64,000 nucleotides of DNA, from contig JAEOTZ010000072.1 of NCBI GenBank assembly GCA_016839585.1, positions 32,001 through 96,000 on the forward strand, written 5' to 3'. Under the pieces are notes generated by a model. That model saw nothing but the letters and a program-made list of their open reading frames with translations. It was not told the DNA's origin and did not search any database. The first letter of the stretch is position 1. Every line of letters begins with the position of its first letter. Source of the stretch: Promethearchaeota archaeon. Lineage in GTDB: Archaea > Asgardarchaeota > Lokiarchaeia > Sigyniarchaeales > SOKP01. A program made the position numbers and the translations under genes. Below are positions 1 through 64,000 of the stretch, piece after piece.

Positions 1-7
1 GGCAAAG

Positions 8-379
8 ATGAAGAAGAGTAAAGCTGTAGCTGAAAAGGTTGATTTATCGCGTAAGAAAGTGAAGGAATTTGATATTGACACAAATATCAAAGTTGCGTAT
101 AAAACTGGAAAAATTGTATTTGGTAGAAATCAAGTGTTAAGGTCAATGAGACAAAATAGATATAAAATGATAATCATTGCAAATAATTGTCCTATGGACC
201 TTGTAAAGCAATTAAATCACTATAATTCTCTTGGTAAGGACAAAATTTTTATTTATAAATATAAAGGTTCAAGTTGGGATTTAGGATTGGCTTTTGCGAA
301 ACCCTACATGATTAGTATTATAGGTATTTATGACTATGGTGATTCCAATCTTCAAAGTTTAATTAGTAAAAGAACGTAA
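8..379 (+). CDS. rpl30e: 50S ribosomal protein L30e
   Basis: KTGKIVFG..., IIIANNCP and YKGSSWDLGLA.AKPY motifs; canonical L30e-nusA-S12-S7 order. Confidence 0.93.
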   Translation: MKKSKAVAEKVDLSRKKVKEFDIDTNIKVAYKTGKIVFGRNQVLRSMRQNRYKMIIIANNCPMDLVKQLNHYNSLGKDKIFIYKYKGSSWDLGLAFAKPYMISIIGIYDYGDSNLQSLISKRT

Positions 380-395
380 CTTAATTGGTTCAAAA

Positions 396-584
396 ATGTT
401 AAGAAAACATATTAGAATTGATCAAAAATCGATGGAACTTATTTCCTTATTTAATAATATTTCCGGTGCTATAATAAAAGACTGTCTGATTTTTAGATCT
501 CCTGAAAATAATTCTGAAGTAGTTATCTTTTTAGTAAAAAAAGAAGATGTTGGTAAAGCAATTAAATCACTATATTTCTCTTAG
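396..584 (+). pseudogene. nusA: Truncated NusA N-terminal copy created by the duplication
   Basis: Near-identical to the start of 746..1225 up to VGKAI, then runs out of frame into duplicated L30e sequence. Confidence 0.88.
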
Positions 585-729
585 TAAGGACAAAATCTTT
601 ATTTATAAGTATAAAGGTTCAAGCTGGGATTTAGGATTGGCTTGTGCGAAACCCTACATGATTAGCATTATGGGTATTTATGACTATGGAGATTCCAATC
701 TGCAAAGTTTAATTAGTAAAAGATCGTAA
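547..729 (+). pseudogene. rpl30e: Duplicated C-terminal half of L30e
   Basis: Matches the C-terminal ~58 aa of 8..379; no N-terminal half. Confidence 0.88.
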
Positions 730-745
730 TTTAATTGGTTCAAAA

Positions 746-1225
746 ATGTTAAGAAAAAATATTAGAATTGATCAAAAATCAATGGAACTTATTTCCTTAT
801 TTAATAATATTTCTGGTGCTATAATAAAAGACTGTCTGATTTTTAGATCTCCTGAAATTAATTCTGAAGTAGTTATCTTTTTAGTAAAAAAAGAAGATGT
901 TGGTAAAGCAATTGGAAAAGCTGGAGAACATGTAAAAGATTTAAAGGCAAGACTTCAAAAGAATATAGATGTCATCGAATTTTCTGAAGATCTTAACCAG
1001 TTTATACAAAATATCTTAAATACTACCAAGAATGCCATAAAAATCCAAAATATCGAAATTAAAGAGAGTAAGAATCTAAAGAAAACTATAATTATCTCTG
1101 TTCGCCCCCAAGATCGTGGAAAAGCGATAGGTAAAGAAGGCAGTATGATTAGAAAAATAAAAGAACTAGTTTTAAGGTACTTTGAAGTAGATAATGTAAT
1201 AATCAATACGAAAAATAATTTTTAA
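746..1225 (+). CDS. nusA: Archaeal NusA (two KH domains)
   Basis: Two KH motifs, GKAIGKAG and GKAIGKEG; synteny. Confidence 0.93.
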   Translation: MLRKNIRIDQKSMELISLFNNISGAIIKDCLIFRSPEINSEVVIFLVKKEDVGKAIGKAGEHVKDLKARLQKNIDVIEFSEDLNQFIQNILNTTKNAIKIQNIEIKESKNLKKTIIISVRPQDRGKAIGKEGSMIRKIKELVLRYFEVDNVIINTKNNF

Positions 1226-1325
1226 TTAGAAGAACTCATTCTTTTCTATTTAAGAAATTTATGATATTCATAAATTTTAAGTTTAAAGAAGTATTTCTAT
1301 TTAATATTCATAATGTTAATAGCTG

Positions 1326-1769
1326 GTGTTTAAAATAGGAAAACCAAAAGGTTTATACGCTGCGAGACAATTAAGAAAAAATCGTAGACGTTTTCGCTGG
1401 TCAAAATCTAAATATAAGAGAAAAAAGTTAAAACTCAAACAGAAAGTTGATCCTCTTGAAGGAGCTCCACAAGCCCTAGGTATCGTGCTACAGAAAGTTG
1501 GAAGAGAAAGTAAACAACCTAATTCAGCTATTAGGAAATGCGTGCGCGTACAATTAAAGAAAAATGGAAAGAGTATTACTGCTTTTCTGCCAGGAGATGG
1601 AGCTTTAAACTTTATTGAGGAGCATGATCGTGTTCTACTAGAAGGTATTGGAGGTGCTAAAGGACGTGCTATTGGTGATCTCCCTGGGGTAAGGTGGAAA
1701 GTTGTAAAAGTAAATGGTGTAAGCCTACAAGCACTTTTAACTGGTAAGAAAGAAAAGCCACTTAGATAG
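1326..1769 (+). CDS. rps12: 30S ribosomal protein S12 (uS12); true start may be ATA at 1335
   Basis: [15 protein letters not shown] and [13 protein letters not shown] motifs. Confidence 0.97.
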
Positions 1770-1781
1770 AGGTAATAGATA

Positions 1782-2399
1782 ATGAGTAAAAGCAAATCTG
1801 AGATCAAGTTATTTAATAAATGGTCATTTGAAAACATCGAGTTAAACGATTTTACGCTTGAGAAATATATTAATCTAAAAACCATCATAATACCACATTC
1901 AGCAGGTCGTCATGAGCATAGGCGTTTCTGGAAAAGCTCAAGAGTCTCAATAATTGAACGATTCACTAATAGATTGCTCTCTCCTGGTTTTATCGGAAGT
2001 AGAATAAAAGGTCACAAGAGTTCATATAATTCTGGAAAAAAGAATAAACTAATAAAAGGCCTGAAAGATGCATTTACATTAATAGAGTTAAGAACAGGTC
2101 AAAATCCGGTTCAAGTTTTAGTTGACGCAATTGTTAATACCGCTCCAAGAGAAGAGACTACAAAAATTGCACGAGGTGGAATAAGTTATGCTTCAGCAGT
2201 AGATATCGCGCCCCAGCGCCGAGTTGACTTAGCTATAAAATATCTCGTTCAAGCAATTGGTGCAAGGTCCCACGGAAATGAAAGGATGTTTGAAGAAAAT
2301 GTAGCTCAAGAATTAATTTTAGCGGCACAAAATAATCAAGAATCTAGAGCAGTAAAACGAAAGGATGAAATTGAGAGAATTGCTGTTTCGGCACGATAA
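1782..2399 (+). CDS. rps7: 30S ribosomal protein S7 (uS7)
   Basis: NPVQVLVDAIVN.APREE, AVDIAPQRRVD, C-terminal RIAVSAR. Confidence 0.97.
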   Translation: MSKSKSEIKLFNKWSFENIELNDFTLEKYINLKTIIIPHSAGRHEHRRFWKSSRVSIIERFTNRLLSPGFIGSRIKGHKSSYNSGKKNKLIKGLKDAFTLIELRTGQNPVQVLVDAIVNTAPREETTKIARGGISYASAVDIAPQRRVDLAIKYLVQAIGARSHGNERMFEENVAQELILAAQNNQESRAVKRKDEIERIAVSAR

Positions 2400-2589
2400 C
2401 TTTTTTTAAAATTTTTAACCAAATCTCTTACTATAAGTTTCAATATCACCTACATATTATCTTTTTTTATTAAGGCAATGGAAAATTCCCAAATTTTTAT
2501 ATAATTGATAAACATATTATTTAGATAAGCATCGTTAAAGGTATAGAACTATATCTATATTTAAAATTGATTCCGACAAAAAATAAAAT

Positions 2590-4566
2590 ATGTTAGAAAA
2601 ACAATTAAAAACCTTAGGACAAAAAATTAGAATAGATATTTTAAAGAAACTAAAAAATATTAAAGAACCTATTTCATTTTCACGACTTCAAAAAGAAGTT
2701 ATTAATTGTAATAATACATCTGTAAACTTCTCATTTCATTTAAATGCCTTAAAAGACTGTAAATTAATAGAATCTTCTGAAGACGGATATTATATTACAG
2801 TTTTAGGTAAGCAGATATTAAATAGTGTATTATCTATTGAACAGATCTTAGTGGAAAAAAATAGGGTAAAAATGATTAGAACATCTAAATATTCGAAAGA
2901 AATATTTGATATAAATAAAATTGAGGAATATCTCATAAACGAAGGCGGAATGGAATCTTTTATAGCTAAACAAATTGCTCATGAAGTTGAAGAGCGCCTT
3001 TCGAAGACTAATATTGAATATCTAACTGCTCCTTTAATGCGTGAATATATTAATGCCATTTTATTAGAAAATGGATTTGAAGAAGTAAGACATAAATTAA
3101 CTCGTTTAGGAACACCTCCATTTGAAGTATTTAAATTATTTAACTCTGAAGGCAGCAGTAGTAATCCTGATAAGTTCATAAAGGAGTTAGGATCTGATGT
3201 TTCTGAGCAATTTTTACTCTTGAACTTATTACCAAAAAATTTAGCTGATTTATATTTAACAGGAGAAATAGCTCTACTGCACTTAAATTATTGGAGTTTG
3301 AGACCTTTAAGCTTATATTTAAATACAAACTCAGTACTAGAGGTGATTTTTAAAAGAAATTTGAATTCCTCGAGGAAATTAACCAATTCTAGAGAATTAA
3401 TTAACTTAATTCTACTTTTTATAGATCTTTTACAAAATTTTAAGCCTTATTTCTCTCAAGATTTAGTATTAGGTGAATTCAACAAAAATATTCTTTCTTA
3501 TATGAATTCCCATGAGAAAATGTTATACTTTATTGATATTTTGAAATCCCAAATTCTCAAGTTTAACAATTCTTTTGAAGATCTGAGACATGGTTTAACT
3601 TTTGAGTTTAACTATAATGATTTTAAGGATTCAACTGATTGGGTTTTAAATCAATTCAAAGTTGATAAAGAATTTTTGAATTATAAAATAAGAGGAAAAG
3701 AATTTGATAATAATATTAAACCTTTTATAATATTTGATTATTCAAAATTAAGTACTTCAAATTTAGAAAATATATTTTTAGAAGATATAATACCTATTTT
3801 AAAAAATAATAATATTTGCTTCTATAACAATAATTCCTCAAATTTTCTAAATTCTGCTTTAATTAAAATTAAAAATTCTAATAAGAATCAGATAATTTTA
3901 GATAAAATTTTAATTAATTTACACTCAATATCAGTAAAGGCAAATCGAAATGATGATTTATTCCTAGATTTACTATTTGACAAAATAAGTTGTGTTTTTG
4001 ATTTATTTAAACATAAAGAATCGTTAATAAAAAAGAAATTAAATTCTTTAAATGGTTGGAAACGTTTGATTCATGATTTTTTTGGAAAAATTGAAGACGA
4101 TTTTTATAAGAATACAATCAAATCTGTAAGTTTTTTTGGTTTAAATGAAGCAATTTTAAATCATTGTGGAATAGAGCTTGATAGATTAGGAAATAGTAAA
4201 GAATTTGCTTTAAGGATCTTATCTTTCATGAAAAAATTAATTAGAGAAAAAAATCAAGAAGAGAACAATTATTATATTTTAAGCCAACCTCATAATGATA
4301 CGTATTTAAATAATGCGTGGCATAATGGAAGAACTCTAAGAAGTGATATGGCGTATAAATATTCATCAAGCATTATTAGACACAATTCAAAGTTATCTTT
4401 AGCTAAAAGAGTTAATTTATTTAAAAAATTTGAAAAAGTTATCAACGGAGGAATTATATTTGATGAATATATTGATATCAATGGGACATCGATAAAAGAG
4501 CTTTTATCTAATCTATTCAAATCTGAATTAGAAGCGATTTTTATACAGAAAAGGATTAAAATTTAG
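2590..4566 (+). CDS. ArsR-type wHTH + ATP-cone + degenerate class III ribonucleotide reductase (NrdD-like) barrel; probably catalytically inactive
   Basis: N-terminal RIDILKKL...FSFHLNALKDCKLI (HTH); ATP cone IRTS...FDINKI...LTAPLMRE; NrdD-like TRLGTP, LPKNLAD, FFGLNE, GGIIF; no C-terminal CxxC or RxxGY. Confidence 0.75.
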   Translation: MLEKQLKTLGQKIRIDILKKLKNIKEPISFSRLQKEVINCNNTSVNFSFHLNALKDCKLIESSEDGYYITVLGKQILNSVLSIEQILVEKNRVKMIRTSKYSKEIFDINKIEEYLINEGGMESFIAKQIAHEVEERLSKTNIEYLTAPLMREYINAILLENGFEEVRHKLTRLGTPPFEVFKLFNSEGSSSNPDKFIKELGSDVSEQFLLLNLLPKNLADLYLTGEIALLHLNYWSLRPLSLYLNTNSVLEVIFKRNLNSSRKLTNSRELINLILLFIDLLQNFKPYFSQDLVLGEFNKNILSYMNSHEKMLYFIDILKSQILKFNNSFEDLRHGLTFEFNYNDFKDSTDWVLNQFKVDKEFLNYKIRGKEFDNNIKPFIIFDYSKLSTSNLENIFLEDIIPILKNNNICFYNNNSSNFLNSALIKIKNSNKNQIILDKILINLHSISVKANRNDDLFLDLLFDKISCVFDLFKHKESLIKKKLNSLNGWKRLIHDFFGKIEDDFYKNTIKSVSFFGLNEAILNHCGIELDRLGNSKEFALRILSFMKKLIREKNQEENNYYILSQPHNDTYLNNAWHNGRTLRSDMAYKYSSSIIRHNSKLSLAKRVNLFKKFEKVINGGIIFDEYIDINGTSIKELLSNLFKSELEAIFIQKRIKI

Positions 4567-4589
4567 AATATAATAAATAGAGAGCTTAC

Positions 4590-5528
4590 TCAGCTTTTAT
4601 CTGACATCAATTCTGCTAAAAGTGCTTTTCTCATTGGGATTCCGTAAAACGTTTGTTTAAAGTAAAGTGATTTCTCAGAACTGTCTACTTTTGGTGAAAT
4701 TTCGGAAACACGGGGTAAAGGATGTAATAATCTAAATTCATTTTTAGTGTCATCAAGATCCTCTTTTCTAAAAACATATATATCCTTAACCTTTTCATAT
4801 TCTTCCAAATCAATGAATCTTTCTTTTTGAATTCGTGTCATATAAAGAACATCTAACACACTTAGAATCAAACGATATTTAGTAATTTCTTTATATTTTA
4901 CTTGTCGTTGTCTTAAAAAATCTTTATCTCTATTTCTCATTCTAAGCTCCTTAGGGCTTATAAAATAGATATTTACATCAAAGTTAGAGAGTAAAATTGA
5001 AAGTGAGTGAACTGTACGACCATACTTAAGATCACCCATTATACCAATATTAAAGCCATCTAAAGATCCAACCTCTTCAGTTATAGTTAATAGATCTAAT
5101 AATGCTTGAGTAGGATGTTCACCACTTCCTGACCCTGCATTAATTATCGGGACGTTTGCGAATTTTGCTGCCATTCGAGCAGCTCCTTCGAGGTTGTGTC
5201 TCATCACTATACAATCACTATAATTTTCAACCGTTCTTATTGTATCGGCAATGCTTTCTCCTTTTTTGATAGAAGAAACATCTCCAGAATGGAATCCTAT
5301 TACATTACCTCCTAATCTATACATTGCCGATTCAAAACTGAGACGAGTACGGGTTGATGGTTCAAAAAATAATGTTGCTAAGATTTTTCCTTGAAGAATA
5401 TTAGAATTTTTAATTTGAATCATTTCTTTAGCTTTTTTTAAGATATAATCAATATCTTCCCTATCAAATTGCTTAGCACTTATTATTCCTTCACTAAATT
5501 TCTCTTTAAACTTCAATATTCTCATCAA
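4590..5528 (-). CDS. pyrB: Aspartate carbamoyltransferase catalytic subunit
   Basis: FFEPSTRTRLSF, HPTQALLD, GDLKYGRTVHS, YMTRIQKER, HPLPR. Confidence 0.97.
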   Translation of the reverse strand: MMRILKFKEKFSEGIISAKQFDREDIDYILKKAKEMIQIKNSNILQGKILATLFFEPSTRTRLSFESAMYRLGGNVIGFHSGDVSSIKKGESIADTIRTVENYSDCIVMRHNLEGAARMAAKFANVPIINAGSGSGEHPTQALLDLLTITEEVGSLDGFNIGIMGDLKYGRTVHSLSILLSNFDVNIYFISPKELRMRNRDKDFLRQRQVKYKEITKYRLILSVLDVLYMTRIQKERFIDLEEYEKVKDIYVFRKEDLDDTKNEFRLLHPLPRVSEISPKVDSSEKSLYFKQTFYGIPMRKALLAELMSDKS

Positions 5529-5671
5529 TATGGTTTTATTAAAATTATGGTAATAAGATTTAAAACATTTTTTATTAAACAGTAGAAGTTTATAAGAAAG
5601 AAAGAGAACTAATAAAATTTAAAATTCATAAATAACTACCTAAGTTAATTAAATATTAAGGTCAGTGAATA

Positions 5672-5953
5672 TTGAAATACCCTCGGTCAACGAATAGATA
5701 CTGCCCAACCTGTAGAACACATACAAAACATAATGTCACACTCTACAAAAAAGGCAAGGAACGTATGTTAAATCAAGGTAGACGAAGATTAGAACGCAAA
5801 AAAGCAGGATACGGAAGTTTCCCAAAAGAAATCTTTCATAAAAATGCAAAGATTAACAAAAGAACAACACCCCTTTTGGAATGCTCTGAATGTGGCAAAA
5901 AGCAATATGCAAAATCTTATCGTGTAAAACGGCTTGAATTACAAGAAGTTTAA
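5672..5953 (+). CDS. rpl44e: 50S ribosomal protein L44e (eL42)
   Basis: YCPTCRTHTKH...GYG...LECSECGK zinc motifs; upstream of S27e. Confidence 0.94.
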   Translation: MKYPRSTNRYCPTCRTHTKHNVTLYKKGKERMLNQGRRRLERKKAGYGSFPKEIFHKNAKINKRTTPLLECSECGKKQYAKSYRVKRLELQEV

Positions 5954-5968
5954 AAAGCGTGAATTAAT

Positions 5969-6175
5969 ATGGTCCATAAAAAAAGAGAAAAGGAACTTAT
6001 TCCACAACCAAAATCTAGGTTTTTACGTGTGAAGTGCTTAAATTGTGGAAATCAGCAAATTATTTTTGGATGTTCTGCAACTGATGTAGAATGTTTAGTA
6101 TGCGGTAAAACTTTACTACAATCCACAGGTGGTAAAGCCCGTATTCTTACTAAGATATTGGAAGTTCTTTCTTGA
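5969..6175 (+). CDS. rps27e: 30S ribosomal protein S27e
   Basis: [15 protein letters not shown]...VECLVCGK.L...TGGKA. Confidence 0.96.
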
Positions 6176-6288
6176 AGTTATTTAGAATAATAAAACTTTG
6201 ATTTTTTAGGAGTCAATAAAAATTTCAATTTTGATGTAACCATCCTATTTTATTTTAATATCAATATAAGAATATAAAATAAGGAAAA

Positions 6289-6360
6289 TGCGCGATCCGG
6301 GAATCGAACCCGGGTCATCGGCTTGGAAGGCCGAGATCATAACCCCTAGACTAATCGCGC
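6289..6360 (-). tRNA. tRNA-Gly (anticodon TCC), intronless, CCA not encoded
   Basis: Reverse complement GCGCGATTAGTCTAGGGGTTATGATCTCGGCCTTCCAAGCCGATGACCCGGGTTCGATTCCCGGATCGCGCA folds as a cloverleaf with anticodon loop CT-TCC-AA. Confidence 0.97.
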
Positions 6361-6465
6361 TTAACCGGTTCGCGTTTTTTGGGAATTGAACCCAGTTCTT
6401 TTAGAAATTTTTTTTAGAAATTCGTGTAAGATAAGAAATTTAACATATCTTTTAACCATAGCGGT

Positions 6466-7149
6466 TTAAAGAATATTATAATTTAATTCATAGTAGGTGA
6501 TTATTTTATTAACAACACCCCATGCATCTAGAGGGTATTGGGATATAGAAATTAGATTTTCAGATAAGCTTATAATTTCTCTTGAGAAGTTACTTTTTTG
6601 GAATCCCCCAATTATGGCAATATAGTTTTTTGTTAGATCTTCTCGATATAAATCTTTAAAGTTATTTATTAGCTTACCGTTAATCGAAAATAAATAAATT
6701 TCCTTATTTTTAAACTTATTAATAAGTTCCTTTAAACCTCCGTTAAATGGAACAATTAATTTGGAAGATCCTGTTTCTATACTTCCATCTATTAATAACT
6801 TAGCCATTAATCCTTTAAATCGGTAAAAGTTTCTTGCAATTCTAATCTTTGGATTAAATTCAAATATTTTATTGTTAATTGTATGTAGATAAATCTTTAA
6901 ATTTCCACTTTTATTTAGTGATGAGCCTAAGGCATTAAGTAAACATAAATGAGTTATATCAGGACGACCTCTCTTTTCCGAATTTTGTAAATTAATCATA
7001 GCAGAATGATGAAGTGCATTATCTAAAAGTTGTGTAGCATAAATTTGAGGAGACATATTCTTCTGGATAGCAGAATGTTTTCTAATTTGTTTTGGGATAA
7101 GCTCTATTCCACATTCAACTAAAATAATTATTAATGGCATAGCTAACAA
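6466..7149 (-). CDS. nep1: Nep1/Emg1 SPOUT rRNA pseudouridine-N1 methyltransferase
   Basis: KRGRPDITHLCLL, RIARNFYRFKGLM, IIGGF motifs. Confidence 0.93.
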   Translation of the reverse strand: MLAMPLIIILVECGIELIPKQIRKHSAIQKNMSPQIYATQLLDNALHHSAMINLQNSEKRGRPDITHLCLLNALGSSLNKSGNLKIYLHTINNKIFEFNPKIRIARNFYRFKGLMAKLLIDGSIETGSSKLIVPFNGGLKELINKFKNKEIYLFSINGKLINNFKDLYREDLTKNYIAIIGGFQKSNFSREIISLSENLISISQYPLDAWGVVNKIITYYELNYNIL

Positions 7150-7475
7150 TTATTATTTTTTAATTTTATAAAATAACGAGTTGTATTTCCACAAGACAGA
7201 CAAGTTAATGAAACATGTGAACCCTTTCCTTTTTTTGATTGTAATCTTGTTCTACAATTAATTCCCGGATACAAAAACTTTTTGCATTTATGACAGACCC
7301 TTTGCTTCCATTTTGTTGGAATTTTAATTTTAGCTCTAGCAGAATACTTTCTAGCTAAGTAAACATATCGATTTGCTAAATCTCTGTTCTCAGGAAAAAT
7401 ATTGTGAGCTCTTTTGAACAAAAATATTATCCGAGTTTTAGCAATTTGTTTAACAATATTTTTATAATTGGGCAT
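7143..7475 (-). CDS. rnp4: Ribonuclease P protein component 4 (Rpp21)
   Basis: LANRYV.LARK, CHKCKKFL.PG, TCLSCG zinc ribbon. Confidence 0.92.
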   Translation of the reverse strand: MPNYKNIVKQIAKTRIIFLFKRAHNIFPENRDLANRYVYLARKYSARAKIKIPTKWKQRVCHKCKKFLYPGINCRTRLQSKKGKGSHVSLTCLSCGNTTRYFIKLKNNNC

Positions 7476-7490
7476 TTTTATGTTGAGTAT

Positions 7491-7775
7491 TTATATTCTT
7501 TTATCAATTTGAGTTTTTGAGATAATGATTATTTTACCTCGTACATCTAATAGATAAGAATTTGTTTTTTCAGCAATTTTATTGGCTAATTCTTTGATAT
7601 TTAATTTATTGGCAAAGGAACTTAATGCCTTGATTTTAATTATTTTATTTCTTCTTAATAATTTATTTAAATAATCGACAAACTCGTCTGTAATACCTTT
7701 CTTGCCTAAAATACAATGTGGATCATTTAGTAAAACTTGTTTAAACTCTTTGCTATAGCCCATTTTTTTTTTCAT
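7491..7775 (-). CDS. YhbY/CRM-domain RNA-binding protein
   Basis: LGKKGITD, IIKIK, DVRGK motifs; conserved rnp4-yhbY-rps19e neighbourhood. Confidence 0.85.
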   Translation of the reverse strand: MKKKMGYSKEFKQVLLNDPHCILGKKGITDEFVDYLNKLLRRNKIIKIKALSSFANKLNIKELANKIAEKTNSYLLDVRGKIIIISKTQIDKRI

Positions 7776-7850
7776 AAAATAATAAAATTTTTAATTTTGA
7801 CTTGATTTTATAAAGTATTAATATTAATGAATTTAGTATAATATTTTAGC

Positions 7851-8276
7851 ATGTCGATTTATCTCATTGAACCCCGAAAACTTATTCAAATTTTGGCAGA
7901 GAAACTAAAGGAATTTCCTGAAATTCAACCACCCGAAGGAAGCAAATTTTGGAAAACAGCGTCATATAAAGAGTTAGCACCTTTTGACTCAGAAAATTTT
8001 TGGTATATTCGAAGTGCCTCTATTTTAAGAAAAGTGAAAAAATATGGACCAATAGGAGTAAATAAATTAAGAAAGCATTATTCAGGAAGAAATAGAAAAG
8101 GTAGCGGTTTAAACTACTCTTCAAAAGGAGGCGGAAAGATAATAAGAGTCATTTTACAGCAATTAGAAAAAGAAAATTTAGTAATAAAGGATGGTAAAAA
8201 GGGGAGGAAAGTTTCTCCTGAAGGAACTAGTTTATTAGAAAGAATAGCATACTCTATTCTAAGAAAAAAAAGTTAA
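7851..8276 (+). CDS. rps19e: 30S ribosomal protein S19e
   Basis: KELAP...WYIRSASILRK...GVNKLRKHY...IIRVILQQLE. Confidence 0.96.
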   Translation: MSIYLIEPRKLIQILAEKLKEFPEIQPPEGSKFWKTASYKELAPFDSENFWYIRSASILRKVKKYGPIGVNKLRKHYSGRNRKGSGLNYSSKGGGKIIRVILQQLEKENLVIKDGKKGRKVSPEGTSLLERIAYSILRKKS

Positions 8277-8307
8277 AGAATTAAATAATAACATCTGGGA
8301 GTTTAAA

Positions 8308-8649
8308 TTGAGCAACGATGAAGAGTTAGATGCTATCAAAAGGAAGAAGTTAGAAGAATTAAAACAACAAGCCGCACAGCAACAATTAATGGAAGCCCAA
8401 CAAAAAGAGTTTGAGAGCAAAAAATATCAATTGATGCGAAAAATTTTAACTCAAGAAGGGAGACAGAGATTAGAAAATATTCGAATGGTTAAACCCCAAT
8501 TTGCTGAACAGATAGAATTACAATTAATTCAACTATTCCAATCAGGACAACTAAGAGGAGCAACACCATTACCAGATAAAGCATTTAAAAAATTATTAGA
8601 ACAAATATCTTCACTAGGGAAAAAAAAAGAATTTAATATAAAAAAATAG
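8308..8649 (+). CDS. PDCD5-family dsDNA-binding protein
   Basis: EELDAIKRKKLEEL, ILTQEGRQRLENIRMVKP motifs; follows S19e. Confidence 0.92.
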   Translation: MSNDEELDAIKRKKLEELKQQAAQQQLMEAQQKEFESKKYQLMRKILTQEGRQRLENIRMVKPQFAEQIELQLIQLFQSGQLRGATPLPDKAFKKLLEQISSLGKKKEFNIKK

Positions 8650-8668
8650 TCAAGAGAGAGGATTATAA

Positions 8669-8830
8669 TTGGCAAGGAATAAAAATCTACCGTCTAAATT
8701 AAGACGAGCGAAGAGTATGAAACAAAATAAATCACTACCAAATTGGATTATTAGGAAGACAGATGGTAAGGTTAGATCTAATCCTTACTCGAGAAGAACA
8801 TGGAGGAACACAAGGTTAAAAAGAGATTAA
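8669..8830 (+). CDS. rpl39e: 50S ribosomal protein L39e (53 aa; absent from the ORF track)
   Basis: Manual translation from TTG: MARNKNLPSKLRRAKSMKQNKSLPNWIIRKTDGKVRSNPYSRRTWRNTRLKRD; KQN..P.W and RR.WR motifs; precedes L31e. Confidence 0.95.
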   Translation: MARNKNLPSKLRRAKSMKQNKSLPNWIIRKTDGKVRSNPYSRRTWRNTRLKRD

Positions 8831-8867
8831 AATTTGATTTAGAACTACTACTTTTAAATGAAATAAA

Positions 8868-9320
8868 ATGGCAAAAAAAGGAAAGGATATTAGTCTAGAC
8901 GAGTTAGAGGAAGAATTAAGTGGGGATGAGTTAGTAGAAGAAGAATCTGATGAAGAAATAGAAGATATTGAGGAATTCAGCCTAGATGAAATATCTGAAG
9001 AAGAAGAAATTAGTGAAATTTTTGAAGAGGAAATTAAAGAAATTGAAGAAGAGGAAGTTCCAAAAGAAGAGATTATTGATGAAAGAATATATATTGTACC
9101 TCTCGCAATAGCACGAAGAGGTCCAAGAAATAAAAGAGCTAAAAAAGCTATCAGGTATCTAAGAGAATATGTATTTCGCCATTTTAAGCCAGAATCTTTA
9201 GTTATCTCACAAGAAGTAAATGAGAAGATATGGGAACGTTCTATTCAAAAACCCCCACGAAAGTTGAAGGTAAGAGTTACTAAAAATATCGATGGACTTT
9301 GTGTTATATATTTAGCTTAA
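8868..9320 (+). CDS. rpl31e: 50S ribosomal protein L31e with acidic N-terminal extension
   Basis: ERIYIVPL, RAKKAIRYLRE, VNEKIWERSIQKPPRKLKV. Confidence 0.93.
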   Translation: MAKKGKDISLDELEEELSGDELVEEESDEEIEDIEEFSLDEISEEEEISEIFEEEIKEIEEEEVPKEEIIDERIYIVPLAIARRGPRNKRAKKAIRYLREYVFRHFKPESLVISQEVNEKIWERSIQKPPRKLKVRVTKNIDGLCVIYLA

Positions 9321-9404
9321 ACGTCAATTTTTAAATCAATGTACAAATATAAACTTTTTTTAATGATATTCTAGTAGAAAAATATAATTTTATCGTTATT
9401 TCAC

Positions 9405-10085
9405 ATGGCAATTTTAAGGTCTCAAGTATTTGGGAAGAGTCTAATAGGTGTTTACTTAACATGTAATAATTCATATATCCTATATCCTCCTACAACATTA
9501 AAGACTACATTTATAAAATTTAAAGAAATATTTGGGGAGCCATTTTATCCAGTTACTATTAATAATTCTAACTTATTAGGAATATATACTGTATCAAATA
9601 AATATGGAATTATAGTTCCTCATATAATAAAAGATGAGGAACTTGATAAATTGAAAAGTTATCTAAATGAGTTACATAATTCTTCACAAATTGGTATTTT
9701 GAAATCAATTGATAATGCTTTTGGAAACCTTATCTTATGTAATGATAAAGGTGCTATAATTAGCTCGTTGCTAAAAAATTATAAAAAAGAGATCGAGGAT
9801 ATTTTAAGTGTTGAGACCGTCATTTATGAATTTGCTGATAATTATCTTCCTGGTTCAATTTCCTTAGCAAATAATCATGGTTGCCTAGTTCATCCTCTTT
9901 CAACCGATGAGGAAATAGAATATATTTCTTCAATATTAAAAGTTGATGAGATCGATGTATCTACTGTAAATCGTGGTATTCCTTATCTCTCTTCAGGGGC
10001 AATTGTGAATGATAAGAGTGGGATTTTTGGAGCCGATTGTACAGGTCCAGAAATGATGCGCCTAACAGATATATTAAAATTGTAG
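9405..10085 (+). CDS. eif6: Translation initiation factor 6 (aIF6)
   Basis: IGVY, AFGNLILCNDKGA, TVNRG..Y repeats; synteny. Confidence 0.95.
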   Translation: MAILRSQVFGKSLIGVYLTCNNSYILYPPTTLKTTFIKFKEIFGEPFYPVTINNSNLLGIYTVSNKYGIIVPHIIKDEELDKLKSYLNELHNSSQIGILKSIDNAFGNLILCNDKGAIISSLLKNYKKEIEDILSVETVIYEFADNYLPGSISLANNHGCLVHPLSTDEEIEYISSILKVDEIDVSTVNRGIPYLSSGAIVNDKSGIFGADCTGPEMMRLTDILKL

Positions 10086-10249
10086 GAGATTGACTAAATA
10101 TTTTTTTTTCATTAATATTTTTGATAGGTTAGAAGAAGTAGTTATAAGTTTTAATATTGAACTTAATAAAGAAATTAAAAAAGCAAAATTTAATATTTTT
10201 AAAATAATTATCAATTTTAAATTCATGGATACAATCGGAATGAAAATTT

Positions 10250-10477
10250 ATGTCTGAGATAAAAATATATAGAATTATTGGCAACTACATTAAAAATCAT
10301 AAGAAATATTTATTTCGTAAAGAAGTACGTGCCTTAAAAGAAGAAGACGCTCTTGAAAAAGTCTTATGTAAAATTACTTCTATTGGTATTTTTAGACGTC
10401 AAATTACAATTCAAGAAATTAAAGAGATAAGTTTAGAGGAATCTCAAGACTATCTAATCCGTGAATTATCTCAATAA
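10250..10477 (+). CDS. rpl18a: 50S ribosomal protein LX (eL20/L18a)
   Basis: IYRIIG, FRKEVRALKEEDALEKV; lies between eIF6 and pfdA. Confidence 0.88.
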   Translation: MSEIKIYRIIGNYIKNHKKYLFRKEVRALKEEDALEKVLCKITSIGIFRRQITIQEIKEISLEESQDYLIRELSQ

Positions 10478-10499
10478 TTAAGAAATAATTCTTAAAGTT

Positions 10500-10925
10500 T
10501 TGATAAAAGTGGTTGGTCCTCAAGAATATCAAGAGCAACTAATAAAATTTCGTTATTTAAAGGAGCAACGTGATATGTATCAAAGTCAATTAGAAATTAT
10601 CAATGCATCACGTGCGAATGTAATGAATTCTAAAAATACTTTAGAAAATTTAAAAGAAGGAGTAAAAGAAGATGACGAAATTTTAGTTCCAATTGGAGGT
10701 ATAGTAAATATTAAAGCATCTATTAAAGAACCAGAAAAAGTTTTACTTGCTGTTAACCAAGATGTTGTAATTGAAAAGGATTTAGCAAGTGCGATTGAAT
10801 TTCTTGAGAAGATAATAGAACAACATAATAAACAAGTAGAATTCTTAGGAACTCAATTACAAAATTTAGATATAAACCTAAATAAAATCTCTCAAGTCAT
10901 TCAAAGAGATATTCTTCAAAAATAA
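10500..10925 (+). CDS. pfdA: Prefoldin alpha subunit
   Basis: Coiled coils flanking EILVPIGG...KVLLAV hairpins; synteny. Confidence 0.92.
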   Translation: MIKVVGPQEYQEQLIKFRYLKEQRDMYQSQLEIINASRANVMNSKNTLENLKEGVKEDDEILVPIGGIVNIKASIKEPEKVLLAVNQDVVIEKDLASAIEFLEKIIEQHNKQVEFLGTQLQNLDINLNKISQVIQRDILQK

Positions 10926-10988
10926 GCTTGTTTTATATATAATCTTGTTATAATTTCAGAGATTTTTTAAATTAGTGTGGAGAAATAA

Positions 10989-11888
10989 ATGCTCGAAAAA
11001 TTGAAGAATACTTTTTCACTTTTTGTAAAAAAAACCCTAACGGAAAAAAAAATGGACGAGGCTATCAATGATTTAAAACTCCTGCTTGTAAGCAATGATG
11101 TTGCTATGGATACTGCTGATGAGATTTGCAACAAGATAATTGACTCTTTTAAGGGAGAACAAATAGGTCGATTAACTTCAACTAAAAAAATGGTATTTGA
11201 TACGCTAAAAGATGTTATAACAGGTATACTAACACCTGAAAACGAAGTAGATTTATTGGATGAAATAAAGAAAAAGAGTAAAAAAAATGAGCCATATGTA
11301 ATTGTATTTATTGGGGTTAATGGAACTGGAAAAACAACTACTATGGCTAAAATCGCTTATTTTTTAAAAAAAAATGGATTCTCGATTGTAGCAGCTGCCT
11401 CAGATACATTTCGGGCAGCAGCAATCGAACAATTATCATATCACATGAATAATGTAGGTATACGAGTTATTAAACATTCTTATAAATCTGATCCTGCTTC
11501 AGTTGCTTATGATGCCATTGAACATGCTAAAGCTAAAAATATAGATGTTGTTCTGATAGATAGTGCTGGTCGTCAAGTATCAGATAAAAATTTAATGATT
11601 GAAATTCAAAAAATTTGTAGAATCGCTCAACCTGATTTGAAGATTCTGATTGCTGATAGTCTTGCCGGAAATGATGCATTATATCAAGCAAGAGAATTCG
11701 ACAAGCACGTAGGGATTGATGCAAATATCTTAACTAAGTTAGATGCTGATGCGAGAGGTGGTGCAGCATTATCAATTTCTTTTGAAACAAAGAAACCTCT
11801 TCTATTTATCGGAGTTGGACAAAATTATGAAGATTTAATACCTTTTGATCGCGATTTTTTCATATCAAGTATTCTCGATATTTCATAA
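10989..11888 (+). CDS. ftsY: SRP receptor FtsY
   Basis: GVNGTGKTTT, DTFRAAA, DSAGR, TKLD..ARGG. Confidence 0.96.
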   Translation: MLEKLKNTFSLFVKKTLTEKKMDEAINDLKLLLVSNDVAMDTADEICNKIIDSFKGEQIGRLTSTKKMVFDTLKDVITGILTPENEVDLLDEIKKKSKKNEPYVIVFIGVNGTGKTTTMAKIAYFLKKNGFSIVAAASDTFRAAAIEQLSYHMNNVGIRVIKHSYKSDPASVAYDAIEHAKAKNIDVVLIDSAGRQVSDKNLMIEIQKICRIAQPDLKILIADSLAGNDALYQAREFDKHVGIDANILTKLDADARGGAALSISFETKKPLLFIGVGQNYEDLIPFDRDFFISSILDIS

Positions 11889-11949
11889 TAAAAAATATGA
11901 GTGTTTCCTCAAAAGTTAACTTTTTTAAAGACTAATTCTTAATTTTATT

Positions 11950-12189
11950 GTGTCAAACTACCCAAAATATGAAAAATATTCTCAATTTGAAAAGAAGAAG
12001 AAACCAAGTCTCTATGGAAGATTAGGAATTTTCTTTCAAAACACAAAAAGAATTTTGAAAATTTCAAATAAACCGGATAGGAAGGAATATTTTTTAGTTT
12101 TTAAAATTTGTGCCATTGGACTTGTTCTTTTAGGAGCAATATCATATATCATTCAACTAATTTTTAACTTTGTACCCTTTGCTATATAA
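11950..12189 (+). CDS. secE: Protein translocase SecE/Sec61-gamma
   Basis: RILKISNKPDRKEY followed by a C-terminal TM helix; follows ftsY. Confidence 0.9.
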   Translation: MSNYPKYEKYSQFEKKKKPSLYGRLGIFFQNTKRILKISNKPDRKEYFLVFKICAIGLVLLGAISYIIQLIFNFVPFAI

Positions 12190-12241
12190 TTTTCACTTTT
12201 TTCTATAATTCTTAAATAAGATCTAAATTTTTAAGATAACA

Positions 12242-12664
12242 ATGAAAGTCACACTTAATTATTCAGAGAACCTCCATTTTTTAGCACAAGCAAGGCGTTT
12301 TAAAAGGATTCATATTGATGAACCAGAATCATTTAGTGGTACAAATCTAGCGCCTAGCCCTCTTGAATATGTACTAATTGGAATCGGGGGTTGTATTGGT
12401 AATTCTTTTATCTATTGTCTACAAAAGCATAATATCCTAAGCGAGAAATTAGAAATTGTTGTAGATGGAAAATTAAAGCATTCAGGACCTAAATATACTT
12501 TAAAATTAGTAAAAATTGATATAGAGTTATTATTTACTCCTAAAAGTGGACAATCAAAAGAGAAGATTGATTTATGTAAAAAAATTTTTCAGGAATACTG
12601 TCCTGTATCAAATGTGATTACTAAAGAAACACCGCTTATTATAAGAATTAGACAAGAACTATAA
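12242..12664 (+). CDS. OsmC/Ohr-family protein
   Basis: DEP...G....PSPLE.VL...GGC and YCPV two-Cys pattern. Confidence 0.88.
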   Translation: MKVTLNYSENLHFLAQARRFKRIHIDEPESFSGTNLAPSPLEYVLIGIGGCIGNSFIYCLQKHNILSEKLEIVVDGKLKHSGPKYTLKLVKIDIELLFTPKSGQSKEKIDLCKKIFQEYCPVSNVITKETPLIIRIRQEL

Positions 12665-12699
12665 AGAAAGAAAAAAAAGAATCATTAAAATTTGATTAA

Positions 12700-13924
12700 T
12701 TAGAAATAGTGCACAGTAATATAATCAGGAACTACTACTTCCTCTTCTTTATTTTTGCAAGCAACAAAGTTTATTTTCATGTTTATTGATAGTGTGAGAA
12801 GACGTTTGGTTAAAATACCATCTATTATCAAATATTGGGTATCTTTATAATTTCTGATTTTTTCAAAAAGTTCTCCAACCATTATATCAAATAGCTTCTC
12901 CATTGCTTTATTAAAACCTATACTATGACCAGGTTCAATATCTTTAATACCCTCAATGATCGCAGATTCATTTTTAACCTTAAGATTTTTTAAAACATTA
13001 TATAGTCCCTCTTCTTTACCTGCATATTCTAATTCAACTTTTTCGATATCCTTTATTTCTTTAAACAAATTAGCGTTTTTCTTGTTTTGTAGTGCTTTTA
13101 TCAATTGCTTTCTAGTTAATTCCTCAACTTCATATCCCTCAGGAGCTCTAGCAATGAAATCAATTTTAGCAACTTGTAAAAGTTCCTTTAAAATGATCAT
13201 TCCACCCCTATCTCCATCCATAAACGCTGTTACCGAACTCTTATTTTTTGTTAATTTTATTACTGGCTTAGGCACTTGGGTTCCTTGGACTGCAATTGTA
13301 TTTTTAACACCAATCCTTAATAAGTTTAAAACATCTGCACGACCTTCCACAATTATTAAATCAGGATTAATATCTACTTCAGGTCCAGCAGGTAATTTTT
13401 CTTTACCCCAAGAAAGAATTTCTCCAAGTTTAATATCTGTGTCAATTTGTTCTTCTATTTCACTTGGTTCTAAAGATTTTTGATCCCACTCTTTTAAAAG
13501 TTCAGTAGCACGTTTAATTATTTTTTTTCGTTTTGTTTCGCGAACATCACGAATCTCTAAGAGTTTCATATCTGCTTCGCAAGGTCCAACCCTAGATACT
13601 GTTTCAACAGTCGCAGCTAATAGTGCTGTTTCTTTACGCGTGAGGCTACTAGGTATTTTAATGATCCCTTCGGAAATTCCTTCCTTGGATTCATTATCAA
13701 CCTCGATTCTTCCAATTCGTCCAGATTTTTGTAAATCCCTTAAATCCAGATCCAAAAGAAGACCTTCGGTTTAGCCGATTAAGCCGAATTGGCTTCAAGT
13801 TTCTTTATCTCTGGCCAAAAATAGCCCCCACAATATCGCTTTGTTCTACAACACCTTTAATTTTGAATTTTGTGGTGATAATATATTTTGTGGTAAATTC
13901 ATTTTGACTGGTAATCTTGATCAC
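12700..13924 (-). CDS. dnaG: Archaeal DnaG (TOPRIM, exosome-associated); join(13924..13811,13770..12700), ~394 aa after removing a 40-nt insertion
   Basis: Exon 1 TKYII...GVVEQSDIVGAIFGQ joins exon 2 TEGLLLDLDLRDLQKSGRIGRIEV; TOPRIM VEGRADV and DGDRGG intact. Confidence 0.92.
13771..13810 (-). other. Candidate 40-nt bulge-helix-bulge (BHB/BHL) mRNA intron in dnaG
   Basis: AGATAAAGAAACTTGAAGCCAATTCGGCTTAATCGGCTAA splits Q|T; helix GGCC/GGCU, bulges AG^A and AA^A, intron stem GAU/AUC. Confidence 0.8.
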
Positions 13925-14187
13925 TTCCTTAATTTTTATTTTTCATAATGAAATCTAAGCTCATATTCAAAATCTATGAGAGTAAAATGATATATTGTAT
14001 GAGTTTGATTTTTTGAATTTTTTAAATAATTTTAATATATAATTTAAAATCATCATTGCGATGATTATATTTTAATAGAATTATTCAATCAATTTATTTT
14101 TTGTGAATCTAAAGAATTTCTCAAAAAGTAAAAAATAATATCCTCATGAGATATTTATTTTTTAGATAAGAATTATAATCTATATCA

Positions 14188-14382
14188 ATGAGTTATTGGA
14201 ACAGAATTTTAATAGAAAAGCTTTTTTCACAATCCAAAAAAAATTATGTGAAATATAAATTAAATACAGATATAGGCAGATTTTATTTTTATTTTAAAAA
14301 AGAAAAAGGATCTGAATCTAAAGTTACAGGCAAATTGATTTTCTATCCTGATCCAAAACAACAGTTTCCTAATAAACCTTAG
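14188..14382 (+). CDS. Small hypothetical protein
   Basis: 64-aa ATG ORF in otherwise free space; no recognised motif. Confidence 0.4.
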   Translation: MSYWNRILIEKLFSQSKKNYVKYKLNTDIGRFYFYFKKEKGSESKVTGKLIFYPDPKQQFPNKP

Positions 14383-14495
14383 ATAATGTTATTATCTATA
14401 TTCTTCTTTAATATTAGTTTGAATCTGATTAGCTTTTTATGGCATTTTTATTTTTATTATATAATCTTAAAAATTTAAAATCTAAAAAGCCATAA

Positions 14496-15521
14496 ATGGA
14501 GAAAATTCTCGTTTTAGGTGGTAAAGGAGGAGTTGGAAAAAGCTCTATTAGCGCTGCTACAGCCGTTTTATTATCAGATTTGCTCCCTAATAAAAAGATA
14601 CTTCTGATTTCTTTTGATATGGCACACAATCTTAGTGACCTATTTCAATTAGAGATTAATAATAAACTTACTCCATTATCTAGAAACCTCTGGGGAATTG
14701 AACCCGATGCTAATATATATGCTGAGGAATACACAAAAGAACTGATACAAAAAATGAAAACCCTAATGATACAGATGCCTATTGTTGGGATGATCCCCCA
14801 AATTGAAAAATTTATAGATAAAACTTTTACAGCAAATTCTATTCCATTGGCCCTAAAAAATGCCATGTTTTTTCAAAAAATTTTAGACGCTGAAGATATT
14901 AATACTGATGATGTTCAATTTGATATAGTTATCGCAGATTTCCCTCCTACTGCAAACATGATTACTTTATTTGAGATTCCGGAAGATCAAGTAAAAGTAG
15001 TTTTAAAATATTCTTTAAACTTCTATAATTCAATTAAAGGAGCTATTAGAAATGTTTCAAAAATGTGGAGGAATATCATAAAACCATTTGATGATCGTGA
15101 ACAGCGAAGAGAATTAGGAAAAGAAATCTTTAATATGATTGTAGAGCTCGAAAAGCGCGGTGAACGAATTTCAGATCTGATTCACGATATTGGTTCACTT
15201 AGACTTGTTACTATTGCTGAAAAGCCGAGTTTTGAGGAAATAAAAAGAGCGAGAGATTTAACGGAAAAATATATTAAATTAGAAGGAGTTCACATTAATA
15301 TGATTACTCCTGAAGCAAAAAAATGTGATTTTTGCAATATTCTACACTCAAATCAACTAAAATATATCAAAGAAATTAAAAGTGAATTTAAAAAATTAAA
15401 GATCTGGCAATCTAAAAGACTTAAAGAAGAACCTATTGGAATAAATGGTTTGAAAAAATTAGCTTATGAGATTTATGGAGTAGATATTAACGCAGAGAAT
15501 ATTTTAAATCCAAAAATATAA
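14496..15521 (+). CDS. ArsA/Get3-family ATPase (single domain)
   Basis: GGKGGVGKSS P-loop, SFDMAHNLSD switch I, DFPPT switch II, CDFC. Confidence 0.9.
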   Translation: MEKILVLGGKGGVGKSSISAATAVLLSDLLPNKKILLISFDMAHNLSDLFQLEINNKLTPLSRNLWGIEPDANIYAEEYTKELIQKMKTLMIQMPIVGMIPQIEKFIDKTFTANSIPLALKNAMFFQKILDAEDINTDDVQFDIVIADFPPTANMITLFEIPEDQVKVVLKYSLNFYNSIKGAIRNVSKMWRNIIKPFDDREQRRELGKEIFNMIVELEKRGERISDLIHDIGSLRLVTIAEKPSFEEIKRARDLTEKYIKLEGVHINMITPEAKKCDFCNILHSNQLKYIKEIKSEFKKLKIWQSKRLKEEPIGINGLKKLAYEIYGVDINAENILNPKI

Positions 15522-15559
15522 TATTATGAATAAGATTAAGCTTTTAAAATACTAAAAAT

Positions 15560-16828
15560 TTAGGTTCCTTCAAGATAGCCATGAATATAGTTATATTGTT
15601 CCTCTGTTAATTTATCTATCTTAATACCCATCGATTCTAATTTTAGGAAGCCAACTTTATCATCAATTTCAGGGGGAATATTAATAATTCCAGCCTTCCA
15701 TGAACCCTTATTTCTAACAATATATTCTGACATTAAAGATTGTAATCCAAAACTCATATCCATTACTTCACTTGGATGACCTTCAGATAAAACTAGATTT
15801 GCCAAACGTCCCTTTGCCAATAAATATATTTTATTACCATTTGGAAGTATTAATTCCTCAACATGTCTACGAATAGGTTTAATTTCTATTGCATATTCGT
15901 ATAATTCTTTTGTGGGGATTTCAATATCAAAGTGTCCCAAATTTCCAAGAATAACTCCATCCTTAAGCATGTCAAATACTTCAGGTCTTGGAGGTAGAAC
16001 ATGCTTGCAACCTGTTGCGGTTAAGATAATTTCCGCATTTGGAACTGCTTTGGCAATTGGCATAACCTGATATCCTGCGAACCTTGCTTGAAGCGCTTTT
16101 ATTGGATCAACTTCGGTTATAATAACATCAGCTCCTAAACCTCTTGCTCTAAGTGCCATTCCTGAGCTGCAATGGCCATAACCTGCAATGACTACTTTCT
16201 TTCCCGCAAAAAGGACATGCATCCCGTAAATTGCTGAAATAATCCCTTGTCCTGTACCTAGCTCATTATCGAACTGGTTTTTACATCTTGCATCATTTAC
16301 AGGAAATAATGGAACTTTTAATGCTCCTTGTTTATCCATGGCCCTAAATCTCTTTACGCCTGTTGTTGTTTCCTCCTGGCATCCAATAATAGTTCCTTTT
16401 TCTATTAGTTCTGGAAATTCGTTATGCAATGTAACGATCATATCTCCTCCATCATCAATTAAGATATTTGGTTTAGCTTCTAAGCATTTTCTAATACACC
16501 AATAAAACTCTTCATCTGTATTGCCATGCCACGCGAATACATTTATATCTTCTTTAATTAGAGCCGCAGCAACATCATCTTGAGTGGATAATGGATTACT
16601 ACCACATAGATAAACTTCTGCTCCTCCCGATTTTAATGTTCGAGCTAAGTTTCCCGTTTCTTTTGTTATATGAAGACATCCTGCGATAACAACACCTACT
16701 AAAGGCTTTTCCTTCGTAAATCTATCTCGAATTACTTTAGCAGTTACAGGCATTTTCCTTTCCGCAACGTATAATGCTTCTTTTCCCTTTTCACTTAAAG
16801 ACTCATCGGCGACTTTGTAATTTACCAT
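15560..16828 (-). CDS. ahcY: Adenosylhomocysteinase
   Basis: GCLHIT, SNPLSTQD, DDGGD, EETTTG, GRLANL, GHPSEVMDMSF; ATG at 16828 follows an AGGTGA SD. Confidence 0.97.
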   Translation of the reverse strand: MVNYKVADESLSEKGKEALYVAERKMPVTAKVIRDRFTKEKPLVGVVIAGCLHITKETGNLARTLKSGGAEVYLCGSNPLSTQDDVAAALIKEDINVFAWHGNTDEEFYWCIRKCLEAKPNILIDDGGDMIVTLHNEFPELIEKGTIIGCQEETTTGVKRFRAMDKQGALKVPLFPVNDARCKNQFDNELGTGQGIISAIYGMHVLFAGKKVVIAGYGHCSSGMALRARGLGADVIITEVDPIKALQARFAGYQVMPIAKAVPNAEIILTATGCKHVLPPRPEVFDMLKDGVILGNLGHFDIEIPTKELYEYAIEIKPIRRHVEELILPNGNKIYLLAKGRLANLVLSEGHPSEVMDMSFGLQSLMSEYIVRNKGSWKAGIINIPPEIDDKVGFLKLESMGIKIDKLTEEQYNYIHGYLEGT

Positions 16829-16955
16829 TTTATAAATCACCTATTTTAAATTATTATGATTAATATTAGTAATTTTATGATCTTATTTAAATATGATCTT
16901 GGAAAATTGTATAATAATTATAAAAAGTTTAAGCAAATTATTATATATTTAAAAA

Positions 16956-17891
16956 ATGTATACTGAATTAATACAAAAATTGTATTCCAAAACAAAACCG
17001 AATATTACAAAAATTTCAAGAGAATTAAAGATTACAAGAGTTACTTTCCAAAATAGATTTGAACAGTTAGCTCGAGAACATATAATCAAGAACTTTACTA
17101 TAAATATTAATCCAAATATTTCACCAAATTTGAAATATATCATTCTTGAAATAAAAACTAATCCAAAAGAACCTCATCTTGTAGAAGAATTACAAAAAAT
17201 ACCCCAGTTAAAAATTTTAGATGGAATTTTTGGTGAGTTTTCACTCCTTACTTTATTTATTTTTAAAGATTCAAATGAATTTAGTCAAGTTTTAAATATA
17301 ATAGATAAAATAATGTCAAATTCTTATTTTAAAAAATATCAATTAGTTGAAGCAATTAGAGTTTACAAAACCTATGGAATTGAATTGACAAAAGTTAGAC
17401 TAGATGTTAATTATACTTTGGATAATATTAATTATTTAATTTTAAAAATTTTAGAAGAAGATCAAGGATTAAAATTGCTATCTACTTTTGAAATTTCTCG
17501 GATATTAAAAAGAAAATATCAAATTGAGATTTCTCAGTCAACAATTTACAATAGGATTAAAAATCTTGAACAAACAGGAATTATCTTAAATTATGCAATA
17601 AATTTTAATCCAAGCAAATTAGGATTTAAGGGAAAATTTTTTATTAGAATCAAACCAAGAGATACTTCAAAATATAACCAAATTGCTTTAAAATTAAAAA
17701 AGAAGCAAGAAATCACCCATCTATTTAGGATTGGTGAACAATATGGATTATTTGCCATTGTTCGAGTAAGAAATATTGAAGATTATGCATCTTTTATAAA
17801 ATATCTTTATGAAACAGAAGAAATAGAAGATACTTTTACCATTTTTGTCCTAGATGAGTTAAAACCATATACAAATTTTAAGTTTTATTAA
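16956..17891 (+). CDS. Tandem (double) Lrp/AsnC-family transcriptional regulator
   Basis: Two wHTH + RAM modules (e.g. STIYNRIKNLEQTGII, G.F/Y.L); divergent from ahcY. Confidence 0.85.
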   Translation: MYTELIQKLYSKTKPNITKISRELKITRVTFQNRFEQLAREHIIKNFTININPNISPNLKYIILEIKTNPKEPHLVEELQKIPQLKILDGIFGEFSLLTLFIFKDSNEFSQVLNIIDKIMSNSYFKKYQLVEAIRVYKTYGIELTKVRLDVNYTLDNINYLILKILEEDQGLKLLSTFEISRILKRKYQIEISQSTIYNRIKNLEQTGIILNYAINFNPSKLGFKGKFFIRIKPRDTSKYNQIALKLKKKQEITHLFRIGEQYGLFAIVRVRNIEDYASFIKYLYETEEIEDTFTIFVLDELKPYTNFKFY

Positions 17892-18034
17892 AAAAACTGT
17901 TTTATAAATCCAAAGAAAGTTGTTGAATTTAGGAAATCTATTTCTAATTACATGTAACTAAATTCTTAATAACTTTCGGATATTTCATTAAATAATACGA
18001 AAAATAAATCCTATAATATCTTTTATTAAAAAAG

Positions 18035-20122
18035 ATGACTCATTTTTTTGAAGTAATAAGTACAAAGGTTGGTTATTCAAGAATAGGACGGGTTTTAATA
18101 TCTAAAAAACCTAAAATTTATGGCAAAACACCTAATATCCTTATTCCTATAAGAAATGTTTTAATGCATCAATTAGATTTTATAGAACAATTTGAAAACC
18201 ATGATTTTTTCGTAATTACTAAAGAAATTTTTTTAAAAATTAGTTTTATCAGGGATAAATTCAAAAAAACAGGATTTATTTTTACTCACACAGGGAAATT
18301 AGAAAGATTTCAACAAATACTAGTTGAAAATTCAGATATTTTTTTTGAGGATAATATAATATCAATAATTCCATTTAATATTCCAACTACAATTATTAAT
18401 AAGGATTTTGTTCATAAGGAAATTGAAAATTATATTAATTCTGCTGAAAAAATTCTAAAAAATAATCCGAATCTTAATTTTGGTATAACTATAAAAATAT
18501 TTGATTACCCTAAATTAGTTAATCTATATTTTCCACTGATAAGAAATAATGAAAATATCAAAATATTAAATTTAGCGGATATCTTCGATAATTTTAGCTA
18601 CTTCAGGAACATAATCGGACTTCTTGGCGAAATTAAAACACATTTAGATAATAATATTATTATAATGGCTTCTGGTAGGGTAATTCCTAAATTTTATCCA
18701 ATTTTAATATACCTTGGAGTCGATCTAATAGATAGTTCTTATTTAATGTATTTATCAGGAGAAAATTTCTATGATTCGATAGAATACTTGTTACCAATCT
18801 ATAAAATAAAATTTTTACCTTGTTCTTGCGTTGCGTGTCAAGGAAAATTAAAGAATTTATTAGAAGATAAATATTCATCCGAAAAAATTGATCTACTTTG
18901 TTTACATAATTTAATATCAGCGTTTAATTATATGAAAAAAATCAAACAGTATATATCTTATGAAGATTTTAGAGCATTTGTCGAAAAATCTTCTCTAGAT
19001 GATACTAATGTAATTTCAATTCTAAAAGTTTTAGATAAATCTTATTTTGACCTCATAAGATACGAGACGCCAATAGTCCAAGAAAATAAAATTGTTAAAT
19101 GTTTTGGACCCTCATCATATTATAGACCGGATTTCCAAGAATTTAGAGTAAGAACCATAGAAAATTTTGAACCAGAGCCATGGACTAGACTAATTATATT
19201 ACTTCCATGTTCTGCTAAAAAACCATATTCAGAATCTAAGTCACATAAATTATTTCATAAAGCAATTAGAAAATTTTCAGAATTTCCCCATTTCCAAGAA
19301 TTTATTTTAACTTCACCTTTAGGGATTATACCAAGACAATTAGAAAATATTTATCCTGTTAATTCATATGATATTTCAGTTACTGGAGAATGGGATAATG
19401 AAGAACTTAATATTACTGTAGAAATGCTTGTGAAAATATTAGAGAAATATAATAAAGATATTCCAATAATTTGTCATCTTGAAAATGGTTATCTTGAAAT
19501 TGCCAAGAAAGCAACTTCAAAGTTAGAGCACAATTTTATCTTTTCTAAAATATATGGAAGAACAACTTCTAAAGAATCACTTCAATCTTTGGAGAATTTA
19601 ATTAAAGAACAAAAAGATAAGTACATAGTAAACGAAAGTCTTCCAAGAAAAGATTTTATCTCAAAAACCTGGATAAGAAAGTTCATAAAAATATTAGATT
19701 ATCAGTTTGGTCCAGGTTCAGGAGTAAAAATTATTTCTAGTGGGATAGTTCTAAAGAAGAATAAAGCTTCTACTCAAATTAGCTTAATAAACTCTAATAA
19801 GAATGAAGAAATAGGTGTTTTTAAATTCAAAACTGGACAAATTAGCTTAAACCTTAAAGGAATCATTCAAATTACTCAAGATCCAAGTTCTATTAAATCC
19901 AATTATATTATGTTTGATGGAGAAGAGATTATGGGAAACACATTATTTCGAGCAGGAATTTTAAATTGGAGTTCTGATCTAATCCCAAATAATCATGTTA
20001 TCATCCTTGATAAAAAGAAAAAGAATATAATTGCAATAGGAGAGCTGTTAGTAGGGTCAAATTTTATCAAAAATTCAAAAGCAGGAAGGATAGTAAAAAT
20101 TTATGAAAAAGCACAATTCTAA
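18035..20122 (+). CDS. arcS: Archaeosine synthase subunit alpha (ArcS)
   Basis: Degenerate TGT barrel (CSCVAC, HN), LLPCSAKKPYSESKSH, TSPLGIIPR, C-terminal PUA-like domain. Confidence 0.88.
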   Translation: MTHFFEVISTKVGYSRIGRVLISKKPKIYGKTPNILIPIRNVLMHQLDFIEQFENHDFFVITKEIFLKISFIRDKFKKTGFIFTHTGKLERFQQILVENSDIFFEDNIISIIPFNIPTTIINKDFVHKEIENYINSAEKILKNNPNLNFGITIKIFDYPKLVNLYFPLIRNNENIKILNLADIFDNFSYFRNIIGLLGEIKTHLDNNIIIMASGRVIPKFYPILIYLGVDLIDSSYLMYLSGENFYDSIEYLLPIYKIKFLPCSCVACQGKLKNLLEDKYSSEKIDLLCLHNLISAFNYMKKIKQYISYEDFRAFVEKSSLDDTNVISILKVLDKSYFDLIRYETPIVQENKIVKCFGPSSYYRPDFQEFRVRTIENFEPEPWTRLIILLPCSAKKPYSESKSHKLFHKAIRKFSEFPHFQEFILTSPLGIIPRQLENIYPVNSYDISVTGEWDNEELNITVEMLVKILEKYNKDIPIICHLENGYLEIAKKATSKLEHNFIFSKIYGRTTSKESLQSLENLIKEQKDKYIVNESLPRKDFISKTWIRKFIKILDYQFGPGSGVKIISSGIVLKKNKASTQISLINSNKNEEIGVFKFKTGQISLNLKGIIQITQDPSSIKSNYIMFDGEEIMGNTLFRAGILNWSSDLIPNNHVIILDKKKKNIIAIGELLVGSNFIKNSKAGRIVKIYEKAQF

Positions 20123-21203
20123 AATTACCTATAATGAATCATTGACCGAAAAAATATTTTTTTATAGGCAACAAACCTTAAAAAGAAAGAAAAAATACGA
20201 TCAAGAGCAATTAAACAAGCCAATTACTTTTTGGATAAAAAAGGAAAGACTTTTAGGTGAAATTGGGAAGGAATTCACTATTATTTTGAGAACTAGAGGA
20301 TGTGATTGGGCATTAGGAGCTCATGGTGGATGCTCAATGTGCGGTTATATTAAAGACGCTAATATAGAAAATGTTGCTCCTACGCAAATAAAAAATCAGT
20401 TTGATTATGCTCTAAGTAATAAATTAAATGAAATCAATAAAGATACTGATAATTACGTTTTAAAATTATTTAATTCTGGTAGTTTTCTTGATGAGGGTGA
20501 AATAAGTGAAAATGTTCGAAGATATATTTATGAAAAAATCGCAAGCATAGGAAAAATTAAAGAGGTTGTTTTGGAATCAAGAGTAGAGTATATAACTCCA
20601 GATAAACTCATTGAAATAAAGCGATATTTAAAAAATAAATATCTTGAGATTGGAATAGGACTTGAAGCCATAGATGATTACATAAGAAATAATTATATCA
20701 ATAAGGGGCTTTTATTTAGTGATTTTAAAAATGCTATTCAAATATGTAAAGAACATAATATTGGGGTAAAAGCATATTTATTATTTAAACCTCCATTCGT
20801 AAATGAACAAGGAGCAATGGATGACTGTGAAAATTCAATAAAAGAATTAATAGAATTAAAAGTAAATTCTATATCAATAAATCCTTTAAATATTCAAAAA
20901 GGCACATTTACGGAATTTTTATGGTTTCAAAAAAGATATAGACCACCATGGTATTACTCACTATTTAAATGTTTAAAAAGATCATTATCACAAGAGGATT
21001 TAAAAACAGTGAGAATTTTATCTGATCCTTCAGGAGCAGGAACTAAAAGGGGGATTCATAATTGTCTAAAGAGGGAATGTGAGAGCTCTGCCAAAGAAGT
21101 TTTAAGAAAGTTTGTTCTTACTCAAGATTTAAGAGAATTAGATAAAGAGACATTTGATTGTAACTGTAAAAAAAAGTATAAAATGCAAAAATCTTATTAT
21201 TGA
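20103..21203 (+). CDS. raSEA: Archaeosine biosynthesis radical SAM enzyme (RaSEA)
   Basis: LRTRGC.W.....GCSMCGY, SGSFLD, YLLFKP, YRPPW, RGIHNC; overlaps arcS. Confidence 0.9.
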   Translation: MKKHNSKITYNESLTEKIFFYRQQTLKRKKKYDQEQLNKPITFWIKKERLLGEIGKEFTIILRTRGCDWALGAHGGCSMCGYIKDANIENVAPTQIKNQFDYALSNKLNEINKDTDNYVLKLFNSGSFLDEGEISENVRRYIYEKIASIGKIKEVVLESRVEYITPDKLIEIKRYLKNKYLEIGIGLEAIDDYIRNNYINKGLLFSDFKNAIQICKEHNIGVKAYLLFKPPFVNEQGAMDDCENSIKELIELKVNSISINPLNIQKGTFTEFLWFQKRYRPPWYYSLFKCLKRSLSQEDLKTVRILSDPSGAGTKRGIHNCLKRECESSAKEVLRKFVLTQDLRELDKETFDCNCKKKYKMQKSYY

Positions 21204-21344
21204 ACATCTCTATTTCATGATTAGTTTTTTTTGTCATAAGGGGAATTGCCATTTTTGTAATTTATTATCAAAAAAACCATTATATTTAAATAATAACCAC
21301 CAATGTTTTATTTTATATTTGAATTACTAAGCTAGGCATTACGC

Positions 21345-21593
21345 TTGAAAAACTGGGTTAAATTAAATCTATTTTATGTTGGCAAATCAAAAAAGCATTA
21401 TATTTTTAGAGCAAAACAATGGAATAGAAAATTAGAAAAATTGTTAAAGCAATCACTTTTTAATGAAAAATATGAGAAGATTGGATATATTAAAGATATA
21501 TTTGGCCCATTTGAATTACCATTTCTTTCAATAAAAACCTTACCCGGTCAGCAATTTGACCCTAATGATAAATTTTATGCTAATTTGACCTAG
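21345..21593 (+). CDS. gar1: H/ACA RNP protein Gar1
   Basis: KIGYIKDIFGP...P motif; conserved gar1-tfb adjacency. Confidence 0.82.
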   Translation: MKNWVKLNLFYVGKSKKHYIFRAKQWNRKLEKLLKQSLFNEKYEKIGYIKDIFGPFELPFLSIKTLPGQQFDPNDKFYANLT

Positions 21594-21640
21594 ATTTTTA
21601 AAGATCTTTTTAAAAAATGTTTTAAAATAAGGTGTAATCG

Positions 21641-22612
21641 ATTTCAAGTTGGAAAGAACTTAACGCAGAAGTAGAGGAGAACTTAAGTATAGAAAATAAT
21701 AACTGTACAGAATGCGGAAAAAATATTTTTTTTGATGAAAATAGAGGATTATTAGTTTGTGAAGAATGTGGTTTAGTTCACTCCGAGAAACATATTGATC
21801 GGGGCCCAGAATGGAGAGCCTTTGATGCAGATCAGAAAAAGAAAAGAACTAGGACTGGCGCACCCATGACTTACATGATACATGATAAAGGACTTAGCAC
21901 TATGATTGACTGGAAAAATCGAGACATTTTTGGAAAAGAAATTCCTGCTAAATTACGAGGTCAGATATTTCGGCTTCGGAAATGGCAGTCTCGGATTAGA
22001 GTATCTAACGCAACTGAAAGAAATCTCACTTTTGCTCTAAGTGAACTTGATCGAATGGCTTCAAATCTTGATCTTCAAAAAAATCTAAGAGAATGTTCAG
22101 CAAAAATTTATCGCGATGCTGTTGAAGCTCATCTTATCCGGGGTAGAAGTATAGAGGGTGTAGCAGCTGCTAGTTTATATGCTGCTTGTAGAATGTATAA
22201 AGTACCTCGAACACTTAATGAAATTGCTGATGTAGCACGCGTAGATAAGAAAGAAATTGGTAGATCTTTCAGATTTATCTCTAATGAATTAGAGTTAAAT
22301 TTAAATCCAACCAAACCAATAGATTTTCTTACAAGATTTATCTCTGAACTCAAATTAAGCACAAGATGCCAAAAAATAGCAAAAACAATTATTCGAATGG
22401 CAGAAGAACATGGTTTAACTTCTGGTAGAGGTCCAACAGGAGTATGTGCTGCAACTATTTATGCTGCGAGTATCTTAACGAAAGAAAGAAGAACTCAAAG
22501 AAGGATTGCTCTTATAACAGGGGTAACAGAGGTAACTGTTCGGAATAGATTTTCTGAACTTATAGAAAATATAAATCTAGGTATATCCTTAAAGAGAAAT
22601 AATAAATTATAA
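21641..22612 (+). CDS. tfb: Transcription initiation factor IIB (TFB), extended upstream to an ATT start
   Basis: In-frame upstream zinc ribbon CTECG...CEECG and B-reader ID.GPEWRAF; cyclin repeats [16 protein letters not shown]; in-frame TAA lies two codons before the ATT. Confidence 0.95.
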
Positions 22613-22700
22613 TTTAGAGCTAATTAATGTTAACTTTTTATAAGTTAAGAAATTATAGTTTATTTTATAGAGAAAATTTAAAGATATAGCAATTTAAATT

Positions 22701-23294
22701 ATGAAAGAAGAATTAAGATCCAATGGAAAACCAAGACTGCCACCTGGTCAACATATTGCTAAACGATTCCCCATTCTCCAAAAAGGAAGTGTAGTTCATC
22801 TTGATAGAGAAACATATAAATTAACTTTAGAGGGAGAAATTGAAAATCCTATGACTTTTACACTTCAAGATCTTGAAAATCTAGAAGATAAAGAAATTGT
22901 TGCAGATATTCATTGCGTCACATCTTGGAGCAAATTTAATACAAAATGGGGTGGAATTTCTTTTTCAACGCTTTTTAAAATTTTAAACCCAAAAGAAGTT
23001 GCTCATTTTGTTGAATTTTACTGTGCAGATGAAGGTTTTACAACCACAGTTCCTATTGAAAGGTTAAAAGCAGATAATGCTATTTTAGCATTAACTTATG
23101 AAGGGCTTCCTATAAATAATCAACATGGAGGACCTGTACGCCCAATTATTCCAGATTTATATTTATATAAAAGTGCAAAATGGGTTATAAAAATAATGTT
23201 TCTCAAGGAAGATAGATTGGGGTATTGGGAAAGAGGAGGGTATAGCAATAAAGCAGATCCATGGAAGGAACAACGCTACAGTTATCATGATTAA
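22701..23294 (+). CDS. Molybdopterin-dependent oxidoreductase (sulfite oxidase/YuiH-like)
   Basis: RLPPGQ, DIHCVTSWS, HGGPVR, KSAKW, GYWERGGYS. Confidence 0.92.
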   Translation: MKEELRSNGKPRLPPGQHIAKRFPILQKGSVVHLDRETYKLTLEGEIENPMTFTLQDLENLEDKEIVADIHCVTSWSKFNTKWGGISFSTLFKILNPKEVAHFVEFYCADEGFTTTVPIERLKADNAILALTYEGLPINNQHGGPVRPIIPDLYLYKSAKWVIKIMFLKEDRLGYWERGGYSNKADPWKEQRYSYHD

Positions 23295-23446
23295 TATCCA
23301 ATTACGAAACATAATATAATTTTCATAAATTTGAAATAATTATTCTGAGTTAAATCATAATATCTTCATAATATAGCATTTAATGACTGAATTTTCTTAT
23401 TTTTAACCTATCAATTCGATCAAATTGATAGGAAAGGTGTTAAAGA

Positions 23447-23782
23447 TTGGATGATCTAATAAAACAGGATGAGGTAAACTATTTCTTATATAGGATAGAA
23501 AAAAAGTTTCCTAATTTTATAGCAGGTATTATAACCGACAAACATGGATTTCCTGTCGCTTCATCTATTTCAAAAAGACTTTGGATCCTCGAAAATACAT
23601 TAGCACTATCAGCAGTTACTAAAAATAGAGACTTTATTAATGATTCTAAGCTTATCAAAATTAAAAAAGATTTAGATAAATCAAAAAATTATAAACTCTT
23701 AATCTTATTAGAGAAGACAAAAGATTACAAGAGTCGGATAAAGCCATTGAAAGATTTAATTAAAACGCAAACACTTTTTTAA
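23447..23782 (+). CDS. Divergent roadblock-like protein
   Basis: GIITDKHGFPVAS motif; adjacent to a roadblock protein. Confidence 0.6.
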   Translation: MDDLIKQDEVNYFLYRIEKKFPNFIAGIITDKHGFPVASSISKRLWILENTLALSAVTKNRDFINDSKLIKIKKDLDKSKNYKLLILLEKTKDYKSRIKPLKDLIKTQTLF

Positions 23783-23995
23783 TCGTTTTATTTGTGGTAA
23801 AGAAAGTTAAGCAATTTATATTACAGACTGGATGAAAACAAATTACTTACTTAAATTTTTAAATAAAAAATTTCATTATCTATTAGAATTGCTATAAGCA
23901 CAAATATCAAGTTTAGTTTAAATAATTAATTTACAATATGAAGAAAGCTTTTGATAAAAAATAATGAATTAATGATTGTTTAGGTTGACAAATTA

Positions 23996-24457
23996 GTGAG
24001 CTATTCTGAAGATGAACTTAGATTAAAAAAAATTTTAACCACAATTATAAATAGTACTTCTGGTTTGAAGTATGTTATAATAATTGATGATACAGGAATA
24101 ACTATCCTAAGTCAATCTAAATTTAAGTTTTCTAATGAAAATGGTATCTCTGTTGAAAAGATTGGGGCAATCGGGGGGGCTGTTTTTATTGCTGGAGAGG
24201 AACAAGGCCAAATTCTTGGGTATGGAAAAATTGACCTACAAATTACTGAATATTATGGGGGAATGATTTTTTCAGCTAAAGTTGGTAAAGGAGTGTTGTG
24301 TATTATTACTGACAAGAATGTTCAAATCGGTTTTATACGTGCCATCATGAAGAAATGGGCTCCTCAAATTGCTAAAATATTACATAGATACTTACAGGCT
24401 GAGCCCAAGGAGATTAGTAAAGAAATTAGAGAGTTATTTAATCAGCACGTTGTTTAA
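23996..24457 (+). CDS. Roadblock/LC7-domain protein
   Basis: VIIIDDTGITILS, IGAIGGAVF, ITEYYGGMIF, IGFIR. Confidence 0.85.
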   Translation: MSYSEDELRLKKILTTIINSTSGLKYVIIIDDTGITILSQSKFKFSNENGISVEKIGAIGGAVFIAGEEQGQILGYGKIDLQITEYYGGMIFSAKVGKGVLCIITDKNVQIGFIRAIMKKWAPQIAKILHRYLQAEPKEISKEIRELFNQHVV

Positions 24458-24459
24458 AA

Positions 24460-24770
24460 TCAGCATATTATTGTTGCCTAAAACACTAACACATTTTTCT
24501 CATTTAACGGATATACCATAAAATTGATAATGTTCTCTCGTGTTAGGCGTTAATTTATATGCCTTCTTGGGACCATAATCATGTACCCTGCCTGGGTATA
24601 CTGGCGATAACCTCATAGCATGGTCTTTACCTTTGCTTGGTTAAGAGCCCATTTTTACAGGATTAGTATTGATTATTAAACTCTGGCTGTCAGCATTACT
24701 ATGCACTTCATAATCATCTTTTTTCATATGAGTCCTCGAAAATGCCTTTATTCCATCATTGTTGTCCCAT
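24460..24770 (-). ncRNA. Candidate structured ncRNA with box C/D-like motifs
   Basis: GC-enriched ~310-nt gap with no ORF-track ORF; several hairpins; AUGAUGG near the 5' end; two AUGCUGA; TATA-like element upstream. Confidence 0.4.
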
Positions 24771-24817
24771 TATAATAGTATAAAGACTTAATTAAAAATT
24801 TTTCTTAACTTATTTTC

Positions 24818-25570
24818 TTAATCGTTCTTAATTATCTCACGAATTTTATCATAAGATCCTAACAATTCTAAAACTTGGGTATCATTTAGTCCTTCTTTAG
24901 GTTCTCCTTCATAAAGACTCTTTCCATTATCTAATACGAGCATTTTTTTTGCCCAGTTCTCAACAAAAAAGAGGTTGTGTGTCGTAAACAAAATAGTCAT
25001 ATTTTCTTCTCTCTTTAAATTCTCTATAATTTTAAGGTGATTATATATTGCATTGAAATCAAGATTGGCAAATGGTTCATCCAATATCAACAATTTAGGC
25101 TTTAATACTAGTAAACCTGCTAAAGCAGCTCGTTTCTTTTGGCCCCAAGATAAATTAAATGGAGAATAATCCTTAAACTCAATTAAATTAACTGCTTGCA
25201 AAGCCCACAATACGCGCTTTTTTACCTCTTTTTCATCTAATTTTAAATTTCTTGCACCAAAACCTATATCCTCTTCGATTGTTGGAGCAAATAACTGATC
25301 ATCTGGATTTTGGAATAAAAATCCAATTTTTTGTCTAATCTCCCATAATTCTTTTTTATTTCTTGTAAGTGGTTCATTAAAAATCTTAATAAACCCAGAT
25401 TCAGGTTTCAATAAACCAACCAACAATCTTAATAAAGTAGTTTTCCCCGAACCATTGTTCCCTGTTAATGCATATATGGAATTCTCTTCGATTTTAAGTG
25501 AGAGATTTTGAATTTTAAATCCAGAATTATAACTAAAATTCACATTTTCAACCTCTACGGCAAAAATAAT
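24818..25570 (-). CDS. cbiO: ECF transporter ATPase (CbiO/NikO); probable ATT start upstream of the track GTG (25543)
   Basis: GNNGSGKTT, FQNPDDQLF, LSWGQKKR, LDEP; in-frame AVEVENV upstream. Confidence 0.92.
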   Translation of the reverse strand: MIFAVEVENVNFSYNSGFKIQNLSLKIEENSIYALTGNNGSGKTTLLRLLVGLLKPESGFIKIFNEPLTRNKKELWEIRQKIGFLFQNPDDQLFAPTIEEDIGFGARNLKLDEKEVKKRVLWALQAVNLIEFKDYSPFNLSWGQKKRAALAGLLVLKPKLLILDEPFANLDFNAIYNHLKIIENLKREENMTILFTTHNLFFVENWAKKMLVLDNGKSLYEGEPKEGLNDTQVLELLGSYDKIREIIKND

Positions 25571-26358
25571 GAAATAACCCCCTGATATATAAATTCTAAA
25601 TTAATAAAATAAATTAATAGAATTACTGTTATTATATAAAAAGTTAATAGGGTGAAATCATGAAACTTAACCCTTTTTGTTGCAAATGTTATCTTTCCCG
25701 AAAAACCTCTCATCTTTAGACTTTCAAATAACTTTTCACTTCGTTCCATGTTCAATATAATACTTTTTCCCATTATATAAGCATGTATCTTTAATTTTTG
25801 CCAATAAGTTGTGATCTTTTTACCTCTCATTTCCTGTGCTTCTAATATTTTCTTATTTGAGCTTGCCAGTATTGGAATATAATGAAGCATAATTACAAAA
25901 GATCCAATTAAGAATGCGGGAATTCTTAATTTCGTTAATGCTTCTATGAACTCTGAATAAGTTAATGTTGAGAAAAAGGACATGAATACAAATAATGCTC
26001 CAAAGACTCTTAAAAAAATTAGGAAAGCTAAAGATAAACCTTCTTTGTATATATTAATTTTAATCCCAATTTTTAATTGATAAATAATGTTGTCGCCAAC
26101 ATATAAAGGAATAAACAATGTAATTAAAAGAACAAATGGAATGATAACTGTAAATCTAGAGAGAATCTTTAAAATATTTAATCGAAAAATTAGATTGAAA
26201 ATTAAAGTAAGTATCAAAATTGTGAATATTAGGTAAATATTGTTAATAAAAAGAAAAGGTAATACGAGAATAAAAGGTAAAATTAAGCGAACTAAAGGAT
26301 GGATTTTATTCAAATAAGTTTTTTCATTTTCATGGCGAAATGGTAATGTAGTTTTCAA
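25555..26358 (-). CDS. cbiQ: ECF transporter T component (CbiQ/NikQ)
   Basis: Hydrophobic; AQEMRG and SLKMRGF X-R-X motifs. Confidence 0.9.
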   Translation of the reverse strand: MKTTLPFRHENEKTYLNKIHPLVRLILPFILVLPFLFINNIYLIFTILILTLIFNLIFRLNILKILSRFTVIIPFVLLITLFIPLYVGDNIIYQLKIGIKINIYKEGLSLAFLIFLRVFGALFVFMSFFSTLTYSEFIEALTKLRIPAFLIGSFVIMLHYIPILASSNKKILEAQEMRGKKITTYWQKLKIHAYIMGKSIILNMERSEKLFESLKMRGFSGKITFATKRVKFHDFTLLTFYIITVILLIYFINLEFIYQGVISLFLP

Positions 26359-26403
26359 GATTGTATCAGCAAGCCAGTCAGAATTTGATGTTCATACTGG
26401 AAT

Positions 26404-26439
26404 ATAATTTAGTAATATTTTATAATAATACTAAATTAT
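26404..26439. promoter_or_regulatory. Inverted repeat (candidate operator) in the divergent cbiQO/cbiM promoter
   Basis: ATAATTTAGTA-N14-TACTAAATTAT, with further inner pairing. Confidence 0.5.
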
Positions 26440-26508
26440 GGGATAATAATATTCATTATAAAAAAAATTAATCATTATAATTAAAAATTAAGAAAAGGTG
26501 AAAATAAT

Positions 26509-27180
26509 ATTCATATACCTGATGGATTACTTAATCCCATGACGTTAATTACCCTTTCAATTGTTGTTATGATAGTAATGATTCTTGGATTTTTCAAGAT
26601 GGGTAAAGTTTTTGAAAACGAAGATTCTGAAAAATTAATACCATATATTGGTGTATTGGCAGCTGTAATATTTGCTTTTCAATTTGTAAATTATCCTGTT
26701 CCTGGAGGTACATCAGGTCATTTAGTGGGAGGAACTTTAGTTGCAGTTATATTAGGTCCATGGGCATCTGTTATTGTATTGTTTTTAATTTTAGTTGTGC
26801 AAAGTTTATTTGGAGATGGGGGAATTACTGCTTTAGGAGCAAATACTTTCAATATGGGAATAATTGGAGGTATTGTTGGATTTTATATTGTAGTGTTTAT
26901 TGTAAGACTATTGAATAATACATCAATTAAAAAAGAAATGAAAGTTTCAATTGCCACTGCGATTGGATCTTATATTGCTATAGTGTTAGCCTCACTTATC
27001 TGTGGTATTGAATTAGGTTTTTCTGGAGAAATTCCTTTTAAAATTGCTATTCCTGCGATGGTTTACTGGCATATTTTTATAGGCATAGGAGAAGCAATCA
27101 TCTCTGCTTTGATTATATTTTATATATATAAGACAAAGCCAGATTTTATAACAACAGAATTAATGTTGGGGGTAAAATAA
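26509..27180 (+). CDS. cbiM: ECF substrate component CbiM/NikM, ATT start
   Basis: In-frame (ATT)-HIPDGLL N-terminus, GTSGHLVGG, GDGGITALGAN, HIFIGIGEA. Confidence 0.94.
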   Translation: MHIPDGLLNPMTLITLSIVVMIVMILGFFKMGKVFENEDSEKLIPYIGVLAAVIFAFQFVNYPVPGGTSGHLVGGTLVAVILGPWASVIVLFLILVVQSLFGDGGITALGANTFNMGIIGGIVGFYIVVFIVRLLNNTSIKKEMKVSIATAIGSYIAIVLASLICGIELGFSGEIPFKIAIPAMVYWHIFIGIGEAIISALIIFYIYKTKPDFITTELMLGVK

Positions 27181-27183
27181 AAG

Positions 27184-27489
27184 ATGAGTGTTATCAATAA
27201 ATATAAATGGCCAATTCTTTCAGTATTTGTAATTGTTGGTGTATTAATGGTTATGATAGCTGTTGGATTCGCAATAGGAATTTTATCAGAAGACCCAGAT
27301 GGATTAGAAAGAGTATTAATTGATGAAAAAGATGAATCATGGTTAGAGAATTTAGCATCTCCTTGGGAACCAATATTGAGTTGGATAACAAGTGATTATG
27401 GAGCAGGCATTTTAGGGATTCTTATTTCTATTACTACTATGATTTCAGTTTTCTACGTTATAATTTATTATAAAAAAAAGAATCCGTAA
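27184..27489 (+). CDS. PDGLE-domain auxiliary ECF subunit (CbiN/NikN-like)
   Basis: Two TM helices flanking DPDGLE. Confidence 0.88.
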   Translation: MSVINKYKWPILSVFVIVGVLMVMIAVGFAIGILSEDPDGLERVLIDEKDESWLENLASPWEPILSWITSDYGAGILGILISITTMISVFYVIIYYKKKNP

Positions 27490-27639
27490 TTAGTATAAAA
27501 TTTTTTTTCCTATTATTTTTTTAAAAAGATTGATTTAATTCTCTTTTTATTTCTGAATTTTTAATCTAATAAAATAATGCCAAATTAATTAGAGAGTAAT
27601 TTCTATTTAATATATTAGAAATTACTTTTTAATTTTTTT

Positions 27640-28236
27640 ATGAATCTGATATTTTTTATTAAATCTGCAACAGTTGATCTTGAAAACTACACTATTAAAG
27701 ATATTCCTGGATCTTCTGGTCGATTAGATGTAATATCACGGTGTATTCTTGCAGCAATATTAAGTAATAATAATTTTGAAAAAAAAATTGAAATTTGGGT
27801 ATTTTTGGATAATTATGGTACATATACCTTCAATCCAGAATCGCTAGATTATGCGAACTTTCCAAAAAATGAATTAATGCTTACAGATTATTTTGTTAAT
27901 TTCCTTCAAAAATTAAATTCAAAAGAAGAACTAAATCAGAATCCACTGAATTCTATTAAAATCTCAAAATTGAGTATTATTGAAGCAATAAAAAAATATC
28001 AACAAAGGAATTATTGTATTGTTGTTTTAAAAGAAGATGGTAAAGATTTTTTTAAATTAAGAAATATCATTCAAGAAAAGGATAATGTTATTTTCGTCAT
28101 TGGTAGTCAAGAAGGCAAATTTATTAATTCAAAGGAATTACAAGCTTTAAATCTTCCAAATCTTAGTATAGGAACTCAATCGTATTTAGCTTCATCAGTT
28201 ATACGACTAATTAAATTACATTTAAAGCCATTATAA
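27640..28236 (+). CDS. trmY: tRNA pseudouridine(54)-N1 methyltransferase (SPOUT)
   Basis: DIPGSSGRLDVISRCI, LKEDGKD, FVIG, LSIG..SYLAS. Confidence 0.88.
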   Translation: MNLIFFIKSATVDLENYTIKDIPGSSGRLDVISRCILAAILSNNNFEKKIEIWVFLDNYGTYTFNPESLDYANFPKNELMLTDYFVNFLQKLNSKEELNQNPLNSIKISKLSIIEAIKKYQQRNYCIVVLKEDGKDFFKLRNIIQEKDNVIFVIGSQEGKFINSKELQALNLPNLSIGTQSYLASSVIRLIKLHLKPL

Positions 28237-28299
28237 TAAATTTTTTATTAAAAAGAACTTTTAAAAGTATTACTTAAATTAAAGGATCTTGAAATCAAT

Positions 28300-29028
28300 T
28301 TGAGTGGAGATAATAGGAAACGAGTAAAACAAAAACAATTTGCAAACAAATTTATTGATGGTCCAGTAGAATTTCTAATTAAACATAACATTTCTCCAAA
28401 TACACTTTCATATTTAGGTTTTTTTTGTTCCTTAGGAGCAGCGTTTCTTATAGTATTGGGATTTATTCATCATTTTTTCTGGTTCGCTTGGCTTGTTCCA
28501 TTCTTACTGTTTTGGGCAGGTGCCTTTGATGTATTTGATGGTGAAGTTGCTAGAAGAACTGACAATATTACTAAATCCGGTGCTTTCCTTGATTCAAATT
28601 TAGATAGACTTTCTGATGCAGTGCTTATACTTGGATTAATATACGGTGGTTTTGTTCATTTTTTACTTGGTTATGTAATAATGTTTCTAATTATTATGAT
28701 CTCATATATTCGAGCAAGAGCAGAAAATGAAGGGATTAATATGAAGGGAATTGGCTTTATGGAAAGAGCAGAAAGACTAATATTTCTTATGATTGCCTTA
28801 ACTTTAGAAACATGGTTTTACTATTTTTCAGAATTAATGACAGGAAAACCTTGGACTATATACAATCCCATTATTACTTCAAAACCAGTAACCTGGTTCT
28901 TCCTATTTTTTATATTGGGTTATACTTTCTTGCTTATTTTAACAGTAGGACACAGATTATTGTATACGTTTAAATTCTTAAAAAATTCAAATGATAATAA
29001 AGAAGAAATGGATTTAAACAATACATAA
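28300..29028 (+). CDS. CDP-alcohol phosphatidyltransferase (archaetidylinositol-phosphate synthase-like)
   Basis: SPN; DVFDGEVARR...GAFLDSNLDRLSD; SYIRARAE; ERAER. Confidence 0.92.
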   Translation: MSGDNRKRVKQKQFANKFIDGPVEFLIKHNISPNTLSYLGFFCSLGAAFLIVLGFIHHFFWFAWLVPFLLFWAGAFDVFDGEVARRTDNITKSGAFLDSNLDRLSDAVLILGLIYGGFVHFLLGYVIMFLIIMISYIRARAENEGINMKGIGFMERAERLIFLMIALTLETWFYYFSELMTGKPWTIYNPIITSKPVTWFFLFFILGYTFLLILTVGHRLLYTFKFLKNSNDNKEEMDLNNT

Positions 29029-29150
29029 AAAGAATTTATATCTATTTTAACATTTCTACAAGAATCCATAAATTATTTAAGCCTTCTCTAATTCTAATAG
29101 TTAAAATATTAGAAGTTTTAATACAAACAATCTAAAACGAGGTCATAATT

Positions 29151-29426
29151 ATACCAAAGAAACGAAAATCGGGAGGAAAGTCTGGTTCGAGCAAAGGAAA
29201 ATATGGTTTAGTTCAATGCTCGAATTGTGGCAAACACATACCAAGAAGTAAAGCAAAAGCTTTTACTAAAAAAGTTAGTCTTGTAGATTATAGAATGTAT
29301 TCAGAATTAAAAAAACAGGGCACTATTATTCAAACACCAGTAAAAAAATCGTACCTTTGTGTGAGCTGTGCGATTCATAAGGGTAGGATTTCACAGAGAG
29401 CTAAAGTTGAACGTAAAATTGGGTAA
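29151..29426 (+). CDS. rps26e: 30S ribosomal protein S26e (91 aa, ATA start; absent from the ORF track)
   Basis: Manual translation (M)PKKRKSGGKS...VQCSNCGKHIPRSKA...YLCVSCAIH...; GAGGT upstream. Confidence 0.95.
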   Translation: MPKKRKSGGKSGSSKGKYGLVQCSNCGKHIPRSKAKAFTKKVSLVDYRMYSELKKQGTIIQTPVKKSYLCVSCAIHKGRISQRAKVERKIG

Positions 29427-29458
29427 TAGCTCATATCTTAAATAAATTAAAGGAATTT

Positions 29459-31456
29459 TTAATCAATTCCAATACTTTTGAAAAAACTTGGTAAAGTATA
29501 GATAATTTCACACTGATTTTCTTGAGTAATTTCAATAATAGCTCTAATTAAGTAAATGTTCCTAAGATCCTCATCAGGTTTGTATATTTTTACTTTCGCT
29601 GTTGGCTTTATCTTAAGTGTGTAATTTTCAGCAATTCCAGTGATATTTTCATTGGTTTTCACTTTGATTCCGAATAATCCTAACTCATAATGTGAAACAA
29701 TAAATAGAATTTGATTTTTGTTTTCATTTATTTTTTCAAAATGAACTACTTCTAAATAGTTCTCTTGAAGCTCTTTTGGAAGTTTTGAAAATGGAACTAG
29801 TTTTTTCTTGCCTGTAATATAAGGAAAGGGGGTATAAAATAAAACATTAAAACTTGAGATCTTTTTAATCTGTTCATTATATTTTTCCACATCTTTAACA
29901 GAATATGCTTTATCTAGTAAAATATCCAATTTACCTTCAGTAATATCTTCAGCACTATAACCTTGCAGTACTGTGGCAATATAAGCTCTTTTTAATTTTT
30001 CTATTAAAATTTCACTTTTAAAAGGTAATTTGTAATCAATAGATATTTCTAAAGCTTGATTATATAAATTAGCACCAATCTGAGGATGCCCCAATGCTAA
30101 AAAATAATCACCTAACTCACTAAATACAATAATAGCATCTAAAAAATTTTCTTCTAGATCCATGCTTGATATTTCTTCCATAATATTCATAGCTGTATTC
30201 TTATCTTCTCCTTGAATGTAAATAGCAATAGCTTTTCCTATAGCACATTTTAATTTAAGTTTATCATCCTCATAAATCTCTGCCAATTCTTCAGTGAAGT
30301 TATATTGCAATATCGCAGATTTATATAATCCGTGAAAAAGAAAAATTAAAGCCTTTAAATAATTTAAAGTTAAGCATGTTTGATAGTTATGAATTATGAT
30401 TGAAAATAATGCTGCTCTCTCAATAGAATCAATTGCAGCATTTACTCGCCCTAACGATACTAACATAAATCCTCTTAAAAATTCCATTTTTGATATTTCA
30501 GAACATATTAATTGTTCTACAATTTCATAATCTTTTCGCTTGTTTAACTGTCCTGCTGCTACCTGTAGTAGGGATGATAAAAACCCATTTCCTTTTTTCA
30601 AAAATTTGACGGCGTCCTTAGATGCGTTTTTTACAATTGCTTCTCGAGCCCGAATTATATATTCACGAGAGATTTTTAAATTTTCAAGAAAATTAATTAT
30701 ATTTGCGATTTTCTCTTCCTTACTCGCAGGAAGATCTTGATTATCTATATATTTTTCTGCTATTTCAATATCGTCAGCATATTGTGTTGTTCCGATTTCA
30801 AACTTTACTCCTACATCTGGATTTTCTATCTCTAAATCAGAAGAAATAATACTACTCTCTGTTACACTCACAGCCCTCTCAATCAACCATGTGATTTTTT
30901 CTTCAGCAGGATAAATTTTTGAACGTTCAATCATGTAAGAAAGAGTATAGTTTAGACTTCGTTTCCAAATATTCTTAAAATAACTACGCATTTGAGGTTT
31001 TGAGATAGTTCTTTGAATTTTCAATAAAAAACTTGAGAGTGATAGAATATTTATTCTACCTTTATATAATAAATTTGTATTTTTAGCTAGTTTAAAATCA
31101 TCTGTTACTAAATGAACTTCAGCATTTTCTTTCTCTTTCATTAATTTTTTTCCCAATACAACAAGAGTTAAATCAGGATCTTGAGCAGGAAATCTTATAT
31201 TGTGAGATAGTAAGTCTAACTTAATCTCAGCTAGTTCATCCTTTCTAACTTTAATAACATTAATTAATTTTTTGAATTTATCTAAAAAAGAGTGAGGTGC
31301 TCTAATCTCATTAAAAACAACTTCTGAGATATAATACTCGAAACCTAAATCTAAAGCTACTTTATTTAAGTTTCCCAGAATATCCCGTGCTCTAATTGAA
31401 TTCATACATATAAAAAAATTTGCATCAAACACAATTTGCTGTTTATGGAAAGACAT
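29459..31456 (-). CDS. PIN-domain protein with TPR-like helical repeats
   Basis: IVFDANFF, ISEVVFNEI, DPDLTL, VTDD PIN residues; ELGDYFLALG...YNQALEI repeats. Confidence 0.75.
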   Translation of the reverse strand: MSFHKQQIVFDANFFICMNSIRARDILGNLNKVALDLGFEYYISEVVFNEIRAPHSFLDKFKKLINVIKVRKDELAEIKLDLLSHNIRFPAQDPDLTLVVLGKKLMKEKENAEVHLVTDDFKLAKNTNLLYKGRINILSLSSFLLKIQRTISKPQMRSYFKNIWKRSLNYTLSYMIERSKIYPAEEKITWLIERAVSVTESSIISSDLEIENPDVGVKFEIGTTQYADDIEIAEKYIDNQDLPASKEEKIANIINFLENLKISREYIIRAREAIVKNASKDAVKFLKKGNGFLSSLLQVAAGQLNKRKDYEIVEQLICSEISKMEFLRGFMLVSLGRVNAAIDSIERAALFSIIIHNYQTCLTLNYLKALIFLFHGLYKSAILQYNFTEELAEIYEDDKLKLKCAIGKAIAIYIQGEDKNTAMNIMEEISSMDLEENFLDAIIVFSELGDYFLALGHPQIGANLYNQALEISIDYKLPFKSEILIEKLKRAYIATVLQGYSAEDITEGKLDILLDKAYSVKDVEKYNEQIKKISSFNVLFYTPFPYITGKKKLVPFSKLPKELQENYLEVVHFEKINENKNQILFIVSHYELGLFGIKVKTNENITGIAENYTLKIKPTAKVKIYKPDEDLRNIYLIRAIIEITQENQCEIIYTLPSFFKSIGID

Positions 31457-31559
31457 AAAATATCGAGAGCGTTTTTTATTCTATAATATATTTAACTAAT
31501 ATTAATTTTTTTTAAATTTTTCAGATATTTATAATAATATTAAAATAGCTAAAATCAAG

Positions 31560-32075
31560 TTGATATGTGTGACATCAGTGATCAGTGTTATTGGATATTC
31601 TGGAAGTGGAAAAACGCACTTTATATTAAATGCTATAAAATTATTAAAAAAGAATTTGAATAAAGAAGTTTCTGTGATCAAATTTATTCATGAGCATCAA
31701 ATTGATAAAGTGGGAAAAGATTCATACAAATATTCTGAAGTAGGAGCGAGTTATTCTGTTTTAAAAAATATTGATAATGAGACAACAATTTTTCTAAAAA
31801 AAAATGCTGATATTACTTCAATAATAGAATGGCTAAGAAATGGTCCATATAAAACAGATTTTATATTTACAGAAGGTTTTAGAGAACTAAATTATCCAAC
31901 TGTATTATGTATCAAAAATGTTGATGATGTTGAATCTCAGTTAACAAAAAATGTAAAAATGATTTCTGGGTCAATTTATTTAATGAAAGACTATGAAAAG
32001 TATTACTTAGATTTGCCAATAATTAATATTGAAAAGGATTTTAAGAGATTTTTAGAAATTTTTAATATTAAATAA
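31560..32075 (+). CDS. mobB: Molybdopterin-guanine dinucleotide biosynthesis protein B
   Basis: GYSGSGKT, IK..H.H.ID..GKDS, TEGFR. Confidence 0.88.
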   Translation: MICVTSVISVIGYSGSGKTHFILNAIKLLKKNLNKEVSVIKFIHEHQIDKVGKDSYKYSEVGASYSVLKNIDNETTIFLKKNADITSIIEWLRNGPYKTDFIFTEGFRELNYPTVLCIKNVDDVESQLTKNVKMISGSIYLMKDYEKYYLDLPIINIEKDFKRFLEIFNIK

Positions 32076-32092
32076 ATTGATAAAAATAAATT

Positions 32093-34021
32093 TTATTCAA
32101 AATTTTTCCAAACTCTAGCAAACTGATGACATAAAAACTTGAAATCTTGTAAATTTTTTTTCCCTTCAGTATTTGAGAGAAAAAATTCGCTTAATTTTTC
32201 ATAGACTTCAGTTTCATTTGAAAGATTATTTACTGAATCCTTAATCATCGAGATAAAGTTATGAATTGGTAAAATAATTTCAAATAATAACCATTCTTCA
32301 AAAAAGATTTGATCTGAAAGAGATTGTATATTATAAGTGATCATAATTTGCGTCAAGTCTTCCATTGTATAAAAATATTTATCTGGAATCTCAATCTTAT
32401 AAGTTTCCAGATCTTTTTTAAGCTGTTCCTTATTTAAACTGATAATATAATCTGGCCAAACATCATCCGAATAGTTTACATCTTGGAAAACAAACAATTC
32501 TAAAACTCTTAAGGCTATATTTTTACCAATATAACGACTACGTGGATCAATGAAATTCTTTGATGCTTCATCTGGAGTGGGTTGAATAAATATTTTCTCT
32601 ATTATTACATAAAGAATTCTACAAATATGGTCTGCAATAATATTAAAATTAAATGGAGTATTATTTGGATCCTCACATAAGGCTTTATTTTCACGATCCA
32701 TCAGATCAAAAAAGTTTGAATTTAAACTCTTTAAAAAAGCCCTAAAAAATCCATAGTTTAATTGAGAAACATTTTTATTAAATATTTTTTGAAAAAATAG
32801 ATCGATATCATCTATATTTGAAGCGATAGATAAAAAATTCAAAAACTTACCAATATTTTTAATTGAATTAGAATCAATAACATTATGTACTCTTTTATTA
32901 TACTGATTTAATGTCGTTTTAAATATTTCAGGTAAAAATAATAAATCACTTACTTCTAAGGCTTCAAGACCAACCCCAAAATAATATTTCATATATAATA
33001 AAAATAGATTTAATTGAGATTTTGCTGATGGAAGGTTATTTGCTTGAAATGTAGCATATAAAGTAGATTTTTTGTCAAGAAAATTGAAAATTTTAATTAT
33101 TGAATTTTTTTTCTCTACACTATACTCCATATTAGCTAAAAAACTTTTTTTAATAATATCAATTTTGGAAAACACAGAATCTTCTACTCGAGATCCAACA
33201 AAATTAATAAAATCTAAAATGGGAGAAAAACTTTGTAATAATTTACATTTTCTATAGAAATAATACAACAAGTCAACTAAATTTTCTTTTGAATTTGGAT
33301 ATTCTTCTAAAGCAATTTGATATAAGTTCTCTCTTCCTTTCAATAATTTGTTATAAAATTCTTCTGGAACCCCCCTAAAATATTTAAGAAAATAATATAA
33401 AACCATGTTATAATAAGAGTTAAAAATTGCATCTTTACTATCCTTTATTATTATCATAAAATTCAGATCCAAACCTTTTTCTTCTTCTTTAACGTTAACA
33501 CCATCAAGTAAAATAAAGATTTTTTTATTAATTGTCTTTCTGATTACGGTTCCTAAAAGTCGAATAAGTAAATATAGATATCCTGCTGGAAATGAAAAGA
33601 TATATAATAAATCTTCTTGTATGCTGTTAGAAATATTATCAAAATATTTCTTTACTTCTAGAGTTAAAAAATAATTATATTCTAAAATTAAAATTTTCTC
33701 AGAGATTTTTTCTTTAATTATTATTTTTAATGAGTTTTCATTAATTCCAAAAAAATTTTCAACAAAATACTTAAAAAAATCATGAAAATTCTCATAAAAA
33801 AAGGTGGTAAATGTTTTTTTTAATACTTTTTTTTGATTTTTTAACTTAAAATCATTCCATTTTGCTTTAATGTCTTTTTTAAATTGTTCAAACTGATCTT
33901 TTTTCCTTTCTAAAATTTCAATAAATATGTCTGTTTCCGTTTTGTAATTGGGACTTTTCCCTATAGCTCTTTCTTCTATGAAATTTAAAATATCTTGTAA
34001 ATCTTCAATAGCCATTCTCAA
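32093..34021 (-). CDS. Hypothetical protein (642 aa)
   Basis: Long uninterrupted ORF; no recognised motif. Confidence 0.8.
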   Translation of the reverse strand: MRMAIEDLQDILNFIEERAIGKSPNYKTETDIFIEILERKKDQFEQFKKDIKAKWNDFKLKNQKKVLKKTFTTFFYENFHDFFKYFVENFFGINENSLKIIIKEKISEKILILEYNYFLTLEVKKYFDNISNSIQEDLLYIFSFPAGYLYLLIRLLGTVIRKTINKKIFILLDGVNVKEEEKGLDLNFMIIIKDSKDAIFNSYYNMVLYYFLKYFRGVPEEFYNKLLKGRENLYQIALEEYPNSKENLVDLLYYFYRKCKLLQSFSPILDFINFVGSRVEDSVFSKIDIIKKSFLANMEYSVEKKNSIIKIFNFLDKKSTLYATFQANNLPSAKSQLNLFLLYMKYYFGVGLEALEVSDLLFLPEIFKTTLNQYNKRVHNVIDSNSIKNIGKFLNFLSIASNIDDIDLFFQKIFNKNVSQLNYGFFRAFLKSLNSNFFDLMDRENKALCEDPNNTPFNFNIIADHICRILYVIIEKIFIQPTPDEASKNFIDPRSRYIGKNIALRVLELFVFQDVNYSDDVWPDYIISLNKEQLKKDLETYKIEIPDKYFYTMEDLTQIMITYNIQSLSDQIFFEEWLLFEIILPIHNFISMIKDSVNNLSNETEVYEKLSEFFLSNTEGKKNLQDFKFLCHQFARVWKNFE

Positions 34022-34198
34022 ACAAACATTAAATTGAAATGTTAAAATCCAATATAAAACAACCCTTAATATTAAAAAGTATATATAATATTTAATAAAA
34101 TTTAGAAAATAAAAATATTAGTTAACAATAAAAAACCTGTTAATATCTGCTAAAGTTGAAAAAATTTTATTATTTTCTGAGATCAATCTATAGGTAAA

Positions 34199-35236
34199 TT
34201 AAAAAATTTTTGTAATATCATCTGTCTCAGAATACTCTAAAGTTTTTATTTTTCCATCTTTTTCTTCAATCTTTAATCCTTCTTTTTTGGTTTTAACTTC
34301 TCCTATTATTTCAGCATCTATTCTATTCTTTCTTAATAAATTAATTAATTCAGATGAATCTTTTTTTTCTAAAGTAATCAATAAAGAACCGGAAGATATC
34401 GTATTTAATGGGTTGAGATTAAAAGTTTTACTTAACTCTAAAGGCTCTGGAAGAATTTTTATTTTTTTTTTTAATATTAAAGCACCTGTATTAGAAGCCA
34501 TCGCCATTTCAGCAATACCAGTGGCAAGTCCTCCTTCAGTTGGGTCATGCATTGATTTAATATGAAAATGCTGATTAGCTAAAAGAGCTTCCTTTAAAAC
34601 ACTTATACCTGGATTATAAAGATAATTCTTACATTTTTCTATAAAATCGGAAGAATACTCCTTTTCTAACAGTAAATTTTCTTTTTCTCGACCAATAATA
34701 GATGTTCCTTCAATAAAAACGCCTTTAGTCAATATTAGAACATCACCGGGTTCTGCTCCTGATGTTAAAACTAGTTTTTCTTTCTCAACTTCCCCTAATA
34801 AAGAACCAATTACAATAGGTCTTTCAAGTCCTAAGGAAATTTCTGTGTGACCTCCAATAACAGTTATATTCATAGCTTTACAAGTATCATGGATGCTTTT
34901 ATATATATCTTCAATTAATTCAATTGTTGTACCATTTTCTGGTAAAAGAATTGTTGATTGAAACCATTTTGGTTTTGCTCCCATACAGACAACATCATTA
35001 ACATTCACATTTACAGCATAGTATCCAATCTCATTTGTTGTAAATGTAATAGGATCTGTTTTTGCTACTAGATATTTATTACCAATATCAATAACCGCTG
35101 CATCTTCTCCGATTTTAGAGCCCATAATTACTCTTTTATCTTGATTTATTAAATCTGAAGCAAAATCTTTTAGCATTCTAGCTAAGTATTTATGTTTGAG
35201 TTTCCCAACTGTGAAACTATGGTTATTATTTGTCAT
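34199..35236 (-). CDS. AIR synthase-related protein (PurM/HypE-like)
   Basis: GEDAAV, TDPIT, VNVNDV..MGAKP, GGHTE, MHDPTEGG, ISSGSL. Confidence 0.9.
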   Translation of the reverse strand: MTNNNHSFTVGKLKHKYLARMLKDFASDLINQDKRVIMGSKIGEDAAVIDIGNKYLVAKTDPITFTTNEIGYYAVNVNVNDVVCMGAKPKWFQSTILLPENGTTIELIEDIYKSIHDTCKAMNITVIGGHTEISLGLERPIVIGSLLGEVEKEKLVLTSGAEPGDVLILTKGVFIEGTSIIGREKENLLLEKEYSSDFIEKCKNYLYNPGISVLKEALLANQHFHIKSMHDPTEGGLATGIAEMAMASNTGALILKKKIKILPEPLELSKTFNLNPLNTISSGSLLITLEKKDSSELINLLRKNRIDAEIIGEVKTKKEGLKIEEKDGKIKTLEYSETDDITKIF

Positions 35237-35430
35237 CGATTATCATTATATTAATTTGGTTATAAAATCTCTTAATTTATTAAAAAATAATCCTATAAAG
35301 CTTAATAATATCTGAGAAAAACATAAAGAATTCATCACAAAAATTATATTTACCCTTAAAGGTTAATTATATTTATAAATTAGATATTTAATTCAAAACT
35401 GAAAAAAAAATTAAAAAGGTCTTGATAGCT

Positions 35431-35991
35431 ATGAGTTTTGCTAAATCATTTGGATTGAGCTTAGTTATTTTTATTGGTCTAAATGTGGTGTTTTTCTTTA
35501 TTGGATACGCACTCATTGATGGCGGATTAGATGCGTTTTTCACTGCTTTAGAAACTGACTTATCAGTTATTCTAGAACCATTATTTGGACCCTTATTTGG
35601 TCCAATTATTGCAGGGGCACTTTTAGGGGATCCTTTAATTCCAGATACAGGAATGGGACCTGAATCAATTTTATACACTGTTTTAGTAGTATCTGATCTA
35701 GAATTAGGTTTTATCGTATTACTGATTGGCTATATTGCAGCTCCTTTAGTTGCTGCTATACTGGCAGGAAGATTCGCAGAGAATAAGATTGAAGCCTTAT
35801 TAGGATGGTTTTTAGCTACTATGGTAAGTGCTGTTATTGTTGTAAGCTGGAGAATCTATGTTCTGAGTGATACAGGTTATCCTGCAGGTTCTATAATAGA
35901 TTTCGCGATTTTCACAACAGGATTAGGTGCTATAATTGGTATCTTTTATAGTTGTTTTGCTTTACTTTTCACATCAACAGAATATTTTTAA
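35431..35991 (+). CDS. Hypothetical multi-pass membrane protein
   Basis: Several hydrophobic segments; ATG at 35431. Confidence 0.75.
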   Translation: MSFAKSFGLSLVIFIGLNVVFFFIGYALIDGGLDAFFTALETDLSVILEPLFGPLFGPIIAGALLGDPLIPDTGMGPESILYTVLVVSDLELGFIVLLIGYIAAPLVAAILAGRFAENKIEALLGWFLATMVSAVIVVSWRIYVLSDTGYPAGSIIDFAIFTTGLGAIIGIFYSCFALLFTSTEYF

Positions 35992-36070
35992 ATCTAAATA
36001 TTCATTAATACATCTTTTTTTTCTATTACTAAATACTTTATTCTAAAAATAGAAGATGAATTTAATTATA

Positions 36071-36373
36071 TTAGGTTTTTCTGAGTATTTCTTTTAAGTA
36101 TAGTTTCATGAAATACCTTTGGCTATTACAGAATTCGAATTTTTGCTTTGTTGTCAAAGTTGAACAATTTAATAAGATAAGATGAAGGCTTTTGATAATA
36201 TCGAAATTATCGTCCAAATCATTTATAATTTCTTTGTTTAATTGATTATGAGAATTTTCTTTAAATTTTCTCTTTAATTGAACCTCTTTCTTATCTAGGC
36301 TTATTAATTCCTTAATTTTATAATTTTCTTTTACACTTTCAAATCTCTTGTTGTTAATTCTACCCGAACTCAT
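36071..36373 (-). CDS. Hypothetical protein
   Basis: 100-aa ATG ORF. Confidence 0.55.
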   Translation of the reverse strand: MSSGRINNKRFESVKENYKIKELISLDKKEVQLKRKFKENSHNQLNKEIINDLDDNFDIIKSLHLILLNCSTLTTKQKFEFCNSQRYFMKLYLKEILRKT

Positions 36374-36984
36374 ATCTCATCTTATCAAAATTATCATTTA
36401 ATTTCCTTATTTTTTATAATAATATTCTTAAGTTTCAGATTTAATACCCAAATAGAATGTATATTCCGATAGATTCATTATTTACAATGACATTTATGGA
36501 AAAAGTACTTTTTTTCTCAGATTTTACATATACTATTATTTTACTTATATAAATTTGATAGCGGAGCTTTTATTAATGGATTAATAAAATAATTTCTGAT
36601 TAATTCAAGAAATTTTCATGAGACTGAATTCTATATAGAAATAGGAAAGAAGGATAACAAAATTCAAATCTAAAATAAAATAAGTATTTTGAGGGCGAAA
36701 TCCAATGTGAGATTGAAAGTTTTGTTTCCCTTCTTATTAATTGCTTTATACTTACCTTTAAAAACTAAACAAAAAAACACTGGAATTATATAAATGTTTA
36801 AGATAAGAGAATTCACGAGAAGGTTTAGGTTTTCAGAAAATTTAAGGTTTTAAGAGATTTTCTCATAAAGTTTTTTTTAATCCTTCTCGCAGTCCTCTCT
36901 ATAAAATAAGTTAAAATAGTGATCAATTCAGTAACTAGAAGTTTTAAAACAAGTATTTAAATGGCAAAAACGAATATGAAAAGG

Positions 36985-37230
36985 TTATTCATTTATATTT
37001 TCCTTAATAAAGCAAATTGGAATAGTTGAAATCATAATTAGAATTCCAGCAATCATGATTATTATTTCAGTATCAATATGGTTAAATAAATATGTACCCA
37101 TAGGAGTGAAAACAACATTAGCAGCTATACTAAATAAAGCCATTAATTGATAATAGAAGACTTTGTTTTGAGAAAGTTCCATCATTATTGAAAGCAAACT
37201 CAATAATAAAATAAAAATTAAGGGAAGCAC
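36985..37230 (-). pseudogene. Possible C-terminal remnant of an MFS-type transporter
   Basis: Three hydrophobic segments ending FIKE, reminiscent of MFS C-termini; weak start. Confidence 0.35.
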
Positions 37231-37252
37231 CCTTAATTGTAAATATAAAATG

Positions 37253-37320
37253 TTAAATTCGAATTTAATAGTTCATTAAAAGGAACTGAAATTCGAATTT
37301 CACTGCCATTTAGGGAACTG
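37253..37320. repeat. Two 16-bp palindromes (core AAATTCGAATTT) in a degenerate 32-34-bp tandem repeat
   Basis: TTAAATTCGAATTTAA 37253-37268 and TGAAATTCGAATTTCA 37287-37302, each followed by CATT...GGAACTG. Confidence 0.75.
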
Positions 37321-37506
37321 TCTCTCCACCAAAATACATTATAATAAACCTCCTCCCGTTAACCAATGTGTAGACAACCTTATCTACAAAAATATATTTC
37401 TAGATTTATTTTTAAAGTACTCGAAAAAATAGTTAAATAATTAATAAAATATTAAATATGGTTTTGCTTAATTGTATCTGATTAGGTAAAAAATATAGAA
37501 TTCATC

Positions 37507-40500
37507 ATGCTAAATCTTAAAATTTTAGAAGATTTTTCATTTGAAAATGATATTGATAATTTAGATAATATTTTTCAGATTATACTTATAGAACTAAAAA
37601 ATTACCTAGTTTTAAATCCTATCTTAGAAAATGTGAAATTTCTTTACAAAAGTCCCAAAGAATCTGAAAATTTAAGAAAAAATATTTTCAATATAGGAGT
37701 TGATAGACATTTTGAAAGTGGAATTTTAGTAATTGAGGTTTTTGAAAATTATATACAATTCCTACCAATAATTTTATTAAGAGAAATATATAATTCTTTT
37801 ATCCCTGAAGCCATAAAAGAAAATGAAGATATTCAATTTATTATAAATCAAATTGTTCTAAAAGATTTATCTAAATTACGTAAAATTTCTGAATGGAAAT
37901 CCCTACTTAATAAAAACGTAGTTACTTATGAATTATTAGTTTCACAACTTAATAAATTAGATAAATTTCTTAAATTACCTGGAGCTATACAATTTATTTT
38001 TGAATTTATGCGTAGAAATGTTCCATTAATTGAAGAGGGAATGGAGGATATTTATTATAAGATTTTTAAAGAATACGCGTTTAAAACGTCTAAATCTATA
38101 AACGATGATGATATTATCGAGACTTTAAGAGTCTTAATTAACATCTTTTATGATACAGAAGGCTATAAGTACTTATATGATTATCAAAACTTATTTGATG
38201 AAATGAAATCAAATGGAATAATCCAATCTGAATTAAGTAAAAGAAAGTTCACTGAAAATATGAAATGGATTAATAACTTTTCCTACATTTCCCCATCCTA
38301 TCAAATAAATTGGCAAGCATTAAATTTGGTAACAGTTATTTTCAATTTTAAATTTAATCCATTTCTAGAAAAAATAAAAATCTTTAAATTCATTGAACAA
38401 TCTCCATTTCTTATATCTCCCAAATATTCAATAAATAGTAAAATCACAGAAGTATTAGGTTACTTTCTGGTTCCCAAGGTTTATTTAGATGATTTAATAT
38501 CTTTTATTGAGAAGTTATATGATTATGGATATATTCTCGAAAAAAATTATCTTATTCTTCAGAAAATTTCAAACTTCTTGAATTTGAATTATTTTAGAGA
38601 ATTTCATAAGATTAAAAGAAAGATCATTAATTTAAATCATAGAAAATATGAAAAACAATACGAAATTTCATTTGAAATGGAATACAAACCTTCTTTTTAT
38701 GAATCAAAATTATCACTATTAGATTGGATTATTCTTGATAGACTACTCTATGTTTCAGTTACAGGATTTACATTTGAGAAAAGATCAGAAACATTAAATT
38801 ATTTAAAATCCGATTTAGAAGATGAAATTTTAAGTCAAAGTGTGTTAATTGAAAGTATAGATGAAAAATTATCAAAGATATATAACTCTCCAAATCTTAA
38901 AGAAGAAATTATAGAATTCTTAGATTATTATAATAAATTTGGATTTTTTTACGTTAAAGAATTATTAAAAAATCTTTTACTTTGTTTAAATTTAATAGAA
39001 AAGATTCTATTAGAAAATTTAGAAATTAAAAGCGAATATCTACTTTTAGAATTCTTGAAGAAAAATGGTATTTCTCAATCAATTGAAGAAAATATTATAT
39101 TTACTGATAGCAACATAAATAGAATTATTTTTAATGTATTTATACCCCTTTATATCAAATCAAAAGAAAAATTTAGACAAGAAGTTCGAAAGTATCAATT
39201 CCTTTATGAGTTTTTTATATTATGCAGTGATCTAAAAATTTTTAATCCGAAAGCAATGAGACAGATAATTGAAAACTCAGAATTAGGGAGAAGAATTAGT
39301 GATACAAAAAGGGAGAAATTTGAAATGTTCTATGATACAGAAAAACCACATAATATTACGATTCAAGTGATTGATGATAAATTTAAAGAATATCTCAACC
39401 AAAGTACCCACACTCCAGTAATTAAACCTATTTTAATTAACACAATTTATACAAGTGCCTTTTCTAAATATTTTCCTACCATTATTCTCAAAGATACAAT
39501 TGAAGCTAGGGATAAGTTGGATAAGATAAAATTATTTTTTCCAAGAGCTCTTATCATGTTTGTTAAAGATCTAATTTCTAATGAAAACTTAATTATTACA
39601 CAACTTTATCTCCCCAATTTAAAAGTAAAAGAAAAGAATATTTTTATTTCAATTCTTCATAGCATTTTTAAAAAAGATTTAATTAAATTTTCAAGATTTC
39701 ATTCCAGTGGAGAGATTGAATTCTATTCATTAAGAAATTTTTATAATTTTGATAATAAAAAATTCTTTTATACAAAAGATTTATTTGAACAATATTTTCT
39801 TTACTCTAGACAGCTTTTTGGAAAAGAGTTAAAATTAAATCAAGAATCCTATAATAAAATTCAAGGAAAATTTTGGTCCAAAGAAAGAGAAATGTTAAAT
39901 TTAGTTGAACAAATAAATATCAGATTCTCAAAGGAAAATATTGATCTTAACATTTCTAAATTAAATAATCTATTAGTATTTCATTATGATTTACAAAATT
40001 ATTTGTTAGATCGGGAGATATTTAACGGTGAAAAGTCAAAATATTTTTTTAAAAATTATATAAAGTCTATTAAATTTTTACCTGCTCTTCAATATTTTGG
40101 ATTTGGTCAATATTATGTATATATCTATCCCTATAACTTAGATGAAATAGATTTTAGACTTCTGTTGGACAATTCATTTCAAAAAGTCCAGTATCCAGTA
40201 TTCATGGATAAATCGACTTCGATATTCATAAAATATCTATGGCCATATCGAAATCCAAACTTATCATATATACACTGGCTCGCCAAATCGAAAAAGGATA
40301 TTCGAGAGTATTGTATATTCTTCATAAAAAAGATTTACCAACTCTTCCATTTTAACTATAATGTCAGTTCAAACAATTGGATTTATGATTCGAATAGGTT
40401 CAAAATATACATGCAAAATATCCTCTACAATCCTAATTATAAGGTTCAAATTTCAAAATTAAAGGAATTTAATGTAGGTAATTTAAATATCTCTCATTAT

Positions 40501-41115
40501 AATGGTCCAGATTCATCCGATTTTGAAAATTTAACAAAAATTTATAATTGGCATTCAATCGATATTAAATCATATATACTTACAAAAAAATTATCTATGA
40601 TTAATCCTATTATTGATCTTTTAGAAAAAGGCTTAATTTTTCCATATTTAAATTTAAAAAATCTGGATTTATTAGAAAAAATCTATATCATTTTGCCAAA
40701 CGTAAAGCAAGAATTAAATAAGCAGTTAATAGAAATATTTAGTTTTTTCAATTTAGGATTTATTTATGAAATTGAAGGTGAATACTTTATATATGGAATA
40801 TCAGAAGAGGTAAAATTTGAAAATGGTTTAATGATAAAATTATATTTTCCAGATTGTGATCTTAATGAATTTATTAAATTATTTGAATTACTATTCCACT
40901 ATTTAAAAATAGAACATTATCTCATTTTAAATGATTTAGTTGATGGAAAAAATTTACTTAAATCGATTTATAGAAATTTAAATTTCTTAAAAGATTATAA
41001 TCCATTAAAAAATTTAACATGGAATCCAAAAGATAAGATTTGGATGAATAATAAGCTTTTTAATGAGATATTTGAACCAATTTACCATGATCTAATCCCT
41101 GAAGAAAAAGATTAG
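37507..41115 (+). CDS. Large hypothetical protein (1202 aa) with repeated Lrp/AsnC-like modules
   Basis: Long ORF; recurring segments such as ISPSYQINWQALNL, IKFLPALQYFGF, GLIFPYLNLKNLDL. Confidence 0.75.
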   Translation: MLNLKILEDFSFENDIDNLDNIFQIILIELKNYLVLNPILENVKFLYKSPKESENLRKNIFNIGVDRHFESGILVIEVFENYIQFLPIILLREIYNSFIPEAIKENEDIQFIINQIVLKDLSKLRKISEWKSLLNKNVVTYELLVSQLNKLDKFLKLPGAIQFIFEFMRRNVPLIEEGMEDIYYKIFKEYAFKTSKSINDDDIIETLRVLINIFYDTEGYKYLYDYQNLFDEMKSNGIIQSELSKRKFTENMKWINNFSYISPSYQINWQALNLVTVIFNFKFNPFLEKIKIFKFIEQSPFLISPKYSINSKITEVLGYFLVPKVYLDDLISFIEKLYDYGYILEKNYLILQKISNFLNLNYFREFHKIKRKIINLNHRKYEKQYEISFEMEYKPSFYESKLSLLDWIILDRLLYVSVTGFTFEKRSETLNYLKSDLEDEILSQSVLIESIDEKLSKIYNSPNLKEEIIEFLDYYNKFGFFYVKELLKNLLLCLNLIEKILLENLEIKSEYLLLEFLKKNGISQSIEENIIFTDSNINRIIFNVFIPLYIKSKEKFRQEVRKYQFLYEFFILCSDLKIFNPKAMRQIIENSELGRRISDTKREKFEMFYDTEKPHNITIQVIDDKFKEYLNQSTHTPVIKPILINTIYTSAFSKYFPTIILKDTIEARDKLDKIKLFFPRALIMFVKDLISNENLIITQLYLPNLKVKEKNIFISILHSIFKKDLIKFSRFHSSGEIEFYSLRNFYNFDNKKFFYTKDLFEQYFLYSRQLFGKELKLNQESYNKIQGKFWSKEREMLNLVEQINIRFSKENIDLNISKLNNLLVFHYDLQNYLLDREIFNGEKSKYFFKNYIKSIKFLPALQYFGFGQYYVYIYPYNLDEIDFRLLLDNSFQKVQYPVFMDKSTSIFIKYLWPYRNPNLSYIHWLAKSKKDIREYCIFFIKKIYQLFHFNYNVSSNNWIYDSNRFKIYMQNILYNPNYKVQISKLKEFNVGNLNISHYNGPDSSDFENLTKIYNWHSIDIKSYILTKKLSMINPIIDLLEKGLIFPYLNLKNLDLLEKIYIILPNVKQELNKQLIEIFSFFNLGFIYEIEGEYFIYGISEEVKFENGLMIKLYFPDCDLNEFIKLFELLFHYLKIEHYLILNDLVDGKNLLKSIYRNLNFLKDYNPLKNLTWNPKDKIWMNNKLFNEIFEPIYHDLIPEEKD

Positions 41116-41150
41116 AAAATTATTAAAAAATTCTTTTATTTTCAATATTA

Positions 41151-42632
41151 ATGGTTGAAGATCAAAAATATTTCGAAGAATTTGATTCATTATTTTACCC
41201 CAAACATATAGCTTTTATTGGAGCATCAGAGAGTTCTACTTTTGGGTCAATGATGTATTTATCTGCTTTTAAGGATTCAAGATGGAATAATAGTTTTTAT
41301 CCCGTTAATCCAAAACATACTAAAATAATGGAATGGAAATGTTATCCTACTGTTTTAGATATCTCTCACCCTATAGATACGGCTTATATTTCAGTTAAAA
41401 CACAGATTATCCCAAAAGTAGTTAAAGAATGTGTTGAGAAAGGTGTAAAATGGTTAATAGTTTTTGCTTCTGGATTTTCCGAAACAGGAGATCCTGAAGG
41501 AGAAAAATTGGAACAGGAACTTAAGGAAATAATTAAAGGCTCCAAAACAAGAATTATTGGTCCAAATTGTTTAGGTCCTTATAATGCAGAAATTGGAATG
41601 GCATTTACATTTGCTTCTCAAAAAGGGATACCTGGCTCAGTTTCTTTCATGTCTCAGTCTGGAGGTCATTTAAGTCAGTTATTAGATATTGGATTTAAAA
41701 GGGATATTAGATTTCGTTATGGAGTTTCTTTTGGAAACCAAATAGATCTCAATTGTGTCGATTTCTTAAAACATTTCCGTCAAGATCCTAAAACTAAAAT
41801 ATTAGCTAGCTATTTAGAAAGTTTCGGTTCCAGTAATGGACGTGGGTTTTTTTTAGAGCTTAAAAAAACAACAAATATTAAACCAGTAATATTATGGAAA
41901 GGAGGATATACAGATGATGGCTCTCGAGCAGCTTTTTCTCATACTGGAGCAATTGCTACTGATCAACGTTTATGGGCATCGATGGCTAAGCAGACTGGAG
42001 TTTTAATTGTAAAGGATAATGAACAATTTTGGAATACGATTAAAACATTTGAACTTTTATTTCCCCAATATTTTCCAAATGGAAGAAACGTCGGAATAGT
42101 AACTCCAGGAGGAGGATCTTCTGTAAATATGACAGATTTATTTGCAGATCATCTATTAAATGTGCCAGAATTAACCCTTGAATCTCAAGAAAAATTAAGT
42201 AAAATATTACCTAAAGAAAACGTAAATATTAAGAATCCTGTTGATCTTGGAGCGTCTGGTTTTGTTCTCAATATATTTATAGATTGTATTAAAAATGTAG
42301 TTAATGACTCCAATATTGACATAATTGTTGTTCCCTTGTGGCCCCATCATCTTTATAGCCATGTTTTTAAAAGAATGATAAAAGTTCAAAAAAATACCTT
42401 AAAACCTTTTACATTTTGTTTACCTAGTATAGCAGATTCCTTTGAATTAGCACAAAGATTTAAACAAGTGAAAAAGATACTGCATGAATATCGAGTTCTC
42501 TATTTTTTTTCGCTTCGGGATGCTGCAAACAGTCTTTCTTTATTATGTGATTATGTTGATTTCTTAAAATCTCGTAATATTGAAATAGAAAATAAGCAAC
42601 AAGTTTTAAATAGGAGTTTTCTTAAAAAATAG
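41151..42632 (+). CDS. Acyl-CoA synthetase (NDP-forming) alpha subunit / CoA-binding protein
   Basis: IGAS, YPVNP, SGFSE, IIGPNCLG, SQSGG, SHTGA phospho-His, NPVD. Confidence 0.92.
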   Translation: MVEDQKYFEEFDSLFYPKHIAFIGASESSTFGSMMYLSAFKDSRWNNSFYPVNPKHTKIMEWKCYPTVLDISHPIDTAYISVKTQIIPKVVKECVEKGVKWLIVFASGFSETGDPEGEKLEQELKEIIKGSKTRIIGPNCLGPYNAEIGMAFTFASQKGIPGSVSFMSQSGGHLSQLLDIGFKRDIRFRYGVSFGNQIDLNCVDFLKHFRQDPKTKILASYLESFGSSNGRGFFLELKKTTNIKPVILWKGGYTDDGSRAAFSHTGAIATDQRLWASMAKQTGVLIVKDNEQFWNTIKTFELLFPQYFPNGRNVGIVTPGGGSSVNMTDLFADHLLNVPELTLESQEKLSKILPKENVNIKNPVDLGASGFVLNIFIDCIKNVVNDSNIDIIVVPLWPHHLYSHVFKRMIKVQKNTLKPFTFCLPSIADSFELAQRFKQVKKILHEYRVLYFFSLRDAANSLSLLCDYVDFLKSRNIEIENKQQVLNRSFLKK

Positions 42633-42808
42633 TTCAGTTTATAGAACTGATTTTATAATATTTATTGTTTTTTTTATCACAAGTTTCTTCTCTTGAATAG
42701 AGAAAATGTTGAGAAGGTTTGTCAAAAGTTAAAACTATTCTCAAAAAAATAATATCTTTCTTTAAAAGCAACTCTTTTCACATAATCTCTCAATTATTTG
42801 ATTGAAAA

Positions 42809-43318
42809 CTAAAATTTTAAATTTTTATCATGTTTACGAGCCCAATTTAAAAGTATTTTGCTTTTTTTTGGAAAATTAAGTGTTAATACTTTTGCTGCTA
42901 TCTTTCTTATAGTTGGGCTCTCATCTGAGAGCAAACAATCCTGAAGAATTTGAAAAGCCTCATCATTTTTTAAACCCAATAATTCAAATGCTAGGATACT
43001 ATTTTCTCTAACTTCTATTTGATCACTATTTTCAATAAAAAATTTTAATAGATCAGTTGCTTCATTTTTGTTTAACTTCTTTGTAGTAACATAATCATAA
43101 ACTTTTGCTACGTCTAAGTCCTTATTCAAGAATTCCAGAGCATCTTGATATATTAATTTAGATTTAGAATTTTCTTCGATTTTTAATTTTTGAATTAAAT
43201 CAAATGGACAATCATGATTTTCTGGCAATCTATGATTTTTACAAAATATCATTCCGCAATATTTACATCTATATAGCAGTTTACTAATTTTAATATTACA
43301 ATAATAACAATTCGCCAT
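42809..43318 (-). CDS. AN1-type zinc finger + HEAT-repeat protein
   Basis: CYYC...CKYCGMIFCKNHRLPENHDC; C-terminal LLSDESPTIRKIAA. Confidence 0.85.
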   Translation of the reverse strand: MANCYYCNIKISKLLYRCKYCGMIFCKNHRLPENHDCPFDLIQKLKIEENSKSKLIYQDALEFLNKDLDVAKVYDYVTTKKLNKNEATDLLKFFIENSDQIEVRENSILAFELLGLKNDEAFQILQDCLLSDESPTIRKIAAKVLTLNFPKKSKILLNWARKHDKNLKF

Positions 43319-43535
43319 TTTTATTCAATTAATTTAATAGATAAGTAAGTATAAACCTTTTTTATAAAAATTTTTTTCTGCCTAATATATTAATTCAGCC
43401 TTGATAATTCTTAAATCTTTGAATTGTTTAGGGTATTATAGAAAAAAACCAAATTTTTAATTCAATTTACAATTAGACTACACATACTTATTCAATATTT
43501 TATTAGGAAGAAATAAAGAATATGGAGAAAATGAT

Positions 43536-44993
43536 ATGGCTCGACCAAGTCCGTTAGAAATATATGCACTTTTAGATAAGTCTAATTGTAAAGAATGTGG
43601 ATATGATACATGTATGGCATTTGCTACAGATATTCTCGAAAGAAAAATCAAAGTTCAAGATTGTACTCATTTAATGCAAGAGAGAAAACAATTTAAAAAT
43701 CGAGACAAATTAATTAAACTTATAACGCCTCCGCAGAGACCTGTTACTATTGGTGTTGGTGATAGAGCAGTTACTATTGGGGGTGAAGAAGTTTTAATGA
43801 GACATCAACTTACTTATTATAATCAATCAGCAATATTTATAGAAATTGCGGATGATGATTCAGACTTAGAAGATATTGTTAAATACCTTACAGATCTTAA
43901 AATAGAAAGGATAGGGGATGTACTTACGCTTGATGGTCTTGCTTTAAGAAATGTTTCTGGTGATAAAGAACAATTCAAATTAGCAGCGAAAAAAATTGCA
44001 GAACTTTCGAATCTTCCAATTATGTTATGCTGTTTTAATGCAGATATACTATTAGAGACTGCAGAAGAAATTAAGGATAAAAGACCATTGCTCTATGCGG
44101 CAACTAAAGACACTTGGGAACAGGTAGGTAAATTTGCGGTTCAAAATGTTCTCCCTGTAGCTATAGTTTCAAGTAATTTAGATGAATTAATGTCTTTAAG
44201 TGCTACTTTACAAAAATTAGGTGTTAAAGGAATTATCTTAGATTCGGGTACTTTCTATGGTTCTGGTAAACTTTCAATTACTTATGATAATATCATGCAA
44301 TTAAGGAATGCTGCTATAAATAAAGAAGATCCTAATGCTAGTTGGCCTATAATGGGAGTACCTGCAGCTTATTGGAATCAAGTAAAAGTGGAAAATGATA
44401 AAGATCTATGGCTACATCAATATCAAGAAATTATAATGGGTGCTATAATGGAGTCAATAGATACTTCATTAATTGTGATCCATGCAGGGCAAAACAAGAA
44501 GGATATTTGGGCTCTCTTAGCCTTAATGACCTTGCGACAAAGTATTTTTTCTGATCCAAGAATTTATCCAGCTGTAGATCCTGGACTATATACAATTGGG
44601 GAACCAGATGATATGGCACCTATTTTTGTTACCAGTAATTATAGAATGACAAAAATCCCAGTAGAACAAGATTTACAGGGTGCTAATATTGATTGTTTGC
44701 TCTTAGTTGTTGATTCCGAAGGAATTGGTATTGAAAGTGCTGTAGCTGGTGGTCAATTCAATGCTGGTGGTATAGCTGAAGCCGTGAAAGAATTTGGTGC
44801 TTTTGATAAAGTTAAACATCGAATATTAATTATTCCAGGTATGGCTGCAAGATTAAGTGGATCTTTAGAAGATGAGGCAGATGCCTTTGTACTAGTCGGT
44901 CCCCGTGACAGCTCAGGTATTCCAAAATTTATGGAAACCCTATGGAAACCAGAAGAATGCATGAAAGAATACGAATCTTGGGAAAAGGAATAA
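43536..44993 (+). CDS. cdhE: Acetyl-CoA decarbonylase/synthase gamma subunit (corrinoid Fe-S protein large subunit)
   Basis: NCKECGYDTCMAFA..C, IGGEEV..RH, IFSDPR, LIIPGMAA, VGPRDSSGI. Confidence 0.95.
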   Translation: MARPSPLEIYALLDKSNCKECGYDTCMAFATDILERKIKVQDCTHLMQERKQFKNRDKLIKLITPPQRPVTIGVGDRAVTIGGEEVLMRHQLTYYNQSAIFIEIADDDSDLEDIVKYLTDLKIERIGDVLTLDGLALRNVSGDKEQFKLAAKKIAELSNLPIMLCCFNADILLETAEEIKDKRPLLYAATKDTWEQVGKFAVQNVLPVAIVSSNLDELMSLSATLQKLGVKGIILDSGTFYGSGKLSITYDNIMQLRNAAINKEDPNASWPIMGVPAAYWNQVKVENDKDLWLHQYQEIIMGAIMESIDTSLIVIHAGQNKKDIWALLALMTLRQSIFSDPRIYPAVDPGLYTIGEPDDMAPIFVTSNYRMTKIPVEQDLQGANIDCLLLVVDSEGIGIESAVAGGQFNAGGIAEAVKEFGAFDKVKHRILIIPGMAARLSGSLEDEADAFVLVGPRDSSGIPKFMETLWKPEECMKEYESWEKE

Positions 44994-45047
44994 AAATTCT
45001 TCTCTTTTTTCTATTTTTTTTAATATAAGAAATTTAACAATCTGAAC

Positions 45048-45716
45048 CTAAATTAATGACTTTATTTTATCAATGGTTAATTCTTTTATAGAATTAATAA
45101 TAATAATAATAATATGATCATCTTTATATCCTTTTAATTGATGAGCTGAATGGTTTCCTGTAAGTACTCCTATAAATGGGCAATTCAAATTATTTGAGAG
45201 CATAACATCTTTAGGATGGTCTCCAATTATAATGAATTTATTATTAGGATAATTATTTAACAATATTTCTTTTAATTTTGGGTCCAATTTCCCAAGGTTT
45301 TTTCGATCTTCAGTTTCACCTAAGATATAGTCAAAAAAACTATAAATTTTTAAATATTTTACTATTTTTTCTGCCATTTCTTGCTTTTTTGAAGTAATTA
45401 TACCTAATGAAAAATTATACTCCTTTAGTTCTAACAATTTTTTTTTAACACCAGGTAATAATTTTGATTGATAGATTCCTTCAGTTCCGTAATACTCACG
45501 GAAGGCTTTAGCTAGTATTGATGGATTCAGATTTGAAACGCTAGCAAACATTTCTTCCAATGGTGTCCCAATCATCTTTAGGATTGTAATTCTTTCGATT
45601 TTAGGAAAATTAAACTTCTTTAAGGCATAGTTAAATGAATTTACAATTCCTTTTCTATTATTAATTAAAGTGTTATCTAGATCAAAGCTTAATACTATTT
45701 TTTTATTAATCTTCAT
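45048..45716 (-). CDS. HAD-family hydrolase
   Basis: FDLDNTL, ITSK, IGD...D. Confidence 0.9.
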   Translation of the reverse strand: MKINKKIVLSFDLDNTLINNRKGIVNSFNYALKKFNFPKIERITILKMIGTPLEEMFASVSNLNPSILAKAFREYYGTEGIYQSKLLPGVKKKLLELKEYNFSLGIITSKKQEMAEKIVKYLKIYSFFDYILGETEDRKNLGKLDPKLKEILLNNYPNNKFIIIGDHPKDVMLSNNLNCPFIGVLTGNHSAHQLKGYKDDHIIIIIINSIKELTIDKIKSLI

Positions 45717-45745
45717 AAAAGGATTTAAAAAAGGAATTAATTTAT

Positions 45746-47398
45746 CTAATAAATTTTAAAACCTCTAAATAATTTTAAAAGATACATAATTTCCTCAGAA
45801 CTTTCTATTAATCTTCTCAAATTATAAGGAAAACTATTTAATTCAACCTCTTTCCCTTCAGAAATCGTATTAATCATTATTTTTATTATTTTTTTATATT
45901 TTTCAACTGTATTATCTTCAAAGTCTATTTCTGAAATAATTTCCCAAGCTTTATCTAGTTTTCCATTCAGGATACATGATATAGAGGCTAAAACATAACT
46001 ATGTACAATATGAGATTCCCCAATTTTCTTTAGATTAGCCGCTTTATAATAGTATCGATATAAATTTTTTACCATTTCTCTTAAAAGAAAATCCTTTGCA
46101 TCTTCCAGTTGCTCATAAAATTTTATGCTTTCCAAAATAAGAGTAGCTGCTGTAAAAAATTGCTTGTTTTTCAATCCTTCTTCAGCAATTTTATTTAAGC
46201 CTCTTATAATTTGATTGAATATCCCAAATCTATTAAATTCTAAGTTTCCTTCAACAGCCATATCATAAGCATTTAAATAACTTTCTGTAGATTCGTTTAG
46301 ATTATCTATCTTCCAATAATTATCGCCTGCTTTTACAAAATGCTTATATGCCATTTCAAAATTTTCTAATTCTTTAAAAATATTAGCACCATCAAAAAAA
46401 TTAACTGCTGCTTGATTAAAGTCCCCTTCCTTCTCTAAGTAATTTCCTGCTAAAATAAAACAAGAAGCACATTCAATAAGATTATTCTGTATTTCTCGAT
46501 AACATAATCCTGCACCCCGATAATATCTCGCTATTTTATGGTAGTTTTCTTTTTTCTTCTCAATAGCTTCAGCTAAATCAATATAAGCTCCAGCTTCTCT
46601 TTTTGAATATTTTACGAAACGATCATCATCATCTAGAATTTTATACAAATTTTTTAATATTTGACATATTTGAGCTGTTGTTGTACTATTATTTTTTTCT
46701 TTTAATTTAGTAATCAAATCAGAAAAGAATTCTATTCCATCTAAGATAACTTCTTTTGCTTCATTATACTCGTCTATTTCTTCATAGCAAGAGAAAATTT
46801 GTTGATAAGAATAAGATAGCAAATCATAAAAATTATGATTTTTTGAAATCTTGATTACTTTTTCATAATGTTTTATAGCATTTCTGAAATTAGAAGTTTT
46901 TAGATAAAGACTTGCTATGTTTTCATAATTTCGAGCTAATTTTCTTGTTTCATTAAACTCGCTTAAAAGGTTAGTTTCTTGTTTTAGAAATTTAATACTA
47001 TTTGTTATATGCTTTTCTTCTTGTTTACTATCTTGGAACTTTTCATGGTACAAATCTGCAATCCTTAAGTATAATTCAGCAATTTCATGTAACTTTGCTT
47101 GAAATTTATAATCAATAATCTGTTTCTCCCAAAGCTTAATAATAATTTTATATAATCTAAGAGATTGGTTAAAATCGAGTTCCTCAATTAATCCCGCAGC
47201 AGAATATAAAAATTCTCCCGCTTCAAAATACTCTCCTGAAAAAGCTATTTCATTTGAAAAATTTATCGAAGAAGATACGATTTTTTTTATCGATTTATTT
47301 CTTTCTTCAGGATCAGTAATTATTTTAATCTTAGATTCAGATTTTCTGAGTTTTTCTAAAAAATCTGAATAGTCTATGAATTCATCCTCTTCGATAAT
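45746..47398 (-). CDS. TPR/alpha-SNAP-like helical repeat protein, extended to an ATT start
   Basis: Repeats such as ARYYRGAGLCY, AAVNFFDGANIF, AYKHFVKAGDNY; frame stays open 115 codons upstream of the track TTG, to ATT after GAGGAGA. Confidence 0.75.
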   Translation of the reverse strand: MIEEDEFIDYSDFLEKLRKSESKIKIITDPEERNKSIKKIVSSSINFSNEIAFSGEYFEAGEFLYSAAGLIEELDFNQSLRLYKIIIKLWEKQIIDYKFQAKLHEIAELYLRIADLYHEKFQDSKQEEKHITNSIKFLKQETNLLSEFNETRKLARNYENIASLYLKTSNFRNAIKHYEKVIKISKNHNFYDLLSYSYQQIFSCYEEIDEYNEAKEVILDGIEFFSDLITKLKEKNNSTTTAQICQILKNLYKILDDDDRFVKYSKREAGAYIDLAEAIEKKKENYHKIARYYRGAGLCYREIQNNLIECASCFILAGNYLEKEGDFNQAAVNFFDGANIFKELENFEMAYKHFVKAGDNYWKIDNLNESTESYLNAYDMAVEGNLEFNRFGIFNQIIRGLNKIAEEGLKNKQFFTAATLILESIKFYEQLEDAKDFLLREMVKNLYRYYYKAANLKKIGESHIVHSYVLASISCILNGKLDKAWEIISEIDFEDNTVEKYKKIIKIMINTISEGKEVELNSFPYNLRRLIESSEEIMYLLKLFRGFKIY

Positions 47399-47671
47399 CT
47401 TAGTATCTCCTCAAAAAAATTAATAACTATGCATAAAAATTAATATAAAAATAAAAACAGTTTGTTTTCCTTCTTAAAGTTTAGAAAAATTTAAAAAGAG
47501 GTTCCAATAATGTGGAATTTTAATTTACACATATAAAATATACTGAATTATTTTTACAAATAGGAAGATTTCGAATATATTTGATACAATTAAAATTAAA
47601 GAATTAATTATAAATATAAGAACGATTATATAAATATTAATTAAAATCAAATTATTGAGTAGATCAAAAAG

Positions 47672-47881
47672 ATGAAACAAATTTCTGAATTATTGGAAAC
47701 AGGTATCTATGAAACGTTAACAATAGAGAAAAAAATGACTGTTGGCGATTTATTAAAGGAATTAAATCTTGAAAATAAATACTTTGGAATTCTAGTAGAT
47801 GGAAAACGCGCTGAACCTAATACTATCATTACTGAAAAATCTGAAGTTGTGGTCTTGCCTCATATAGCTGGAGGATCATAA
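47672..47881 (+). CDS. Ubiquitin-like beta-grasp protein (ThiS/MoaD/SAMP family)
   Basis: TVGDLLKEL, ILVDG, VVVLPHIAGGS. Confidence 0.88.
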   Translation: MKQISELLETGIYETLTIEKKMTVGDLLKELNLENKYFGILVDGKRAEPNTIITEKSEVVVLPHIAGGS

Positions 47882-48175
47882 CGTTTAAGTTAAATAAAAA
47901 TTTTTATTCTTCTTCTTATTTTTGAGATTCTTATAATTCAATTCTTATAATTCAACATTTCTCCTTCAAGTTTAAAAGAAGATCTAAGATAATAAAACAA
48001 AATCTTTTTAGACTTCAGAGTTTTTATATCAAGATCAAGACGTTTATCCCAGATAATATTACCTTGAACATCATAACCTTTTAACAATTCCTAGAATGAA
48101 TTATAGTTATCCTACTAACCCATTCTATTTAAAGGAAAAAAAAAGAATGATTTAATTAGAATTTACAAATAACTT

Positions 48176-48817
48176 TCACAGACTTTGGGCTGATTTTGCA
48201 AGTGATTTCCCACAATTTGTGCAAAATTTCTTCTTTACTTTTAATCCAATTCCACAATAGGGACAAAAGTTAGTAATTTGAGGTTTTCCAGTAATTTCTG
48301 CTTCGGTTTGTGCTGATGGTGTAGTTTTAGGAGGGATTTCTTTTAATTGGTCTGGGAATCCATATAATATGATAATACTATAAACGCATATCCCCGTAAC
48401 GACTAGATCACCAAATAAATGCGCTATTAATATTCCACTAGTTAATTCTGCTCTTGCTAAAAATATAATTGCCCGAATTTCCAGAAACAAAGATATACAT
48501 GTGAATATTAGTACTATAATAGTCACAGCTTTACTTTCTTTTAATACAAGTGTTAAAACACCAAAGGTTACACTTATAGCAAGATAAACCACGCCTATAA
48601 AAATCATTGCAAGCCAAAAGAATAATCCTGCAATTATTTCTGCTGTTGCTGCTACAATAAGTTCCCCTAAATTAGTAGCATTGTAATCAAGACCGAAATT
48701 AAAGAGAACTATTAATGCTTTTAACCCATTTCTTGAGAAAGCCATTAATAAAATAGTGATAGAAAATATAAGTATTATGACACCAGCAATGGTCTTTAAA
48801 ATTTCCACTTTATTCAT
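48176..48817 (-). CDS. Membrane protein with C-terminal double zinc ribbon
   Basis: Four TM segments; FCPYCG...KFCTNCG. Confidence 0.85.
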   Translation of the reverse strand: MNKVEILKTIAGVIILIFSITILLMAFSRNGLKALIVLFNFGLDYNATNLGELIVAATAEIIAGLFFWLAMIFIGVVYLAISVTFGVLTLVLKESKAVTIIVLIFTCISLFLEIRAIIFLARAELTSGILIAHLFGDLVVTGICVYSIIILYGFPDQLKEIPPKTTPSAQTEAEITGKPQITNFCPYCGIGLKVKKKFCTNCGKSLAKSAQSL

Positions 48818-49005
48818 GTCAAATAATCACACTTTTTCAATTAATTTGTTAAAATTTTTTTAATTAATGGATTATAAGAAAAAACTAAGATATCTCTTAA
48901 TTTATAAATTTCTAAAATAGTGTTAAGAAAATTAAATATTTATTTAAAATTATATGAGTCTAATCGCATTGAAATATATTTTTAGCTTTAAATTTTTTAG
49001 AAATT

Positions 49006-49986
49006 TCATTTAAGCTCAATTCTTAGAAGATCTTCTGCCAATATTGTGTTTGGAAAAATTTCTTTAGCTTCTTCGAGTAATTTTAAAGCATCATCTTGGT
49101 ATCTTGCTGAAATATGTGTCAAGATTAATTGTTTAGCATTCATTTTTTTAGCATCAAGGGCAGCATCAACAGAGGTAGAATGTTTCTTCTCTTTAGCAGT
49201 TTCAGCTAATATCTTAGAATATGTGGCTTCATGAATTAAAACATCAGAATCTTTTCCTAATTCTATTAGAGAATCGCATGGTGCCAAATCTCCAGAATAA
49301 GTAATTTTTCTACCTGGTCTTTTTGGACCAACAATTCCTTCTTTTACAGGGTTAATAATTTTTCCATTAAATTCAATCTCTAAACCTTCTTGAAGTTTTT
49401 TCCATGTTCTACTCTCAGGAATCCCTAATTCTTTAGCTCTTTCAGGATTAAACTTTCCGTAACGAGGATTTTCAATAAAAGAATATGCATAAGTAGTTAT
49501 CGAATGGTTAACTAGTGCGAATCTTATTGAGAAATATTTTGACTTATAAATTAAATTATCTTTTATTTTTACAGTATCTTTGGGATCCTCAGTATCTAGG
49601 CCTTCAAATTCTATTAAATTATTATTAATATGATCAATTTCTACAATTTTAATTGGATATTTAGCTTTTAAGCCTAGGATTTTTTTATGAAGATATATAT
49701 AAAGGAAAAGATTTTGAGGACCAAAAATGGTAAGAGGTGCAGTCCTTTCATTTAGACTTAATCGAAATAAGAATCCTGGAAGACCTATAATATGATCTCC
49801 ATGAAAATGCGAGACTAAAGCGATAATAGGCTTATTGAATTTCAAGCCGGCTTCAGCAAATCTACGTTGGAAATCTTCTCCGCAGTCAAATAATAAAATT
49901 TTATTTTTATATCTTATTGCTATCGAGCTTAGATTACGGCTTTTAATAGGTGTAGCTGCTGCTGATCCTAAAATAATGAGTTCCAT
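49006..49986 (-). CDS. rnz: Ribonuclease Z
   Basis: LFDCGE, SHFHGDHIIGL, exosite GIP, YSGD, HEATY, HST, LTHISARY. Confidence 0.96.
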   Translation of the reverse strand: MELIILGSAAATPIKSRNLSSIAIRYKNKILLFDCGEDFQRRFAEAGLKFNKPIIALVSHFHGDHIIGLPGFLFRLSLNERTAPLTIFGPQNLFLYIYLHKKILGLKAKYPIKIVEIDHINNNLIEFEGLDTEDPKDTVKIKDNLIYKSKYFSIRFALVNHSITTYAYSFIENPRYGKFNPERAKELGIPESRTWKKLQEGLEIEFNGKIINPVKEGIVGPKRPGRKITYSGDLAPCDSLIELGKDSDVLIHEATYSKILAETAKEKKHSTSVDAALDAKKMNAKQLILTHISARYQDDALKLLEEAKEIFPNTILAEDLLRIELK

Positions 49987-50010
49987 AATGACTGTTATTT
50001 AGTGTTAGTT

Positions 50011-51312
50011 TTATTTTTTTCTTAACACTGAAATCTCTAACCTTTGTTCGGCATTTTGCTTTTTTAGATCTTCAATTAAGCTTTTAAGTTCCTTCAATCT
50101 TAAAGTTAAATTAGGATCTTCTGCTGAAGCTGGTGGCGGCTGACTCTGAGGTTGAATATAACTACCTTCTAATTTTTCTTGTATTTCATTAATTTTCTTG
50201 TCTTTTAATCTAATTTGAGATTCTAGTTGTTTATATTTACCTTTTATTTGGACAGCTTCGTTTTTAATTGTTTCAATTTCTCCTTCTCTTATTTCAAGTT
50301 GTTTCTGTAGAAATATAGCCATCTCTCTTTGCATTTTTAATTGTCCTTCCAATTCACTTTGAGGTTTAGCTTGCTCTGGTGACTTTTCACCATCGTACTG
50401 CTTAAGTTGCTCTTGAAGAGATCTTATTTGATTTTTAGCCTTATTCAGTTTGTTTTGCAAATCTTGTAAAACTTCAGAAGGAGCACCAGATTGTTCTGTA
50501 TCAAATTCTACTTCAACCTGTTGTATTGTAGATATATCACTCCTTAAATTTTGGATTTCTATATCTCGTTTTTCTAAAAGTTCTTTTAAATCATTAATCT
50601 CACCTGTTAACTCAGGCTCTTCCGCTACTTTTTCTCCCTTTTTTTCCTTCTTTTTGAATTTTTCAAGTTTTTTGTTTAAATCTTGTACTTGTCTTTTAGA
50701 TTTATTTAGTTGGTTTTGAAGATCTTCAATTAAAGTTTTCTGTATTGAAGCACTTTCTTTATCTCCATCAGCAGCATTTATTAAACTCTGATTCAATTTT
50801 GAAATATCTGATTTTAGTGTAGCAATTTCTTCTTCTTTATCTTTCAGTATTTCACTAATTTCTGCTTTGTTATCAACTTGTCTTTTTAAATCATTAATAG
50901 TTGAGCTTTGTTTATTTATTTTATCTTGTAATTCATTTACTAAAGCATTGAGAGGAGATTTGGGTTTTAAATCTTCTATTCGAATAACCGAAGAATTAGA
51001 TTTTTTTTTTGTAAATTTTTCAAGTTTTTGTTGAAGCTCTATATTTTCTTTTCTTAAAAATCCCATTTTATCTTTTAATTCTCTAATTTGCTTATCTTTT
51101 TCCTCAATTCCTAAAGAGTGTATTGAATCCATTGCTTGCATTTTTTTACTCTTTTTTGTACTAACTGCAGAAGGAATAACTTCTTCTTCCAAATGCATAA
51201 TATGATCTTCGAGTTCTTCGATTTTATCGAGTAAATGGAGAATTTCTTGTTCTTTTTTCTCCAAATCCTTCTCTAATTGATTGATTCTATCTTTTAGAGG
51301 ATCTTTCGACAT
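50011..51312 (-). CDS. Long coiled-coil protein
   Basis: Heptad-rich E/K/Q/L sequence along the whole length. Confidence 0.8.
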   Translation of the reverse strand: MSKDPLKDRINQLEKDLEKKEQEILHLLDKIEELEDHIMHLEEEVIPSAVSTKKSKKMQAMDSIHSLGIEEKDKQIRELKDKMGFLRKENIELQQKLEKFTKKKSNSSVIRIEDLKPKSPLNALVNELQDKINKQSSTINDLKRQVDNKAEISEILKDKEEEIATLKSDISKLNQSLINAADGDKESASIQKTLIEDLQNQLNKSKRQVQDLNKKLEKFKKKEKKGEKVAEEPELTGEINDLKELLEKRDIEIQNLRSDISTIQQVEVEFDTEQSGAPSEVLQDLQNKLNKAKNQIRSLQEQLKQYDGEKSPEQAKPQSELEGQLKMQREMAIFLQKQLEIREGEIETIKNEAVQIKGKYKQLESQIRLKDKKINEIQEKLEGSYIQPQSQPPPASAEDPNLTLRLKELKSLIEDLKKQNAEQRLEISVLRKK

Positions 51313-51453
51313 CTTGAAAAATTACCTTTATTCCTTAAAATAAAATTTTCTTATATTTTACTTATACAATTTTAGTAATTAAATTTTAACTAATATGATA
51401 ATTTTTAGTTGTGTGAAAAAGTGGTCAATTCTCTATTCATATTAAAATTAGAC

Positions 51454-53367
51454 TTAATAAAGATTAAAATCTTTAATATTAAATTTGTTAATCTTTTTCA
51501 TAATTGGAATAAGACTCAAAATATTGAAAATTATAAATGCTATAAACAGGAATGAAAGAAGAATGAATGGTAAGTATAATGGTGGTAAAGATACTCGCTC
51601 AAACAAGAAGACTGAGTTAATAATCATTCCTATTCCTAAACATAATAAAAGAGCAGGGATGATGATAAAGAGAGATTCCAAGAATAATATTTTTTTTAAA
51701 GACTTATTCTTTGATCCTATTGCCCGCATAATGAGAAAATCTTTAGCATTTTCAATGATTCCTCCTCGTTGATAAAAATTCAATATTAAAAGAGACACGA
51801 AAGCTATTATCAGGATTAAAATTATCGGGTATAATGATAAATTAAATAAATAATCTATATTTTTTTTGAAAATAGCGTCTAACTTTAGATGAATAAAATC
51901 TGCACCCAAATTATTAGTTATGTTAATGATTTCATCTATAATAATATTATAACTTCCAGATTTTAGTTTTAGTATAATTAAGTTGATTTCATCGTAAGTA
52001 AAATTTAATAGCTCACGAGATTCATTCAATCCAATATAACCAGCATAACCATTAAAGAAACTATCAATTAATACACCACAGATACCTGGTCTAAATGTTT
52101 TATTTAAACCCATAATCTCTAGATATTGATCTAAGGGATACTCAAAGAAATTGTATGCTAATCCATCTCCAATTGTCATATTTGCAAAAGAATCATCATT
52201 TGTAAAAAATCTACCTTCAAGTTCAAAATTTTGAATAATCTTCTCAGGATTTACTCCTATTATTGGAAAATTTCCAGTTCTTTGTTTTCCTACTGTTATA
52301 TATTCACCATCAATTATAATATGTCCATCCAATTCTTCAACATCATAAAAATTTATTAATCTCTCGTCTATCTTTTCAATATCATCAATTGTTTCCAGAT
52401 TATTAATGTCACTGAAATTAAAAATGTATTTTGTGTCTGTAAGATTTATTGTATCTTCATCAACTATTATTCTTGGATTTGAAAACATTTTATACATTAA
52501 GGAATAGTTATATACAACATCTTTGTGACCAATAACAACAATATTCTCACCCTGGGATTTTCTAATCCACTCCTGAGAAGAACTAGTTAAAACAATAGTG
52601 CCTAATCCCAAAGTAAAAATTATAAGAGAAATTAAACTAAAAACAATGATATATCTTCTAAATTCTCCCTTTCTTCTTATATTATTAATTACTGAAATTT
52701 TTAAATTAAATCCTAGTTTTGAAAGCCACTTTGGAACTAAACTTAATCTTTTCTTAGCATGAAAATTATAAGGTATATCTGCTGAAAAAGTTTTAATTAT
52801 TTTTTGAGCTCCAATTTTCCTTAAAGCATAACCAGTTACAAAAAAAATACCCAAAATACAAGAAATGAATATAATAGGTGTATAAAACCAATCAATTTGA
52901 AAATTTATAGGAACATTTAATAAAAACATGATTAAAGTAAATATTCCAAATGATATCAAGCCCAGAATCCAGCCAAGGATAAAACCTAGTATAAAAATAA
53001 TAAATGCTTCGAGAAGATAAAAGCTATATAATTTCCCTGGTAGGGTACCCAACGCTTTCATTATTGCAATATCTCTTTTCTTATGGATAATTAACGTAGT
53101 TGTAATGACAACAACTACAACTATTGATAAAATGATTACTAAAACAAGTACTAAAGAAATAAACTCTTTATATACTAAATTAATTGCACCTGTAAAGAAA
53201 TAGTTATTTTTTAAACTGGTAGATATTATCATATTTAAACCAAATGAAGATGTGAAATATATTAAAAATTCTGTTAAAGCAATTACCAAAACAATAATCA
53301 GTAAATAAGGGATGGTGGTATCCCTCTTTCGATATATATCTTTTAAAACAAAATCAAGTGAAGTCAC
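51454..53367 (-). CDS. FtsX/MacB-family ABC permease
   Basis: KRDIAIMKALG and FLIMRAIG motifs; two TM clusters. Confidence 0.88.
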   Translation of the reverse strand: MTSLDFVLKDIYRKRDTTIPYLLIIVLVIALTEFLIYFTSSFGLNMIISTSLKNNYFFTGAINLVYKEFISLVLVLVIILSIVVVVVITTTLIIHKKRDIAIMKALGTLPGKLYSFYLLEAFIIFILGFILGWILGLISFGIFTLIMFLLNVPINFQIDWFYTPIIFISCILGIFFVTGYALRKIGAQKIIKTFSADIPYNFHAKKRLSLVPKWLSKLGFNLKISVINNIRRKGEFRRYIIVFSLISLIIFTLGLGTIVLTSSSQEWIRKSQGENIVVIGHKDVVYNYSLMYKMFSNPRIIVDEDTINLTDTKYIFNFSDINNLETIDDIEKIDERLINFYDVEELDGHIIIDGEYITVGKQRTGNFPIIGVNPEKIIQNFELEGRFFTNDDSFANMTIGDGLAYNFFEYPLDQYLEIMGLNKTFRPGICGVLIDSFFNGYAGYIGLNESRELLNFTYDEINLIILKLKSGSYNIIIDEIINITNNLGADFIHLKLDAIFKKNIDYLFNLSLYPIILILIIAFVSLLILNFYQRGGIIENAKDFLIMRAIGSKNKSLKKILFLESLFIIIPALLLCLGIGMIINSVFLFERVSLPPLYLPFILLSFLFIAFIIFNILSLIPIMKKINKFNIKDFNLY

Positions 53368-53380
53368 TTTCTAATACCAT

Positions 53381-54139
53381 TTATCCTTCATTTCTTTTAG
53401 TTAATATATCTTCCTTTACTATTTTCCCATCATCAAATAGTAGAATTCTATCTGCTAAAGCTAGCAAATAATCATCATGAGTAGCAATAATAATTGTGAC
53501 ATCATCATTCTTTAAATCATTAAAAAGATCTCTAATAAACTGACTTGTTTTTTTATCTAAATTAGCAGTTGGCTCATCGGCAAGTATAAGGGGAGGATTA
53601 TTTGATAGAGCTCTAGCAATTGCAACTCTCTGCTGTTCTCCAGCTGATAATTGAAATGGCAGGTGTTCTCTGCGTTCACCTAATCCCATTTTTCTTAATA
53701 AATTAACTGCACGTTCTCTTTGCTCTTTAAATTTCATACCTGCAAGATTCATTGGAAACATAACGTTTTCCTCAGCAGTAAGAGTACTTATAAGATTATA
53801 ATTTTGAAAAATGAATCCTGAATTTATTAACCTAAACGTTGCTAGCGATTCTTCTTTCATATCAGAAATTTTGATGCCCAGATTGTAAATTATTCCTTTG
53901 TTGGGGGTATCTAATCCACCTAATAAATTTAATAGAGTTGTTTTTCCTGCTCCAGAAGGTCCTTTAATACAAAGAAATTTACCATTCCTAATTTTTAAAG
54001 ACACATTATCAACTGCTCTAACAATAAATTCACCTATTTCATAATCTTTAACTAAATTCATAGCAATAATGTGATAATTCTTTATCTCATCTAACTCTAA
54101 AGCACCATCTTCTTCTTCAAATTCTTCTTTTACTGTCAA
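53381..54139 (-). CDS. ABC transporter ATP-binding protein (LolD/MacB type)
   Basis: GPSGAGKTT, LSAGEQQRVAIARAL, ADEPTANLD. Confidence 0.95.
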   Translation of the reverse strand: MTVKEEFEEEDGALELDEIKNYHIIAMNLVKDYEIGEFIVRAVDNVSLKIRNGKFLCIKGPSGAGKTTLLNLLGGLDTPNKGIIYNLGIKISDMKEESLATFRLINSGFIFQNYNLISTLTAEENVMFPMNLAGMKFKEQRERAVNLLRKMGLGERREHLPFQLSAGEQQRVAIARALSNNPPLILADEPTANLDKKTSQFIRDLFNDLKNDDVTIIIATHDDYLLALADRILLFDDGKIVKEDILTKRNEG

Positions 54140-54574
54140 GATTTCAAAATTATTAGAGTTTAATTTAAATTAAAAAGGTTTTTCAAAGAAGATAACAATT
54201 CTTCAAAAATTCTATTTAAAAAATTAATAACAAATTTTTATAATTTATGTTTAAAATTAAATTAAGTTTAAATATTAAAATTTCATATTTATCTTTTAGA
54301 GGGAAGACTGAGAAAATAAAATATTTATAATATCCCCTAATTTCCTAATTAAACACCTGCGCAATTCGCGCCAAGGATCAAATGGTACTAAATTTTATCC
54401 CAAAGTTTTAAGCTACATGCTTAAGATTTTGATTTTCTCTTCTTCCTTCTTCTCTTTTTTTAGTTTTATATAAAACGTTTTTTTAGTAAAAATAAGATTT
54501 AAAGGAGAAATTTAATTTAACATTTATAATAATTAGGGAATAAATTATATATATATAAGAAATAGTAGATTTTT

Positions 54575-55207
54575 ATGGATTTTGAAAAATTAACGGAACT
54601 TATAATTGAATTAGAAGTGGATGATATTGCTGATGCAGTAAAGGAAGCATTGGATGAGGAAAAAGATCCTTTTGATGTTTTGAATGCATTAACTAAGGGA
54701 ATGGATGAAGTTGGGCGTCGATATGAAGAAAAAGATTATTATTTAACCGAATTGGTACTAGCGGGAGAAACTATGAAGGAGGCTTTTACTATTTTAAAAC
54801 CAGCTTTAGCTGCTGTCGATAAATCACAAGAGAAAGTTAAAATAATCATTGGTACCGTAAAGGGGGATAATCATGATATTGGTAAAAATATATTAGGATC
54901 ATTGCTCTTGAGCTCTGGTTTTGAAATTTATGACCTTGGAATGGATGTTGATGAAAAAGCAATTGTTGAGAAGGTTAAAGAAACAGGAGCAACTATTATT
55001 GGATTAAGCTCCCTTCTTACGATGACTGTTGAACACATTAAAACTGTCCATGAAGCTTTGGTTGATGCTGGGCTCCGTGATAAAGTTAAATTAATTGTTG
55101 GGGGCGCTCCTTTAAATATGGAACTTGCTAAAAGACTTGGAGCTGATGATTTTGCAGATGATGCCGTGGAAGGTATAAAACATATCAAGAAGTTAGCAGG
55201 GATGTAA
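54575..55207 (+). CDS. Methyltransferase cognate corrinoid protein (MtaC/MttC-like)
   Basis: Cap domain GMDEVG..YE; GDNHDIGKN, SSLLT, VGGAP B12-binding motifs. Confidence 0.93.
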   Translation: MDFEKLTELIIELEVDDIADAVKEALDEEKDPFDVLNALTKGMDEVGRRYEEKDYYLTELVLAGETMKEAFTILKPALAAVDKSQEKVKIIIGTVKGDNHDIGKNILGSLLLSSGFEIYDLGMDVDEKAIVEKVKETGATIIGLSSLLTMTVEHIKTVHEALVDAGLRDKVKLIVGGAPLNMELAKRLGADDFADDAVEGIKHIKKLAGM

Positions 55208-55477
55208 AAGTAATTTAGCTATTTTCTTATTTTTCTCTTTCCTCCTTAATATTACAATTTTTTCAATCTGGATTTATAAATTATAAAGAACTTTTTTTAA
55301 GTATTTTATATCTTTTCTACGATTAGTGTTTATTTTAATTAAAATATAATGAGAACATTTAAACTCTTTTTAAATTGTTTATATCTTAAGATTTAATCTA
55401 AATAAATTATCCCTTCCAATATATGATTTTTAAAAAATATTTTAGAATAGAATAAAAATTTAAAGGAGGTTTAAAAA

Positions 55478-55732
55478 TTGAGTGAGAAAGATAATAACGA
55501 TGTTGAATATGATGAAGAATTAGATACACGAGGTTTATTTTGTCCAGAACCTCTTTTCGAGGTTAGGAATTTAAGTGAAACCCTTGAAGTAGGGCAATGT
55601 TTTAAAGTGATTGCTGATGATCCTGCTGCTGAGGAGGATCTTACGCGGTGGGCTAAGAGGACAGAGACACAATTAGTAGAGTTTAGAAAGGATGGGGACG
55701 ATTTAATATTTTATTTTAAAAAAGTAAAATAA
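55478..55732 (+). CDS. tusA: TusA-family sulfurtransferase
   Basis: LDTRGLFCPEP, ADDP...D. Confidence 0.92.
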   Translation: MSEKDNNDVEYDEELDTRGLFCPEPLFEVRNLSETLEVGQCFKVIADDPAAEEDLTRWAKRTETQLVEFRKDGDDLIFYFKKVK

Positions 55733-55737
55733 AAGAG

Positions 55738-56109
55738 ATGAGAAAAAAAATGGAAGAAAAACATATTCTTTATGTTCAAACAAGTCATGATCCAGAAAGA
55801 CAATATAGTCCTCTTGTTTTAGCTCAAACTGCTAAGGCAATGGATATTAAAGCTACTGTTTATTACTTAGGTACTGCTTTAAGAATATTAAAACCTGGAG
55901 AGGCTGAAAAGATAAAACTTGGTGATTTTCCCAGTGTTAAAGAAATGATTGATAAAACATTAAATATGGGTATTGAAATATTAGTATGCGAAGCTTCAAA
56001 GCGAATGTTAGGTTGGGAAAAAGCGGAGCTCATTCCAGGCATTAAAATTGTAGGTGCTGCAACTTTAAATGATTTAGTCTTAGATGCTGATGCAACACAG
56101 TGGTTTTAA
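55738..56109 (+). CDS. DsrE/DsrF-family sulfur-relay protein
   Basis: GIEILVCEAS, IVGAA motifs; lies between tusA and iscS. Confidence 0.85.
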   Translation: MRKKMEEKHILYVQTSHDPERQYSPLVLAQTAKAMDIKATVYYLGTALRILKPGEAEKIKLGDFPSVKEMIDKTLNMGIEILVCEASKRMLGWEKAELIPGIKIVGAATLNDLVLDADATQWF

Positions 56110-56175
56110 TATTTATTTAATTGAGATAATTATATAAATTATTAATTAAAGAATTTTATAATTGAGGAGGTAAAA

Positions 56176-57369
56176 ATGAGTATATATCTGGATTATCAAG
56201 CAGCAAAACCAGTTGATGTAAGAGTAGTTTCAGAGATGACTATATACTTTAATAACAAGTTTGCTAATCCATCTTCTTTACATTGCGATGGGGATGAAGC
56301 AACTGATGCATTAATTGAATCTCGCCAAAAAATTGCTGATTTTATTAATGCTCCAAACACATCAGATATAATTTTTACATCAAGTGCTACTGAATCAAAC
56401 AATCTAGCACTTATAGGTTCAGCAATGAGAAATAAAAAGAAAGGCAACCATATAATTATATCCGAGATTGAACATATATCCATATTAAATATCGCTAAAT
56501 ATTTGGAACGTGAAGGTTTCAAGGTTAGTAGAGTTCCCGTAGATCAATTTGGAATTATTAAACTTGAGAAGTTGGAGAAATTAATAAATGATCAGACAAT
56601 TTTAATTTCAATCTCTACTGCGAGTAATGAGGTTGGATCTCTTCAACCAATAAAAGAGATTAGTGAAATTGCGGCAAAAAAGAATGTTTTATTTCATACT
56701 GATGCTGTAGCTAGTGAAGGTGTTATTCCGATCGATGTACAAAAAGTACCGATAGATATGATGACCTTATCTTCGAATGATATTTATGGACCTAGGGGTG
56801 TCGGAGCACTTTACTTAAAAAAGGGAGTACGTATAAATCCAATAATAATAGGTGGCGGTCAAGAACGAGGATTGAGATCTGGTTCAGAAAATGTCCCTGG
56901 TATCGTAGGTTTTGCTAAAGCAGCTGAAATTATGAGAGAAGAAATTAAAACAGAAGTAATAAGGCTAAAAAGTATGAGAGACAAACTGATTCAAGAAGTA
57001 TTAAGTAGAGTTCCAAATTCGTATTTAAATGGACATCCTGAAAAACGACTTCCTAATAATGCACATTTTAGATTTGATTATATTGAAGGAGAATCATTAA
57101 TATTATCTTTAAAAGATCAAAAAGTAGCTGCTGCCACGGGTTCTGCATGTTCATCAAAGACCTTAGAACCATCTCATACATTAATTTCAATGGGTTTATT
57201 ACATGAAGAGGCTCATGGCAGTTTATTATTCACATTAGGCAGGTTTACAAAAGAAGCTGATCTTGATAAAGCAATAGAAGTTTTACCTGGAATTGTTAAA
57301 CGTTTACGATTATTATCCCCTTTAACGCCTCCTGAATTAATAAAAAAGTATAATGAGGTGAATGATTAG
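56176..57369 (+). CDS. iscS: Cysteine desulfurase (IscS/NifS family)
   Basis: IYLDY.A, FANPSS.H, ATESNN, HTDAV, GGGQE..LRSG, GSACSS; the usual SxHK reads SSND. Confidence 0.9.
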   Translation: MSIYLDYQAAKPVDVRVVSEMTIYFNNKFANPSSLHCDGDEATDALIESRQKIADFINAPNTSDIIFTSSATESNNLALIGSAMRNKKKGNHIIISEIEHISILNIAKYLEREGFKVSRVPVDQFGIIKLEKLEKLINDQTILISISTASNEVGSLQPIKEISEIAAKKNVLFHTDAVASEGVIPIDVQKVPIDMMTLSSNDIYGPRGVGALYLKKGVRINPIIIGGGQERGLRSGSENVPGIVGFAKAAEIMREEIKTEVIRLKSMRDKLIQEVLSRVPNSYLNGHPEKRLPNNAHFRFDYIEGESLILSLKDQKVAAATGSACSSKTLEPSHTLISMGLLHEEAHGSLLFTLGRFTKEADLDKAIEVLPGIVKRLRLLSPLTPPELIKKYNEVND

Positions 57370-58168
57370 AATGAAATCTACACAATATACTGAAAAAGTG
57401 TTAGACCATTTTAGAAATCCAAGAAATGTTGGAGTAATAGAAAAACCAGATGGGTATGGTAAAGTTGGAAATCCTGTTTGTGGAGATTTAATGGAAATCT
57501 TCATTAAAGTGGGTAAAAATGATTCTGGAGAAGAAGTAATTGATGATGTTAAATTTAGAACTTTTGGATGCGGGTCTGCAGTGGCTACATCCTCAATGGT
57601 AACTACAATGGCTAAAGGGATGAAAGTTGATGATGCTTATAAAATAACTCGAAATGATGTTGCTGATGAGTTAGAAGGATTACCCCCAATAAAGATGCAT
57701 TGTTCAAACTTAGCGGCTGATGCCTTAAAAGCGGCTATAGATAATTATAGAACCAAATCAGACCCTTATGTCGAAATTGAGGCTAGAGCTTGCTCAGTAC
57801 CGGATATTAAAATAATTCTTGGTGAGGATGAGTTTCTTGGAAAAGGAGTTTATAAGAAAGTTGATGATTTGTCTGAATTTAATGGAAAAAGAGTTTTAGT
57901 GGTAGATACTGGAGATAAATCCTTAGAGCTTGCGATGAAATTAACTAAACATACTGGGAGAGTTGTAGTATTAACTTCTGCTAAAACTACACCTGGTTCA
58001 GAAGAATTAAAGAAAAAATTGAAACTATCAGATGTTAAAATCTTACACGAATCAGAGTTATTAGAAATTCAAGGTACTGATGATGTTGAAAAAGTAATAA
58101 TTCAAGATTTTGATGAAGATGAAAAATATGAATTATTCGTTGATACAGTCATCATACTTGAAGTTTAA
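57362..58168 (+). CDS. iscU: IscU/NifU scaffold fused to a thioredoxin-reductase-like NAD(P)-binding domain
   Basis: HFRNPRNVG, GNPVCGD, FGCGSA, KMHCS; C-terminal GEDEFLGKGV...GKRVLVV. Confidence 0.88.
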   Translation: MIRMKSTQYTEKVLDHFRNPRNVGVIEKPDGYGKVGNPVCGDLMEIFIKVGKNDSGEEVIDDVKFRTFGCGSAVATSSMVTTMAKGMKVDDAYKITRNDVADELEGLPPIKMHCSNLAADALKAAIDNYRTKSDPYVEIEARACSVPDIKIILGEDEFLGKGVYKKVDDLSEFNGKRVLVVDTGDKSLELAMKLTKHTGRVVVLTSAKTTPGSEELKKKLKLSDVKILHESELLEIQGTDDVEKVIIQDFDEDEKYELFVDTVIILEV

Positions 58169-58377
58169 GCAATTAAAAATTTTTTTTATTACTATTTCTA
58201 ATGAATTTTCAAATTATAAATAAAAAGCTCTTATAACTATAAAAGTCATGGATGTCAGCTCATATAATCTTTAAGTTATAATAGCGAGTTTTAAATTTAA
58301 ATGCAATTTATTTATTCTCAAAAGTAGTGTAAAAATCATACATAACTAAAATTAAAACAGATCGAGAGAGTGTTAAA

Positions 58378-60771
58378 ATGGATCGAGAGAGAATTGTAAT
58401 TGTTGGTGGAGTTGCTGGAGGAGCCTCTGCGGCAGCAAGGTTAAGGAGATTACGAGAGGATTTAGAAATTGTCATGTTAGATAAAGGTCCGTATGTTAGT
58501 TTTGCCAACTGCGGGCTTCCATATTATGTGGGAAATGTAATAAAGGATCGCGAGTCTTTAGAACTAGTCTCACCAGAGATGTTCCTAGAAAGGTTCAATA
58601 TTGATGTTAGAGTTAATAATGAAGTAATTTCAATAGATAAAGAGAAAAAGCAAGTCAAAGTCAGAGATTTAAAAAAATTGTACGAATACTTCTTAGATTA
58701 TGATAACTTGATTTTAGCAACTGGCTCAAATCCTATTGTACCTTCTTTTAATGGTCTTGAGGATGTACCATATTTTACAGTATGGTCTATACCCGATGCT
58801 GTAAAAATTAGAGATTATGTTGAAAAACATAATATAAAGAATGCTGTTATCGTTGGTGGTGGCTTTATTGGATTAGAAATGGCAGAAAACTTAGTTGAGA
58901 AGAGAGTGAAAGTAAAAATAGTGGAAATGCTAGATCAGGTAATGCCACCAATAGATAAGGAAATAGCGCAATTTATTCATCAAGAATTAATATTAAATGG
59001 AGTTTGTCTCGTTTTAGAAGATCCCGTAGATTCCTTTGGAAGAACTGAAGCTGGCCAACCTTTTGTTAAAACCAAAAGTGGTCGTGTTATAGAAACAGAT
59101 CTGATAATTTTATCAATAGGTATTAGACCAGAAAGTAAGTTGGCTAAAGAAGCAGATTTAGAATTAACAGAAAGAGGTTATATAAAGGTTAATCGTAGAA
59201 TGTTAGCATCTGATCCCAGTATTTATGCTGTTGGAGATACTATTCAAGTTCAGCATTATCAAACAAATCAACCAATATCTATAGCCTTAGCAGGTCCAGC
59301 AAATAAACAAGGGAGAATTGCGGCAGAAAATGTTGCCGGAAGAAATTTAGAATATAAAGGAATTTTGGGAGCATCTGTAGTTAAAATTTTTGATGTCACT
59401 GTTGCTTCTGCAGGTTTAACAGAAAAACAACTAAAAAATACCACTATTAAATATGAAAAAATATATGTACATCCAAACAATCATGCTGGTTACTATCCAG
59501 GAGCTATACCAATAACGATTAAATTAATTTTCGAAGTACCTAGTGGTAAAGTTCTTGGAGCTCAGGCTGTTGGAGGTCAAGGTACAGAAAAAAGAATTGA
59601 TGTCATCTCTACTGTAATTAAGTTTGGTGGGACAGTTTTTGACTTGGAAGAATTAGAGTTAACTTATGCTCCTCCGTATGGTTCTGCAAAAGATCCAGTA
59701 AATATGGCAGGATTTGTTGCGGCAAATTATCTTAGAGAAGATATGCCTATTTGGCATTGGCATGATATTAATGAAGTTAAAACTAATGGAGGTATATTAT
59801 TAGATGTTAGAACCAAAGAAGAATATGCAGCTAGAACCATCGAGGACTCAATGAACGTACCAATTGAAGAATTAAGAAAACGATTAAGTGAAATACCTAA
59901 TAATGGGCCAATCTACGTCTATTGCGAAGTAGGATATAGAAGTTATTTAGCTACTAGGATTCTTTTACAAAGTGGATTTAAAGAAGTCTATGAATTAACC
60001 GGAGGATTTAAAATTTTTGAAATGGCAAATGCTACCACAGAAGAAATAATGGCTGCATGTGGAGGATCCGAAAACGTTATCGAGGAATTTGTACATGAAA
60101 AAGCTATTGAAACAGATAATTATGTAGAAGTTGATGCTTGTGGATTATCCTGTCCAGGACCTCTCAATGTGTTAATCAAATCACTTGATACATTACCTGA
60201 AAATAAAAAATTAAAAATCTATGCTACTGACCCAGGATTTAAATCTAGTGTTGAAGCCTATTCTAAATTAAATGAAGCTGTAAAATTATTACATCTTGGA
60301 AAAGAAGAAGGGAAGTTAGTAGCTACTTTAGAAAAAGTCCAGCCCACTATAGAAGTTATACCTACTGTTAGAAAGAAAACTAGAAAGGAATTAAGACCTC
60401 CTGATGCACCTCCGATTTCAGATATTAATGTTGATGAATTATATGAACGAATTGATACTGAAGATGAGCCAGTACTCTTAATTGATGTCAGAACCTCACA
60501 GGAATTTTATGGTTCAGGGGGTCATATAAAGAATTCCAAGTTAATTCCCTTAGGAGAATTATTAAATAATACAGATGTCATAAAAGATTATAAGAATGAA
60601 GAAATAGTTGTGATTTGTCATTCCGGGTCTCGCTCTATGATGGCAGCTCAATTGTTAGCACAGGCAGGATTCAAGGACGTTAGAAACCTCTTAGGGGGAA
60701 TAATGATATGGCACCGAAAAGGTTATCCCGTAAAGTTAGAAGAAGAAAGAATGGCAGGAACATTTTATTGA
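58378..60771 (+). CDS. CoA-disulfide/persulfide reductase with rhodanese, TusA and second rhodanese domains
   Basis: GGVAGG, SFANCGLPY, GGGFIG, YAPPY; YCEVGYR; DACGLSCPGP; ICHSGSRS. Confidence 0.92.
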   Translation: MDRERIVIVGGVAGGASAAARLRRLREDLEIVMLDKGPYVSFANCGLPYYVGNVIKDRESLELVSPEMFLERFNIDVRVNNEVISIDKEKKQVKVRDLKKLYEYFLDYDNLILATGSNPIVPSFNGLEDVPYFTVWSIPDAVKIRDYVEKHNIKNAVIVGGGFIGLEMAENLVEKRVKVKIVEMLDQVMPPIDKEIAQFIHQELILNGVCLVLEDPVDSFGRTEAGQPFVKTKSGRVIETDLIILSIGIRPESKLAKEADLELTERGYIKVNRRMLASDPSIYAVGDTIQVQHYQTNQPISIALAGPANKQGRIAAENVAGRNLEYKGILGASVVKIFDVTVASAGLTEKQLKNTTIKYEKIYVHPNNHAGYYPGAIPITIKLIFEVPSGKVLGAQAVGGQGTEKRIDVISTVIKFGGTVFDLEELELTYAPPYGSAKDPVNMAGFVAANYLREDMPIWHWHDINEVKTNGGILLDVRTKEEYAARTIEDSMNVPIEELRKRLSEIPNNGPIYVYCEVGYRSYLATRILLQSGFKEVYELTGGFKIFEMANATTEEIMAACGGSENVIEEFVHEKAIETDNYVEVDACGLSCPGPLNVLIKSLDTLPENKKLKIYATDPGFKSSVEAYSKLNEAVKLLHLGKEEGKLVATLEKVQPTIEVIPTVRKKTRKELRPPDAPPISDINVDELYERIDTEDEPVLLIDVRTSQEFYGSGGHIKNSKLIPLGELLNNTDVIKDYKNEEIVVICHSGSRSMMAAQLLAQAGFKDVRNLLGGIMIWHRKGYPVKLEEERMAGTFY

Positions 60772-60893
60772 TCTAAACTTCTGGATTTTTTATTAAAAAT
60801 AAGTATAAAAGTTATAATTAGGGTAAAATATTTTAAATCAAAAATATTCATTTATTACGAAATTTCCAAATTACAATTAGGAGGTTAAAAATT

Positions 60894-61484
60894 ATGAAAG
60901 AAACTACTAAAAAATTATATACCGCATATGTTGGAGAATCACAAGCAAGAAATAGATATAATTATTTTTCTAAAATTGCGAAAAAAGAAGGATATGTATT
61001 AGTGTCTAAAATTTTTGACGAAACATCAGATCAAGAGAAGGAACATGGTAGCTGGTTTTATAAAATGCTGCAACAGTTCAAAAAGGAAGAACCCTTTGAT
61101 GAAATGAAAGTACTCCCTGATGCAGAATTTCCAACAACCCATGGAACTACAATCGAGAATTTAAAATCTGCAATTAATGGCGAAAATATGGAATGGCAAA
61201 CACTTTACCCTGATATAGTTAAGACTGCTGAAAAAGAGGGGTATCCTGACATTGCCAAAAGAGTAAGTGCAATTATAAAGGCAGAAAAACATCACTCTGA
61301 GAGATATGGTAAGCTTCTTAAGTTGGTTGGTGATGATGCCTTCTTTAAACGAGGAAAGAAGGTCGTGTGGGTCTGTATGGAATGCGGTTATGAGGTAGAA
61401 ATGGATGAATTACCAAAAGATTTCAAATGTCCATCTTGTGATCACCCTAGAGAATATTATAGAAAGAAATGTGAAGATTTTTAG
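60894..61484 (+). CDS. rbr: Rubrerythrin
   Basis: GESQARNRY, EKEH, EKHH, WVCMECGY...CPSCDHP. Confidence 0.95.
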   Translation: MKETTKKLYTAYVGESQARNRYNYFSKIAKKEGYVLVSKIFDETSDQEKEHGSWFYKMLQQFKKEEPFDEMKVLPDAEFPTTHGTTIENLKSAINGENMEWQTLYPDIVKTAEKEGYPDIAKRVSAIIKAEKHHSERYGKLLKLVGDDAFFKRGKKVVWVCMECGYEVEMDELPKDFKCPSCDHPREYYRKKCEDF

Positions 61485-61584
61485 AAAAAATTTAGTTATT
61501 TTTAATTTAAAATGAAAATCATTAAATAGAAAAATATATGTGATAAAGCACAAAATAGTTAAATCTCAAATTGGTTATTAAAAA

Positions 61585-61974
61585 ATGAAACGAAAAGATA
61601 TATATAAGTGTGAAATTTGTGGAAAAGTAATTGAGATCCTTAATCCAGCAGCACCCGAAACAATCTGTTGCGGTCAACCTATGACATTAATGGAGGAGCT
61701 TTCCAAAGATTGGAAACTAGAGAAGCATGTCCCAAAGATCACAATTGAAGGCAATAAAGTAACTGTTGATGTGGGTATTTCAATGGGAACTCCTCATCCA
61801 ATGACAATGGAACATTGGATTATGTGGGTTGAGATAATGTGCAAAGATGGTTGCTACGAAAGAAGATTTTTAAATCCTGGAGATGAGCCTAAAGCAACTT
61901 TTACTGTTGCAAATCCAGAGGGTCTCATAGCAAGGGAATATTGCAATATCCATGGATTATGGATATCTAAGTAA
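61585..61974 (+). CDS. dfx: Desulfoferrodoxin (2Fe superoxide reductase)
   Basis: YKCEICG...CCGQPM, EKHVP, HPM, HWI.W, CNIHG. Confidence 0.95.
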   Translation: MKRKDIYKCEICGKVIEILNPAAPETICCGQPMTLMEELSKDWKLEKHVPKITIEGNKVTVDVGISMGTPHPMTMEHWIMWVEIMCKDGCYERRFLNPGDEPKATFTVANPEGLIAREYCNIHGLWISK

Positions 61975-62096
61975 GGATACTAACAAATTAACCTTTTCTT
62001 TTTTTTTATTATTTAAAAATTAAATATTTAAAGTTTAATTTTAATTATGACACTTATAATTATTTAATAGCAAGAGCTTATTTAGAAATATTATTT

Positions 62097-63452
62097 ATGT
62101 TAATTTATTTACAAATTTTTGTTATAAGTTGTTTTCTTGTCGTTATTATTGCCCTCTTTCGTGAGAAGACAGATTTTTTAACATATAGCATCGCAGCTAT
62201 GCTAGCAGCAGCTACTGCAACATTTCTTTTTTCACCGGAATCCTTCTCTATTGATGAATTTATTCTTGCAATAGATTGGCCAGTTATTTTTTTCTTAATT
62301 TCTTTATTTACGATAGTTGTTATTTTAGAGGAACAGTTAATTTTTCAGGAAATAGCGTTAAGAATCACTAGAAAATTTAGTACAAATACTCGAAAATTTT
62401 TTTGGGTAATTTGCTTAATTTCAACATTCAGTGCTGCGTTTATTGAAGATGTTTCAGTAACTGTAATTTTCATTCCCATGATTATTAGTACAAGCGAAAA
62501 GATGAGAATTAATCCTACTCCAATACTTCTAGGAATGACTATTTGTATTAATCTTGCCGCAACTTTAACTCCGTTCGGGTCTGCGCAGAATATATTAATA
62601 GCAAACAAATTTACACTTTCAACGAGCTGGTTTTTTACAAATTTAGCAGCATTTTTTATTATTGGTACATTGCTGACTCTATTTCTTCTGGATTATTTCG
62701 TTCTTAGAAAGCATTTAAAAGAGATTTGGGTTCCACATTGTGAAGAATATGAAGAGCCATTAGAAACTGAACACTTAGAAGAACATGAGTTAATTATTAT
62801 GGAAGATTCAATTAATCCTAAGATTTTTTATCGCAATTTAATTAGTTTATTCATTTTTTTCATAATGTTAATTATCATTCCAGACATTTTATTTATAGGG
62901 TTATTAGGAATGTTGTTGTTTGTATTTATTAACCCACGTAAAGGAGAGGCTGATAGAAAGAAGCCAGACATTTCTTATTACTTTTCTAAAGTAGATTTTA
63001 AATTACCTTTCTTTTTTATAAGTTTATTTATTTTGGTATTCTGTTTTGACAAAGTAGGGCTTATCGGCATCATTGAAGATTTTGTAGTAACAATTTCTCC
63101 AAATAATCTTTTCTTACTATGCATATTTGTATTAATTATAACATCTATTCTTTCAGGATTTCTTGATAACGTTCCTGTTACAGTTCTTTTTATCCCAGTC
63201 ATACAAGTTTTAATAGCTTCTGATTTTTCATCAATCCCATTGTTAATAGCATTCATATTAGGGATAAACTTAGGAGGGAACTTTTTACCACAAGGCTCAG
63301 CAGCGGATATGATGACACTCGAATTATCTACAAAATATTGCGTAGACGGGATGAATTATAAAAAACTGCTAAAGATTGGAGGGTTATTTGCCTTATTCCA
63401 TATAATTCTTGGTATTGGATATTTAGCATTAATTATTTTTATCTTCTTTTAA
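62097..63452 (+). CDS. ArsB/NhaD/SLC13-family (IT superfamily) permease
   Basis: TPFGSAQNILI, SGFLDNVP, NLGGNFLP.GS. Confidence 0.88.
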   Translation: MLIYLQIFVISCFLVVIIALFREKTDFLTYSIAAMLAAATATFLFSPESFSIDEFILAIDWPVIFFLISLFTIVVILEEQLIFQEIALRITRKFSTNTRKFFWVICLISTFSAAFIEDVSVTVIFIPMIISTSEKMRINPTPILLGMTICINLAATLTPFGSAQNILIANKFTLSTSWFFTNLAAFFIIGTLLTLFLLDYFVLRKHLKEIWVPHCEEYEEPLETEHLEEHELIIMEDSINPKIFYRNLISLFIFFIMLIIIPDILFIGLLGMLLFVFINPRKGEADRKKPDISYYFSKVDFKLPFFFISLFILVFCFDKVGLIGIIEDFVVTISPNNLFLLCIFVLIITSILSGFLDNVPVTVLFIPVIQVLIASDFSSIPLLIAFILGINLGGNFLPQGSAADMMTLELSTKYCVDGMNYKKLLKIGGLFALFHIILGIGYLALIIFIFF

Positions 63453-63477
63453 AAAAAATGAGGTTTTAGATTACCAG

Positions 63478-64000
63478 ATGAGGAAAAATAAAGCTATCTT
63501 TTTAGACAGAGATGGCACAATAATTGAAGATAAAAATTATGCTTATAAAATTGAAGATTTAGAACTTTTACCGGGAGTGGTAGATGGTTTGAAATTATTA
63601 CAAAGGTATTTTATTTTTTTCATAATAACAAATCAATCCGGGATTGGAAGAGGTTATTATACAGTGGTGGATTTTCATAAATTTAACAATTATCTCATTA
63701 AGCAATTAAAAGAGCATAGTATTAAAATAGAAAGAACCTATTTTTGCCCTCATTTAAAAGAAGATAATTGTGAATGTAGAAAACCAAAAACAAAATTTAT
63801 TGATACTATAGTATCTGATTATAATATAAATATAGAAAATTCTTGGATGATTGGTGATCACCCTTCAGATGTTCTCTGTGGTATTAATGCAGGATGCAAA
63901 ACAGTTTTTCTCTTAACGGGACACGGTCGAAAACACATTCAAGACTTAGAAGAGAATGAAATTGCTCCAAATATCATAACTAACAACTTTTTGAAAGCAG
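63478..64000 (+). CDS. GmhB/histidinol-phosphatase-like HAD phosphatase (runs off the window end)
   Basis: Manual translation MRKNKAIFLDRDGTII...TNQSGIGRG...FCPH....CECRKP...MIGD..SD. Confidence 0.92.
   Translation, partial: MRKNKAIFLDRDGTIIEDKNYAYKIEDLELLPGVVDGLKLLQRYFIFFIITNQSGIGRGYYTVVDFHKFNNYLIKQLKEHSIKIERTYFCPHLKEDNCECRKPKTKFIDTIVSDYNINIENSWMIGDHPSDVLCGINAGCKTVFLLTGHGRKHIQDLEENEIAPNIITNNFLKA

Follow-up and report, generated by a model that had tools for sequence, protein, structure and literature searches.

What is the function of a protein that is annotated as an enzyme, despite failing the cut-off for that enzyme, and that starts with a winged helix? The question is raised by one gene in a 64,000-nt stretch of the genome of a Promethearchaeota archaeon (contig JAEOTZ010000072.1, positions 32,001 to 96,000; the window hereafter). 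The ORF (2590-4566, + strand) is intact, its frame uninterrupted over 658 aa, and the NCBI label of the product is 'anaerobic ribonucleoside-triphosphate reductase', although the NrdD equivalog model TIGR02487 gives it 48 bits vs a cut-off of 326; the real NrdD of the same genome scores 449 bits. The reading favoured here, by a modest margin, is that this wHTH-NrdD protein is a non-catalytic descendant of NrdD and a DNA-binding regulator of ribonucleotide reductase (RNR) genes and of its own gene; DNA and nucleotide binding are both inferred, and there are no binding data. No description of a wHTH dead-NrdD family was found in the literature searched (Asgard anaerobic RNR, pseudoenzyme RNR, archaeal NrdR, DUF7347). 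A Tn7 preprint names nrdD solely as an attachment site.

The protein opens with an ArsR-like winged helix-turn-helix (wHTH), matched at aa 6-79 by the Pfam model DUF7347 with 43.8 bits (cut-off 27.6). Its recognition helix, SVNFSFHLNxLK, is kept across the family and fits the S-x-x-x-S-x-H-L-x-x-L pattern of ArsR/SmtB proteins, with five invariant positions (N46, S48, H50, L51 and L54). The ArsR/SmtB model NF033788 matches under its own cut-off (E 6e-5, 22.8 bits), and a long-form homologue, P0169, passes HTH_5 (34.1 bits vs 22). A curated HTH model and the recognition helix together establish the ArsR/SmtB type of the domain; that it binds DNA is inferred. The ATP-cone that follows is divergent: PF03477 matches aa 95-166 with 17.9 bits, below the gathering cut-off of 25.8, as is the cone of the genome's real NrdD (19.6 bits), and the cones of the long forms P0157, P0169 and P0213 exceed it (27.9-33.5 bits). 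The cone is rich in family-invariant residues (R97, T98, S99, Y101, E104 and R151, with R167 and R172 at its end), and the K-R pair of canonical cones is R-T here, the same as in the real NrdD. Because the cone scores below the Pfam threshold and carries R-T in place of K-R, nucleotide binding is uncertain.

The remainder is the 10-stranded alpha/beta barrel of RNR/glycyl-radical enzymes, present in the predicted structure. The AF2 model (pLDDT 85) matches class III RNR structures in Foldseek (E 1e-19), and VIA-align superimposes it on 8p27, 8p2s and 1h7b with Z 27-28 and rmsd 3.2-3.6 A over ~435-440 residues. One of these alignments (Z 28.1, rmsd 3.6 A over 440 residues) equates model residues 195-654 with P. 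copri NrdD 124-675, and, with the cone included, 94-653 with 3-674; the glycyl-radical domain (GRD) of the P. copri enzyme starts at residue 676 (PMC11226230), and the protein therefore stops at the boundary between core and GRD. At the sequence level, NRDD (PF13597) covers aa 440-638, equivalent to profile positions 282-486 of 562 (E 2e-16), a family profile matched NrdD solely in the C-terminal half, and phmmer searches of PDB sequences with the whole protein or the cone alone returned chance matches only. A good alignment with the real NrdD of the genome is obtained for the N-terminal 250 residues, and the dead-NrdD lineage is concluded to derive from archaeal NrdD. The union of an ArsR-type winged helix, an ATP-cone and an NrdD barrel in one protein rests on sequence and structure and is shown.

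To read the catalytic positions, the protein was aligned with 60 family members and with the real NrdD of the genome, whose beta-1 cysteine was anchored by alignment to T. maritima 4COI and P. copri 8P23 (PMC11226230). RPFC of the real NrdD is replaced by RPLS, and the beta-1 cysteine (P. copri Cys171) is gone; among the family members displayed, this position is Ser in most, Ala in one and Cys in none. The thiyl loop SQCCRKF, site of P. copri Cys416, aligns to NSALIKIK, and no family member has a loop cysteine; the register of the finger loop is uncertain, as it comes from a sequence alignment in a divergent region, yet no cysteine lies nearby. Two further features of NrdD, the HxHD triphosphate motif and the NxN flap (PMC11226230), are also lost: HIHM of the real NrdD becomes ALLH, and NAN has no counterpart in the linker SEGSSSNPDK. 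A pattern check of the 658-aa protein found no CxxC..CxxC zinc site and no RxxGY or R..G[YF] loop. No part needed for the chemistry remains, from the two radical cysteines, the substrate-triphosphate motif and the active-site flap to the complete zinc/glycyl-radical domain. What remains in the C-terminal half are the motifs INL, FFGLNEA, SQPH and NGG.

These results bear on a sequence-only reading of the locus, which had described an ArsR-like wHTH, an ATP cone and NrdD-collinear sequence, RPLSL in place of RPL-Cys, no MGCR loop, an end before the CxxC zinc site and RxxGY, and no adjacent activase. All of this held: the domains through the DUF7347 hit, the sub-threshold cone with its structural match and the NrdD barrel, the losses through alignment with the real NrdD, and the last point in that the nearest activase (NrdG2) lies on a different contig. 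Its view of the protein as a pseudo-enzyme survived the structure and alignment check, the catalytic cysteines being absent, and needs no separate glycyl-radical domain. The rival view, that the protein is still an enzyme, either performing non-radical chemistry on the RNR barrel or activated in trans by a separate glycyl-radical piece, can draw on a barrel that is intact and conserved and on the retained motifs. It is very unlikely, given that neither cysteine is left, that HxHD and the NxN flap are missing too, that constraint on the protein is weakest around the finger loop, and that no stand-alone glycyl-radical domain was found among the NRDD matches in the genome.

Purifying selection acts on the gene, most strongly on the winged helix, the cone and the helices that open the barrel. 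Overall dN/dS is 0.21-0.25, falling to ~0.10-0.14 in the wHTH (0.12-0.14), the cone and the N-terminal core, and rising to ~0.3 in the middle, which includes the finger loop; of all domains, the wHTH is the most tightly constrained. Every one of the 40 genomes sampled from the GTDB family has the gene, and a length of ~660 aa is constant among >500 homologues. A decaying pseudogene or an annotation artefact, a notion to which the NCBI enzyme name on a protein below the equivalog cut-off lends some colour, is all but excluded by the open frame, these homologues, a dN/dS of ~0.2 and conserved synteny and promoter; the decay of orthologues that would have undone the sequence-only reading was not seen. 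Intermediates occur in deeper Asgard lineages, and the long forms of Jord-, Baldr- and Culexarchaeia combine a wHTH and a Pfam-valid ATP-cone with a nearly full NRDD profile and keep the zinc CxxC pairs; in these same proteins both cysteines are already lost and the Gly loop is degenerate.

Table 1. Features of the locus (columns: feature, position in the window, strand, remarks)
Block A (ATATCACCTACATATTATC)	2443..2461	+	45 nt before TATA; candidate second regulatory site
BRE/TATA element (TTCCCAAATTTTTATATAAT)	2486..2505	+	Fixed distance in orthologous loci
Block C (ACATATTATTTAGATAAGCA)	2512..2531	+	Spans the expected transcription start; shares ACATATTAT with block A
RNR box CCGACAAAA	2573..2581	+	Candidate operator, without binding data; common to nrdD and nrdJ upstreams
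In-frame TAA	2584..2586	+	Removes the ancestral N-terminal extension of 9 codons (M-D-S-D-K-N) with which most orthologues start
Complete CDS, wHTH-ATP-cone-dead-NrdD protein	2590..4566	+	658 aa + stop, open frame
ArsR-like winged helix-turn-helix, aa 1-90	2590..2859	+	DUF7347 above cut-off; recognition helix SVNFSFHLNALK
Divergent ATP-cone, aa 93-175	2866..3114	+	Sub-threshold Pfam match and structural alignment to P. copri NrdD cone
NrdD-type alpha/beta barrel core, aa 194-654	3169..4551	+	Structure match and PF13597; ends at core/GRD boundary
Ser241 codon in RPLS	3310..3312	+	Position of the beta-1 catalytic cysteine (RPFC) of NrdD
Finger-loop remnant, aa ~413-433	3826..3888	+	Thiyl-radical position without cysteine
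pyrB (aspartate carbamoyltransferase catalytic chain)	4590..5528	-	Convergent, 23 nt from the stop codon; TIGR00670 369 bits vs cut-off 237

What would such a protein regulate? The upstream region (Table 1) offers a candidate answer. Where other genomes have extra genes between rpS7 and the orthologue of this gene, these are encoded on the other strand, and the gene therefore has its own promoter. TATCACC and ATATTAT of block A are invariant at fixed spacing in 45/79 orthologous upstreams, a count restricted to upstreams in which each of the three promoter blocks matches within set mismatch limits; on inspection by eye, nearly all of the upstreams listed contain block A. Block C begins 26 nt past the start of the TATA 16-mer in 42/45 loci, and the transcription start, inferred from TATA spacing alone, is unmapped. 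Rfam gave nothing credible in the upstream region. A genome scan for block A (TATCACC..ATATTAT) turned up a single further exact copy and a single near copy, both away from any recognisable promoter, and yielded no block A regulon.

The element that links this promoter to others is the box CCGACAAAA, found at the gene start in 75/78 orthologous loci (82 copies in total in 1.16 Mb) and, as reported here for the first time, common to this gene, nrdD and, in the form CCGAYAAAA, nrdJ. It lies ~72-80 nt downstream of the TATA box in the gene's own promoter and in that of nrdD alike. In an unbiased ranking no other 8-mer upstream of nrdD, TATA 8-mers included, is shared as widely, the box being present in 24 of 26-27 loci; these loci include genera with unalignable flanks, and in one genus the box is repeated in tandem in an 11-nt register. 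CCGAYAAAA precedes nrdJ in 11 of ~28 loci. Besides the real NrdD and its activase, the genome of the window encodes one more reductase, a B12-dependent NrdJ, which was not picked up by the PF02867 family search but surfaced through the box scan and was confirmed later. Three of the 18 box copies in this genome fall in 5' regions of RNR-type genes, and the chance of this is put at ~5e-10 by our own rough arithmetic (4 such genes, 150 nt each, in 6.9 Mb).

Could the box be a by-product of coding constraint? In most orthologues it overlaps codons 3-5, and its conservation could be partly coding. In the window's gene an in-frame TAA interrupts the extended frame (reported as '1 TAA' by the genome search, seen directly in the sequence and compared with orthologous starts), and the box is kept in this clade, where it is no longer coding. 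In support of the regulator reading, 20 nrdD loci from Asgard families that lack the wHTH form yielded a single copy, which is antisense. The distribution of the box also has limits: no box was found before long-form genes in six Jord-, Baldr- or Odin-type loci or before nrdJ in more distant genera, nor is it conserved in promoters of an HTH-less NrdD paralogue. In a sister family, both nrdD and the long-form gene are preceded by inverted pairs of the core CCGACA, and recognition on DNA is therefore favoured. Two features of the box count against the regulator reading: it is usually a lone 9-mer without symmetry, where a palindrome or direct repeat would be typical of a dimeric winged-helix protein, and it sits far beyond the predicted start, an unusual place for the site of an archaeal repressor.

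The 9-base motif shared with the promoters of working reductase genes makes a switch for DNA-precursor synthesis the favoured reading. The same motif, together with the lack of a detectable NrdR in the genome, supports the proposal of the sequence-only reading that the protein is a (d)NTP sensor coupled to DNA binding; the evidence leans slightly towards this nucleotide-sensing role, that of an NrdR analogue of a different build, with nucleotide binding inferred. A less likely rival is that the gene is merely a co-regulated member of the RNR regulon: the box could bind another factor, protein or RNA, with the dead reductase acting as a post-translational partner or modulator of NrdD or NrdJ through a heterodimer at the barrel interface, or as a nucleotide buffer, and the winged helix serving for tethering or protein contacts. 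Pseudo-enzymes often regulate their active paralogues. In favour of this rival, only one monomer of the P. copri NrdD dimer is active at a time (PMC11226230), the same genomes hold a second dead NrdD paralogue without HTH, and the box is asymmetric and inside the transcribed region. Against it, two genomes that are 98-99% complete (G008 and G156) have the gene and no other NRDD-family gene, and the protein is therefore not an obligate NrdD partner; in addition, the winged helix, with its ArsR-type recognition helix invariant at five positions, is under the tightest constraint, and neither NrdR nor any other dedicated RNR regulator was detected.

In the regulator model, the winged helix would bind CCGACAAAA and the barrel would supply dimerisation, while the ATP-cone, and possibly a residual specificity site, would read the ATP/dATP or dNTP pool and thereby alter DNA affinity or oligomeric state. 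Alignment to solved structures is too uncertain in the specificity-site region for residues to be assigned. By analogy with bacterial NrdR, the reductase genes would be turned down when dNTPs are plentiful. Since the box lies ~45-50 nt inside the predicted transcribed region, roadblock repression at the box is the most likely mode; neither the direction of regulation nor whether it operates at the DNA or the RNA level has been established.

The regulator model leaves the near-universal adjacency of pyrB unexplained. The sequence-only reading had stressed this convergent neighbour, and the arrangement is real: pyrB adjoins the gene tail-to-tail in 79/80 orthologous loci, and adjoins the long forms of deep lineages in 5/9 loci, in two of them co-directionally (pyrB, then the gene). 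These arrangements speak for another rival, a regulator of pyrimidine synthesis that senses nucleotides and controls pyrB through convergent transcription or antisense, or through contact with PyrB. It is unlikely. The pyrB/L44e intergenic region is conserved and contains neither the RNR box nor block A; no motif is shared with the pyrB promoter, and the box is absent elsewhere in the loci. The whole block L30e-NusA-S12-S7, gene, pyrB, L44e is strongly syntenic, and the adjacency may therefore be inherited gene order. Replacement of PyrI, the normal nucleotide-sensing partner of PyrB, by the dead NrdD was also considered: PyrI (PF01948) went undetected in this assembly, yet 37/40 genomes of the family and 10/10 of the same genus have it, and the idea was rejected; its absence here is likely an assembly gap.

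The favoured reading, a regulator of RNR genes, has partial precedents. Bacterial NrdR, a Zn-ribbon joined to an ATP-cone (PMC9110341, PMC12176259), likewise couples a DNA-binding module to a cone, with both binding activities inferred in the present protein; the targets predicted here, RNR genes and the gene itself, are similarly marked by a shared box, and the protein putatively fills the same role in a genome without a detected NrdR. The two differ in build: the dead-NrdD protein has an ArsR-like winged helix where NrdR has a zinc ribbon (N-terminal CxxC pairs are absent here), has in addition a dead RNR barrel of 480 residues, absent from NrdR, and is associated with an asymmetric 9-mer ~45-50 nt past the predicted start instead of paired 16-bp palindromes overlapping the start. 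No relation to NrdR outside the cone was found, TIGR00244 giving no match. By contrast, homology to class III NrdD (T4 1H79; T. maritima 4COI; P. copri 8P23) is clear from the common barrel fold and N-terminal ATP-cone (Z 26-28); the differences are the missing catalytic cysteines, HxHD, NxN flap, zinc site and glycyl-radical loop, and the added winged helix. The HTH-less truncated paralogue (G000 C89; L002:1180-2988, 602 aa) also has an ATP-cone and NrdD core, RPLS and no thiyl cysteine, and ends before the zinc/Gly domain, but it lacks the winged helix and is far closer to real NrdD (PF13597 E 5e-68). NrtR, a winged helix with a Nudix-like effector domain (PMC2330246), offers a parallel of principle, in which an enzyme fold serves as the sensing or effector module fused to a winged helix and is mis-annotated as an enzyme; it belongs to another enzyme family with another domain order, and its regulon has experimental and comparative support, whereas the present case has a comparative motif only.

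A bolder reading is conceivable, although the evidence at present falls a little short of favouring it: wHTH dead reductases would be the missing archaeal counterpart of NrdR, an enzyme-derived master regulator of all RNR classes that senses the dNTP pool through its inherited allosteric apparatus (the cone, perhaps the specificity site), with CCGACAAAA as operator in Lokiarchaeia-type Asgard, and the Jord-, Baldr-, Odin- and Culexarchaeia intermediates would record a stepwise path in which the HTH was gained, the cysteines were lost and then the radical domain was lost.

Hundreds of database entries bear the name 'anaerobic ribonucleoside-triphosphate reductase', and metabolic reconstructions could credit a class III RNR to genomes without one, e.g., G008 and G156. 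The supply of dNTPs is tightly controlled in all cells, and bacteria use NrdR; no dedicated RNR regulator was found described, in the literature searched, for the majority of archaea, among them the closest relatives of eukaryotes. The family brings a concrete candidate DNA target to this problem, and the conversion of an enzyme into a putative regulator is traceable in intermediates that are still alive in other lineages.

The dead-NrdD protein retains the fold of a class III reductase behind a winged helix and ends where the radical domain would begin (features are collected in the table). Its NCBIfam ArsR/SmtB match is weak, and its NrdD equivalog score of 48 bits falls far below the cut-off of 326. 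An AlphaFold2 model made from family alignment A1 (58 sequences) has a mean pLDDT of 85; all its best Foldseek matches are class III reductases (P. copri NrdD, E 1e-19), and VIA-align superposes it on class III NrdD over ~440 residues (Z 28, rmsd 3.2-3.6 Å). Model residues 194-654 fall on P. copri NrdD 124-675, or 94-653 on 3-674 with the cone included. The P. copri core extends to residue 671, with the glycyl-radical domain following from 676 (PMC11226230); the dead-NrdD protein thus terminates at the boundary between the two. The layout proposed by a sequence-only reading, a wHTH, an ATP cone and NrdD-collinear sequence in an intact 658-aa ORF, held, with the cone sub-threshold in Pfam.

Features of the dead-NrdD gene and related loci; G000 is the window's own genome
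Feature	Location	Basis or sequence
Open frame, 658 codons	window:2590-4566 (+)	
DUF7347 winged helix	aa 6-79 of dead-NrdD protein	Pfam, above cut-off
ATP-cone	aa 95-166 of dead-NrdD protein	Pfam, sub-threshold
NRDD, C-terminal half of profile	aa 440-638 of dead-NrdD protein	Pfam, E 2e-16
Block A	window:2443-2461	ATATCACC..ATATTATC, conserved upstream of orthologues
Block across predicted start	window:2512-2531	conserved upstream of orthologues
Equivalent of N-terminal extension	window:2566-2589	
Box (candidate operator)	window:2573-2581 (+)	CCGACAAAA
In-frame TAA	window:2584-2586	
pyrB/L44e intergenic region	window:5529-5671	TAATTATTTATAAATTTTAAATTTTATTAGTTCTG and AATAATTTAAATCTTATTTACATAATGTTAATAAAA
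Second dead NrdD, 602 aa	G000 contig C89 (L002:1180-2988, +)	
NrdJ	G000 contig C26 (L105:448-2679, +)	passes TIGR02505
Fourth intergenic box copy	G000 C16:7035 (-)	ATATTACCGACAAAAAATAAAG
144-aa ORF behind it	L106:1576-2010 (-)	
Block A-like 16-base stretches	G000 C16:60673-60689 (-); C88:11836-11852 (-)	TATCACCCAGATATTA
Cone-only ORFs	G008:C272:13498-13797; G156:C188:13546-13863; G113:C22:787-1098	family profile match

The genome (G000; 3.45 Mb, 99% complete) carries three NRDD-family genes: a real NrdD, a truncated paralogue and the dead-NrdD gene. The real enzyme (710 aa) passes the equivalog cut-off, has RPFC, SQCCRKF, CPSC..CPQC and RITGY, and lines up at both cysteines with its T. maritima and P. 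copri counterparts, which anchors an alignment of 63 family members with both paralogues. There, RPFC is replaced by RPLS in the dead-NrdD family, the finger loop holds no cysteine, and nothing follows the last barrel strand. The catalytic losses listed by the earlier reading therefore held, and can be extended: the HxH(D) triphosphate motif has become ALLH, and the NxN flap, which reads NAN in the real NrdD, has no counterpart. The truncated paralogue is a second dead NrdD, with an ATP-cone and NrdD core and no HTH; it has RPLS for RPFC, the thiyl cysteine is missing, and the sequence stops short of the zinc/Gly domain. Many genomes of the family have ORFs of comparable length (~580-626 aa) that match NrdD in part, and the promoters of the 602-aa paralogue share a different conserved block, AATTTAATCAGTTAATAATTTTTTTTT.

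The dead-NrdD gene is not a pseudogene, as judged from length, dN/dS and invariant residues. More than 500 homologues keep a constant ~660 aa; dN/dS in pairwise comparisons with three relatives is 0.21-0.25, falling to ~0.10-0.14 in the winged helix, cone and first core helices and reaching ~0.3 in the middle region, the former finger-loop site; and invariant residues in the 58-sequence alignment cluster in the cone and the following 70 residues. The gene is thus under purifying selection, without pseudogene-like decay. When 201 genomes of the phylum were searched with a profile, the full-length form was present in every one of the 40 from the window's GTDB family; six other families have ~750-780-aa forms (E 1e-70 to 1e-100), and in most others the only match was to the N-terminus of the real NrdD. 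The source MAGs of the long forms are labelled Jord-, Baldr-, Odin- and Culexarchaeia; NCBI labels of the 660-aa form were set aside because they are inconsistent. Three long forms (P0157, P0169, P0213) combine a winged helix and a Pfam-valid ATP-cone with a match to almost all of the NRDD profile and still have the CxxC..CxxC zinc site; both cysteines are already gone and the glycine loop is degenerate. HTH gain and cysteine loss likely came first, and loss of the radical domain later.

One alternative is that the dead-NrdD protein is an obligate partner of NrdD. This is unlikely, since two other near-complete (98-99%) genomes, G008 and G156, retain the gene yet carry no other NRDD-family gene. 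ORFs of 144-149 aa whose match to the family profile is confined to the ATP-cone occur in genomes of one genus lacking a real NrdD, and might be stand-alone cone proteins.

Promoter comparisons support the regulator reading. Gene order is the same in 79 of 80 orthologous loci: L30e-NusA-S12-S7, a variable insert of 0-3 kb, the dead-NrdD gene, convergent pyrB and L44e. Inserted genes are unrelated and face the other way, so the dead-NrdD gene is served by a promoter of its own. Four upstream features recur in every orthologous locus: block A, with an invariant TATCACC fixed 45 nt ahead of the TATA element; BRE/TATA; the predicted-start block; and the 9-mer box. ACATATTAT is common to the two blocks flanking the TATA box, which could be bound by a second factor or by the dead-NrdD protein itself. 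The two block A-like stretches elsewhere in the genome lie at no obvious promoter. In most orthologues translation starts 9 codons further 5' (GTG/TTG/ATG GAT TCC GAC AAA AAT), and the box overlaps codons 3-5 of this extension. In the window's genus ATT stands in place of that start codon and the frame is then closed by a TAA, which leaves ATG 2590 as the point where translation must begin; the 9-mer and surrounding extension sequence are retained in this clade despite the TAA.

The box also lies 5' of the real nrdD and of nrdJ. The nrdJ product is a class II reductase of the RTPR type, B12-dependent and equipped with an ATP-cone; the gene was located through the box, a PF02867 whole-genome search having missed it. 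Exact copies in the genome number 18, near the ~16 expected by chance, but three fall in 5' regions of RNR-type genes; of the 82 copies in 1.16 Mb of sequence from 78 orthologous loci, 75 sit at the dead-NrdD gene start. Elsewhere in the family the box precedes nrdD in 24 of 26-27 loci, mostly 72-73 nt downstream of the TATA start (range 71-88 nt; 79 nt at the dead-NrdD gene); it survives where flanks are unalignable, and in one genus it is doubled in tandem with an 11-nt register. CGACAAAA and CCGACAAA rank first among nrdD-upstream 8-mers in an unbiased ranking, ahead of TATA words, and also top the joint ranking with dead-NrdD upstreams. Upstream of nrdJ a CCGAYAAAA variant is retained in 11 of ~28 loci, chiefly in closer genera. 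The box is not kept in promoters of the HTH-less paralogue. Among 20 nrdD loci from Asgard families without the winged-helix form, the box occurred just once, in antisense orientation, an imperfect control because nrdD there sits behind a thioredoxin-like gene. In the sister family the CCGACA core stands as an inverted pair 5' of the long-form gene and again 5' of nrdD, an arrangement that favours DNA recognition over RNA.

Several side observations concern these genes. In 19 of the 20 control loci (L167-L186) a stretch that reads as a small CxxC (thioredoxin/NrdH-like) gene directly precedes nrdD, and the two apparently form one operon, as inferred from sequence alone; nrdD in the window's family is a single gene with its own promoter. 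In several relatives (among L127-L136) the nrdJ frame extends to 1000-1666 aa and is matched in separate pieces, which suggests inteins. A fourth intergenic box copy lies ~25 nt before a 144-aa ORF, which matches no Pfam family and could be an additional regulon member.

The convergent neighbour proposed earlier, pyrB, was confirmed. It adjoins long forms in 5 of 9 deep-lineage loci, co-directionally in two; its promoter has no motif in common with the dead-NrdD gene. A role as a PyrI stand-in was rejected: PyrI (PF01948) was not found in the 99%-complete G000 assembly, yet is present in nearly all relatives, including 10/10 same-genus genomes, and its absence is probably an assembly gap. In the window's family pyrI does not adjoin pyrB, and the divergent pyrB/L44e intergenic region is near-invariant; promoter conservation is unusually strong in the window's AT-rich clade.

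The earlier inference of a (d)NTP-sensing, NrdR-like regulator is supported by the shared box and by the failure to find NrdR in G000, where the only ATP-cones are those of NrdJ, NrdD, the truncated paralogue and the dead-NrdD protein. The regulator reading is the simplest because a reductase-derived winged-helix protein bears, in its own promoter, the motif of reductase promoters. The model has weaknesses: the box is a single asymmetric site, lies ~45-50 nt inside the predicted transcript, and R-T replaces K-R in the cone. On balance we lean, without strong confidence, towards regulation of reductase genes by the dead-NrdD protein; box binding, nucleotide binding and the sign of regulation are inferred, not shown. 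No description of the winged-helix family was found in the literature searched. NrdD is its relative by descent, although every catalytic NrdD feature fails, and NrtR-type enzyme-derived regulators (PMC2330246) offer a conceptual likeness. NrdR is the closest system by function, but its zinc ribbon is missing here, its box differs, and its ATP-cone is matched only by the sub-threshold cone. In the regulator reading, the reductase-derived winged-helix protein would control a small regulon of box-bearing reductase genes and, in common with the autoregulation of NrdR (PMC9110341), its gene would be autoregulated through the box in its own promoter.

What the first reader, a model, noticed from the sequence alone, without database searches (positions are those of the whole stretch)
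13771..13810. Candidate bulge-helix-bulge intron inside the protein-coding gene dnaG
Seen on the minus strand: ...GCT ATT TTT GGC CAG | AGATAAAGAAACTTGAAGCCAATTCGGCTTAATCGGCTAA | ACC GAA GGT CTT CTT... Removing the 40 nt restores the conserved archaeal DnaG motif GAIFGQTEGLL. Unspliced, the frame hits TAA after one codon and is also shifted, while both flanks are otherwise intact. The RNA can fold with a 4-bp central helix GGCC/GGCU, two 3-nt bulges (AGA, AAA), an intron-side stem GAU/AUC and an inner hairpin AAGCC-AAUUC-GGCUU. The exon-side helix is weak next to the bulge, giving a relaxed HBh'/BHL form. Cutting after the second nucleotide of each bulge, as tRNA splicing endonuclease EndA does, gives exactly the junctions implied by the protein. 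Established: the well-known archaeal mRNA intron of this kind is in crenarchaeal cbf5, and archaeal DnaG is an exosome-associated RNA-binding protein. Inference: an Asgard archaeon splices an mRNA with EndA/RtcB, possibly coupling exosome function to tRNA-splicing capacity. I do not recall a dnaG intron being described.
Basis: partly seen in the sequence, partly recalled or inferred. Interest (0 to 1): 0.93.

Follow-up and report, generated by a model that had tools for sequence, protein, structure and literature searches.

The report
tRNA-type intron splitting Asgard dnaG
The only dnaG gene of this Asgard (Promethearchaeota) archaeon is broken by a 40-base insert shaped like the introns that archaea cut out of tRNAs; 55 related genomes keep such an insert at the same spot with matching base changes, so the mRNA almost certainly has to be cut and rejoined, something the papers I could search report for the coding part of only one other archaeal gene (cbf5).

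Summary
On the minus strand, dnaG exon 1 (13924-13811, ...VGAIFGQ) and exon 2 (13770-12700, TEGLL...) are separated by 40 nt (13810-13771). These 40 nt put stops in both exon frames.

The two exons match the NCBIfam DnaG profile at adjoining positions, 1-26 and 27-268. The genome (99% complete) holds no second dnaG.

Inserts of 29-43 nt sit at the same site in 53 of 154 genomes of the order and in 2 genomes of another class. The reversed-pattern control found none.

In all 47 distinct sequences the four exon bases GGNC pair 4/4 with the four intron bases that lie 2 nt before the 3' junction. The wobble base of the Gly codon covaries with its intron partner (C-G, A-U, U-G, G-C, G-U).

This is the relaxed bulge-helix-bulge form HBh'. 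The genome encodes a two-subunit EndA with the broad-specificity loop, and RtcB. Exon 1 is under the same purifying selection with or without the insert.

I could obtain no RNA data, so splicing itself is inferred (confidence 0.87). A second, related intron site lies 22 nt upstream in four genomes.

This scan has already noted dnaG introns on other Asgard DNA. I found no published report.

The parts
13811..13924 (-). dnaG exon 1 (38 codons if it starts at GTG 13924; ends ...VGAIFGQ). The start codon is uncertain.
   Evidence: Translation. Residues 13-38 match NF003108 (DNA primase DnaG) profile positions 1-26. pN/pS is 0.164 across 53 intron-bearing relatives.
13771..13810 (-). 40-nt bulge-helix-bulge type (HBh') intron
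   Evidence: Stops lie in both exon frames (AGA TAA at the 5' end, TAA at the 3' end). Homologous inserts occur at the same site in 55 genomes.
12700..13770 (-). dnaG exon 2 (356 codons plus stop; TEGLLLDLDL..., Toprim domain)
   Evidence: Translation. NF003108 scores 353.7 bits (cut-off 300), with residues 1-241 on profile positions 27-268. Toprim domains found.
13813..13816 (-). 5' strand of the central 4-bp helix H (exon bases GGCC: Gly codon plus the first base of the Gln codon)
   Evidence: Pairs 4/4 with 13776-13773. The third base covaries with its partner in relatives (CG 30, AU 7, UG 6, GC 2, GU 2).
13773..13776 (-). 3' strand of helix H (intron bases GGCU)
13810..13812 (-). Bulge 1 (A G | A). 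The predicted 5' cut lies between 13811 and 13810.
   Evidence: The geometry is fixed in all 47 distinct sequences. The rule that EndA cuts between the 2nd and 3rd bulge residue comes from PMC2738675.
13770..13772 (-). Bulge or loop 2 (A A | A). The predicted 3' cut lies between 13771 and 13770. No solid exon-exon helix closes it.
   Evidence: RNAalifold offers only a distant 3-bp exon-exon pairing.
13807..13809 (-). 5' strand of the intron-side helix h' (GAU)
   Evidence: Pairs with AUC at 13779-13777. All 3 pairs show changes on both sides in relatives (GC/CG, AU/CG, UA/GC/CG); 93.6% of cells pair.
13777..13779 (-). 3' strand of h' (AUC)
13781..13795 (-). Inner hairpin AAGCC-AAUUC-GGCUU
   Evidence: helix 3 pairs in 89% of cells, with two pairs changed on both sides.
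13919..13928 (-). Shine-Dalgarno-like GGAAGTGATC that overlaps the GTG counted here as the start
   Evidence: Read directly. Relatives keep GGAAGTGAT or GGAGTTGAT here, followed 5 nt later by an in-frame ATT or ATA. The true start may be ATT 13915.

Best explanation
The 40 nt are a tRNA-type (bulge-helix-bulge) intron in the dnaG pre-mRNA. In the transcript, exon bases GGCC pair with intron bases GGCU. This leaves AG|A as a 3-nt bulge closed by the intron helix GAU/AUC, and AA|A as a single-stranded stretch. That is the relaxed HBh' form. The host's two-subunit splicing endonuclease EndA cuts between the 2nd and 3rd residue on each side. RtcB then joins the exons, and probably circularises the intron. 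The result is an mRNA for a colinear DnaG of about 394 aa. Unspliced RNA can give only a peptide of about 40 aa. Shown here: the anatomy, the covariation, selection on both exons, a single gene copy, and presence of the enzymes. Inferred: cleavage, ligation, and any regulatory use. The intron was probably present in the ancestor of the family and has been lost precisely several times.
For: (1) The exons are colinear with the DnaG profile: exon 1 covers NF003108 positions 1-26 and exon 2 covers 27-268.
(2) Same-site inserts of 29-43 nt occur in 53 of 154 genomes of the order, plus 2 genomes of another class. The reversed-pattern control found 0 in 400 genomes.
(3) Helix H pairs 4/4 in all 47 distinct sequences at a fixed distance of 2 nt from both junctions. 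The Gly wobble base covaries with the intron base (CG 30, AU 7, UG 6, GC 2, GU 2). All three h' pairs show changes on both sides. No shuffle of 500 reaches the observed values, and slid controls pair at most 49% against 94.5%. RNAalifold finds H unaided.
(4) Exon 1 has pN/pS 0.164 in 53 intron-bearing genes against 0.178 in 21 intron-less genes. Both exons are intact wherever the contig covers them.
(5) In 29 of 54 intron-bearing genes there is no ATG, GTG or TTG in the first 30 codons of exon 2, so its conserved N-terminus can be translated only when joined to exon 1.
(6) There is one dnaG in a 99.24% complete genome.
(7) The EndA alpha subunit has the Y/H/K triad and equivalents of A. pernix loop residues K44 and R46. 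A second paralogue lacks the His and fits a beta subunit. RtcB is present. PMC3241643 and PMC5829648 show that this loop confers cleavage of relaxed motifs and that Asgard archaea have this enzyme type.
(8) The tRNA-Tyr intron of the same genome has the same local geometry: GGCU GU|A GAU...GUC AGCC GA|A.
Against: A scan of metagenome contigs for the joined form found nothing, which is uninformative. In this species the motif is weak. There is no solid exon-exon helix h, h' is only 3 bp, and an internal loop follows before the hairpin. The BHB-constrained fold of a 100-nt context is -16.5 kcal/mol against -23.2 for the free fold, and the local fold is no more stable than shuffles (z = -0.53). 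The cleavage specificity of an Asgard EndA has not been measured.
Confidence: 0.87

Rival explanations
1. Programmed translational bypassing, as in T4 gene 60 or yeast mitochondrial byps. The ribosome would take off at the Gln codon, skip the 40 nt, and land before ACC.
For: A stop follows the Gln codon within 0-2 codons in nearly all copies. The last intron codon, UAA, differs from CAA only at its first base, so a Gln tRNA could in principle re-pair through a G-U wobble (read from the sequence). The gap length is in the range known for bypass elements (my own knowledge).
Against: The covarying helix pairs the Gly codon and the first Gln base. Those bases sit in the ribosomal E and P sites at take-off, so the helix cannot exist during a hop. 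Its conservation argues for a structure that acts before translation. The 4-bp helix, 3-nt bulge and cut after the 2nd residue on both sides are the specific EndA signature, and the bypass model does not predict them. The landing triplet varies (UAA, UAG, UAU, CAA, UUA). Bypassing is not known in archaea (my own knowledge).
Confidence: 0.04
2. A broken or split gene. Either dnaG is decaying here, or it is expressed as two separate polypeptides: a 40-aa peptide plus an N-terminally truncated DnaG.
For: In this species a TTG lies at codon 6 of exon 2 (ORF 12700-13755), so a truncated product is conceivable.
Against: The insert is kept in 55 species. Both exons are intact and under strong purifying selection (exon 1 pN/pS 0.164; first 50 codons of exon 2, 0.244). 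In 29 of 54 genes there is no start codon in the first 30 codons of exon 2. No second dnaG exists. Decay would not preserve a covarying helix.
Confidence: 0.04
3. An assembly or sequencing artefact, or an insertion present only in the DNA of this MAG.
For: The genome is a metagenome-assembled genome in 91 contigs.
Against: The same 40 nt, with 0-1 changes, occur in three other species-level genomes. Their nearest named records come from different studies and assemblers. Diverged versions occur in 50 further genomes.
Confidence: 0.01

Closest known systems
BHB intron in the cbf5 (pseudouridine synthase) pre-mRNA of Crenarchaeota (Watanabe 2002; Yoshinari 2006; Yokobori 2009, PMC2738675)
   Same: Both are short introns inside a coding sequence. 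Both mostly take the relaxed (unconventional) BHB form, with cuts predicted between the 2nd and 3rd bulge residue. Both hosts have a hetero-oligomeric EndA. Both show a patchy distribution explained by gain and loss.
   Different: The host gene differs (dnaG, not cbf5), and so does the phylum (Asgard/Promethearchaeota, not Thermoproteota). Here the intron lies between codons, 38 codons from the start. Splicing is confirmed by cDNA for cbf5 but not for this gene. A second, related insertion site exists 22 nt away.
BHB intron in the 5' UTR of Haloferax volcanii HVO_1309 (PMC7714728)
   Same: It is an mRNA processed by the tRNA splicing endonuclease at a BHB. That paper states that cbf5 was the only other mRNA case reported.
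   Different: That intron lies in an untranslated leader and does not interrupt the reading frame. It was shown by circRNA-seq and in vitro cleavage.
Non-canonical tRNA introns of Asgard archaea and Thermoproteales (PMC5829648; preprint 10.64898/2026.10.13.758758)
   Same: The same motif and presumably the same enzymes apply. This genome's tRNA genes are also heavily interrupted: ARAGORN finds only 29 tRNAs, 18 of them with intron calls. The tRNA-Tyr intron shares the local geometry.
   Different: The substrate here is an mRNA, with no tRNA body to help recognition. The preprint reports no mRNA or dnaG intron (terms mRNA 0, DnaG 0).
IRE1/RtcB splicing of HAC1/XBP1 mRNA in eukaryotes
   Same: A protein endonuclease plus an RtcB-type ligase removes a short intron from an mRNA and changes the reading frame (my own knowledge; mentioned in PMC13149111).
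   Different: The nuclease is different (IRE1 kinase-RNase), the substrate is a pair of stem-loops, and splicing is regulated by stress. No regulation is shown here.

Membership tests
Archaeal EndA-dependent (bulge-helix-bulge) intron | Central helix of exactly 4 bp between the two cleavage regions | tested here: met
   GGCC/GGCU in the window. It pairs 4/4 in all 62 loci and 47 distinct sequences, with 100% of cells paired.
Archaeal EndA-dependent (bulge-helix-bulge) intron | 3-nt bulges on opposite strands, each cut between its 2nd and 3rd residue, giving the junction that the product requires | tested here: met
   Cuts at AG|A and AA|A give ...GGC CAG|ACC GAA..., which is GAIFGQTEGLL. The exons adjoin at NF003108 profile positions 26 and 27. 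The cutting rule is quoted from PMC2738675.
Archaeal EndA-dependent (bulge-helix-bulge) intron | Intron-side helix h' closing bulge 1 | tested here: met
   GAU/AUC, followed by a hairpin. 93.6% of cells pair and all 3 pairs show changes on both sides. The helix is longer and continuous in genera g16 and g23 and in family f3.
Canonical hBHBh' motif (strict form cut by alpha4 and alpha'2 EndA) | Exon-exon helix h of at least 2 bp directly closing bulge 2 | tested here: not met
   U-C and U-C mismatches lie next to the bulge. RNAalifold offers only a distant 3-bp GCN/GGN pairing beyond a 6x5 internal loop. I therefore file it as the relaxed HBh'/BHL form, not the canonical form.
Archaeal EndA-dependent (bulge-helix-bulge) intron | Host enzyme able to cut relaxed motifs: (alpha-beta)2 EndA with the Crenarchaea-specific (L1) loop Lys/Arg | tested here: met
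   There are two paralogues. Alpha aligns with A. pernix 3p1z_B through the KPR motif (K44, R46) and the Y/H/K triad. Beta lacks the His. The loop's function is described in PMC3241643.
Archaeal EndA-dependent (bulge-helix-bulge) intron | RtcB-type ligase present | tested here: met
   PF01139 matches at 560.7 bits, G000 C7:4311-5618.
Archaeal EndA-dependent (bulge-helix-bulge) intron | Spliced RNA and excised (circular) intron observed | not testable with these tools
The metagenome-contig scan for the joined form gave 0 hits and may omit this genome.
Archaeal DnaG (NF003108, DNA primase DnaG; Toprim) | Score over the curated cut-off and a colinear match | tested here: met
   Exon 2 alone scores 353.7 bits against a cut-off of 300. 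Exon 1 adds profile positions 1-26. Toprim domains are present.
Programmed translational bypass (T4 gene 60 type) | Matched take-off and landing codons | tested here: not met
   Take-off is CAA or CAG. The triplet before exon 2 is UAA in most copies, and also UAG, UAU, CAA or UUA.
Self-splicing group I / group II intron or any Rfam family | Match to a ribozyme or RNA family model | tested here: not met
   No Rfam match at E <= 1 in 13400-14200. At 40 nt the insert is far below ribozyme size.

The most novel reading that the evidence does not exclude
These mini-introns may be mobile as well as inherited. Four genomes in three genera carry a 30-31-nt intron 22 nt upstream, inside the Ile codon of EKSDI|VGAIFGQ, in place of the site-1 intron. 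Its sequence looks like the site-1 intron with paired substitutions: GAU/AUC becomes AAU/AUU, GCC/GGC becomes GUC/GAC, and GGCU becomes GUCU to fit the new exon bases AGAU. Two copies in different genera are 28/30 identical, while synonymous sites in the flanking exons are only 52-62% identical. This would mean that BHB introns relocate and spread between lineages in Asgard archaea. Possible routes are reverse splicing by EndA/RtcB followed by reverse transcription, or short-patch gene conversion. That would be a prokaryotic counterpart of intron gain and sliding.
Probability: 0.25. Interest if true: 0.85.

Novelty: new member of a known kind. Interest (0 to 1): 0.72.

Why it matters
According to the papers I could search, endonuclease-spliced introns inside archaeal coding sequences are documented for one gene only, cbf5 in Crenarchaeota. 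Here a universally conserved archaeal gene (its product is an exosome-associated protein and primase homologue, from my own knowledge) depends on such an intron in dozens of species of the archaeal phylum closest to eukaryotes. The evidence includes textbook covariation, repeated precise loss, and a related second insertion site. If RNA data confirm it, mRNA splicing by the tRNA machinery is a regular part of Asgard gene expression. Gene callers will then mis-annotate such genes as truncated or as pseudogenes. The gain, loss and movement of introns in protein genes would also become testable in the prokaryotic relatives of eukaryotes.

Tried and rejected

Scan of metagenome contigs for the exact joined junction of this species: 0 hits. 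This is uninformative, because records of or near this genome may be left out and the collection is mostly DNA.

Single-sequence folding: the free MFE fold is not the BHB in any of 7 copies tested, and the window copy gives z = -0.53. Thermodynamics alone would not have found this intron.

blastn of the intron against the whole genome: no other copy, so it is not a sequence repeat.

My own naive scan of the 64-kb window for further BHB-plus-split-ORF candidates: it recovers the dnaG intron but gives over 100 AT-rich false positives. I abandoned it.

BHB geometry check on ARAGORN intron calls with free shifts: too permissive to serve as a statistic. Only tRNA-Tyr and tRNA-Ser(GCU) are convincing comparators.

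The strict flank pattern over 400 genomes of the phylum found only one further family, f33. It would miss introns at other sites or with other flanking codons, so it does not show absence elsewhere.

Rejected explanations: a frameshift (stops in both frames), a self-splicing intron (size; no Rfam match), and an artefact (55 assemblies).

Full report
**Observation**

Searches show the following on the minus strand. An open frame runs from GTG 13924 to CAG 13811 (VIKITSQNEFTTKYIITTKFKIKGVVEQSDIVGAIFGQ). Then come 40 nt (13810-13771). Then a 356-codon frame starts at ACC 13770 (TEGLLLDLDLRDLQKSGRIGR...) and ends at 12700.

Read through, the first frame stops at AGA TAA. The second frame is closed by the TAA that ends the insert. 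No frameshift can therefore link the two frames.

Against NCBIfam, exon 1 residues 13-38 match the archaeal 'DNA primase DnaG' equivalog NF003108 at profile positions 1-26. Exon 2 residues 1-241 match positions 27-268 at 353.7 bits, above the cut-off of 300. Removing exactly these 40 nt therefore restores a colinear DnaG. Exon 2 carries the Toprim domain.

The whole genome is 3.45 Mb in 91 contigs and 99.24% complete. It has a single dnaG.

**Structure in this copy**

- Helix H: GGCC (13816-13813) pairs with GGCU (13776-13773).
- Bulge 1: A13812 G13811 | A13810.
- Helix h': GAU (13809-13807) pairs with AUC (13779-13777).
- Further in: an internal loop, then the hairpin AAGCC-AAUUC-GGCUU (13795-13781).
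- Bulge 2: A13772 A13771 | A13770.

Cutting between the 2nd and 3rd residue of each bulge is the rule quoted for the cbf5 introns in PMC2738675. It gives the junction the protein requires.

No real exon-exon helix closes the second bulge. RNAalifold offers only a distant 3-bp pairing.

Taken alone, this copy is not convincing thermodynamically. The free fold differs from the BHB, and z is -0.53 against shuffles.

**Comparative evidence**

I scanned for the conserved exon flanks separated by 1-150 nt.

- Order: 53 of 154 genomes have an insert at exactly this site. By family this is f1 51/134 plus the window's own genome, f3 1/1, f2 0/14 and f4 0/4. Nine of 24 genera are represented.
- Phylum sample of 400 genomes: 2 of 2 genomes of one further family, f33, also have it.
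- The reversed-pattern control matched nowhere.

Insert lengths range from 29 to 43 nt. Four copies have lengths that are multiples of three, and these contain in-frame stops.

In all 62 loci, which give 47 distinct sequences, the four exon bases GGNC pair 4/4 with the four intron bases lying 2 nt before the 3' junction.

On the alignment A1:
- Helix H is paired in 100% of cells.
- Its third pair, the wobble base of the Gly codon against an intron base, occurs as C-G 30, A-U 7, U-G 6, G-C 2 and G-U 2.
- All three h' pairs show changes on both sides.
- No shuffle of 500 reaches any of the five measures.
- Sliding the 3' partner by 1-3 columns drops pairing from 94.5% to 12-49%.

RNAalifold, given only the alignment, predicts the H helix.

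**Is the gene alive?**

Every intron-bearing genome keeps an intact exon 1, and exon 2 is complete wherever the contig covers it.

| Group | Region | pS | pN | pN/pS |
|---|---|---|---|---|
| 53 intron-bearing genes | last 29 codons of exon 1 | 0.70 | 0.115 | 0.164 |
| 21 intron-less genes | last 29 codons of exon 1 | 0.778 | 0.138 | 0.178 |

In 29 of 54 intron-bearing genes no ATG, GTG or TTG occurs in the first 30 codons of exon 2. The conserved TEGLLLDLDLRDLQ... segment can therefore be translated only when joined to exon 1.

Together these results exclude decay, a two-polypeptide arrangement and an assembly artefact. Three other species-level genomes share the 40-nt version with 0-1 changes, and their named counterparts come from different studies.

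**Machinery**

The genome encodes two EndA paralogues.
- The 201-aa protein aligns with the catalytic subunit of Aeropyrum pernix EndA (3p1z_B, E = 7e-36). The alignment covers the Tyr/His/Lys triad and the KPR motif, which holds K44 and R46 of the Crenarchaea-specific loop.
- The 200-aa paralogue has Phe at the position of the His, as expected of a structural beta subunit.

PMC3241643 shows that this loop and its Lys confer cleavage of relaxed and mislocated motifs. PMC5829648 reports that Asgard archaea have the (alpha-beta)2 enzyme with this loop.

RtcB is present. ARAGORN finds only 29 tRNAs, 18 of them with intron calls. This fits the heavy interruption of Asgard tRNA genes described in preprint 10.64898/2026.10.13.758758. 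The tRNA-Tyr intron has the same local layout as the dnaG intron.

**Rival: translational bypass**

A stop soon after the Gln codon, and a final UAA that could wobble-pair with a Gln tRNA, make a hop conceivable. However, the covarying helix uses the Gly codon and the first Gln base. Those bases sit in the E and P sites at take-off, so the helix must act before translation. The twofold-symmetric 4-bp, 3-nt geometry is what EndA reads. I give bypass 0.04.

**History**

I built a FastTree tree of 130 DnaG exon-2 proteins, rooted on families f2 and f4.

- All early-branching genera of the family (g12, g17, g14, g20, g23, g16) carry the site-1 intron. Families f3 and f33 carry it too.
- Intron-less genes are nested in later clades.
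- The site-1 state needs at least 10 changes on the tree, at least 6 of them forced by well-supported branches.
- Between genera, the first 6 intron bases are 85-93% identical in most pairs of family-f1 genera. The last 24 are mostly 45-80% identical. Synonymous sites are about 45% identical.

The simplest reading is one old intron with repeated precise loss, as was proposed for cbf5. This is a gene tree, not a species tree, so the counts are approximate.

**A second site**

Four genomes that lack the site-1 intron have a 30-31-nt insert 22 nt upstream, splitting the Ile codon of EKSDI|VGAIFGQ. They are G088 in genus g1, G072 in g21, and G107 and G145 in g22.

The geometry is the same. Exon AGAT pairs with GUUU, GUCU or AUCU; one copy, CGAT/GUCU, pairs 3/4. 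The intron ends in AA|. These copies sit on four separate tips of the tree.

Their 3' part resembles the site-1 intron with paired substitutions (my comparison of the sequences printed). The g1 and g22 copies are 28/30 identical, while third codon positions around them are 52-62% identical. This suggests relocation and perhaps lateral spread. I could not settle the question.

**Identity of the organism and prior knowledge**

The nearest relatives in the genome collection are titled Promethearchaeota or Promethearchaeia MAGs, so 'Asgard' stands.

Full-text searches found no paper combining DnaG, BHB and intron and nothing on Asgard mRNA introns. PMC7714728 (2020) states that, besides its Haloferax 5' UTR case, cbf5 is the only BHB intron reported in an archaeal mRNA. 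PMC2738675 notes that introns in other protein genes had only been predicted.

This scan's own notes, which are AI leads and not evidence, already report dnaG introns in other Asgard genomes, two of them with RNA support. They also report mini-introns in other genes of this genome. I verified the same-site inserts in relatives independently, but not the RNA claims.

**Verdict**

This is a real, conserved, relaxed-BHB intron in the dnaG mRNA. It is very probably removed by EndA and RtcB (0.87). It is a new member of a known but very sparsely documented kind. Splicing itself remains to be shown for this gene copy.

Noticed in passing
L104 (G088), L116 (G072), L125 (G107), L140 (G145); corresponds to window ~13832/13833 on the minus strand: A second dnaG intron site lies 22 nt upstream of the first, inside the Ile codon of EKSDI|VGAIFGQ. 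The inserts are 30-31 nt, have the same BHB geometry, and resemble the site-1 intron in sequence. They occur in 4 of 154 genomes on four separate tips of the DnaG tree. The g1 and g22 copies are 28/30 identical although flanking synonymous sites are only 52-62% identical.
   Followed up: partly
window 13913-13930 (minus strand): The GTG taken as the dnaG start lies inside GGAAGTGATC, a near-perfect Shine-Dalgarno sequence. An in-frame ATT (13915-13913) follows 5 nt later, and relatives keep ATT or ATA there. Translation may therefore start at a non-AUG Ile codon.
   Followed up: partly
G129: C40:2670-3707 and C91:4451-5491 (L134, L069): One MAG of genus g22 holds two dnaG genes, one intact and one with the site-1 intron. 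They sit in different clades of the tree. This is probably a mixed bin, but it could be a presence/absence polymorphism.
   Followed up: no
whole genome G000 (/data/genome.fa): ARAGORN finds only 29 tRNA genes in a 99% complete genome, and 18 of them have intron calls. Many tRNA genes are evidently too interrupted to be detected.
   Followed up: no
L006/L062 (G019), L059 (G098), L079 (G144), L083 (G150), L057 (G094), L040 (G050): Variants of the site-1 intron. Four copies have lengths that are multiples of 3 (39, 39, 39 and 30 nt) yet keep an in-frame stop. Three copies end in UAU, UAG or UUA in place of UAA, so the terminal stop in the exon-2 frame is common but not obligatory.
   Followed up: partly
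window 13781-13776 and 13785-13782 (minus strand): The 3' arm of the inner hairpin (GGCU) repeats the H-helix 3' strand (GGCU), and the 5' arm (AGCC) resembles exon GGCC. Exon GGCC could therefore pair with either copy. Whether this alternative pairing matters for cleavage or for the intron's origin is unknown.
   Followed up: no
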